Shown: in pieces, positions 1-64,000 of the stretch
Numbering within the stretch: the stretch's first letter is position 1
How the letters are laid out: every line of letters starts with the position of its first letter
Source: Eledone cirrhosa
Lineage: Eukaryota
DNA: 64,000 bases
Assembly: GCA_964016885.1 (NCBI GenBank)
Contig: OZ024741.1
Coordinates: 404,860,001-404,924,000 of the forward strand
Direction of reading: 5' to 3'
Position numbers and translations under genes: made by a program
Notes under the pieces: model-generated
Seen by the model: only the letters and a program-made list of their open reading frames with translations
Databases searched by the model: none
What the model was told of the DNA's origin: nothing

Positions 1-648
1 AGATAATTTGTAGATAAAAAATGCATAAGATAATATACCTACAATAACAACATGGCCAGTAATTCGGTGGAATTTACATTTAACAAACAAACACCTATTG
101 ACTATAAACGACTTAAAATAACCCCATGGTTAATGGCTGTGAATTACAAACAACATACACACATACATACGAACTACAACACAAAAACACTTGAATGAAA
201 ATCACATATCCAACTCTATCACGTGCTTTGCATTACACCTTACATAACAAATACCTACATTATCACCACATGCCTCTCTAACAAATTGCACACTATCTTA
301 AACATTTATAACAATTATAACATGCTTTAACACCCCACACAAAATATGTTTATTTCAACTGCATTATACCTCTTTCTTCATACATGCCTTATTGACTGTA
401 TTGACTCCTGCATTGTACACCAATTTTCCTTTCTTATAACTTTTTTGCCTGTGTTTCTTTTTTTTGCTTGTGCTTTTCGCTTATACATCTTACACTTCCA
501 ACCAGTGCTGCCTGTGATCGTATTCTTTCAAGCAGAACATCTTTTTAACTCCTGACTCTCCACATATTACCTTTGACACTAACAACAATTATGTACCCTA
601 AATGTTCTAAATGACTAGGAATTTAGTAACATGTTTCGACATTCCCTA

Positions 649-695
649 TGCTCCGATGATTCCAGACTTCCCTCTGGAAGAAACAATTGTCAGCA
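649..695 (+). ncRNA. Type I hammerhead ribozyme-like motif (U4C core variant)
   Basis: tgct-CCGATGA-ttccaga(cttccc)tctggaa-GAAAC-aatt-GTC-agca. Stem I tgct/agca, perfect 7-bp stem II, palindromic mini stem III (acaattgt), GUC cleavage triplet. The downstream tail ends in (TA)n at 870. Confidence 0.75.
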
Positions 696-866
696 AATAG
701 ATGTTCTAAACTAAAATTTGATCGTTTTAACACTTTGTATCTCGACTCTGTAAGACAATTTAAAATTTGCATTGAGCCTTTTGTCATACCGGTAACCGGC
801 TAGTACTTAGTACTACTCTCCATATTTATAGTTATATCAAACATATATAAATATAAATATTCTTAT

Positions 867-869
<3 letters not shown>

Positions 870-933
<64 letters not shown>

Positions 934-949
934 CATATGTATATATATA
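870..949. repeat. (TA)n microsatellite
   Basis: Read directly from the sequence. Confidence 0.95.
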
Positions 950-950
950 G

Positions 951-1213
951 ACAGCGTGGGGTATAAGAACTGTTACAAAATAAAATGCAAATAGTTCTTG
1001 AAAAAAACATTTATCTGACTTCAACAAACAGTAAGTAATATACTGTTAAACAACTGCACAACAATTTATTCTAAATGCTTTCCTCTAGCTCTCACTACCA
1101 CTCGAAGTCTTCAACCTCCATTCAAATAAAATTCAAATTGCTCGATGTGGTGACGTCAGAATCACGGTACAACAGAACCATGCTTTGTAACTCTTTCATA
1201 TCTGGACAGTTAA
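951..1213 (-). mobile_element. Tc1/mariner DNA transposon 3' remnant
   Basis: Minus strand 1110-1066 encodes RLRVVVRARGKHLE*, resembling the typical Tc1/mariner transposase C-terminus. The terminus 'acagcgtggg' abuts a TA tract. Confidence 0.55.
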
Positions 1214-1261
1214 AGATGAAGCGCATGACAATAAATATATCTTATAAAAAAGGAAGTTAAC

Positions 1262-1455
1262 CTTCTTCTTCTTCTTCTTCTTCTTCTTCTTCTTCTTCTT
1301 CTTCTTCTTCTTCTTCTTCTTTTTCTTCACTCCCTTATTCCTGAGAGAGTCGTGAGGAGTAGAGTCCTCAACCACTCCTTCCAATAGGTTCCTCACAGAA
1401 CCAACCGTCTCCAATTGTCCCGATGGGATCCCCAAGCGAGATAAGTTTGCCAAAA
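1262..1455 (-). mobile_element. RTE-clade LINE 3' end with (GAA)n tail
   Basis: (CTT)n at 1262-1328 is followed by sequence similar to 2930-3045, the 3' end of the RTE fragment (ttattcctga...gtcgtg...accgtctccaa...cccaagcg). Confidence 0.7.
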
Positions 1456-2159
1456 CCAGAAAATTAATATATCCTAGAAAACAAAAAACCATTAGTATTA
1501 AGATCAATGAACTAAACCTTCACAGAGGGTTTTGCTTTCTAACGATATTCACAAAACTGCAAACATTATTACACTGCGTGGAATACGAGACATTATTATT
1601 TAAAACATGTAAATCATGATTAATGTTAGGAATATTTAGGAATATTTATATAATGGAAACACAGGCAACAGGAGAAAATCAATCATCTATTTTAAATGAC
1701 TTCTGTTATACAAAACGTTGGATATAAACAATAGCTATAATCTTGGAATACAAGTTTCTTATACATATAGAGGTGTTTTTCTCTCCATAAAAAACAAATG
1801 CTGCTTGTAACAATAATTCTAGCGCCCGGAAATACTCATTCTCTGTTATTTTATTGTCGTTTTATCATTCTGAATCTTTACAAAGTTCCACGCTGACCAA
1901 ACAAATTTTGTTTCTATGTAAACTAAAACAAAATAACGAACAACACTTGGAACTCAAAATTGGTTTAGCAGAAATTCCCAAGGAATGTCATGTAACAAAA
2001 CCAAATCTACATATAACCAAATGTGTAAAAGCCAAAATGGTTTCTTTGAATCTATTTCTCATTGTACGTATAAATGGTTAGATATTATGGGAAATATTCA
2101 AAAGATTATTCCTAAAATACTCGCAATATCAATTTCTAGGAATACGCTCGTTCCTCATG

Positions 2160-2220
2160 TTATATGCACATACACATACACAAACACAAAACATGAATAC
2201 ATACATATATATATACATAA

Positions 2221-2253
<33 letters not shown>

Positions 2254-2561
2254 TACTTGCATACATACATAAATATATACGCATTTATATATATGTACGT
2301 GTATATATACACACTATATATGTATATATATACATATATATATACATATATACATATGTATATATAAACACACACTCACATATATATGTACACACACACA
2401 TACACACACATATATATGTGTGTGTGTAGGTATGTGTGTATATGTATATTTATATATGTATAAATATGTATATATAATGGTATATACATAATGTAATGTA
2501 AAGGTATATATATGGTATATATATGGTATATATATTATGGTATATATATATATATATATAT
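2160..2561. repeat. Compound (TA)/(CA)/(TG) low-complexity tract
   Basis: Read directly; it explains the YI/HT-rich spurious ORFs. Confidence 0.9.
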
Positions 2562-2796
2562 TGCTCTCTCTGTCTCTATCAACTAATATCAATATGTTTT
2601 AATACTTCTCTTTATCCCAGTATACAGTAACAAGATGAATGAGAAGAGATAACACAACATTATACCATTTCTAGTAATGTCCATTACATCTTTCTCTCCT
2701 CTTTAAAATAATGGATCTTTCTTACCTACAAATTCAACTGATGAAAGCAAGGAGAGAGATAGTGTTGATTTTCAATTATTTCTATATTAACAGTAA

Positions 2797-2797
<1 letters not shown>

Positions 2798-2827
<30 letters not shown>

Positions 2828-3320
2828 CTTCTTCTTCTTCTTCTTCTTCTTCTTCTTCTTCTTCTTCTTCTTCTTCTTCTTCTCCTTCTTCTTCTTCTCC
2901 ACCTCCTCCTCCTTTTTCTTCTTCTTTTTGCCTACCTATTCCTGAAAGGGTCGTGGGGACAGTCCTTAAACACTCCTTTCAGCGGTTCCTGTCAGAAGCA
3001 ACCGTCTCCAACTGATCTGGCTGGACCCCCAAGCGTGATTAGCCAAGCTCATTGGATGTCATTCAACCATCTTGCTTGGGGTCTACCCCTGGGTCTTCTG
3101 CAGGTTGGTTTTGCCCGTAAAATCTGCCCAGCGATTCTTTCCTGAGACATTCTAACCACATGTCCATAGCTGTGATCTCTCAATTCGGAGAAGTAGCACC
3201 CTAACTTGAGTGACTCTCTCATCTTAGAGCTACGCACTATATCATGTAATGTTACTCCAAAGATCTTTCGGATTAACCACCTTTGGCCGCTTGTATTCGC
3301 GATTATATTCTTTCTGTCAT
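2798..3320 (-). mobile_element. 5'-truncated RTE-clade LINE fragment with (GAA)n tail
   Basis: ORF 3049-3237(-) reads GHVVRMSQERIAGQIL...RRPRGRPQARW, the conserved RTE ORF C-terminal GH..R / RGRP..RW signature. (CTT)n tail at 2798-2900. Confidence 0.8.
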
Positions 3321-3343
3321 AATAGTAACCGTTTTGCTGGTAT

Positions 3344-3622
3344 TAGTGGGTTGGTTGAAAAGTTCATAGGCTGACCAAGATACTCTCATGGAATGACCAA
3401 ATGAGGTTTATTTTTCAATCTAGTCCATGGAAAGAAATAAAGCAGTTATTAATAAGAAAAGTTGAAATTAATGTGTCAGATTTCATAGCTCTAGCATCAC
3501 TCCTTCATAGGCTGACCAAGATACTCTCATGGAATGACCAAATAAGTTTTATTTTTCAACATTGTCCCTGGAAAGAAACAAAGCAGTTATTAATAAGAAT
3601 TGAAATTAATGTATGTGAGATT
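3344..3622. mobile_element. Mariner-type MITE, partial, with internal tandem duplication
   Basis: Same family as 12550-12748 and 27568-27942 but in the opposite orientation. A ~141-bp unit starting ttcataggctgaccaagatactctcatggaatgacc occurs twice. Confidence 0.7.
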
Positions 3623-3629
3623 TCGCCGA

Positions 3630-3686
3630 TCATACAACCTCTCGATTGCAAGCCCAATGTTCTAACTACTAAGCCTTGCCCCTTCA
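3630..3686 (-). mobile_element. Head fragment of CORE-type SINE (family B)
   Basis: Reverse complement matches the tRNA-like head of 8592-8844. Confidence 0.6.
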
Positions 3687-3727
3687 CATTCTATAACATT
3701 GTAATTTTGATTTAGCAGTATCTGTAG

Positions 3728-3948
3728 GGCGGTGTATTGGCAGTATCGGTAGAGCGGCAGACACCATGCTTTGCAACATGGAGTCATGGCCCTTTACGTT
3801 CTGAATTTAAATCCCACCGAGGTTGACTTTGCCCTTCATGCTTACGAGGTTGATGAAATAAAGAACCAGTAATGCACTAGGGTCGATTTAATCGACTCTC
3901 GCCCCTCCCCAATCGCTGGCCTCGTGCCTATAGTAGAAACCATTATTT
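3728..3948 (+). mobile_element. tRNA-derived SINE, family A (Nin/Deu-like central domain)
   Basis: A-box-like ttggcagtatcggtaga, B-box-like (g)ttcaaatccc, domain ctttcatcc..ggggtcgataaaataaagtaccag and (ATT)n tail; at least 9 copies in the window. Confidence 0.8.
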
Positions 3949-4369
3949 TATAAGTATTATATACAAAACTACATCATTCAATTTGTTTGTTGGTGTATTT
4001 TCATGACTGTCAGATATGATCTGAGGATATTTGGCTATATTTTCTAGTAGATAGAGTAACTGTGGAGACATCTCTGTATTTTACTCAATAAACATAAACT
4101 GTGAACATGACATTGTCATGATGTACTATAGACATACATAAATAAGAATATTTCACACAATATTGCAAACAAGGAATGTCATGTAATAATATATATCAGA
4201 TGTAAACTTGAATGTTTTTTTCTTGTAGCTACGTAAAAGAAAATAAATAATAACAAATAAATATTTAACCTTCAGATAATGGCTATTAAGTGTTAGTTCT
4301 GTGAGTTGGTGAGATTTTGATTTATGAAGAAATAAAAGCAATATGACACTGTTATTTCAAATATATGCT

Positions 4370-4710
<341 letters not shown>

Positions 4711-4715
<5 letters not shown>

Positions 4716-4826
4716 AAATCCCGTGGAGGTTAACTTTACCTTTCATCCTTACGGGGTCGATAAAATAAAGTACCAGTAATGTACTGGGTAATTGCTGGCC
4801 TTGTGCCTAAAGTAGAAACAATTATT
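4711..4826 (+). mobile_element. SINE family A, 5'-truncated
   Basis: Matches the 3' half of 5620-5815. Confidence 0.8.
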
Positions 4827-5474
4827 AATATTCGAAAAACTCAGATTACATTTATATATATATATATTCATTAGTTAAGCAAAACAAGACCACAGATTTC
4901 ACAAGGAAGACATGATTAAAAGATTGTCAACATATTTTAGTTTGATGTAAGGAATGTAGAAAAGAATGTCTTACCGAAGCATATTACATAACTCTATCAT
5001 AACCTCTACCGATTAACGATAGAACGGAGGTAACTATTAGCTGTCAACATCGAAGGGATAATTCCTTCGCCAACAGAATATTTGACCCAACATAGTCATC
5101 TAGCCCCATTTTTACTTGTAGCTAATAAGTTAAATAGCTATAACTAACTTAGATAATTATAAGTTACCTCCCTTACATTGTCTCTCAATTAAAAAATTTA
5201 AAAATTAGCACTTAACTATAAACTACCAACAATTTCTAATCTCTCGAGGAGTTACTTCCCCTGAAACCACCCTCTAATTAGTAACGTAAATATGTCCAGT
5301 GGCGGCCATCTTGTTACCCATAAACAGATCTCACACAATGCAGCCTCGACAGAAGAATACTGCTCCACTATGGCAGACAATTGATAAACCCAGGACACCA
5401 TAGTGAAATACCAATATATGGAACATTACATTTATGTAACATTCTTTCCTTATTTTAATTTATATTCCTTTTGA

Positions 5475-5595
5475 AGTTCCGATGAGCTGCTCTATTTCTA
5501 CCTATGTTAATTATTTTCAACTGAACCAGATCAATAATGATATATAATCATTTGATCCAGAAATATTATATGGAGTAGCGAAACAATTGTAAATT
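5475..5595 (+). ncRNA. Type I hammerhead-like motif with long stem II insertion (U4C core variant)
   Basis: agtt-CCGATGA-gctgctctat...atggagtagc-GAAAC-aatt-GTA-aatt; 10-bp basal stem II (with GU pairs) and the same stem III as at 649-695. Confidence 0.65.
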
Positions 5596-5619
5596 GACAT
5601 TATTATTATTAATATTATC

Positions 5620-5815
5620 GGGTGTGGATTGGCAGTATCGGTAGAGAGTCGGACACCATGCTTTCCAGCATAGTTACGTCCCTTTACGGTCTGAGTTCAA
5701 ATCCCGCCGAGGTTAACTTTACCTTTCATCCTTACGGGGTCGATAAAATAAAGTACCAGTAATGTACTGGGTAAATTGATGGCCTTGTGCCTAAAGTAGA
5801 AACAATTATTATTAA
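5620..5815 (+). mobile_element. SINE family A, full length
   Basis: Complete head, domain and tail; flanked on both sides by attattattaatattat (TSD-like). Confidence 0.85.
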
Positions 5816-6092
5816 TATTATTATTATTATTCTCTACATTCCTTACATGAAACTAAAATATGTTGACAATCTTTTAATAATGTCTTCCTTGTGAAATCTG
5901 TGGTCTTGTTTTGCTTAAGTAATGAATATTTCCAGCTCTGTGCACCTAACTTCTGCATGAACCCAGCCATCTAGTTGCTTTCCACTGCATATTGCACATT
6001 GAGCACATGCCTTTACGCTTTGGCTTCTAACTAATTCACCAATCTCTCCTCTCCTATCTCCATCTCTCTCTTTAAGATTGGTTACTCTTGAA

Positions 6093-6095
<3 letters not shown>

Positions 6096-6162
<67 letters not shown>

Positions 6163-6253
6163 TGATTTTTCCAAATCATTGAGCCCTCTGCCACATATAT
6201 CGGATATTGTTTATCGTGATTTCGTGGGCTGATATTCCGATTCTCGAATATTC

Positions 6254-6330
<77 letters not shown>
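6096..6330. repeat. Two (TA)n microsatellites (6096-6161, 6257-6330)
   Basis: Read directly. Confidence 0.9.
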
Positions 6331-6338
<8 letters not shown>

Positions 6339-6430
6339 ATGGTTGCAATAAATGCGTCCGTAAGCGGTATACCGTTTGAGCACTCGATGCTCGCGCAGAG
6401 CAGAGTATATTATTATATATATATATATAT

Positions 6431-6758
6431 ATCAACATCATCGGTAACTACTGAGCTGCAGGTTTTATGTCGGACTTATCCCAGTTTCCTGAGTTGCCTT
6501 CTCCTAGAAGAATGCCCTGACAACGGCTAGGGGTCCTTCACTCCCAGCGGTCTAACCGCCAGAGAAGGTTAGAGAGAGTGAGAAAGAGATATAGAGGAAG
6601 AATCGACCCCAGTACTAGACTGGTACTTCTTTATCGACTTCGAAAGGATGAAAGGCAAAGTTGACCGCGGCGGGATTTGAACTCAGAGAGCAGAGAGCTG
6701 GAATGAATACCAAAAAGTATTCTATCTGACGTTCTAACAACTCTAACAATCCGCCGCC
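6431..6758 (-). mobile_element. SINE related to family A with a different, longer 3' region
   Basis: 6605-6758 carries the reverse-complement domain (ctggtac..ttatcgac..aggatgaaaggcaaagttgacc..gggatttgaactcag). 6431-6600 differs from the family A tail. Confidence 0.65.
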
Positions 6759-7100
6759 TTTAACAATCATGGGGTTACATCAAAAAGAAAAACAAAATAA
6801 GAAACAATTCCGCTGAAATCTGGCCATGAGCAGTGTAGCATAGTAAACTAGCTACGGAAGTACCGAGACATAGATATAGTATATATCATGTCGCAGTGGT
6901 AGAAACATGTAAGAACAAGTTTCATTTATTTATTAAACTATCTAAGTATTTATTTATTGACCACACTAAAAGCAGTCTTATGAATGTTAACCGAGATCAT
7001 GTTTTTTTATATATTTATCTTGATAATAGCCTAACCGGTTTTTCTACGCTATCTAGCAACCCAATTGATATAGATAATAACGTATAATGCACCAATCAAA

Positions 7101-7289
7101 TAATTGTTTCTACTTTTGGCACAAGGCCAACAATTACCCAGTGTATTACTGGTACTTTATTTTATCGACCCCGTAAGGATGAAAGGAAAAGTTAACCTCG
7201 GCGGGATTTGAACTCAGAATGGCAAGGGCCGTAACTCTATGCGTCAAAGCATGGCGTCCGACCCTCTTCCGATACTGCCAAACCACCGC
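7101..7289 (-). mobile_element. SINE family A with target-site duplication
   Basis: Full copy; direct repeat gcaccaatcaaataat at 7089-7104 and 7288-7303. Confidence 0.88.
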
Positions 7290-8591
7290 ACCAATCAAAT
7301 AATGTTGTTCAGAAATTGTATTGAGCACCTTTACAAAATGTGATAAGCTGTTTGTTGAACTAAAGCTATGAGTCGGTTTCAGTTCCTAAACATCTTTCCA
7401 TGTTGTTGTTGATTGTGGTTGTTGTTTTTTTTTCTAACATGCTGACCTGTCAACTCTCTCCGTAGGACGGGGAGATCTCCCACCCACTTTGGGGTGAGTG
7501 AGATATGTCTTCTCTTGTGAAAATGGGTATAGCTTTCATGATGCAAATCTTCCCATTTTGTATCATTTCCCCACGTTTTGAAGCACTTTTTTCATGGTAC
7601 CCTCCGTTTGGGTTTTAAGAGGTTGGCATATCTGAATATGCTCCTTCAGTAGTGTTTCCGACAGAGGAAACTCCAAGCTGTATGAAACAATGGTAGACTT
7701 CTGCGATATAAAGTGTATTTTCATTAATATAACGAATGAAGTGCTCATGCACTGAGCTACTAGTGGTAAGAAACTCTCAGGATTACTAGACAGCAGGCCT
7801 TTAGAGGAGAACCCCATCTCAAGCAAGTGTTTCGGCCCTTAACTTCTATAAATTAGCTTATAAATATGGTGAAAGCCCTCAAAGACGGGAAAAGAGGTTA
7901 CCATTGGATGCGCAGAGATACTAAAAAATAGAGTGAAGACCCTTAAAGACAGAAGAAAAAGTTACCATTCGCTGATGACAACTTCTTTTCCCGTCTTCAA
8001 GGGTCTTCATCCTACTTTATAAGTTACTTAATAGCACTTCTGCGCATGAGCACTCCATTCTTTATATTAGCTTTATTCTTTCAGTGCTTCGTAAAAGTCC
8101 AAGAGACTTTTGTTTCATTTTAACAATGTTAAATCTATATATAGATATATATGTGTGTGAGTATGTGTGCCTGTGTGTGTGTTTGTGTGTGCGTGTGTGT
8201 GTGTGAGCGTGTGTGTGTGTATACATTTTTTCTTCAAAACAATGTTTCATGTAATGTTTTATTAAGATTAGGATGTAGAGGATTTACTGTAAAATATGGT
8301 AAATCATATACAACTATTGCGAGGTTTAAGTACTCCTGTCCCAGATTAAAGTAGTATCAGTCTCACTCCATAGATCTAAAGGTCTCTTAAGTTAGATATC
8401 AACAGTATTCCCATTCCCATGCTAGATCCCTAGTGACGAATTCTGTAAAGAATGTGAAGTAATCTTGGTTCCGTCTTCCCAGATTATAACACCTGCAGAT
8501 ATATCTTTAGGGCAACATAATCCGTGTTCGATTCCCAGTTATAGAATATCTCACTTTCTACACGTCCCTAATAGTCAGTAAAGAAAACCTG

Positions 8592-8844
8592 TGAAGGCGC
8601 ATGGCTTAGTGGTTAGAGCATTGGGATTACAATCGAAAGGTTGTGAGTTCAATTCTCGGACTGGGTGATGTGTTGTTTCCTTGAGCAAGACACTTTATTT
8701 CACGTTGCTCCAGTTTACTCAGCTGTACAATTGAGAAGATAGGACTGGGGTCCTTATCATTAAATTACCCTAGATACCTCTAACGAGATATACCTTGGAG
8801 GAGGCCAGCTAAACCTGCAGAGGTGTGAGTTATCACACACACAC
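8592..8844 (+). mobile_element. tRNA-derived CORE-type SINE (family B)
   Basis: Head ggcgcatggcttagtggttagagc...gagttcaattc; CORE-like ccttgagcaagacactt...cagtttactcagctgt; (CA)n tail; TSD aaagaaaacctg at 8580-8591 and 8845-8856. Confidence 0.85.
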
Positions 8845-9499
8845 AAAGAAAACCTGACAGAAGTAAAAAAAAACGATATTTTATGATAACGTTAGGTGAC
8901 GACACCAAACTTAAACCAGTGTAGATATTTTAATAGAAAATCTATCCCAAAGAAATAATTTTCAAATGGTGGCTGTGTTAAAGCTCATACCAAAGAAAGT
9001 GGATGAACGAGATATTAACGCATGTTTTTTTTAATGAAATTATAAAAAAAATCTTAAAATCGTTAATGCAAGGAATGAAATATGCTAAATGCTATGCGAA
9101 GAACGTTTAGACCAAAAGAAAAGAATGAACAAATTCTTGACTAGGCTGACAGTTTGTCAACAATAGATAAGAATTACTATAATTTGCTATGGTGGCGATA
9201 TAATTATGCAGATATTTGAAGGCGATCGTGACAACAGAATATTTTAGGTTTTACTATGATGTTTCATTAGAGATTTTCACCAAATATTCCATGGAATGGA
9301 ATCATGAAACGAGTGTGTGGATATTTGGAAATAAATTTAAGTAAAATCAATTCGTAAAAATGTATTTTATTCTAAAAGCGTCTCATGAAATCCTATAAAC
9401 ATGCCATCTACATCATGTGTAGTAGCATCTTTGAATTGGTTAACTCTAGACTTTGAAGTCTAATTTTGATACATGTTGCATATATTGTCAGATAATCAA

Positions 9500-9617
<118 letters not shown>

Positions 9618-9705
9618 ACTGGAAGGTAATATCCGTAGTAGTAGAGCACTCAGTCCATGGGATTAGTTTGGTAGAAGTAGTAACACAACAGTTAGTTCAC
9701 CATAC

Positions 9706-9743
9706 CGAGAACAATTGTTTCACCTTAGCGGATCTTCAGCTCG
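9706..9743 (-). ncRNA. Type I hammerhead-like motif (left-arm copy)
   Basis: Reverse complement of 9767-9804. Confidence 0.6.
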
Positions 9744-9766
9744 TAATGGTCTAACTATGACCAGTA

Positions 9767-9804
9767 CGAGCTGAAGATCCGCTAAGGTGAAACAATTGTT
9801 CTCG
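9767..9804 (+). ncRNA. Minimal type I hammerhead-like motif
   Basis: cgag-CTGAAGA-tcc(gctaa)ggt-GAAAC-aatt-GTT-ctcg. Stem I cgag/ctcg, intact core, weak stem II. Confidence 0.65.
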
Positions 9805-9835
9805 GTATGGTGAACTAACTGTTGTGTTACTACTT

Positions 9836-10557
<722 letters not shown>

Positions 10558-10685
10558 CTTACGCACGTGCACAAGTATAGCGCTTTTTACAAAACGGTTT
10601 TTTTTCCATTTCAGGTAGACGCACTCCATCATCCACTTTTCTAAAATACAAATCATACACAAAACACCAGCACCAACAGTTTCGC

Positions 10686-10908
10686 AAGAGATGTCAACAT
10701 GAATGGACCTGTTATTGTTATCTAAAGACATTTTTTACAATTCCAACCCGCCCATCCCCTCAATCTATCTTATTTCTCATTCTTTCTTCTGGTGAAGGAC
10801 TAGCGTCCGAAACGTTAAGACCTTCTTCCTGCTATATCAAGCGTTAACCTAATATATCCCTTCTATATACTGTACCGATTGTGTTGTTATTTCTGTTTAC
10901 CTTTTACA
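10686..10908 (+). mobile_element. Short HHR-containing dispersed repeat, copy 1
   Basis: Colinear with the reverse complement of 24336-24558; ends in (TA)n. It may extend further 5'. Confidence 0.75.
10785..10820 (+). ncRNA. Minimal hammerhead-like motif (A6G, probably decayed)
   Basis: tctt-CTGGTGA-a-ggac(tagc)gtcc-GAAA-cg-TT-aaga. The sister copy at 24424-24459 has intact CTGATGA. Confidence 0.65.
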
Positions 10909-11022
10909 TATATATATATATATATTTATATATAAAAAAATAATATATATATATATATAGATTATATATATGTGTGTGTAGGTGTAGGGAAAAAGAAATG
11001 AGTGGCACAAAATAAGAAATCA

Positions 11023-11065
11023 GTCACTGAGGAGGTCAGAGAATGTGTGATGAAAGAGCTTTGAC
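11023..11065 (+). ncRNA. Minimal hammerhead-like motif
   Basis: gtca-CTGAGGA-g-gtca(gagaatgtg)tgat-GAAA-gagc-TT-tgac. Stem I gtca/tgac, intact core. Confidence 0.55.
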
Positions 11066-11467
11066 AATATATAAACAACCATCCAGTTATTAAACTAACC
11101 AACCGGGAATCTATAATAAGTTGAAGCGAAAACCAACAGGTGCGTGTGTATTTATTGGTAGCATAACCTTTTCATGGCACTCCCCGTTTAGGTTTTTACA
11201 GATTGGCAGGTTTGATTACATGTGTGTCCCAAACCCATAGGTTAAGACTGTATGACAGGGACTCTATGCGGTCACTTGACTCGCAAGAATTAACAGCCAA
11301 ATGTCCTATAGACATCTGTTTTGAAAAATGGGCGCAACGGTGGATAATATAATCCTTAAAAAGGGACAGACTACATCTAAATGGAACGCTATTTAACAGA
11401 GCAGAGCACAAACAATTTGATTTTGATTCACGACCGAGTCAGTTCGCTTTCTTTAAATCGTTAATTC

Positions 11468-11640
11468 CACACAAAAACTTATGTGTGGCACAATTCTACA
11501 CAGAAACTTATGTATGGCACAATACCACAGAAGCTTATGTGTGGCACAATACCACACAGAATTTATGTATGGCACAATTCCTCACAGAAACTTATGTGGG
11601 GCACAACACCTCACAGAAACTTATGGAGGGCACAATTCCC
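11468..11640. repeat. ~26-bp minisatellite, about 6-7 degenerate copies
   Basis: Unit cacagaaacttatgtgtggcacaat(ac/tc). Confidence 0.85.
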
Positions 11641-11664
11641 GTTCATTTCTGTTCTACGAAATAA

Positions 11665-12030
11665 ATAATAGTTTCTGATTGAGGCACAATGCCAGCAATT
11701 TTAGGAGAAGGGAGGCGATTAAATCGATCCAGTGTGTTACTGGTACTTTATTTTATCGACCCCGTAAGGATGAAAGACAAAGCTAACCTCGGCGGGATTT
11801 GAACTGAGAAAGTAAAGGGACATAACTATATGCCTCAAAGCATGTTGTACGATGTTCTGACGGTACTACCAATCCACCATCATAAGATAACAACAATAAT
11901 GGTTTCTGATTTTGGCACAAGGCCAGCAAAGCTAACCTCGGCAGAATCTGAACTCAGCATATAAAGGGCTTGACTATATAGTGCAAAGCATGGTGTTCGA
12001 CGCTCTACCGATCCTGCCAATCCACCACCA
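11665..12030 (-). mobile_element. Two tandem SINE family A copies (11665-11880; 11895-12030 internally deleted)
   Basis: Reverse-complement matches to family A; the second copy lacks the central domain. Confidence 0.8.
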
Positions 12031-12351
12031 TTCCTCCAAAATAAATAATGATAGATATCTTTGAAAACAGAAAGTGAAGTTATTGATTATATCTCTCACA
12101 CTTGCCTGAGATAAGACAAAATTTGATTGATATTCAAATTAAATTTAAATAACTTCTAAAGCGATTAGTAGCACTGAGTTGAAATTAGTATATTGCTGGT
12201 ATTTTAGTCATTAAATCTTTGTTAATTATAGACATATAAAGAATTATGTAAATGAATTCTTTAAAGTCAGACTTTTGTATAAAATTTTGAATTTGATTTA
12301 ATTCAATTGTGTTGTATATATTGCTTACTTAATGACATCTTCTACAAATAT

Positions 12352-12545
12352 ATAATTATTTCTACTTTTGGAACAAGGCCAGCAATTATCCCAGTGTGTT
12401 ACTGGTACTTTATTTTATCGACCCCGTAAGGATGAAAGGCAAAGTTAACCTCGGCGGGATTTGAAATCAGACTATAAAGGGCCGTAACTCTTTGCTGCAA
12501 AGCATGGCGTCCGACCCTCTACCGATACTGCCAATCCACCACCAT
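12352..12545 (-). mobile_element. SINE family A
   Basis: Near-identical to 7101-7289. Confidence 0.85.
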
Positions 12546-12549
12546 AATG

Positions 12550-12748
12550 CACGAGGGTCAGCTGGTAAGTGTATAGGTTGATGGAGGGGTGATGTTAGAG
12601 CTGTGAAATCTTGCATGCATTAATTTCAACTCTGCCTATTAATAACTGCATTGTTTCTTTCCAGGGACTATGTTGAAAAATAAACCTCATTTGGTAATTC
12701 CATGAGAGTATCGTAGTTAGCCTATGAACTTTTCAGTCGACCCTCGTA
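12550..12748. mobile_element. Mariner-type MITE (~200 bp)
   Basis: Imperfect TIRs acgagggtcagctg..tataggttga / ttagcctatgaacttttcagtcgaccctcgta; TA at the right end; three copies in the window. Confidence 0.8.
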
Positions 12749-12786
12749 TTTATATACGTACACGTTACACACACACACACACACAA

Positions 12787-12863
<77 letters not shown>

Positions 12864-13002
12864 TATGATGGTGATTGAAGATTTTCCGTCGGTTTCGATG
12901 ATGAGCATCCAGGTCTTCGGTGAATTCACGTGTACGAGTAAACGGTTGAATAATTCAGAGACTCAGAGACGTATAAAGCTTAGCGTAATACCTGAGTCAT
13001 AT

Positions 13003-13220
13003 GTGTGCGATACAATGTGACCAAAGGTGTGACACACTGTGACACAAGGTGTGACACTGAGTGACACAATGTGTGACACGAAGTGACACAGAGTGACAAA
13101 AGATGTGACACAGCGTGACACAAGGTGTGACACAATGTGGCAAGGTAAGACACAGAGTGACACAGTGTGACACAAGGTGTGAAACAGTGTGCCTAAGGTG
13201 TGACACAGTGTGCCACAAGG
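13003..13220. repeat. Degenerate 9-11-bp tandem repeat (gtgacaca core)
   Basis: About 20 variant units such as gtgtgacacaa and gtgacacagt. Confidence 0.85.
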
Positions 13221-13366
13221 TATACAGGAAACTGACTGGCCAGTCTGCTGATATGCAAATCTGGCTGATCGATCGGCTAATATGCAAATCAGGCCGATCA
13301 GTCACTGTGCATTTTTGAAAATAGCATATATTTTCACTAGCTCTGACAGTTTGGCAGGTGAACAGT

Positions 13367-13416
13367 GAGCTGTACTGATGAAGGGTGATACCCAGAAACA
13401 TTAGTGTGTGCAGTTC
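13367..13416 (+). ncRNA. Minimal hammerhead-like motif
   Basis: gagctgta-CTGATGA-a-gggt(gat)accc-a-GAAA-ca-TT-agtgtg-tgcagttc. Core intact, stem I offset. The 130-bp tail ends in (TA)n and recurs at 4573-4685. Confidence 0.55.
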
Positions 13417-13548
13417 TGTTCGCATGCCAACACAAGAGCAAGAATGAAGTGTTCAATCTACAGACATGGCTTTAAAATTGAGGCTTGTTTGCATAATTGC
13501 AAACGAATCGAATGTTATTATTAATATTCGAAAAACTCAGATTACATT

Positions 13549-13616
<68 letters not shown>

Positions 13617-14170
13617 AACAACAAACCGCTTAACACACTGGTGGAAGAATCTTTTCGCTTTGTCGTCGTCGTCGTCGTCGTCGTCGTAGTAGTAGTAGCA
13701 GTAGTAGTTTTCCCTTCCTTTTCCGTGTGAATCAGCGTTCTAAGTTTCTTAACTTGGAATCAAATCGGATTAACACCAAACAGTGGCCCTAATCAATTTT
13801 TCAAGCCTGCAGTTCCAGACGACGACTAAATAAGTGTCGCAGACTTCTGTAACCTGGCAATTCTAGACTGTTTAGGAAACCATTGCCTTCAGCGAATTTC
13901 GTACGTAATGGATTGTACTCTTTCTACAATAATTACATTGTTGAAGGGATACATGATTGGGACAGTGTGTGTTTGTGTGTGAGAGAGAGAGAACGTATGT
14001 ATCAAGGTGTATTTGACAGTAGCTTATTTATATATATATATATACATATGTATATATATATATATATTAGAAATTAGAAATTATAAGCTTTCACCGTATT
14101 TTAAACTAAAGAAATTTCTAGCCTGATAGTGGGGTTTATAACCCTCGGAGAAATGGAAAAAGATGAGTGT

Positions 14171-14240
14171 TGCCGTACATGGGAGTCGAACCCACATCTT
14201 TGGTTATCCAGACCAATGTGCTACCATTACACATCCCGTC
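14171..14240 (-). pseudogene. tRNA-like sequence (SINE head or tRNA pseudogene)
   Basis: Minus strand has D region tgtaatggtagca, anticodon arm ttggt-ctGGAta-accaa and T arm gtggg-ttcgact-cccat; the acceptor stem does not pair. Confidence 0.6.
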
Positions 14241-14283
14241 TCCTTCCATTCGAATTAGAAGCTATGAACTTAGCAAGTGAATG

Positions 14284-14460
14284 ATAAACAAGCAAATTAT
14301 AAATGTAAACATGTAAGTATGTTTTTGAAACGGTGCGCGAGTTTGAAAATTAGAAATTAGAAATTATAATACGGTGAAAGCTTATAATTTCTAATTTTCA
14401 AACTCGCGCACCGTTTCAAAAACATACTTACATGTTTACATTTATTATTTGCTTGTTTAT
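14284..14460. repeat. Fold-back inverted repeat
   Basis: 14284-14361 is inverted at about 14383-14460; 14368-14395 is also the inverse of 14073-14100. Confidence 0.9.
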
Positions 14461-14501
14461 ATATATATATATATATATACATACATGTGTGTATGCGTAT
14501 G

Positions 14502-14552
<51 letters not shown>

Positions 14553-14794
14553 TTTCTTTATTAACCACAAGGGTTTACATAAAGTAGACATTAAGGACAG
14601 TACAGGACAATACAGGGCGGTACAAATGGGCATTTCTGCGTGTAAAAAAACAAGAAACAGAGGATGTAATAATAGAACAATGAAGAAATTCCCCAATAGG
14701 GGGGAGACTTCCGAGGGACATTGGTGGAGAAAGCCCATTAAAAAGCCACAGTGACCCTGACCACCAGAGCAAGTGCCTTCTCCCAGTTTTCCAC

Positions 14795-17700
14795 CTTTAA
14801 TTTGCAGACACATACTCAGAGTAGGCCCATTCACTCGGGCCATTCTTGCCTCTCTCACCCATCTTTCAACAAATGCTGGGAAGAGAGCACTTCCCTCTCT
14901 ACCCTGATTTTCCTTTTCAAATGAAATTTGAAAAAGTTAATCAGGGCATCACCGAAGAGGTAAGTGCTCGTCTTCAGCCCTTTCAAACGTGTCCACCATA
15001 CTATCTCTTTCGCCATGGCCACAGACAGATAAAAACTGCCTGCCCTTCCCGGCTAAAGGAAGAGGGCGGGGCAATCCTCACGATGGACTCAGCTGATAGC
15101 TGGATCCGTCCCACACGCGACAGCAGGTGTTCGACATAAACCCACAAGTCAGCAATGCTCGGACACTGGACGAGTACGTGCAGGACGGTTTCGTCGCCCT
15201 GCGCGCATCTCGGACATGCCTGGCTGACGGCACCTCCATGCCTGTAGAGTTTATCCCGAACTGGCAAAGCTCCTCGGTAGCACTGCCAGGCTAGGGATTT
15301 CTGGAAGTTGTCCATAGGCCCCGGCCCGAAAGTTCTTCCGAAGAGATTGGCTAGTTGATTTTCGTCGACGCCTAGAGTTTCCCCAAGTACGTCGTCGCTC
15401 TTCCCCTCCACTAATCCTCTATAGAACGCCAAGGTGGAGTTTCCACCGATCACATTGCCCGATTGGTCGAGGGCTGTGAGCGCCTGAAGACATTCCAGTC
15501 TCCAGGCGCTCCCTCTCGGTCTTCGCTTGACCCAGGACTGCAGCTCCGTCAAGGAGACGAGCTGGGGAAAGACGTGTCTAGCAAACGGAGACCACACCTG
15601 ATCACCGTCGAGGAAGAGGTGGAGATGTCGTGGCCTGAGCGCGTGTCTGCGCATCATCAGCCACGGCATTCCCAGCCCTCCACGTAGCGGGTGTTGACAG
15701 CAGATGGACCGCCTGACCATCGGAGCGCGTCCCTTCCACAAAAAGCGAAAGAGCAAACGCTCCAGCGCAGTCAGGCGGGGCTTAGGACAAGGTACGACGG
15801 TCAGGCGGTAGTAGATGACGGACGCGATATACGCGTTAGCCACCTCCGCTCGACCTTTCAGGGATAGCTTCCTCTCGGCCCATTTCTGGGTGAGAGAAGC
15901 CACCCTGCTCGTCACCTCGTCCCAGTTTTGTCCGTCTGGAGATCTGGACAGAACCAGACTCCGAGCAATTTAACTGGTCCGTCCGTCCAGCGCCCGGCGA
16001 CGCTGTTGGACGGCATGGACGTGCCTCTCCAGGTGCCGAGCTGCAGGCCCACTGACTTTTCCTGGTTGATCATTGCTGCTGTCAACGTTTCGTATTCTCT
16101 TAGTCTAGTGCCGATCGCCTCGATGTGTTTGGCGTTCGACACCACTACGGTGACATCGTCCGCATATGCTGACACGGATCTTCCGCATCCTAGTTCGCGC
16201 GGGACCCCCCTCAATGTCTCCAGTTTGTGCAGTAATGGCTCGAGAGTCTATACGTACAAGAGGGACGAGAGGGGACATCCTTGGCGGACCGAGCGTATGA
16301 TGTTGAACGGTTCCGAAAGCTGACCATTCACTCTCACCACAGAGCAGATGTCACTGTGCATGGCAGCGATCCAGCCTCTGAAGACGGGCCCAAAGCCAGC
16401 CGCCCTCAGGACTGCCGCTAGGTAACGATGGTCGACCCTATCGAAAGCTTTCGACTGATCTAAATTGATCAAGGACCCACCCGTGCCAGGTTCTCTAGAT
16501 ACCCTCTCTACGATGTATCGCATGAGGTGGACGTTGTCGTGGATGGATCTGTCGGGAATGGCGCATGTCTGCGCCTCTCCCACCAGACCACCAACGACAA
16601 GCGCCAACCTCTTTTCTAGCACCTTGGCCAAAATCTTGAACTTTGTGTTTAGCAGAGTTATGGGCCTAAAATTATCTATGTTATCCCCCTTGTTCGGATC
16701 CTTTCTCAGCAGCGCCACAGCTCCTCGGCTCACAGAGCTGGAAATTCTCCCGTTCTGTTGCCAGTTGCAGTAGACGTCCGCCAAGAGGCCTCCGAACAAG
16801 TCTGGCATCTGTATGTAAAGTTCATAGGGCAGACCATCCAAACCAGGCGATTTACCCCTTGTGCAGCTAATCATTGCCTTCCGTACTTCAGCGGCTGTTA
16901 TCGGCTTTTCCCAACACTCTGCCTCAGTGGCCGAGAGCCGCGGCAGTCCGTCGAGGTAGACACTAAAGTCCATACCTCGATCCGGCCCGCCGTTTTCCCC
17001 GAAAAACTGAGCGAAGTGTCGCTGAAAAGCTTCACACATTTGCCCGGGATCGAGTAGCAAGGCGCCCGTCGTGGTCCACCAAAGACCGGATCGTGACTTT
17101 GTTGCCGGGTCCTCGTCTATGAAGCCTATCTAAGTCAAGCACACAGATCACGAATTTGTGGTCCGTGTAGCTGACTATCTTGAATTGTGGACAGCCTATG
17201 CTAGACCTATCTATTTCCCTACAAAATACTCTATCTAGATATGATCTGGATGACCCTATGTGATTTGTCCAAGTCCACATTGGCACATTCGGGAAATCCA
17301 ATCGGTACCTGTCAGACAGTTCAAAACGCCTGAGCAGGCTGGTGAGGCTCTTGCATCCTCCTCCCCTATCTGCTAATCCGACACAGTCCCAGCGTGCATC
17401 TAAGGTCCCGTTCTAGTCGCCCACTAACACTAAAAAGCGGGACGTTCCAAGAAAGGTCTCCAGACGTCGGAAGAAATCAGGCCGCCCTGCTCCTGGTGGG
17501 GCATAGACGGCCACTAGCCTGAAATCTTGCCCGTCTCCGTTGGTCACGTCTAGCACCACCAACTTACCTTCTGGGTCCAGGAAGATGGCCCGTATGGCGA
17601 GATCCAAACCTCTCCGAAAAAGCACAGCAACTCCTCCCCCGACCCAGGACGGCTGGGAGATGCGTACACATCGTAGCCGCCGAAGATCGGTGCGAAGGCC

Positions 17701-17837
17701 CGTGCTTCGGAGATTCTGGTCTCGCTGATGTCCACTACATCTATGTTTAGTGACCTGAGGTCGTTGAGAAGGTGGCCCTGCTTCCATGACGACCCCAAGC
17801 CACGCGCATTTATGCTGCCTATTCTGAGTGAGGTCAT
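14795..17837 (-). pseudogene. ORF2 (APE endonuclease + reverse transcriptase + zinc finger), frameshifted
   Basis: APE: SINARGL, ISET, AVYAP, LVGD, SYLDR, TDHK. RT: KSPGLDG, FRPITLLN, DQSKAFDRV, VRQGCPLS, AYADD. Finger: CPRC..ETVLHVLVQC. Split over at least 6 ORFs; 3' end approximate. Confidence 0.9.
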
Positions 17838-17871
17838 GTTGAAATGGAGTGGAAAAGATGGGAAAGACCAC

Positions 17872-19774
17872 TTACCTTACTTCTCGTAGAGGAAGGATGG
17901 TTTGTCCATCCTTTTCACTGCTTGTGGCCTCCTCCGGAAAGATGTCCTTATAAATCCTCCTGGAGAGTGTTTGTTGGAAGTCTCCGATGTCTTTGGGGAA
18001 TTTTTGTTTTAGTGTAGTGTACGTTTTCTGTGTGATGCGAGTGATTTGTATGTGTGGAGGTGGTGTGAACTTTTGGGTTGTTGTGTAGTATTTTTCTGTG
18101 ATGCTGGTGTTGTGTTGGATGTAGTGTAATAATTGGTTGTTGTTCAAATTTAATGCTGTGTAGTGTGTATCGTTTTGGTTGTTTTGTTTTGTTTGCGTTT
18201 GTTGTGGGTTTGTTTCTGTTTCGCTTTTTGGTGACTTTTGTGGTGTTGGTGATGGTGGTGTTGGTGTTTGTGGTGATGGGGTTGGTGATGCTGGTGTGGA
18301 TGGTGGCATATCTGTCCTAACTTTTTTGTTTGATAGTTTATTTGTTTCCCTCTATATTTTGTTTTTGGAGGGGGAAGGAACGGGATTTTTTCTTTTTTAG
18401 TTTCTTTTTCTTTTTTTCTTTTTTTCTTTTTTTCTTTTTTTCTGATACCGTTTCCCACTCCTCGTCGTCACAATCTGTCTCCAGTTGCGATAGGTCGGGG
18501 AGTGGAAAATCCTCCACAGGCGTTGGTTTTGGTTGTGGCGTGGTGGATGGTGTAGGCGCTGGTGCTAGTTCTGGCGCGTTGGGTGGTGGTGGTGTTGGTT
18601 TTGCTACTGTTGCTGGGGTTGTTGCTGTTACAGTTGCTTCTGTTGTTGCTGCTACAGTTGTTGCTGCCATTTCTGGTGCTGGTGGTGTTGATGGTTGAGT
18701 CTGGGGTGGGTAAGAGAGGTGGATTCAACCTTTTAGCCTGAGGGCAGAAAGCCCTTAGGTGGGTTCCTTCACCACAAACGACACACCTAGGCCTTCTGCC
18801 CTCGACGATTACGATGAGGTGGTTGCCGTCAGTGAGGTCTATTACCTCTGGGATCTCCTCAACTCTTTTTTGGTCCGCTTGGATCAGGAGCTCCATCCCA
18901 GATCCGGACCAGTTCTCCTGCTTTTCTTTCACTATTTCGATGACCTTGGTGTTGGCTTCGATGCCGGCGAGGGCGGCAGCCATTAGCCAGGAAATTTCGA
19001 TGGCCGGTGGAACGAGTCTCTGGCCACAATAGCTTGAGACGAGTGTGAAGTCGACACTTCTTAATGGGGCCATGGAGTGTTCTCTGGCCTCCTGTGGTGT
19101 TTCAAAGAACACGTCCGCGGTTCCATATTTCTTCCCACGTCTGATGTGGGGGTTTTTTGCCCACACATGTCCCAAAGCTTTTTGGATTTGGGACTCGGAT
19201 GCCCGTTCCACTCGGCGCAATTTTATGTTAATCGTCCGATAAGACACGGTGCATAGGCGCCGATGCTCCATTTTATTAGGTGGGGGGTGAGGCTGACCCT
19301 GTACCCATCTTTCTTTAACATTTTTTTGGATTCTTCTAATTCCTCCTGAGTTACCTGGAATGCTTCGCACTTTTTTGCTACTCTGGCAAAAGACAGGGTT
19401 TTCTTATTCTCATTGTTGCTGTTGTTGTTATCGTTATTTTTGTTATTGTTAATTTTAGTTTCAGTTGTGACGTCAGTGGTGTTCGGTGTGGAAGAGTTCA
19501 TTTTGGCTGAATTCGTTTCGATATCGCAAGTTAATTTATTTTTTTCTTTTGTTTCTGTTGTCGCTGTGGTGGTGGTGGGGGTGGCGGCTTCAACACCTGC
19601 AGTCATTGGTAATGGCGGGAAATGAATGTCTGCCTGAGACAAATTTAGAATATTGCTACTGCTTTTATTTTTAGTGTTGGCAAACGTAGTAATATTTACA
19701 ATGGTGGTGTCGGTGTGAGGTGTTAGTTTGTGAGGAAGGCTCTCAGCTACTGGGTTCAGCTGTGAGCCGGCCAT
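17872..19774 (-). pseudogene. ORF1 (gag-like nucleic-acid-binding protein), frameshifted
   Basis: ATG at 19774; zinc knuckle CVVCGEGTHLRAFC (CX2CX4HX4C) in 18468-19370; T/P/K-rich low-complexity C-terminal part. Confidence 0.75.
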
Positions 19775-19995
19775 GATTTTTCAAAGAATTTTTGGGGGGG
19801 GCGGGGGGATAATTATAAAAGTTTAAATTTTGGGCTCAAGGCCCCAATCGTTTTGAGTGTCCTTTTCAGAAAACAATGTATGCGCACTTATATACAGTTA
19901 ACAATAAAAATTCTCCATAAATGGCAATTTTAAACAACTGAAAATAACAAACCTTTGCGGAGCTCACGATAATACGATTTACTACGTAGGTCGCT

Positions 19996-20207
19996 AATAA
20001 TAATAATAATAATAATAATTGTTTCTATTTTAGGCACAAGGCCAGCAATTACCCAGTACATTACTGGTACTTTATTTTATCGACCCCGTAAGGATGAAAG
20101 GCAAAGTTAACCTCGGCGGGATTTGAACTCAGATCATAAAGAGACGTAACTCTATGCTTCAAAGCATGGTGTCCGACTCTCTACCGATACTGCCAATCCA
20201 TTGCCCA
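19996..20207 (-). mobile_element. SINE family A
   Basis: Full copy; its (ATT)n tail directly abuts the Tx1 5' end. Confidence 0.85.
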
Positions 20208-20224
20208 ATAATAATAATAATAAT

Positions 20225-20365
20225 GCTTTCATTTATTGGCCACAAGGACCGACATGTAGGGGACAATACAAAGACAAGGACAGTGGGGTTTTATAAAAAG
20301 CTCGAATAAAAGTGTACAATGGCAAGACTAATTTAACAATGAAGATATAAAAAATATATTACAAA
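20225..20365 (-). mobile_element. 3'-end fragment of a related Tx1-like element
   Basis: gctttcatttattggccacaagg...ggacaatacaaagacaaggacag resembles the 3' end at 14551 (gatttctttattaaccacaagg...ggacagtacaggacaatacag); flanked by (AAT)n. Confidence 0.55.
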
Positions 20366-20550
20366 AATAATAATAATAATAATAATTGTTTCTACTTTTG
20401 GCACAAGGCCAGCAATTATCCCAGTGTATTACTGGTATTTTATTTTATCGACCCCGTAAGGATGAAAGGCAAAGTTAATCTCGGCGAGATTTGAACTCAG
20501 ATCATAAAGGGCCGTAACTCTATGCTACAAAGCATGGCGTCCAACCCTCT
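20366..20550 (-). mobile_element. SINE family A, slightly 5'-truncated
   Basis: Matches 12352-12545. Confidence 0.85.
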
Positions 20551-21381
20551 AATAATAAACGAAACACAGTTACTTTAAAACATTTCAATTCATTTTATTA
20601 TACGTATTTCGAAGATGCAAGGCTTAACATAAGCTAAAACATGTTCTCTTCGGACAAAACCCACTGGAAATGTAGAAAACATTTGAGACGAGCTATTCAG
20701 ATCTGTAGTTAATAAGCATATGAGATAAAAAAAACCTCAACACAGAAGATATTATTTTAGTTGGAAAAATATTACAGTAGGTATTGATGTTTTCAAACTG
20801 GCGAAAGTATGATGACTTTGGGGTGGTAAAAAAAATCAAAACAAAAACAAATATTGACCGTTAGTCTATTTATTTATAACTTAAGTTATATTAAATTAGA
20901 TACTATACTAAAAAATATATATTCGAAAATGCAAATTAATTATGTAACGATATATTAAAGAAAAATTTATAAATTATTAATTTCGTAGACAATTTATCGC
21001 AGTTTAAGTAAACAATTTATTTTAGTAGATATTATGGGAGTGGAAAAAAATATTTCACAATTTGCTAATTTCTAACTGTCTAGTTTATTATTGTTTGGGA
21101 TTAATTAATTGGTTCAAATTAAAAGATGTATTTGTTCTGGCCTAATTAGTTAAAACGGAATATGCATGTATTATAGACGAATATGTCAATTTTTATTAAA
21201 ATGAATTCGTTTAAATACTAATTAAAGTTAAAATAGATGTAAAAGTTATGATGAAGAAATATTATAATAGTTATTTGTTTTATTTAGCTTATTAACGAAT
21301 TGTAAATAAAATAGCAGAAAAACTGTATATAAAGAAAATGTTATATTATTTATTTAATAGTCTATTAAATTTTATTTAATA

Positions 21382-22336
21382 CTAGCAGTAAAGCCCGGCG
21401 TTGCTCGGGGTCGCTCAGTAGCTGTGTTAAAGTTACAATGTTAAGTTTCTTTTTTGGCTTAAAAACTGTAGTGTCTACTGTGCAGACTTGCATGTGGTGT
21501 TTTTGATTAATATTCCCTCAACCAACAATATGCCTTATGAAGTTAAGAAAACATAACGATAACCCGAATGTTATAACAAAAGAGGATGCTGGGGATAAAA
21601 ACTGCACTGGTTATTTATTAACAAAGATCGAAAATGTAAACACTGCAACGCAGAGAAAAACATTAGCGTAACCAAATTATCAGTTATGTCTGTCTGCACG
21701 CCTATATCACCTCTCTGCACGACTGGCACGACTGTCTGTCTGCACGCGTATATCACCTCTCTGCACGCCTAACGAAATTTACAGATACATATATTTTAAA
21801 TAAACTTATATAATTTTTGCTTTTTTTTTACGAAATATTTGCTTGTTTTACGTAGTCTTTAAATAGACTTGTTTTCAAGTAAAAATATTGTTTTAAAAGG
21901 CTTTTAAATGGAAATGAAGCAAAACGGAAGCTTAGTGTTCGAACTGATGAATTTTGCAGGTCAAAATTTTGCTGGCTCGACAACTGTTCGTGTATTGTGT
22001 TAATGTCATTTTAAACGCTGAGAAAGCCAGCGTAATTTTTTTAATTTTTGCCAGCGTAATTTTTTTAATTTTTGCACGCAGAAAATGTAAAAGACGCTAC
22101 GCTGAATGTAAACAGAACAAAGGGAAATAACTGATCACTTACGCTCAAAAATCGATACATTATATTCGATTTCGTCAGATAGGGCGGGTCAATTTGAAAT
22201 ATTTTTTTCCGATGTCTTCGCTAGGGCTCAATGTACAAGTATAGCAATTTCGGTGCAATTCCGTGAGAGATTCTAAGAGGAGATGTGTGCCAAAAATCGA
22301 TAGACAGACAGACAACCTCAGCTTTATATATATAGA
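21382..22336 (-). mobile_element. Non-autonomous Helitron (~955 bp)
   Basis: Minus strand starts TCTATATATATAAAGCTG with a (gtct)n tract and ends with hairpin cccgagc-aac-gccggg then CTAG; inserted between A and T with no TSD. Confidence 0.85.
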
Positions 22337-23351
22337 TTTAACTAAATACCTTATGAAACGTTTTGCCAAATTTATGAAGACAAGAACTAAAGATTTCAAA
22401 ACGTTTATTTATAATTAAACGTCTATCTTGATGTATAGAATCTCTGTGTTACAGAAGTCACATCCCTTATATATAGATGTATTTTCATCAGGCAAAGCAC
22501 GAGAAAGTTTCTGCTGCCAAGAAAGGAAATATTGAATATTATTATTTTTAAGCGACCAAATCAATTCAGAGAGAGAGGCGTACTAAATCTTTTATCTTTT
22601 GTTTTAAACGAGTGGCGATGGTTATACAACCTTACTTTAAATTTAGAAGAAGTAGCACCAATAAGACTTATCATTCGTTTTAACTATACATTTATAAACT
22701 AAGTTACGATGAAGGCAGTTATTATTATGTTAATGGTATTATGACTGTTACTTAAGATGTTAATTTCATTGGTGAATCTATAATTATTATTGTGAGTTAT
22801 TTCCCTGTGTTTAATTCCAAGATTTCTATTGTTAATTTTTGCTATACTTTGGGCAATGTTTTTAGTAGTCGAGTAGGAAAGTTTAATTGTGTGTCGGTTA
22901 AAGATTTTACTGTATTTATGTGATTTAGGAAAGCATTTAGCAAGTGTGTTAAAGAAAAGACAAGCTAAGTTCTTCTTAATTCCTATAGATAGTGGTGGAT
23001 TATACCACAGAACGGAACGGGATCGAACCCTCTTATGTAACTTATTAGTTGTATAGGAGTTATAGTGGTGTCTACCAGTCTATGGTAGGGCCAATAACAG
23101 TAACAGAAATAATTCCAACGAGATCAGGTGATGAGAGTTTTAGTTGGCTTTCTATATATTGAATTACATTGAGCATTCAAATAGCTACAGAGACATATAT
23201 ATATATATATATGTATATGTGTGTGTGTATATATGTATGTATATATATATATATATGTTTCTGTGTATATATATATGTGTGGTGTGTGTGTGTGTATGTA
23301 TATGTATATGTATATGTATATGTTTGTGTGTGTGTATATATATATATATAT

Positions 23352-24280
23352 AAAATAATTAAGTCAAATATGTAAAATTTGGCTTCGTTTATTATAAATT
23401 ATAGATATACTGCTATATATATTTCGGTGACAGCCATCATTGGCTGTGACCTCTTCAGGCAGTCCGAATTGGTGTGGGAAAGACAGGTACACATGTTGTT
23501 GAAGTGTGTTTTACTCCGTCACTACATCGATATGTCCAGCTCCTGGGTGTGTTGTTATTCCTCCGAGGAACTGAAACCAATCTGCATACTGAGGTGTCGG
23601 TAAACAACCAGCATATACTAAATATCTAAAATGTGTATTATTAACTAGTAGAATTAACGATTAACTGGTTAATTTAATTAGACAATTCTATTGATTGATT
23701 AATTGTTTATGTTTGTTTGATAACTTCTAGTTGAGTGCTTAATTCGGTTTGTCTAAAGGAATTTTATTCCTTTGTCCCAAATTTCGAATTGACCGCCAAA
23801 ACGGGGGTTACCTCCCTTTGGGAAAACCACGTATCTCTAGCGAAGTTTACTGCTAGAAAATACACCCGTCGAGGAATAGAACGAAAATATTGTTGACGAA
23901 GTAAACTCCTTTGTTCTGTCGTCAAAAGCCATTAATTTGCAGACCCCTGCAAGTGGAATTTGTCGATCTCGGATTTACAGAAACCTAGCGAAGATGTTGT
24001 ATGTTATATGTGATGTATATTGTATGCTATACGTTATGTGTTGCATTTGATGTCTACGTTACGGTCCAGGTCAGTCAAAAGTTTTTCCTGAGTTAAGTTT
24101 TTTTCGTCGCTATGGAAATGCGGACCGACTATCGGTCTCTGTATTTGATTTGCAAAGCTGTCTAAACGTATTGTTATAACTCTGGGCTAATATTCTCCAT
24201 TGAGTGCTTAACTGCACACCGAATCTGCATTCGTTAGCTTGGCTGCTGCCAAAAGCTTCGTTGATGCTGTACTAAAATGT
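23352..24280 (-). mobile_element. Non-coding ~930-bp HHR-containing element between (TA)n tracts
   Basis: Both ends abut (TA)n; canonical HHR about 57 bp from the 3' end; no credible ORF. Boundaries inferred. Confidence 0.5.
23409..23463 (-). ncRNA. Canonical type I hammerhead ribozyme
   Basis: Minus strand: actgc-CTGAAGA-ggtcacagcca(atga)tggctgtcacc-GAAA-t-atat-a-TA-gcagt. Perfect 5-bp stem I, 11-bp stem II (1 mismatch), full core, AUA triplet, palindromic stem III. Confidence 0.85.
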
Positions 24281-24281
24281 G

Positions 24282-24335
<54 letters not shown>

Positions 24336-24337
<2 letters not shown>

Positions 24338-24558
24338 TAAAAGGTAAACAGAAATAACAACACAATCGGTACAGTATATGGAAGGTATATATTAGGCTAA
24401 CACTTGATATAGCAGGAAGAAGGCCTTAACTTTTCAGACGGTAGTCTTTCATCAGAAGAAAGAATGACAAATAGGATAGGTTGAGGGGACAGGTGGGTTG
24501 GAATTGGAAAAAATGTCCTTAGATAAAAATAACAGGTCCATTCATCTTGACATCTCTT
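24336..24558 (-). mobile_element. Short HHR-containing dispersed repeat, copy 2
   Basis: Reverse complement of 10686-10908; lies between (TG)n and (TA)n tracts. Confidence 0.75.
24424..24459 (-). ncRNA. Minimal hammerhead-like motif
   Basis: Minus strand: tctt-CTGATGA-a-agac(tacc)gtct-GAAA-ag-TT-aagg. Confidence 0.7.
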
Positions 24559-26354
24559 TATATATATATATATATATATGAAAAAAGTTTGTCCTTCATC
24601 AGTGATCTTCCAACCATCATAGGCATTTCATCGCTTTAAAGATCATATACCTCCGGTTGGTGCGAGCAACGGCTAAAAAAAGTCGTTGGGACACGTAAAT
24701 AAAGGGGACGCGAGGGTAAACAAACAAAATGGTAAAGCAACAGAAAGTGAGGAAGAAAGAGACAAGTCCCAGATTTCTATGAATTTAAATTCGGTGAAAT
24801 CGTGAACGAGAGAATAAAGACCATCAAACCTGGTTGAAATGTGAGCAAGGAAGGAATTTCGCACAGGTCTAACGGGAGGAAGAAGGGGTCTGGTCTGCGA
24901 ATTCGGTAAACATAAGTTCTGTGAAATCGTAGACGAGAGAGAGAAAAAATTCCGACCAGCTTGGCCGAGAGTGCGAGAGAAAAGAATTACTCACAGGTCA
25001 AACGGGAAGAAGAAGGAGGAGGAGAGGTAGTGACAGAGAATGAGTGAGTGAAGGGTGAAGAAGAGGCTAACAGAGAGAGAGACTGCTAGAAAGGGTAAAG
25101 ATACATAGAACGAAAAAGACGTGTAACAGCAGAGGAAAAAATATGTGTAAATATGATAATAAGGGCGCTGCGGAGTTGCAAAATATATATATTAGAATCC
25201 TTGGCTATGAAAAGAGTGGAGTGTCAATATTTTCCACTCTTCCTCTCCACACAGAAAACGATGACTGGTTAACTTTATAGAAGAACTCTTACAGTGTAAT
25301 CTAAAATTATCTGTTTGCCTTATTCAAATTTACCTTCATATCTCGTCAAAAGAAATTATTGATACTATTTGACAGTTTTTACGTTTTTTTGTCTTTCTTG
25401 TTATGTTTTCATAATTTACATGATTTTTTTCTGGTTGCGGGGCAACTTTACAATCGATGATTTGGGAGTAAAAGCTGCTTCTCGTGTGTTTATCAGTCAA
25501 AGTAAAACAGTTATTTCTTGTAACAAGAATGGTGCTGTGAGAAGGGAGAGTGTTATAATCAATTTAATCGATAGAATTATGTCACTGTTGCTCAGTTTAT
25601 CGACTAACGCGAGATGAAAGTTTAAGTTGACCCAGCTAGGATGAGAACACAGACAACAGTAACTCTCCTGTTACAATAAAGTATCACTGGAATATCACTT
25701 CCTCAGATCTACTGTCTCAGCTATTTATTCTGTTCACTTTAAAACTAAAATCGTTGAAGTAATCGGATTTTAAAGAAAATTATTGTTTTTATCCTTGAGA
25801 AATGAAATATTAAAAAGAGGAAAAGTTATTCCAAGTTTTCCTTCTTAGCAATAACTGCAAATTGTAAGATATTGCTTTATAAGTACAAAACACTTGAGGC
25901 AAGCAGTTCGGTTACCAATATTGGCATTATAATTCATATTTGAGAAGCAGGAAACACTGAAAATTTCAGATTAAATGTAGGAAAATATATAAAAATTATG
26001 AATAGAAATGTTTGAGAATAGTTTTCTAATTTCAGATATCATGGTATGTTGTAATTCCTTTCTTTTATTCCAAGTATTGCTTTACTAAAAGAAGTTGTAC
26101 CGAAATCTAACTTACTGCCAGCTAAATATAGCTTGTTAGAACATAATATATATAGACAGGCAAAGAAAGAAAATCACATTTGTAACACAGCCGGGCTGCT
26201 ATCAAATTCCTCTCCAGAAATATGTTTGGCAGATTCGATCCAGTCAAACTAAAAAATATTTTTTAAAGTAAACGAGTATGAAGATTTCTCAGATATGTTT
26301 GAGATAACGGCATCAAAATTAAATAATTTAAACCTCAGATGATGTATTTAAATA

Positions 26355-26725
26355 GAGAAGGTGCAAAGGGTGTTTGGAGTAACGTTACTCGATCGAGTAA
26401 GTAGCACGGAGATCAGAGAGTCACTCAATGTAGAGCCGCGATTTCACCGAATTGAGAGATCACAACTCCGATATTACGGATATGTGGTTAGAATGTCTCG
26501 GGGAAAGAATCGCTGGACAGATTGTACGAGAAAAACCAAGTGGCAGGAAACCCAGGGGTAGGCACTTAGCTATGGTGGAGAGTCATGTGGAAAAACACAA
26601 TATGGGTAACTTGGCTATTATTAATCAGGGCGTTAGCAATATGTTGTATTTTTAAACTGATGGCAACCCAAGGTAATTTCGTTAGGTAAATGATATGTCT
26701 ACGTCAGAAGAAGAAGAAGAAGAAG

Positions 26726-26755
<30 letters not shown>
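26355..26755 (+). mobile_element. RTE-clade LINE 3' fragment
   Basis: ORFs 26361 and 26452 give RVFGVTLLDRVSSTEIRESLNVEP..IERSQLRYYGYVVRM / ERIAGQIV..GRKPRGR, homologous to 3049-3320; (GAA)n at 26706-26755. Confidence 0.75.
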
Positions 26756-26756
<1 letters not shown>

Positions 26757-26959
26757 TGTAAGGATTATAAATATTTAAATGTGATGGTGAGACCCACTAC
26801 TTTTTCGATCACTTGGACAGCACTTAACGGATTTTAACTCTTTGACTCAGTGCTGCCAGCTAAAGAATTATCGGTCTATTATGTAAAGCTTCAGTCTTTA
26901 TTTTACAGCGGTGAGATTAATTATATAAGTAATTTATTTAGACCTTGGTAGACAGGGAC

Positions 26960-27407
26960 GGCGCATGGCTTGGTGGTTAGAGCATTGAGCTTGCAATCGA
27001 AAAGGTTGTGAGTTCAATACTCGAACCGGGTGATGTGTTGTTTCCGTGAGCAAGACACTTTATTTCACGTTGCTCCAGTTTACTCAGCTGTAGAAATGAG
27101 ATGATAGGACTGGGGTCCCTATCATTAAATTACCCAAGACACCTCCAACGAGATATATCTTGGAGGAGGCCAGCTAAACCTGCATAGGTGTGAGCTGTCA
27201 CACACACACATAGGCGTGAGCTGTCACACACACACACATAGGTGTGAGCTGTCACACACACACATAGGCGTGAGCTGTCACACACACACATAGGCGTGAG
27301 CTGTCACACACACATAGGCGTGAGCTGTCACACACACACACATAGGTGTGAGCTGTCACACACACACACATAGGTGTGAGCTGTCACACTCACACACACA
27401 TACACTC
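26960..27407 (+). mobile_element. CORE-type SINE (family B) with 8x tandemly repeated 3' end
   Basis: Colinear with 8592-8844; TSD agacagggac at 26950-26959 and 27408-27417. Confidence 0.88.
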
Positions 27408-27567
27408 AGACAGGGACATTAACACAAAGTAGCCTCAGTGTTTTACCCGAAATGGTAATGTTACGTCACTTAGTTTTACCTCTCCTTACAATGGTTTCCA
27501 AGCTCGAATCCTACCATTTAGACTTTGGCTTTAATGCATTCAAAGTCGTCTGAGTAGTGTAGGGCAA

Positions 27568-27942
27568 TACTAGGGTAGGCTGAAATGTTCATAGACTGAC
27601 TACCAACGAGTAAAATGCTAGAGCTGTGAAATCTTGCATGCATTAATTTCAATACTTTTTCAATACTGCATTGTTTTTTTGTTTGTTTCGGTTTATTTAT
27701 GGGGGGGGGGTCCAGAGACTATGTTGAAAAATAAACCTCATTTGGTCATTCCATTATAGTATCTTGGTCAGCATATGAAGGAGTGATGCTAGCGCTGTGA
27801 AATCTTGCATGCATTAATTTCAACTATTCTTATTAATAACTGCATTGTTTCTTTCGGGGGACTTTGTTGAAAAATAAGCCCCATTTGGTAATTCCATGAG
27901 AGTATCTTGGTCAGCTTATCAACCTTTCTATCGACCCTCGTA
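27568..27942. mobile_element. Mariner-type MITE with two internal units
   Basis: TIRs tactagggtaggctgaaatgttcatag / cttatcaacctttctatcgaccctcgta; TA at both ends; internal unit duplicated. Confidence 0.8.
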
Positions 27943-28372
27943 TATTTAATGGTTGTTCAGTAGTTTATATCCACAATCATCAAACTTTATCTTTCAACTG
28001 AGTCTACAAAAAACTACAACATTGATTATCTTTATTTTTGTATCGATATATGTTTATTTCATGCATTAGGCTGACCGATTCTGTTGTTTTGCCTTAAGAT
28101 TGATCATTTTTATTGATCTCAGTAGGTCGATAATTTAATTGAAGTGTGACGCTTAGGCCATACACAAGAATATAAATGATTAATTAGTCTCATTAACTAT
28201 TGCCGTAAAAGGTTCAATGATTTAACATATAATCCCAGAAGTATTTATCAGTAGGTGATAACCCGCTTGAGGTTTTCTTGAAATTATGTGATGTGAGGCC
28301 ATCTACCATAATAATACGTCAAGTACGTTTGTATATATAAATATACATACACACACACACATATATATATAC

Positions 28373-28507
<135 letters not shown>

Positions 28508-28702
28508 AGATAACGAGGAATCAGAGATTCATCAAAACGCAATTTATTAATATATTACATACGTTTCTCCGACGATCAGCTCAAGGCAGGATTTGTTACA
28601 GATCGAACCTGACTCTACATTCGCAAGGTCCTCAGATATGTTTATCGTTTTTAAGGCATTTCTTCCAACTTCTTTGTATAAAGTATAAATAAATATTCAC
28701 AT

Positions 28703-28731
<29 letters not shown>

Positions 28732-28735
<4 letters not shown>

Positions 28736-28855
28736 GATAAGAGTCAGGACCCCGACGACCGAGCTCAGGCCTTTTCGACAGCTAGATCCGAACGTTCGGA
28801 TCTAGCTGTCGAAACGGCCGGAGCCCAGCCGTCGGGGTCCTGACTCTTTTCCTAT
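28732..28855. repeat. Spacer-less palindrome (62-bp arms)
   Basis: Axis at 28793/28794 (ccgaac|gttcgg); central 21-bp arms perfect, several mismatches distally. Confidence 0.92.
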
Positions 28856-28938
28856 TACCCACTCTACTACACTAAGTATAGAGTACTCTGGTGCGTTACG
28901 ATCCACCTGGTTTCTTACCACACTTTCTTTGTTATATA

Positions 28939-28970
<32 letters not shown>

Positions 28971-29337
28971 ACAAAGAAAGTGTAATTCATTAAACACACC
29001 CAAGCGCATGCACTCCTACACATAATACATTACCTATCACAGTCATGTTAAAATAAAAGTTTGTTTTCCATGTGCTAGGTCTTGGATCCTAGCTTTACAT
29101 TTGTCATTATAAATAGTTATTTCTCGAAACTTACTCATATATTTAATCCTGTATCTCATTTTTACATATATCCTGGGCATTTGTGTAATTATATCCCAGA
29201 AATAAATTATTAGAATATCACTTTTATTCTTAATCAATTCCACGACTTAGTAATCAGCATAATCTATAGGGTTTCTCTTATACAAGTCATGAATTTATCA
29301 AAATACAAATTTTCCAGTTTGTCTGATTGTTCATGTA

Positions 29338-32300
29338 TCCACCAGTCCTGGTATATATGGTATACCAATCCTGGACACCAAATATTAAATATATCCAACC
29401 CTCTTGTCACCATTATTGACGAAACTAGTCCACCAGTCCTGGTATATATGATATACCAATCCTGGACACCAAATATTAAATATATCCAACACTATTGTCA
29501 ACATTACTGACGACGCTGGTCCACCAGTCCTGGTATATATGGTATATCAATCCTCGACACCAAATATTAAATATATCCAACACTATTGTCAACATTACTG
29601 ACGGCACTGGTCCACCAGTCCTAGTATATATGGTATACCAATCCTGGACACCAAATATTAAATATATCCAACACTATTGTCAACATTACTGACGACGCTG
29701 GTCCACCAGTCCTGGTATATATGGTATATCAATCCTCGACACCAAATATTAAATATATCCAACGCTATTGTCACCGTAACTGACGGCACTGGTCCACCAG
29801 TCCTGGTATATATGGTATACCAATCCTGGACACCAAATATTAAATATATCCAACGCTATTGTCACCGTAACTGACGGCACTGGTCCACCAGTCCTGGTAT
29901 ATATGGTATAACAATCCTGGACATCAACTATTAAATATATCCAAAATTATTGTCACCATTACTAACGACACTGGTCCACTAGTCCTGGTATATATGGTAT
30001 ACCAATCCTGGACACCAAATATTAAATATATCCAACACTAATGTCACCATTATTGACGACACTGGTCCACCAGTCCTGGTATATATGGTATACCAATCCC
30101 GGACACCATATATTTATCCAATAATAATGTCACCATTACTGACGACACTGGTCCACCAGTCCTGGTATATATGGTATACCAATCCTGGACACCAAATATT
30201 AAATATGTCCAAAACTATTGTCACCATTACCGACGACACTGGTCCACTAGTCCTGGTATATATGATATACCAGTCCTGGACACCAAATATTAAATATATC
30301 CAACACTATTGTCACCATTACTGACGACACTGGTCCACCAGTCCTGGTATATATTTTATAACAATCCTGGACACCAAATATTTAATTTATCCAACACAAT
30401 TGTCAAAATTACTGACGACACTGGTCCACCAGTCCTGGTATATATGGTATCCCAATCCGGGACACTAAATATTAAATATATCCAACGCTATTGTCACCAT
30501 TACTGACGACACTGGTCCACTAGACCTGGTATATATGGTATACCAATCCTGGACACCAAATATTTAATATATCCAACGCTATTGTCACCATTACTGACGA
30601 CACTGGTCCACTATTCCTAGTATATATGGTATACCAATCCTGGACACCAAATATTAAATATATCCAACCCTCTTGTCACCATTATTGACGAAACTGGTCC
30701 ACCAGTCCTGGTATATATGGTATACCAATTCTGGACACCAAATATTAAATATATCCAAAACTATTGTCACCATTACTGACGACACTGGTCCACAAGTTCT
30801 GGTATATATGGTATACCAATCCTGGACACCAAATATTAAATATATCCAACCCTCTTGTCACCATTATTGACGAAACTGGTCCACCAGTCCTGGTATATAT
30901 GGTATACCAATTCTGGACACCAAATATTAAATATATCCAAAAATATTGTCACCATTACTGACGACACTGGTCCACTAGTCCTGGTATATATGATATACCA
31001 GTCCTGGACACCAAATATTAAATATATCCAACACTATTCTCACCATTACTGACGGCACTGTTCCACCAGTTCTGCTTTATATGGTATACCAATCTTGGAA
31101 ACCAAATATTTAATTTATCCAACACAATTGTCAAAATTACTGCCGACACTGGTCCACCAGTCCTCGTATATATGGTATACCAATCCTGGACATCAACTAT
31201 TAAATATATCCAAAATTATTGTCACCATTACTGACGACACTGGTCCACTAGTCCTGGTATATATCGTATGCCAATCCTGGACACCAAATATTAAATATAT
31301 CCAACACTAATGTCACCATTATTGACGACACTGGTCCACCAGTCCTGGTATATATGGTATATCAATCCTCAACACCAAATATTAAATATATCCAACACTA
31401 TCGTCACAATTACTGACGACACTGGTCCGCCAGTCCTGGTATATATGGTATACCAATCCTGGACACCAAATATTAAATATATCCAACACTATTGTCACCA
31501 TTACTGACAACACTGGTCCACCAGTCCTGGTATATATGGTATACCAATCTAGAACACTAAATATTAAATATATCCAACAATAATGTCACAATTACTGCCG
31601 ACACTGGTCCACCAGTCCTGGTATATATGGTATACCAATCCTGGACGCCAAATATTTAATTTATCCAACACAATTGTCACCATTACTGCCGACACTGGTC
31701 CACCAGTCCTGGTATATATGGTATACCAATCCTGGACACCAAATATTAAATATATCCAACACTATTGTCACAATTACTGACGACACTGGTCCGCCAGTCC
31801 TGGTATATATGGTACACCAATCCCGGACACCATATATTTCTCAAAGAATAATGTCACCATTACTGACGACACTGGTCCACCAGTCCTGGTATATATGGTA
31901 TACCAATCCTGGACACCAAATATTAAATATATCCAACACTATTGTCACCATTACTAACAACACTGGTCCACCAGTCCTGGTATATATGGTATCCCAATCC
32001 GGGACACTAAATATTAAATATTTCCAACGCTATTGTCACCATTACTGACGACACTGGTCCACTAGACCTGGTATATATGGTATACCAATCCTGGACACCA
32101 AATATTTAATATATCCAACGTTATTGTCACCATTACTGACGACACTGGTCCACTATTTCTAGTATATATGGTATACCAAGCCTGGACACCAAATATTAAA
32201 TATATCCAACCCTCTTGTCACCATTATTGACGAAACTGGTCCACTAGTCCTGGTATATATGATATACCAGTCCTGGACACCAAATATTAAATATATCCAA

Positions 32301-35300
32301 CACTATTCTCACCATTACTGACGGCACTGTTCCACCAGTTCTGCTTTATATGGTATACCAATCTTGGAAACCAAATATTTAATTTATCCAACACAATTGT
32401 CAAAATTACTGCCGACACTGGTCCACCAGTCCTCGTATATATGGTATACCAATCCTGGACATCAACTATTAAATATATCCAAAATTATTGTCACCATTAC
32501 TGACGACACTGTTCCACTAGTCCTGGTATATATCGTATGCCAATCCTGGACACCAAATATTAAATATATCCAACACTAATGTCACCATTATTGACGACAC
32601 TGGTCCACCAGTCCTGGTATATATGGTATATCAATCCTCAACACCAAATATTAAATATATCCAACACTATTGTCAAAATTACTGACGGGACTGTTCCAGC
32701 AGTTCTGGTATATATGGTATACCAATCCTGGATACCAAATATTTAATTTATCCAACACGATTGTCAACATTACTGCTGACACTGGTCCACCAGTCCTGGT
32801 ATATATGGTATACCAATCCTGCACACCAAATATTAAATATATCCAACAATAATGTCACCATTACTGACGACACTGGTCCACTAGACCTGGTTTATATTGT
32901 ATACCAATCCTTGACGCCAAATATTAAATATATCAAACAGTAATGTCACAATTACTGACGACACTGGTCCACCAGTCTTGGTATATATGGTATACCAATA
33001 CTGGACACCTAATTTTAAATATATCCAACACTATTGTCACCATTACTGACGACACTGGTCCACTAGTCCTGGTATATATGATATACCAATCCTGGACACC
33101 AAATATTAAATATATCCAACTCTATTTTCACCATTACTGACGACACTGGTCCACTATTACTAGTATATATGGTATACCAATCCTGGACACCAAATATTAA
33201 ATATATCCAACCCTCTTGTCACAATTATTGACGAAACTGTTCCACCAGTCTTGGTATATATGGTATACCAAGCCTGGACACCAAATATTAAATATATCCA
33301 ACACTATTGTCACCATTACTGACGACACTGGTCCACCAGTCCTGGTATATATGGCATACCAATCCTGGACACCAAATATTAAATATATCCAACACTATTG
33401 TCACCATTACTAACAACACTGGTCCACCAGTCCTGGTATATATGGTATCCCAATCCGGGACACTAAATATTAAATATTTCCAACGCTATTGTCACCATTA
33501 CTGACGACACTGGTCCACTAGACCTGGTATATATGGTATACCAATCCTGAACACCAAATATTTAATATATCCAACGTTATTGTCACCATTACTGACGACA
33601 CTGGTCCACTATTCCTAGTATATATGGTATACCAAGCCTGGACACCAAATATTAAATATATCCAACCCTCTTGTCACCATTATTGACGAAACTGGTACAC
33701 TAGTCCTGGTATATATGATATACCAGTCCTGGACACCAAATATTAAATATATCCAACACTATTCTCACCATTACTGACGGCACTGTTCCACCAGTTCTGC
33801 TTTATATGGTATACCAATCTTGGAAACCAAATATTTAATTTATCCAACACAATTGTCAAAATTACTGCCGACACTGGTCCACCAGTCCTCGTATATATGG
33901 TATACCAATCCTGGACATCAACTATTAAATATATCCAAAATTATTGTCACCATTACTGACGACACTGGTCCACTAGTCCTGGTATATATCGTATGCCAAT
34001 CCTGGACACCAAATATTAAATATATCCAACACTAATGTCACCATTATTGACGACACTGGTCCACCAGTCCTGGTATATATGGTATATCAATCCTCAACAC
34101 CAAATATTAAATATATCCAACACTATTGTCACAATTACTGACGGGACTGTTCCAGCAGTTCTGGTATATATGGTATACCAATCCTGGATACCAAATATTT
34201 AATTTATCCAACACGATTGTCAACATTACTGCTGACACTGGTCCACCAGTCCTGGTATATATGGTATACCAATCCTGCACACCAAATATTAAATATATCC
34301 AACAATAATGTCACCATTACTGACGACACTGGTCCACTAGACCTGGTTTATATTGTATACCAATCCTTGACGCCAAATATTAAATATATCAAACAGTAAT
34401 GTCACAATTACTGACGACACTGGTCCACCAGTCTTGGTATATATGGTATACCAATCCTGGACACCTAATTTTAAATATATCCAACACTATTGTCACCATT
34501 ACTGACGACACTGGTCCACTAGTCCTGGTATATATGATATACCAATCCTGGACACCAAATATTAAATATATCCAACTCTAATTTCACCATTACTGACGAC
34601 ACTGGTCCACTATTACTAGTATATATGGTATACCAATCCTGGACACCAAATATTAAATATATCCAACCCTCTTGTCACAATTATTGACGAAACTGTTCCA
34701 CCAGTCTTGGTATATATGGTATACCAAGCCTGGACACCAAATATTAAATATATCCAACACTATTGTCACCATTAATGAGGACACTGGTCCACTAGTCCTG
34801 GTATATATGATATACCAATCCTGGACACCAAATATTAAATATATCCAACACTATTGTCACCATTTCTTACGGAACTGGTCCGCCAGTCCGGGTATATATG
34901 GTGTACCAATCATGGACACCAAATATTATATATATCCAACGCTCTTGTCACAATTATTGACGAAACTGGTACACCAGTCCTGGTATATATGGTATACCAA
35001 ACCTGGACACCAAATATTAAATATATCCAACACTATTGTCACCATTACTGACGACACTGGTCCACTAGTCCTGGTATATATGGTATACCAATCCTGGACA
35101 CCAACTATTAAATATATACAACACTATTGTCAACATTACTGGCGACACTGGTTCGCCAGTCCTGCTATATATGGTATATCAATCCTCGACACCAAATATT
35201 AAATATATCCAACTAAAATGTCACCATTACTGACGACACTGGTCCACCAGTCCTGGTATATATGGTATATCAATCCAATCCTGGACACTAAATATTAAAT

Positions 35301-38300
35301 ATATCCAACAATAATGTCACAATTACTGACGACACTGGTCCACCAGTCCTCGTATATATGGTATACCAATCCTGGACACCAAATATTAAATATATCCAAC
35401 ACTATTGTCACCATTACTGACGACACTGGTCCACCAGTCCTGGTATATATGGTATATCAATCCTCAACACCAAATATTAAATATATCCAACAATAATGTG
35501 ACCATTACTGACGACACTGGTCCACTTGTCCTGCTATATATGGTATACCAATCCTGGACACTAAATATTAAATATATCCAAAAATAATGTCAGAATTACT
35601 GACGACACTGGTCCACCAGTTCTGGTATATATGGTATGCCAATCTTGGACACTAAATATTTAATTTATCCAACACAGTTGTCACCATTACTGCCGACACT
35701 GGTCCACCAGTCCTGGTATATATGTTATACCAATCCTGGACACCAAATATTAAATATATCCAAACCTATTGTCACCATTATTGACGACACTAGTCCTCTA
35801 GTCCTGGTATATATGGTATACCAATCCTGGACACCAAATATTAAATATATCCAACACTATTGTCACCATTACTGACGGCACTTGTCCACTAGTCCTGGTA
35901 TATATTTTATACCAATCCTGGACACCAAATATTAAATATATACAACACTATTGTCACCATTACTGACGGTACTGGTCCATAAGTCCTGGTATATATGGTA
36001 TACCAATCCTGGATACCAAATATTAAATATATACAACACTATTGGCACCATTACTGACGGTACTGGTCCACTAGACCTGGTATATATGGTATTCCAAACC
36101 TGGACACCAACTATTAAATATATCCAACACTATTGTCGCCATTACTGAAGACACTGGTCCAATAGTCCTGGTATAATTGATATACCAATCCTGGACACCA
36201 AATATTAAATATATCCAACACTATTGTCACCATTACTAACAACACTGGTCCACCAGTCCTGGTATATATGGTATCCCAATCCGGGACACTAAATATTAAA
36301 TATTTCCAACGCTATTGTCACCATTACTGACGACACTGGTCCACTAGACCTGGTATATATGGTATACCAATCCTGGACACCAAATATTTAATATATCCAA
36401 CGTTATTGTCACCATTACTGACGACACTGGTCCACTATTCCTAGTATATATGGTACACCAAGCCTGGACACCAAATATTAAATATATCCAACCCTCTTGT
36501 CACCATTATTGACGAAACTGGTCCACTAGTCCTGGTATATATGATATACCAGTCCTGGACACCAAATATTAAATATATCCAACACTATTCTCACCATTAC
36601 TGACGGCACTGTTCCACCAGTTCTGCTTTATATGGTATACCAATCTTGGAAACCAAATATTTAATTTATCCAACACAATTGTCAAAATTACTGCCGACAC
36701 TGGTCCACCAGTCCTCGTATATATGGTATACCAATCCTGGACATCAACTATTAAATATATCCAAAATTATTGTCACCATTACTGACGACACTGGTCCACT
36801 AGTCCTGGTATATATCGTATGCCAATCCTGGACACCAAATATTAAATATATCCAACACTAATGTCACCATTATTGACGACACTGGTCCACCAGTCCTGGT
36901 ATATATGGTATATCAATCCTCAACACAAAATATTAAATATATCCAACACTATTGTCACAATTACTGACGGGACTGTTCCAGCAGTTCTGGTATATATGGT
37001 ATACCAATCCTGGATACCAAATATTTAATTTATCCAACACGATTGTCAACATTACTGCTGACACTGGTCCACCAGTCCTGGTATATATGGTATACCAATC
37101 CTGCACACCAAATATTAAATATATCCAACAATAATGTCACCATTACTGACGACACTGGTCCACTAGACCTGGTTTATATTGTATACCAATCCTTGACGCC
37201 AAATATTAAATATATCAAACAGTAATGTCACAATTACTGACGACACTGGTCCACCAGTCTTGGTATATATGGTATACCAATCCTGGACACCTAATTTTAA
37301 ATATATCCAACACTATTGTCACCATTACTGACGACACTGGTCCACTAGTCCTGGTATATATGATATACCAATCCTGGAGACCAAATATTAAATATATCCA
37401 ACTCTATTTTCACCATTACTGACGACACTGGTCCACTATTACTAGTATATATGGTATACCAATCCTGGACACCAAATATTAAATATATCCAACCCTCTTG
37501 TCACAATTATTGACGAAACTGTTCCACCAGTCTTGGTATATATGGTATACCAAGCCTGGACACCAAATATTAAATATATCCAACACTATTGTCACCATTA
37601 ATGAGGACACTGGTCCACTAGTCCTGGTATATATGATATACCAATCCTGGACACCAAATATTAAATATATCCAACACTATTGTCACCATTTCTGACGGAA
37701 CTGGTCCGCCAGTCCGGGTATATATGGTGTACCAATCATGGACACCAAATATTATATATATCCAACGCTCTTGTCACAATTATTGACGAAACTGGTACAC
37801 CAGTCCTGGTATATATGGTATACCAAACCTGGACACCAAATATTAAATATATCCAACACTATTGTCACCATTACTGACGACACTGGTCCACTAGTCCTGG
37901 TATATATGGTATACCAATCCTGGACACCAACTATTAAATATATACAACACTATTGTCAACATTACTGGCGACACTGGTTCGCCAGTCCTGCTATATATGG
38001 TATATCAATCCTCGACACCAAATATTAAATATATCCAACTAAAATGTCACCATTACTGACGACACTGGTCCACCAGTCCTGGTATATATGGTATATCAAT
38101 CCAATCCTGGACACTAAATATTAAATATATCCAACAATAATGTCACAATTACTGACGACACTGGTCCACCAGTCCTCGTATATATGGTATACCAATCCTG
38201 GACACCAAATATTAAATATATCCAACACTATTGTCACCATTACTGACGACACTGGTCCACCAGTCCTGGTATATATGGTATATCAATCCTCAACACCAAA

Positions 38301-41300
38301 TATTAAATATATCCAACAATAATGTGACCATTACTGACGACACTGGTCCACTTGTCCTGCTATATATGGTATACCAATCCTGGACACTAAATATTAAATA
38401 TATCCAAAAATAATGTCAGAATTACTGACGACACTGGTCCACCAGTTCTGGTATATATGGTATGCCAATCTTGGACACTAAATATTTAATTTATCCAACA
38501 CAGTTGTCACCATTACTGCCGACACTGGTCCACCAGTCCTGGTATATATGTTATACCAATCCTGGACACCAAATATTAAATATATCCAAACCTATTGTCA
38601 CCATTATTGACGACACTAGTCCTCTAGTCCTGGTATATATGGTATACCAATCCTGGACACCAAATATTAAATATATCCAACACTATTGTCACCATTACTG
38701 ACGGCACTTGTCCACTAGTCCTGGTATATATTTTATACCAATCCTGGACACCAAATATTAAATATATACAACACTATTGTCACCATTACTGACGGTACTG
38801 GTCCATAAGTCCTGGTATATATGGTATACCAATCCTGGATACCAAATATTAAATATATACAACACTATTGGCACCATTACTGACGGTACTGGTCCACTAG
38901 ACCTGGTATATATGGTATACCAATCCTGGACACCAACTATTAAATATATCCAACACTATTGTCGCCATTACTGAAGACACTGGTCCAATAGTCCTGGTAT
39001 AATTGATATACCAATCCTGGACACCAAATATTAAATATATCCAACACAATTGTTACCATTACTGAAGGCACTGGTCCACCATTCCTGGTATATATGGTAT
39101 ACCAATCCTGGACACCAAATATTAAATATATCCAAAATTATTGTCACCATTACTGACGACACTAGTGCACTAGTCCTGGTATATATGGTATACCAATCCT
39201 GGACACCAAATATTAAATATATCCAACACTAATGTCACCATTATTGACGACACTGGTCCACCAGTCCTGGTATATATGGTATACCAATCCTGCACACCAA
39301 ATATTAAATATATCCAACAATAATGTCACCATTCCTGACGACACTGGTCCACTAGACCTGGTTTATATTGTATACCAATCCTTGACACCAAATATTAAAT
39401 ATATCAAACAATAATGTCACAATTACTGACGACACTGGTCCACCAGTCCTGGTATATATGGTATACCAATCCTGGACACCTAATTTTAAATATATCCAAC
39501 GCTATTGTCACCATTACTGACGACACTGGTCCACTAGACCTGGTATATATGGTATACCAATCCTTGACACCAAATATTAAATATATCAAACAATAATGTC
39601 ACAATTATTAACGACACTGGTCCACCAGTCCTGGTATATATGATATCCCAATCTGGGACACTAAATATTAAATATATCCAACGCTATTGTCACCATTACT
39701 GACGACACTGGTCCACTAGTCCTGGTATATATGGTATACCAATCCTTGACACCAAATATTAAATATATCCAAAACTATTGTCACCATTGCTGATGGCACT
39801 GGTCCACTAGTCCTGGTATATATGGTATACCAATCCTGGACACCAAATATTAAATATATATAACACTATTGTCACCATTACTGACGGCACTGGTCCACCA
39901 GTCCTGGTATATATGATATACCAATCCTGGACGCCAAATATTTAATTTATCCAACACAATTGTCTCCATTACTGCCGACACTGGTCCACCAGCCTGGTAT
40001 ATATGGTATACCAATCCTGGACACCAACTATTAAATATATACAACTCTATTGTCAACATTACTGACGACACTGGTCCACCAGTCCTGGTATATATGGTAT
40101 ACCAATTCTGGACACTAAATTTTAAATATATCCAACAATAATGTCACAATTACTGACGACACTGGTCCACCAGTCCTGGTATATATGGTATACCAATCCT
40201 GGACACCAAATATTAAATATATCCAACATTAATGTCACCATTATTGATGACACTGGTCCACCAGTCCTGGTATATATGGTATATCAATCCTCGACACCAA
40301 ATATTAAATATATCCAACAATAATGTCACCATTACTGACGACACTGGTCCACTAGACCTGGTTTATATTGTATACCAATCCTTGACGCCAAATATTAAAT
40401 ATATCAAACAGTAATGTCACAATTACTGACGACACTGGTCCACCAGTCTTGGTATATATGGTATACCAATCCTGGACACCTAATTTTAAATATATCCAAC
40501 ACTATTGTCACCATTACTGACGACACTGGTCCACTAGTCCTGGTATATATGATATACCAATCCTGGACACCAAATATTAAATATATCCAACTCTATTTTC
40601 ACCATTACTGACGACACTGGTCCACTATTCCTAGTATATATGGTATACCAATCCTGGACACCTAATTTTAAATATATCCAACACTATTGTCACAATTACT
40701 GCCGACACTGGTCCACCAGTCCTGGTATATATGGTATACCAATCCTGGACGCCAAATATTTAATTTATCCAACACAATTGTCACCATTACTGCCGACACT
40801 GGTCCACCAGTCCTGGTATATATGGTATACCAATCCTGGACAGCAAATATTAAATATATCCAACACTATTGTCACAATTACTGACGACACTGGTCCGCCA
40901 GTCCTGGTATATATGGTACACCAATCCCGGACACCATATATTTCTCAAAGAATAATGTCACCATTACTGACGACACTGGTCCACCAGTCCTGGTATATAT
41001 GATATACCAATCCTGGACACCAAATATTAAATATATCCAACTCTATTTTCACCATTACTGACGACACTGGTCCACTATTCCTAGTATATATGGTATACCA
41101 ATCCTGGACACCAAATATTAAATATATCCAACCCTCTTGTCACAATTATTGACGAAACTGTTCCACCAGTCTTGGTATATATGGTATACCAAGCCTGGAC
41201 ACCAAATATTAAATATATCCAACGCTCTTGTCACAATTATTGACGAAACTGGTACACCAGTCCTGGTATATATGGTATATCAATCCTCGACACCAAATAT

Positions 41301-44300
41301 TAAATATATCCAACTAAAATGTCACCATTACTGACGACACTGGTCCACCAGTCCTGGTATATATGGTATATCAATCCAATCCTGGACACTAAATATTAAA
41401 TATATCCAACAATAATGTCACAATTACTGACGACACTGGTCCACCAGTCCTGGTATATATGGTATACCAATCCTGGACACCAAATATTAAATATATCCAA
41501 CACTATTGTCACCATTATTGACGACACTGGTCCACCAGTCCTGGTATATATGGTATACCAATCCTGGACACCAAATATTAAATATATCCAACACTATTGT
41601 CACTATTACTGACGACACTGGTCCACCAGTCCTGGTATATATGGTATATCAATCCTCAACACCAAATATTAAATATATCCAACAATAATGTGACCATTAC
41701 TGACGACACTGGTCCACTTGTCCTGCTATATATGGTATACCAATCCTGGACACTAAATATTAAATATATCCAACACTAATGTCACCATTATTGACGACAC
41801 TGGTCCACCAGTCCTGGTATATATGGTATATCAATCCTCAACACCAAATATTAAATATATCCAACTCTATCGTCACAATTACTGACGACACTGGTCCGCC
41901 AGTCCTGGTATATATGGTACACCAATCCTGGACACCAAATATTAAATATATCCAACACTATTGTCACCATTACTGACAACACTGGTCCACCAGTCCTGGT
42001 ATATATGGTATACCAATCTAGAACACTAAATATTAAATATATCCAACAATAATGTCACAATTACTGCCGACACTGGTCCACCAGTCCTGGTATATATGGT
42101 ATACCAATCCTGGACGCCAAATATTTAATTTATCCAACACAATTGTCACCATTACTGCCGACACTGGTCCACCAGTCCTGGTATATATGGTATACCAATC
42201 CTGGACAGCAAATATTAAATATATCCAACACTATTGTCACAATTACTGACGACACTGGTCCGCCAGTCCTGGTATATATGGTACACCAATCCCGGACACC
42301 ATATATTTCTCAAAGAATAATGTCACCATTACTGACGACACTGGTCCACCAGTCCTGGTATATATGGTATACCAATCCTGGACACCAAATATTAAATATA
42401 TCCAACACTATTGTCACCATTACTAACAACACTGGTCCACCAGTCCTGGTATATATGGTATCCCAATCCGGGACACTAAATATTAAATATTTCCAACGCT
42501 ATTGTCACCATTACTGACGACACTGGTCCACTAGACCTGGTATATATGGTATACCAATCCTGGACACCAAATATTTAATATATCCAACGTTATTGTCACC
42601 ATTACTGACGACACTGGTCCACTATTCCTAGTATATATGGTATACCAAGCCTGGACACCAAATATTAAATATATCCAACCCTCTTGTCACCATTATTGAC
42701 GAAACTGGTCCACTAGTCCTGGTATATATGATATACCAGTCCTGGACACCAAATATTAAATATATCCAACACTATTCTCACCATTACTGACGGCACTGTT
42801 CCACCAGTTCTGCTTTATATGGTATACCAATCTTGGAAACCAAATATTTAATTTATCCAACACAATTGTCAAAATTACTGCCGACACTGGTCCACTAGTC
42901 CTGGTATATATGGTATACCAATCCTGGACACCAAATATTAAATATATCCAACAATAATGTCACAATTACTGACGACACTGGTCCACCAGTCCTGGTATAT
43001 ATGGTATACCAATCCTGGACATCAACTATTAAATATATCCAAAATTATTGTCACCATTACTGACGACACTGGTCCACTAGTCCTGGTATATATCGTATGC
43101 CAATCCTGGACACCAAATATTAAATATATCCAACACTAATGTCACCATTATTGACGACACTGGTCCACCAGTCCTGGTATATATGGTATATCAATCCTCA
43201 ACACCAAATATTAAATATTTCCAACACTATTGTCACAATTACTGACGGGACTGTTCCAGCAGTTCTGGTATATATGGTATACCAATCCTGGATACCAAAT
43301 ATTTAATTTATCCAACACGATTGTCAACATTACTGCTGACACTGGTCCACCAGTCCTGGTATATATGGTATACCAATCCTGCACACCAAATATTAAATAT
43401 ATCCAACAATAATGTCACCATTACTGACGACACTGGTCCACTAGACCTGGTTTATATTGTATACCAATCTTTGACGCCAAATATTAAATATATCAAACAG
43501 TAATGTCACAATTACTGACGACACTGGTCCACCAGTCTTGGTATATATGGTATACCAATCCTGGACACCTAATTTTAAATATATCCAACACTATTGTCAC
43601 CATTACTGACGACACTGGTCCACTAGTCCTGGTATATATGATATACCAATCCTGGACACCAAATATTAAATATATCCAACTCTATTTTCACCATTACTGA
43701 CGACACTGGTCCACTATTCCTAGTATATATGGTATACCAATCCTGGACACCAAATATTAAATATATCCAACCCTCTTGTCACAATTATTGACGAAACTGT
43801 TCCACCAGTCTTGGTATATATGGTATACCAAGCCTGGACACCAAATATTAAATATATCCAACACTATTGTCACCATTAATGAGGACACTGGTCCACTAGT
43901 CCTGGTATATATGATATACCAATCCTGGACACCAAATATTAAATATATCCAACACTATTGTCACCATTTCTGACGGAACTGGTCCGCCAGTCCGGGTATA
44001 TATGGTATACCAATCATGGACACCAAATATTATATATATCCAACGCTCTTGTCACAATTATTGACGAAACTGGTACACCAGTCCTGGTATATATGGTATA
44101 CCAAACCTGGACACCAAATATTAAATATATCCAACACTATTGTCACCATTACTGACGACACTGGTCCACTAGTCCTGGTATATATGGTATACCAATCCTG
44201 GACACCAACTATTAAATATATACAACACTATTGTCTACATTACTGGCGACACTGGTTCGCCAGTCCTGCTATATATGGTATATCAATCCTCGACACCAAA

Positions 44301-47300
44301 TATTAAATATATCCAACTAAAATATCACCATTACTGACGACACTGGTCCACCAGTCCTGGTATATATGGTATATCAATCCAATCCTGGACACTAAATATT
44401 AAATATATCCAACAATAATGTCACAATTACTGACGACACTGGTCCACCAGTCCTGGTATATATGGTATACCAATCCTGGACACCAAATATTAAATATATC
44501 CAACACTATTGTCACCATTATTGACGACACTGGTCCACCAGTCCTGGTATATATGGTATACGAATCCTGGACACCAAATATTAAATATATCCAACACTAT
44601 TGTCACCATTACTGACGACACTGGTCCACCAGTCCTGGTATATATGGTATATCAATCCTCAACACCAAATATTAAATATATCCAACAATAATGTGACCAT
44701 TACTGACGACACTGGTCCACTTGTCCTGCTATATATGGTATACCAATCCTGGACACTAAATATTAAATATATCCAAAAATAATGTCAGAATTACTGACGA
44801 CACTGGTCCACCAGTCCTGGTATATATGGTATGCCAATCTTGGACACTAAATATTTAATTTATCCAACACAGTTGTCACCATTACTGCCGACACTGGTCC
44901 ACCAGTCCTGGTATATATGTTATACCAATCCTGGACACCAAATATTAAATATATCCAAACCTATTGTCACCATTATTGACGACACTAGTCCTCTAGTCCT
45001 GGTATATATGGTATACCAATCCTGGACACCAAATATTAAATATATCCAACACTATTGTCACCATTACTGACGGCACTTGTCCACTAGTCCTGGTATATAT
45101 TTTATACCAATCCTGGACACCAAATATTAAATATATACAACACTATTGTCACCATTACTGACGGTACTGGTCCATAAGTCCTGGTATATATGGTATACCA
45201 ATCCTGGATACCAAATATTAAATATATACAACACTATTGTCACCATTACTGACGGTACTGGTCCACTAGACCTGGTATATATGGTATACCAATCCTGGAC
45301 ACCAACTATTAAATATATCCAACACTATTGTCGCCATTACTGAAGACACTGGTTCAATAGTCCTGGTATAATTGATATACCAATCCTGGACACCAAATAT
45401 TAAATATATCCAACACAATTGTTACCATTACTGAAGGCACTGGTCCACCATTCCTGGTATATATGGTATACCAATCCTGGACACCAAATATTAAATATAT
45501 CCAACACTAATGTCACCATTATTGACGACACTGGTCCACCAGTCCTGGTATATATGGTATACCAATCCTGCACACCAAATATTAAATATATCCAACAATA
45601 ATGTCACCATTCCTGACGACACTGGTCCACTAGACCTGGTTTATATTGTATACCAATCCTTGACACCAAATATTAAATATATCAAACAATAATGTCACAA
45701 TTACTGACGACACTGGTCCACCAGTCCTGGTATATATGGTATACCAATCCTGGACACCTAATTTTAAATATATCCAACGCTATTGTCACCATTACTGACG
45801 ACACTGGTCCACTAGACCTGGTATATATGGTATACCAATCCTTGACACCAAATATTAAATATATCAAACAATAATATCACAATTATTAACGACACTGGTT
45901 CACCAGTCCTGGTATATATGGTATACCAATCCTGGACACCAAATATTAAATATATCCATCACTAACGTCACCATTATTGACGACACTGGTCCACCAGTCC
46001 TGGTATATATGATATCCCAATCTGGGACACTAAATATTAAATATATCCAACGCTATTGTCACCATTACTGACGACACTGGTCCACTAGTCCTGGTATATA
46101 TGGTATACCAATCCTTGACTCCAAATATTAAATATATTCAAAACTATTGTCACCATTGCTGATGGCACTGGTCCACTAGTCCTGGTATATATGGTATACC
46201 AATCCTGGACACCAAATATTAAATATATCTAACACTATTGTCACCATTACTGACGGCACTGGTCCACCAGTCCTGGTATATATGATATACCAATCCTGGA
46301 CGCCAAATATTTAATTTATCCAACACAATTGTCTCCATTACTGCCGACACTGGTCCACCAGTCCTGGTATATATGGTATACCAATCCTGGACACCAACTA
46401 TTAAATATATACAACACTATTGTCAACATTACTGAAGACACTGGTCCACCAGTCCTGGTATATATGGTATATCAATCCTCGACACCAAATATTAAATATA
46501 TCCAACAATAATGTCACCATTACTGACGAGACTGGTCCACTAGTCCTGGTATATATGGTATACCAATTCTGGACACTAAATGTTAAATATATCCAACAAT
46601 AATGTCACAATTACTGACGACACTGGTCCACCAGTCCTGGTATATATGGTATACCAATCCTGGACACCAAATATTAAATATATCCAACATTAATGTCACC
46701 ATTATTGATGACACTGGTCCACCAGTCCTGGTATATATGGTATATCAATCCTCGACACCAAATATTAAATATATCCAACAATAATGTCAACATTACTGAC
46801 GACACTGGACCACTAGACCTGGTTTATATTGTATACCAATCCTTGACACCAAATATTAAATATATCAAACAATAATGTCACAATTATTAAGGACACTGGT
46901 CCACCAGTGCTGGTATATATGGTATACCAATCCTGGACACCAAATATTAAATATATCCAAAATTATTGTCACCATTTCTGATTGCACTGGTCCACCAGTC
47001 CTGGTATATATGATATACCAATCCTGGACACCAAATATTAAATATATCCAAAACTATTGTCACAATTACTGACGACACTGGTCCACCAGTCCTGGTATAT
47101 ATGATATACCAATCCTGGACGCCAAATATTTAATTTATCCAACACAATTGTCTCCATTACTGCCGACACTGGTCCACCAGTCCTGGTATATATGGTATAC
47201 CAATCCTGGACATCAACTGTTAAATATATCCAAAATTATTGTCACCATTACTGACGACACTGGTCCACTAGTCCTGGTATATATGATATACAAGTCCTGG

Positions 47301-50300
47301 ACACCAAATATTAAATATATCCAAGACTATTGTCACAATTACTGACGACACTGGTGCACTAGTCCTGGTATATATGGTATTCCAATCCTGGAAACCAAAT
47401 ATTAAATATATCCAACATTAATGTCACCATTATTGACGACACTGGTCCACCAGATATTAAATATATCCAAGACTATTGTCACCTTTACTGACGGCACTGT
47501 TCCACCAGCTCTGGTATACCAAATATTAAATATATCCAACGCTATTGTCACCATTACTGACGACACTGGTCCACTAGTCCTGGTATATATGGTATACCAA
47601 TCCTGGACACCAAATATTTAATTCATCCAACACAATTGTCAACATTACTGCCGACACTGGTCCACCAGTCCTGGTATATATGGTATACGAATCCTGGACA
47701 TCAACTATTAAATATATCCAAAATTATTATCACAATTACTGACGACACTGGTGCACTAGTCCTGGTATATATGGTATTCCAATCCTCGAAACCCAATATT
47801 AAATATATCCAACATTAATGTCACCATTATTGACGACACTGGTCCACCAGTCCTGGTATATATGGTATACCAATCCTGCACACCAAATATTGAATATATC
47901 CAACAATAATGTCACCATTACTGACGACACTGGTCCACTAGACCTGGTTTATATTGTATACCAATCCTTGACACCAAATATTAAATATATCAAACAATAA
48001 TGTCACAATTACTGACGACACTGGTCCACCAGTCTTGGTATATATGGTATACCAATCCTGGACACCTAATTTTAAATATATCCAACGCTATTGTCACCAT
48101 TACTGACGACACTGGTCCACTATTCCAAGTATAAATGGTATACCAATCCTGGACACCAAATATTAAATATATCCAACCCTCTTGTCACAATTATTGACGA
48201 AACTGGTCCACCAGTCTTGGTATATATGGTATACCAATCCTGGACACGAAATATTAAATATATCCAACACTATTGTCACCATTACTGACGACACTGGTCC
48301 ACTAGTCCTGGTATATATGATATACCAATCCTGGACACCAAATATTAAATATATCCAAAACTATTGTCACCATTACTGACGGAACTGGTCCAGCTGTTCG
48401 GGTATATATGGTATACCAATCCTGGACACCAAATATTTAATTTATCCAACACAATTGTCACCATTACAGCCGACACTAGTCCGCCAGTCCTGGTATATAT
48501 GGTATACCAATCCTGGACACCAACTATTAAATATATACAACACTATTGTCAACATTACTGACGACACTGGTCCACCAGTCCTGGTATATATGGTATACCA
48601 ATCCTGCACACCAAATATTGAATATATCCAAAAATAATGTCACCATTACTGACAACACTGGTCCACCAGTTCTGGTATATATGGTATCCCAATCCGGGAC
48701 ACTAAATATTAAATATATCCAACGCTATTGTCACCATTACTGACGCCACTGGTCCACTATACCTGGTATATATGGTATACCAATCCTGGACACCAAATAT
48801 TTAATATATCCAACGCTATTGTCACCATTAATGACGACACTGGTCCACTATTCCTGGTATATATGGTATACCAGTCCTCGACACCAAATATTAAATATAT
48901 CCAACCCTCTTGTCACCATTATTGAGGAAACTGGTCCACCAGTCTTGTTATATATGGTATACCAATCCTGGACACCTAATTCTAAATATATCCAACACTA
49001 TTGTCACCATTACTGACGACACTGGTCCACTAGTCCTGGTATATATGATATACCAATCCTGGACACCAAATATTAAATATATGCAACACTATTGTCACCA
49101 TTACTGACGGAACTGGTCCACCAGTTCTGGTATATATGTTATACCAATCCTGGACACCAAATATTTAATTTATCCAACACTATTGTCAACATTACTGACG
49201 ACACTGGTCCACTAATCCTGGTATATATGATATACCAATCCTGGACACTAAATATTAAATATATTCAACAATAATGTCAAAATTACTGACGACACTGGTC
49301 CACCAGTCCTCGTATATATGGTATACCAATCCTGGACACCAAATATTAAATATATCCAAAAATAATGTCACCATTACTGACGACACTGGTCCACCAGTGC
49401 TGGTATATATGGTATCCCAATCCTGGCCACCAAATATTTAATATATCCAACACTATTGTCAACATTACTGACGACACTGGTCCACCGTTCCTGGTATATA
49501 TGGTATACCAATCCTGGACACCAAATATTAAATATATCCAACACTATTGTCACCATTACTGAAAACACTGGTCCACAAGTCCTGGTATATATGGTATCCC
49601 AATCCGGGACACTAAATATTAAATATATCCAACGCTATTGTCAATATTACTGACGACACTGGTCCTCTAGACCTGGTATATATGATATACCAATCCTGGA
49701 CACCAAATATTTAATATATCCAACACAATTGTCTCCATTACTGCCGACACTGGTCCACTAGACCTGGTATATATGGGATACCAATCCTGGATACCAACTA
49801 TTAAATATATCCAACACTATTGTCACCATTACTGACGGCACTGGTCCACTAGTCCTGGTATATATGGTATACCAATCCTAGACACGAAGTATGAAATATA
49901 TCCAACAATATTGTCACCATTACTGACGACACTGGTCCACTAGTCCTGGTATATATGGTATACCAATCCTGGCCACCAAATATTAAATATATCCAACAAT
50001 AATGTCACAATTACTGACGACACTCGTCCACCAGTCCTGGTATATATGGTATACCAATCCTGGACACCAAATATTATATATTTCTAAAGTATTGTCAACA
50101 TTACTGACGACACTGGTCCACCAGTCCTGGTATATATGGTATACCAATCCTGGACACCAAATATTAAATAAATCCAACACTATTGTCACCATTACTGACA
50201 ACACTGGTCCACCAGTCCTGTTATATATGGTATCCCAATCCGGGACACTAAATATTAAATATATCCAACGCTATTGTCACCATTACTGACGACACTGGTC

Positions 50301-53300
50301 CACTAGACCTGGTATATATGGTATACCAATCCTGGACACCAAATATTAAATATATCCAAAACTATTGTCACCATTACTGACGACACTGGTCCACTAGTCC
50401 TGGTATATATGGTATACCAATCCTGGACACCACATATTAAATATATCCAACATTAATGTCACCATTATTGACGACACTGGTCCACCAGTCCTGGTATATA
50501 TGGTATACCAATCCTGCACACCAAATATTGAATATATCCAACAATAATGTCCCCATTACTGACGACACAGGTCCACTAGACCTGGTTTATACTGTATACC
50601 AATCCTTGACACCAAATATTAAATATATCAAACAATAATGTCACAATTATTAACGACACTGGTCCACCAGTGCTGTTATATATGGTATACCAATCCTGGA
50701 CACTAAATATTGAATGTATCCAACGCTATTGTCACCATTACTGACGGCACTGGTCCACCAGTCCTGGTATATATGATATACCAATCCTGGACACCAAATA
50801 TTAAATATTTCCAAAGTATTGTCAACACTACTGACGACACTGGTCCACCAGTCCTGGTATATATGGTATACCAATCCTGGACACCAAATATTAAATATAT
50901 CCAACACTATTGTCACCATTACTGACAACACTGGTCCACCAGTCCTGGTATATATGGTATCCCAATCCGGGACACTAAATATTAAATATATCCAACGCTA
51001 TTGTCACCATTACTGACGACACTGGTCCACTAGTCCTGGTATATATTATATACCAATCCTGGACACCAAGTATGAAATATATCCAACAATAATGTCACCA
51101 TTACTGACGACACTGGTCCACCAGTCCTGGTATATATGGTATACCAATCCTTGACACCAAATATTAAATATATCCAAAACTATTGTCACCATTGCTGATG
51201 GCACTGGTCCACTAGTCCAGGTATATATGGTATACCAATCCTGGACACCAAATATTAAATATATCTAACACTATTGTCACCATTGCTGACGGCACTGGTC
51301 CACCAGTCCTGGTATGTATGATATACCAATCCTGGACGCCAAATATTTATTTTATCCAACAGATTTGTCTCCATTACTGCCGACACTGGTCCACCAGTCC
51401 TGGTATATATGGTATACCAATCCTGGACATCAACTATTAAATATATCCAACATTAATGTCACCATTATTGACGACACTGGTCCACCAGTCCTGGTATATA
51501 TGGTATACCAATCCTGCACACCAAATATTAAATATATCCAACAATAATGTCACTATTACTGACGACACTGGTCCACTAGACCTGGTTTATATTGTATACC
51601 AATCCTTGACACCAAATAATAAATATATCAAACAATAATGTCACAATAACTGACGACACTGGTCCACCAGTCTTGGTATATATGGTATACCAATCCTGGA
51701 CATCTTATTTTCAATATATCCAACAATATTTTCACCATTACTGACGACACTGGTCCACTAGACCTGGTATATATGATATACCAATCCTGGACACCAAATA
51801 TTAAATATATCCAACGCTATTGTCACCATTACTGACGACACTGGTCCACTAGTCCTGGTATATATGATATACCAATCCTGGACACCAAATATTAAATATA
51901 TCCAAAACTATTGTCACCATTAGTGACGGAACTGGTCCACCAGTTCTGGTAAATATGGTATAGCAATCCTGGACACCAAATATTTAATATATCCAACACT
52001 ATTGTCAGCATTACTGACGAAACTGGTCCACCGGTCCTGGTATATATGGTATACCAATCCTTGACTCCAAATATTAAATATATCAAACAATAATGTCACA
52101 ATTATTAACGACGCTGGTCCACCAGTGCTGGTATATATGGTATACCAATCCTGGACACCAAATATTAAATATATCCAACACTAATGTCACCATTACTGAC
52201 AACACTGGTCCGCCAGTCCTGGTATATATGGTTTACAAATCCTGGACACCAAATATTTAATATATCCAACACTCTTGTCAACATTACTGACAACACTGGT
52301 CCACCAGTCCTGGTATATATGGTATCCCAATCTGGGACACTAAATATTAAATATATCCAACGCTATTGTCACCATTACTGATGACACTGGTCCACTAGAC
52401 ATGGTATATATGGTATACCAATCCTGGACACCAAATATTAAATATATCCAAAACTATTGTCACCATTACTGACGATACTTCTCCACCAGTCCTGGTATAT
52501 ATGGTATACCAATCCTGGACACCAAATATTTAATATATCCAACGCTATTGTCACCATTAATGACGACACTGGTCCACTATTCCTAGTATATATGGTATAC
52601 CAGTCCTGGACACCAAATATTAAATATATCCAACCCTCTTGTCACCATTACTGACGACACAGGTCCACTAGACCTGGTATATATGGTATACCAATCCTGG
52701 ACACCTAATTTTAAATATATCCAACACTATTGTCACCATTACTGACGACACTGGTCCACTAGTCCTGGTATATATGATATACCAATCCTGGACACCAAAT
52801 ATTAAATATATCCAACACTATTGTCACCATTACTGACGGAACTGGTCCACCAGTTCTGGTATATATGTTATACCAATCCTGGACACGAAATATTTAATTT
52901 ATCCAACACTATTGTCAACATTACTGACGACACTGGTCCACTAATCCTGGTATATTTGGTATACCAATCCTGGACACTAAATATTAAATATATTCAACAA
53001 TAATGTCAAAATTACTGACGACACGGGTCCACCAGTCCTCGTATATATGGTATACCAATCCTGGACACCAAATATTAAATATATCCAACACTATTGTCAC
53101 AATTACTGACGACACTGGTCCGCCAGTCCTGGTGTATATGGTATACCAATCCTGGACACCAAATATTAAATATATCCAACGCTATTGTCACCATTACTGA
53201 CGACACTGGTCCACCAGTCTTGGTATATATTATATACCAATCCTTGACACCAAATATTAAATATATCTAACACTATTGTCACCATTGCTGACGACACTGG

Positions 53301-56300
53301 TCCACTAGTCTGGTATATATGGTATACCAATCCTTGACACCAAATATTAAATATATCCAAAACTATTGTCACCATTGCTGATGGCACTGGTCCACTAGTC
53401 CTGGTATATATGGTATACCAATCCTGGACACCAAATATTAAATATATCTAACACTATTGTCACCATTGCTGACGGCACTGGTCCACCAGTCCTGGTATGT
53501 ATGATATACCAATCCTGGACGCCAAATATTTATTTTATCCAACAGATTTGTCTCCATTACTGCCGACACTGGTCCACCAGTCCTGGTATATATGGTATAC
53601 CAATCCTGGACATCAACTATTAAATATATCCAACATTAATGTCACCATTATTGACGACACTGGTCCACAAGTCCTGGTATATATGGTATACCAATCCTGC
53701 ACACCAAATATTAAATATATCCAACAATAATGTCACCATTACTGACGACACTGGTCCACTAGACCTGGTTTATATTGTATACCAATCCTTGACACCAAAT
53801 ATTAAATATATCAAACAATAATGTCACAATTACTGACGACACTGGTCCACCAGTCTTGGTATATATGGTATACCAATCCTGGACACGTAATTTTCAATAT
53901 ATCCAACAATATTTTCACCATTACTGACGACACTGGTCCACTAGACCTGGTATATATGATATACCAATCCTGGACACCAAATAATAAATATATCCAACGC
54001 TATTGTCACCATTACTGACGACACTGGTCCACTAGTCCTGGTATATATGATATACCAATCCTGGACACCAAATATTAAATATATCCAAAACTATTGTCAC
54101 CATTAGTGACGGAACTGGTCCACCAGTTCTGGTATATATGGTATAGCAATCCTGGACACCAAATATTTAATATATCCAACACTATTGTCAGCATTACTGA
54201 CGAAACTGGTCCACCGGTCCTGGTATATATGGTATACCAATCCTTGACTCCAAATATTAAATATATCAAACAATAATGTCACAATTATTAACGACACTGG
54301 TCCACCACTGCTGGTATATATGGTATACCAATCCTGGACACCAAATATTAAATATATCCAACACTAATGTCACCATTACTGACGACACTGGTCCAACAGT
54401 CCTGGTATATATGGAATCCCAATCCTGGTCACCAATTATTAAATATATCCAACACTGTTGTCACAATTACTGACAACACTGGTCCGCCAGTCCTAGTATA
54501 TATGGTTTACAAATCCTGGACACCAAATATTTAATATATCCAACACTCTTGTCAACATTACTGACGACACTGGTCCACCAGTCCTGGTATATATGGTATA
54601 CCATTCCTGGACACCAAATATTAAATATATCCAACAATATTGTCACCATTACTGACAACACTGGTCCACCAGTCCTGGTATATATGGTATCCCAATCTGG
54701 GACACTAAATATTAAATATATCCAACGCTATTGTCACCATTACTGACGACACTGGTCCACTAGTCCTGGTATATATGGTATACCAATCCTGGACACCAAA
54801 TATTAAATATATCTAACACTATTGTCACCATTACTGACGGCACTGGTCCACCAGTCCTGGTATATATGATATACCAATCCTGGATACCAACTATTAAATA
54901 TATACAACACTATTGTCACCATTACTGACGCCACTGGTCCACTAGACCTGGTATATATGGTATACCAATCCTGGACACCAAATATTTAATATATCCAACG
55001 CTATTGTCACCATTAATGACGACACTGGTCCACTATTCCTAGTATATATGGTATACCAGTCCTGGACACCAAATATTAAATATATCCAACCCTCTTGTCA
55101 CCATTATTGAGGAAACTGGTCCACCAGTCTTGGTATATGTGGTATACCAATCCTGGACACCTAATTTTAAATATATCCAACACTATTGTCACCATTACTG
55201 ACGACACTGGTCCACTAGTCCTGGTATATATGATATACCAATCCTGGACACCAAATATTAAATATATCCAACACTATTGTCACCATTACTGACGGAACTG
55301 GTCCACCAGTTCTGGTATAAATGTTATACCAATCCTGGACACGAAATATTTAATTTATCCAACACTATTGTCAACATTACTGACGACACTGGTCCACTAA
55401 TCCTGGTATATTTGGTATACCAATCCTGGACACAAAATATTAAATATATTCAACAATAATGTCAAAATTACTGACGACACTGGTCCACCAGTCCTCGTAT
55501 ATATGGTATACCAATCCTGGACACCAAATATTAAATATATCCAACACTATTGTCACAATTACTGACGACACTGGTCCGCCAGTCCTGGTGTATATGGTAT
55601 ACCAATCCTGGACACCAAATATTAAATATATCCAAAAATAATGTCACCATTACTGACGACACTGGTCCACCAGTGCTGGTATATATGGTATCCCAATCCT
55701 GGCCACCAAATATTTAATATATCCAACACTATTGTCAACATTACTGACGACACTGATCCACCGTTCCTGGTATATATGATATACCAATCCTGGACACCAA
55801 ATATTTAATATATCCAACACAATTGTCTCCATTACTGCCGACACTGGTCCACTAGACCTGGAATATATGGTATACGAATCCTGGATACCAACTATTAAAT
55901 ATATACAACACTATTGTCACCATTGCTGATGGCACTGGTCCACTAGTCCTGGTATATATGGTATAACAATCCTAGACACGAAGTATATAATATATCCAAC
56001 AATATTGTCACCATTACTGACGACACTGGTCCACTAGTCCTGGTATATATGGTATACCAATCCTGGCCACCAAATATTAAATATATCCAACAATAATGTC
56101 ACAATTACTGACGACACTCGTCCACCCGTCCTGGTATATATGGTATACCAATCCTGGACACCAAATATAAAATATTTCCAAAGTATTGTCAACATTACTG
56201 ACGACACTGGTCCACCAATCCTGGTATATATGGTATACCAATCCTGGACACCAAATATTAAATATATCCAACACTATTGTCACCATTACTGACAACACTG

Positions 56301-59300
56301 GTCCACCAGTCCTGGTATATATGGTATCCCAATCCGGGACACTAAATATTAAATATATCCAACGCTATTGTCACCATTACTGACGACAATGGTCCACTAG
56401 ACCTGGTATATATGGTATACCAATCCTGGACACCAAATATTAAATATATCCAAACCTATTGTCACCATTACTGACGACACTGGTCCACTAGTCCTGGTAT
56501 ATATGGTATACCAATCCTGGACACCAAATATTAAATATATCCAACATTAATGTCACCATTATTGACGACACTGGTCCACCAGTCCTGGTATATATGGTAT
56601 ACCAATCCTGCACACCAAATATTGAATATATCCAACAATAATGTCCCCATTACTGACGACACAGGTCCACTACACCTGGTTTATACTGTATACCAATCCT
56701 TGACACCAAATATTAAATATATCAAACAATAATGTCACAATTATTAACGACACTGGTCCACCAGTCCTGGTATATATGGTATACCAATCCTGGACACCAA
56801 ATATTAAATATATCCAACACTATTGTCACCATTACTGACGACGCTGGTCCACCAGTCCTGGTATATATGGTATACCAATCCTGGACACCAAATATTAAAT
56901 ATATCCAACACTATTGTCACCATTACTGACAACACTGGTCCACCACTCCTGGTATATATGGTATCCCAATCTGGGACACTAAATATTAAATATATCCAAC
57001 GCTATTGTCACCATTACTGACGTCACTGGTCCACCAGTCCTGGTATATATGATATACCAATCCTGGACACCAAATATTTAATTTATCCAACACAATTGTC
57101 TCTATTACTGCCGACACTGGTCCACCAGTCCTGGTATATATGTTATACCAATCCTGGACATCAACTATTAAATATATCCAAAATTATTGTCACCATTACT
57201 GAAGACACTGGTGCACTAGTCCTGGTGGTATATATGGTATACCAATCCTGGACACCAAATATTAAATATATCCAACACTAATGTCACCATTATTGACGAC
57301 ACTGGTCCACCAGTCCTGGTATATATGGTATACCAATCCTGCACACCAAATATTAAATATATCCAACAATAATGTCAACATTACTGACGACACTGGTCCA
57401 CTAGACCTGGTTTATATTGTATACCAATCCTTGACACCAAATATTAAATATATCAAACAATAATGTCACAATTACTGACGGCACTGGTCCACCAGTCTTG
57501 GTATATATGGTATACCAATCCTGGACAACTAATTTTAAATATATCCAACACTATTGTCACCATTACTGACGACACTGGTCCACTAGTCCTGGTATATATT
57601 ATATACCAATCCTGGACACCAAATATTAAATATATCCAACGCTATTGTCACCATTACTGACGACACTGGTCCACCAGTCTTGGTATATATTATATACCAA
57701 TCCTTGACACCAAATATTAAATATATCAAACAATAATGTCACAATTATTAACGACACTGGTTCACCAGTCCTGGTATATATGGTATACCAATCCTGGACA
57801 CCAAATATTAAATATATCCAACACTAATGTCACCATTATTGACGACACCGGTCCACCAGTCCTGGTATATATGGTATCCCAATCTGGGACACTAAATATT
57901 AAATATATCCAACGCTATTGTCACCATTACTGACGACACTGGTCCACTAGTCCTGGTATATATGGTATACCAATCCTTGACACCAAATATTAAATATATC
58001 CAAAACTATTGTCACCATTGCTGATGGCACTGGTCCTCTAGTCCTGGTATATATGGTATACCAATCCTGGACACCAAATATTAAATATATCTAACACTAT
58101 TGTCACCATTACTGACGGCACTGGTCCACCAGTCCTGGTATGTATGATATACCAATCCTGGACGCCAAATATTTAATTTATCCAACAGATTTGTCTCCAT
58201 TACTGCCGACACTGGTCCACCAGTCCTGGTATATATGGTATACCAATCCTGGACATCAACTATTAAATATATCCAACATTAATGTCACCATTATTGACGA
58301 CACTGGTCCACCAGTCCTGGTATATATGGTATACCAATCCTGAACACCAAATATTAAATATATCCAACAATAATGTCACCATTACTGACGACACTGGTCC
58401 ACTAGACCTGGTTTATATTGTATACCAATCCTTGACACCAAATATTAAATATATCAAACAATAATGTCACAATTACTGACGACACTGGTCCGCCAGTCTT
58501 GGTATATATGGTATACCAATCCTGGACACCAAATATTAAATATATCCAACAATATTGTCACCATTACTGACGACACTGGTCCGCCAGTCCTGGTATATAT
58601 TGTATACCAATCCTGGACACCAACTATTAAATATATACAACACTATTGTCAACATTACTGACGACACTGGTCCACCAGTCCTGGTATATATGGTATCCCA
58701 ATCCGGGACACTAAATATTAAATATATCCAACGCTATTGTCAACATTACTGACGACACTGGTCCACTAGACATGGTATATATGGTATACCAATCCTGGAC
58801 ACCAAATATTAAATATATCCAAAACTATTGTCACCATTACGGACGACACTGGTCCACTAGTCCTGGTATATATGGTATACCAATCCTGGACACCAAATAT
58901 TAAATATATCCAAAATTAATGTCACCATTATTGACGACACTGGTCCACCAGTCCTGGTATATATTGAATCCCAATCCTGGTCACCAAATATTAAATATAT
59001 CCAACGCTATTGTCTCGGTTACTGACGGCACTGGTCCACCAGTCCTGGTATATATGGTATACCAATCCTGGACACCAAATATTAAATATATCCAACACTA
59101 TTGTCACAATTACTGACGACACTGGTCCGCCAGGCCTGGTATATATGGTATACCAATCCTGGACACCAAATATTAAATATATCCAACAATAATGTCACCA
59201 TTACTGACGACACTGGTCCACCAGTCCTGGCATATATGGTATACCAATCCTGGACACCAAATATTAAATATATCTAACACTATTGTCACCATTACTGACA

Positions 59301-62300
59301 ACACCTATCCACCAGTCCTGGTATATATGGTATCCCAATCTGGGACACTAAATAGTAAATATATCCAACAATAATGTCACCATTACTGAAGGCACTGGTC
59401 CACCAGTCCTGGTATATATGATATACCAATCCTGGACAACAAATATTTAATTTATCCAACACAATTGTCTCTATTACTGCCGACACTGGTCCACCAGTCC
59501 GTGTATATATGGTATACCAATCCTGGACATCGACTATTAAATATATCCAAAATTATTGTCACCATTACTGACAACACTGGTGCACTAGTCCTGGTATATA
59601 TGGTATACCAATCCTGGACACCAAATATTAAATATATCCAACAATAATGTCAACATTACTGACGACACTGGACCACTAGACCTGGTTTATATTGTATACC
59701 AATCCTTGACACCAAATATTAAATATATCAAACAATAATGTCACAATTACTGACGACACTGGCCAACCAGTCTTGGTATATATGGTATACCAATCCTGGA
59801 CAACTAATTTTAAATATATCCAACACTATTGTTACCATTACTGACAACACTGGTCCACTAGTCCTAGTATATATTATATACCAATCCTGGACACCAAATA
59901 TTAAATATATCCAACGCTATTGTCACCATTACTGACGACACTGGTCCACCAGTCCTGGTATATATGATATACCAATCCTTGACACCAAATATTAAATATA
60001 TCAAACAATAATGTCACAATTATTAACGACACTGGTCCACCAGTGCTGGTATATATGGTATACCAATCCTGGACACCAAATATTAAATATATCCAACACT
60101 AATGTCACCATTATTGACGACACTGGTCCACCAATCCTGGTATATATGGTATCCCAATCTGGGACAATAAATGTTAAATATATCTAACGCTATTGTCACC
60201 ATTACTGACGACACTGGTCCACTAGTCCTGGTATATATGGTATACCAATCCTGGACACAAAATATTAAATATATCCAATACTATTTTCACCATTGCTGAT
60301 GTCACTGGTCCACTAGTCCTGGTATATATGATATACCAGTCCTGGACACCAAATATTAAATATATCCAAGACTATTGTCACCATTACTGACGGCACTGTT
60401 CCACCAATTCTGGTATATATGGTATACCAATCCTGGACACCAAATATTTAATTCATCCAACACAATTGTCAACATTACTGCCGACACTGGTCCACCAGTC
60501 CTGGTATATATGGTATACCAATCCTGGACATCAACTATTAAATATATCCAAAATTATTATCACAATTACTGACGACACTGGTGCACTAGTCCTGGTATAT
60601 ATGGTATTCCAATCCTGGAAACCAAATATTAAATATATCCAACATTAATGTCACCATTATTGACGACACTGGTCCACCAGTCTTGGTATATATGGTATAC
60701 CAATCCTGGACACTAAATATTAAATATATCCAACGCTATTGTCACCATTACTGACGTCGCTGGTCCACCAGTCCTGGTATATATGATATACCAATCCTGG
60801 ACACCAAATATTTAATTTATCCAACACAATTGTCTCTATTACTGCCGACACTGGTCCACCAGTCCTGGTATATATGTTATACCAATCCTGGACATCAACT
60901 ATTAAATATATCCAAAATTATTGTCAACATTACTGAAGACACTGGTGCACTAGTCCTGTTGGTATATATGGTATACCAATCCTGGACACCAAATATTAAA
61001 TATATCCAACACTAATGTCACCATTATTGACGACACTGGTCCACCAGTCCTGGTATATATGGTATACCAATCCTGCACACCAAATATTAAATATATCCAA
61101 CAATAATGTCAACATTACTGACGACACTGGTCCACTAGACCTGGTTTATATTGTATACCAATCCTTGACACCAAATATTAAATATATCAAACAATAATGT
61201 CACAATTACTGACGACACTGGTCCACCAGTCTTGGTATATATGGTATACCAATCCTGGACAACTAATTTTAAATATATCCAACACTATTGTCACCATTAC
61301 TGACGACACTGGTCCACTAGTCCTGGTATATATTATATACCAATCCTGGACACCAAATATTAAATATATCCAACGCTATTGTCACCATTACTGACGACAC
61401 TGGTCCACCAGTCTTGGTATATATTATATACCAATCCTTGACACCAAATATTAAATATATCAAACAATAATGTCACAATTATTAACGACACTGGTTCACC
61501 AGTCCTGGTATATATGGTATACCAATCCTGGACACCAAATATTAAATATATCCAACACTAATGTCACCATTATTGACGACACCGGTCCACCAGTCCTGGT
61601 ATATATGGTATCCCAATCTGGGACACTAAATATTAAATATATCCAACGCTATTGTCACCATTACTGACGTCACTGGTCCACCAGTCCTGGTATATATGAT
61701 ATACCAATCCTGGACACCAAATATTTAATTTATCCAACACAATTGTCTCTATTACTGCCGACACTGGTCCACCAGTCCTGGTATATATGTTATACCAATC
61801 CTGGATATCAACTATTAACTATATCCAAAATTATTGTCACCATTACTGAAGACACTGGTGCACTAGTCCTGGTGGTATATATGGTATCCCAATCTGGGAC
61901 ACTAAATATTAAATATATCCAACGCTATTGTCACCATTACTGACGACACTGGTCCACTAGTCCTGGTATATATGGTATACCAATCCTTGACACCAAATAT
62001 TAAATATATCCAAAACTATTGTCACCATTGCTGATGGCACTGGTCCACTAGTCCTGGTATATATGGTATACCAATCCTGGACACCAAATATTAAATATAT
62101 CTAACACTATTGTCACCATTACTGACGGCACTGGTCCACCAGTCCTGGTATGTATGATATACCAATCCTGGACGCCAAATATTTAATTTATCCAACAGAT
62201 TTGTCTCCATTACTGCCGAGACTGGTCCACCAGTCCTGGTATATATGGTATACCAATCCTGGACATCAACTATTAAATATATCCAACATTAATGTCACCA

Positions 62301-64000
62301 TTATTGACGACACTGGTCCACCAGTCCTGGTATATATGGTATACCAATCCTGAACACCAAATATTAAATATATCCAACAATAATGTCACCATTACTGACG
62401 ACACTGGTCCACTAGACCTGGTTTATATTGTATACCAATCCTTGACACCAAATATTAAATATATCAAACAATAATGTCACAATTACTGACGACACTGGTC
62501 CGCCAGTCTTGGTATATATGGTATACCAATCCTGGACACCAAATATTAAATATATCCAACAATATTGTCACCATTACTGACGACACTGGTCCGCCAGTCC
62601 TGGTATATATTGTATACCAATCCTGGACACCAACTATTAAATATATACAACACTATTGTCAACATTACTGACGACACTGGTCCACCAGTCCTGGTATATA
62701 TGGTATCCCAATCCTGGACACCAAATATTAAATATATCCAACGCTATTGTCAACATTACTGACGAAACTGGTCCACTAGACATGGTATATATGGTATACC
62801 AATCCTGGACACCAAATATTAAATATATCCAAAACTATTGTCACCATTACGGACGACACTGGTCCACTAGTCCTGGTATATATGGTATACCAATCCTGGA
62901 CACCAAATATTAAATATATCCAAAATTAATGTCACCATTATTGACGACACTGGTCCACCAGTCCTGGTATATATTGAATCCCAATCCTGGTCACCAAATA
63001 TTAAATATATCCAACGCTATTGTCTCGGTTACTGACGGCACTGGTCCACCAGTCCTGGTATATATGGTATACCAATCCTGGACACCAAATATTAAATATA
63101 TCCAACACTATTGTCACAATTACTGACGACACTGGTCCGCCAGGCCTGGTATATATGGTATACCAATCCTGGACACCAAATATTAAATATATCCAACAAT
63201 AATGTCACCATTACTGACGACACTGGTCCACCAGTCCTGGCATATATGGTATACCAATCCTGGACACCAAATATTAAATATATCGAACACTATTGTCACC
63301 ATTACTGACAACACTGGTCCACCAGTCCTGGTATATATGGTATCCCAATCTGGGACACTAAATAGTAAATATATCCAACAATAATGTCACCATTACTGAA
63401 GGCACTGGTCCACCAGTCCTGGTATATATGATATACCAATCCTGGACAACAAATATTTAATTTATCCAACACAATTGTCTCTATTACTGCCGACACTGGT
63501 CCACCAGTCCGTGTATATATGGTATACCAATCCTGGACATCAACTATTAAATATATCCAAAATTATTGTCACCATTACTGACAACACTGGTGCACTAGTC
63601 CTGGTATATATGGTATACCAATCCTGGACACCAAATATTAAATATATCCAACAATAATGTCAACATTACTGACGACACTGGACCACTAGACCTGGTTTAT
63701 ATTGTATACCAATCCTTGACACCAAATATTAAATATATCAAACAATAATGTCACAATTACTGACGACACTGGTCCACCAGTCTTGGTATATATGGTATAC
63801 CAATCCTGGACAACTAATTTTAAATATATCCAACACTATTGTTACCATTACTGACAACACTGGTCCACTAGTCCTAGTATATATTATATACCAATCCTGG
63901 ACACCAAATATTAAATATATCCAACGCTATTGTCACCATTACTGACGACACTGGTCCACCAGTCCTGGTATATATGGTATACCAATCCTGGACATCAACT
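29338..64000. repeat. 91-bp satellite DNA array (~380 monomers, runs off the window end)
   Basis: Consensus tccaccagtcctggtatatatggtataccaatcctggacaccaaatattaaatatatccaacactattgtcaccattactgacgacactgg; ORF-track starts recur at multiples of 91. Confidence 0.98.

What the first reader, a model, noticed from the sequence alone, without database searches (positions are those of the whole stretch)
23409..23463. Best ribozyme candidate: fully canonical type I HHR with an (AT)n stem III
All core nucleotides are present, with a perfect stem I and an 11-bp stem II. Stem III is the self-complementary atatatat, which suits dimer-assisted cleavage as described for minimal HHRs and matches the (TA)n flanks. 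It sits near the 3' end of a ~930-bp ORF-less segment flanked by (TA)n.
Basis: partly seen in the sequence, partly recalled or inferred. Interest (0 to 1): 0.75.

Follow-up and report, generated by a model that had tools for sequence, protein, structure and literature searches.

The report
Hammerhead in a Penelope retroelement end
This is a real hammerhead-ribozyme motif, present in hundreds of identical copies, at the end of a broken copy of a Penelope-like jumping gene; it is predicted to cut RNA only when two copies pair, which is already known for such elements.

Summary
The motif is real: minus strand 23463-23409, full core, 5-bp helix I, palindromic ATATATAT helix III; helix II is 10 pairs plus a C-C mismatch, not 11 bp. 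It has 363 exact copies in the genome. It is the 3' pseudo-LTR hammerhead of a ~4.3-kb Hydra-clade Penelope-like element (RT + GIY-YIG); the window holds a 5'-truncated, two-armed insertion in (TA)n. The '930-bp segment' is two unrelated repeats. The palindrome is not borrowed from the flanks: sister families swap it for other palindromes. Folding predicts an inactive monomer and a double-hammerhead dimer; cleavage and expression are untested. Hammerheads in Hydra-clade elements and dimer cleavage are published. Extras: the helix II mismatch is kept in 6 of 6 long-helix families; two-armed inserts end at two fixed sites 90 nt apart, one each; no 5' end maps to the cut site (0 of 30). This scan noted the mismatch (e1-9529214) and fixed ends (e1-8665316) before on other DNA of this genome. 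New member of a known kind.

The parts
23409..23463 (-). Type I hammerhead motif: helix I 23463-23459/23413-23409, CUGAAGA 23458-23452, helix II 23451-23441/23436-23426, GAA 23425-23423, A17 23414; predicted cut 23414|23413
   Evidence: 363 exact copies
23415..23422 (-). Helix III: loop-less 8-nt palindrome AUAUAUAU, predicted to pair only between two motifs
   Evidence: P(A15.1-U16.1) in the monomer 0.006, dimer MFE is the double hammerhead; other palindromes in sister families
23429..23448 (-). C-C mismatch at pair 4 of helix II (23448 with 23429)
   Evidence: unpaired in 10 of 10 representatives and 6 of 6 families while pairs 2,3,5,6,7 pair in 30 of 30
23351..23579 (-). Sense arm: last ~230 nt of the Hydra-clade Penelope-like element (pseudo-LTR), ending at fixed end E1, 63 nt after the cut site, in (TA)n
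23577..23628 (+). Inverted second arm: last ~45-50 nt of the 90-nt 'tail' (the 5' start of the next unit), ending at fixed end E2
23195..23352 (.). (TA)n/(TG)n microsatellite, the insertion target
   Evidence: Hydra-clade preference for (TA)n, PMC8557442 section 11
23627..24282 (+). Separate ~647-bp non-coding repeat (element B), partial-tandem, (TA)n-flanked, no canonical hammerhead; not part of the hammerhead element
22335..23063 (-). Remnant of another, AT-rich Hydra-clade family (RT C-terminus to GIY-YIG, internally deleted); separate insertion

Best explanation
The motif is the type I hammerhead in the 3' pseudo-LTR of a ~4.3-kb Hydra-clade Penelope-like retroelement, seen here in a 5'-truncated two-armed copy inserted in (TA)n, and it is predicted to self-cleave only as a double hammerhead formed through its palindromic helix III. 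Shown: the motif, its family, its link to the RT/GIY-YIG ORF, the insertion anatomy. Predicted: a lone motif folds inactive; two motifs in a tandem transcript (upstream and downstream pseudo-LTR) pair AUAUAUAU with AUAUAUAU and cut after A17. Inferred: cutting at both pseudo-LTRs would release a unit-length RNA that is likely ligated to a circle; the element's RT would then prime from both strands of a nicked (TA)n site at two fixed TA-like positions (E1, E2) on that one RNA, giving the two mirror arms. The window copy has one hammerhead and no partner in cis, so it is likely an inert relic.
For: Tandem-like copies run pseudo-LTR with hammerhead, tail, ATG, RT, GIY-YIG, 3' UTR, hammerhead again, 4348 bp apart in L185. 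ORF pieces carry RMRW[RK]A, DKTNN, GSSDSAQ, YRDD, CxCX5C, YIG, CxxC, CxH, the Hydra-clade marks of PMC8557442 section 11. Helices I, II, III covary across 10 representatives of 6 families. In 138 family copies core, helix III and H17 differ 2-3% against 8-11% in flanks (Fisher p 3e-38). Dimer MFE equals the double hammerhead, -42.4 against 2 x -17.6 kcal/mol; also for 23350-23520. Two-armed inserts: one E1 plus one E2 in 38 of 38 with both ends at fixed sites (54 pairs examined) and in 20 of 21 in a sample picked by the hammerhead alone. Both arms are of the same subfamily in 26 of 26 pairs. 12 of 30 5'-complete copies run across the upstream cut site, as a circle allows.
Against: No cleavage or expression data exist here. 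No 5' end lies within 10 nt of the cut site in 30 5'-complete copies, so the genome holds no direct scar of cleavage; uncut read-through RNA explains the 12 crossing copies equally well. 18 of 77 tail ends carry A-runs of 6 or more (most from a search with an A-rich query), which hints at some linear polyadenylated templates. With the whole 23353-23628 stretch the cofold MFE does not form the inter-molecular helix III, and 23380-23500 forms it only partly; 3 of 10 representatives did not show helix III in the dimer MFE and 2 only partly. PMC4209133 reports only low dimer activity for minimal PLE hammerheads. Flank divergence is inflated by subfamily indels. 34 of 138 copies have a damaged core.
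Confidence: 0.75

Rival explanations
1. The motif belongs to the same element and can pair, but cleavage is slow or incidental; templates are linear read-through RNAs ending at E2, and the hammerhead fold serves as a binding or dimerisation signal for the element's protein.
For: No 5' ends at the cut site, 0 of 30; A-runs at E2 in a minority; low in-vitro activity of PLE hammerheads (PMC4209133); Naiads thrive without canonical hammerheads (PMC8557442).
Against: All catalytic core letters and an H17 that permits cleavage are kept across families whose helices differ. Both arms share subfamily in 26 of 26 pairs, which does not favour random pairing of two different RNAs.
Confidence: 0.17
2. The window copy belongs to a short non-autonomous retrozyme or SINE-like unit (about 325 nt, or the reader's 930 bp) that is mobilised on its own.
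For: Many copies start at one spot, the TCATATGA palindrome near 23579, and the 3' end far outnumbers the RT region (1931 against 336 first-look candidates).
Against: The same sequence is contiguous with 3' UTR and ORF in long copies; no head-to-tail array of the 325-nt unit among the loci mapped; the 930 bp are two repeats; 3' excess is what 5' truncation gives.
Confidence: 0.06
3. A chance match or a monomer-active stand-alone host ribozyme.
For: Rfam finds no hammerhead; AT-rich surroundings.
Against: 0 hits in 500 shuffles; 363 exact copies; covariation; monomer helix III probability 0.006.
Confidence: 0.02

Closest known systems
Hammerheads of Hydra-clade Penelope-like elements (Craig et al. 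2021, PMC8557442; saw abstract, passages, section 11, supplement file 1 part 2 and search hits)
   Same: Type I hammerhead near the 3' end, sense to the ORF; C-terminal GIY-YIG element with the same motifs; (TA)n target; 5'-truncated inverted arm; tail at one end only.
   Different: Listed Hydra hammerheads have a 3-4-bp helix III with a 1-3-nt loop and, as tabulated, no C-C at pair 4 of helix II; here an 8-nt loop-less palindrome and a 10-pair helix II with a fixed mismatch. Element ~4.3 kb against <3 kb; tail ~90 nt against 30-40 bp. Two diagnostic words of this family were not in the supplement.
Minimal and palindromic-helix-III PLE hammerheads (Cervera and de la Pena 2014, PMC4209133; parts 1-2 of 4 read); Lunse et al. 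2017 (not held; known only through the review PMC6765202, passages and section 11 part 2)
   Same: Short helix I, long helix II, palindromic helix III, predicted dimer-only cleavage, thousands of dispersed single copies from truncated elements, G10.1-C11.1 pair.
   Different: No extra nucleotide between A9 and G10.1; helix III is 8 nt rather than absent or 2-6 nt; internal C-C mismatch.
Metazoan non-LTR retrozymes (PMC7229834, passages; bioRxiv 10.64898/2026.07.22.740005, parts 1-2 of 5)
   Same: Type I hammerhead, Penelope link.
   Different: Retrozymes are head-to-tail arrays of short non-coding units; this motif sits on a coding element and its truncated copies.

Membership tests
Type I hammerhead ribozyme | Core CUGANGA, GAAA, UH with A15.1-U16.1 | tested here: met
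Type I hammerhead ribozyme | Three helices, open helix I, supported by covariation | tested here: met
   helix III only as an inter-motif duplex
Type I hammerhead ribozyme | Site-specific self-cleavage | not testable with these tools
   needs in-vitro assay
Rfam hammerhead families (Hammerhead_1 and others) | Score at gathering threshold | tested here: not met
   no hammerhead hit at gathering or E<=10
Canonical metazoan type I hammerhead | 6-bp helix I, 4-bp helix II with loop 1/loop 2 contact | tested here: not met
   5-bp helix I, 10-pair helix II against the description in PMC4209133
Penelope-like element | Single ORF with RT and GIY-YIG endonuclease joined to the hammerhead-bearing end | tested here: met
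   by motifs read in broken natural copies; Pfam gave no hit on three sister-family ORFs
Penelope-like element | Partial tandem (pseudo-LTR), inverted 5' arm, tail at one end | tested here: met
Hydra clade | RWK-type motif, DKT in place of DKG, CxCX5C linker, CxxC and CxH, C-terminal EN | tested here: met
   against PMC8557442 section 11 and its listed proteins, compared by eye
Hydra clade | (TA)n insertion preference | tested here: met
Hydra clade | Placement in the Hydra clade by RT phylogeny | not tested
   reference proteins were seen only as cut text in a supplement; no tree built
Hydra clade | Length generally under 3 kb | tested here: not met
   unit ~4.3 kb; a tendency in the paper, not a definition
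Non-LTR retrozyme | Tandem non-coding units each with a hammerhead | tested here: not met

The most novel reading that the evidence does not exclude
The fixed pyrimidine mismatch at pair 4 of helix II is an undescribed contact point that makes these long-helix hammerheads efficient dimer cutters, and their cut-and-ligated 4.3-kb circle is the single template from which the Penelope RT primes twice, at E1 and E2, to build two-armed insertions; this family would then be a direct test system for the unsolved Penelope integration mechanism.
Probability: 0.25. Interest if true: 0.6.

Novelty: new member of a known kind. Interest (0 to 1): 0.27.

Why it matters
As a ribozyme find it is ordinary: hammerheads at Penelope ends, including the Hydra clade, and their dimer dependence are in print. 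Its use is as material: what these hammerheads do for Penelope elements is called unclear in PMC8557442, and this family offers a known autonomous parent, hundreds of identical motifs, two fixed ends, and a conserved helix II mismatch that can be mutated.

Tried and rejected
Rfam: three scans, no hammerhead hit. RNA evidence: no RNA holder listed, no evidence either way; contigs of three runs of unknown kind only show the repeat in organisms A and B, with the same inverted junction in B. Pfam on the window remnant and three sister-family ORFs and PDB on an RT piece: no hit. Idea that helix III derives from the (TA)n target: rejected, other palindromes in sister families. Idea that 5' ends mark the cut site: 0 of 30. 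Idea that the dimer brings two different RNAs: arms share subfamily in 26 of 26 pairs, though subfamilies may not be contemporaries and arms can convert each other. A-to-G editing scars: none in 213 copies. Second CTGATGA at 22491: a point change inside endonuclease coding sequence, relatives read CTTATGA. Permuted hammerhead in element B: UUGACGA and a GAAA block with a possible 8-bp helix, but no fitting cleavage block found by eye. One apparent E1/E1 insert (L229) lies inside a larger inverted duplication. Lunse et al. 2017 could not be read; supplements of PMC4209133 and of the 2026 preprint were not seen and may show the mismatch or this family.

Full report
Observation. The minus strand of 23463-23409 holds a complete type I hammerhead core with a 5-bp helix I, a helix II of 11 positions of which the fourth is C-C, and the palindrome AUAUAUAU before A17. 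It is the only hit of my descriptor in the window and none arose in 500 dinucleotide shuffles of the non-satellite part. Rfam does not score it. The window lies in a 3.0-Gb animal genome; the 55-mer occurs 363 times exactly, the reversed control 0 times.

The segment. 23351-23628 matches a family with 1931 first-look candidates; 23627-24282 matches another with 3492, which forms partial tandems on the plus strand and lacks CUGANGA. None of 29 other loci of the second repeat has the first abutting it.

The parent element. Walking upstream from the hammerhead through other copies gave a 3' UTR, then a GIY-YIG domain and an RT. Near-complete copies read: pseudo-LTR with hammerhead, 90-nt tail, ATG, ORF, 3' UTR, hammerhead; 4348 bp between hammerheads in L185. 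Natural open pieces carry RMRW[RK]A, DKTNN, GSSDSAQ, YRDD, CNCRNPALC, YIGAT, CKLC and CRH, the features that define the Hydra clade in PMC8557442 section 11. All 11 copies examined are broken or lacked my start motif. A protein search with an RT piece found 223 longer relatives, best 44-47% identical, one named as an Argonauta hypothetical protein. No tree was built.

Insertion anatomy. Copies stop at two fixed places: E1, 63 nt after the predicted cut, and E2, 90 nt further, which is the first 90 nt of the next unit. The window copy has a sense arm ending at E1 and a short inverted arm ending at E2. Of 54 adjacent inverted pairs, 38 had both ends at fixed sites and all were E1 plus E2; 11 had an arm reading into the ORF and 5 an interrupted arm (with L209 re-read); these loci came partly from tail-containing queries. 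In 40 places picked by the exact hammerhead only (7 as close pairs, 33 singles on contig C1), my count by eye is 20 E1+E2 (18 without two likely duplicates, two of them from short tail remnants) and one E1/E1 that lies in a larger inverted duplication. This is the 'tail at either end' of PMC8557442, longer than the 30-40 bp given there. Arms share the subfamily indel in 26 of 26 pairs and are closer to each other than to the median copy in 35 of 41, so both likely come from one template.

The ribozyme. In 138 distinct copies the core, helix III and H17 differ 2-3%, flanks 8-11%; 104 keep an intact core. Loci fetched for other reasons held hammerheads of sister families; across 10 representatives of 6 families helix I and II pairs swap compensatorily and helix III stays a palindrome with changed letters. 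So the palindrome is selected as such, not copied from (TA)n. Pair 4 of helix II is a pyrimidine mismatch in all 10, while pairs 2, 3, 5, 6, 7 pair in 30 of 30 family-level cells. These families were chosen for having a long helix II and are related, so they are not independent; short-helix families and one long-helix family lack the mismatch. A paper search for such a mismatch gave 0 papers; searches gave nothing beyond PMC8557442 and one unrelated review. I saw the mismatch before meeting scan note e1-9529214, which reports the same on other DNA.

How it likely works. Alone, the motif cannot close helix III (probability 0.006), and in 23350-23520 competing hairpins cut helix I probability to about 0.13. 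Two copies fold to the double hammerhead in the MFE for the 55-mer and for 23350-23520, but not for the whole 276-nt stretch. This fits the published dimer model (PMC4209133; review PMC6765202), with low reported rates. In a tandem transcript the two pseudo-LTR hammerheads would cut each other. Of 30 5'-complete copies none starts within 10 nt of the cut, 12 run across it and 4 start at E1 (two rows are arms of one insertion). That excludes a simple linear template beginning at the cut as the main route and leaves a ligated circle or uncut read-through RNA. I favour the circle modestly, following the proposal in PMC4209133; A-runs at some E2 ends argue for some linear templates. The window copy has one hammerhead only and no RNA data exist, so it is probably inert.

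Verdict. Real, well-formed, explained: a new family member of the known Hydra-clade Penelope hammerheads. The mismatch, the long tail and the strict E1/E2 pairing are useful details, already noted by this scan elsewhere in the genome. Interest 0.27.

Noticed in passing
window 23627-24282 (+): Element B: ~647-bp non-coding, (TA)n-flanked repeat in partial tandems, 3492 candidates. Holds UUGACGA (23896-23902) followed by GUAAA(C)UCC that can pair with GGAUUUAC before a GAAA about 80 nt on, like hammerhead blocks C and G, but no fitting cleavage block; a run's loose end reads CTGAAGA there.
   Followed up: partly
L018, L114, L100 and window 23627-23750: The starts (tails) of different (TA)n-targeting families share short words, TACTCC and GAGTGC, possibly a common promoter or recognition signal.
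   Followed up: no
window 22335-23063 (-): Remnant of an AT-rich Hydra-clade family; the protein search gave 36,897 first-look candidates in the genome, so the clade is very abundant here.
   Followed up: partly
window 29338-64000: Satellite of 91/182/273-bp period with strong G/C strand skew; many units contain CTGACGA next to a small hairpin but no GAAA block was found by the scanner.
   Followed up: no
window 15001-19403 (-): Broken non-LTR retrotransposon with RVT_1 and zf-RVT hits.
   Followed up: no
window 14179-14232 (-): Partial tRNA-like match, likely a SINE head.
   Followed up: no
L033-L058: Some E2 ends carry untemplated A-runs up to 26 nt before (TA)n; frequency inflated by the query used.
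   Followed up: partly
near window 23579: Many truncated copies begin at a TCATATGA palindrome, often with a small fold-back remnant; a hotspot for joining the two arms.
   Followed up: partly
loci L001-L262: About 1 Mb of fetched loci hold at least a dozen other hammerhead families with palindromic or short-loop helix III.
   Followed up: partly
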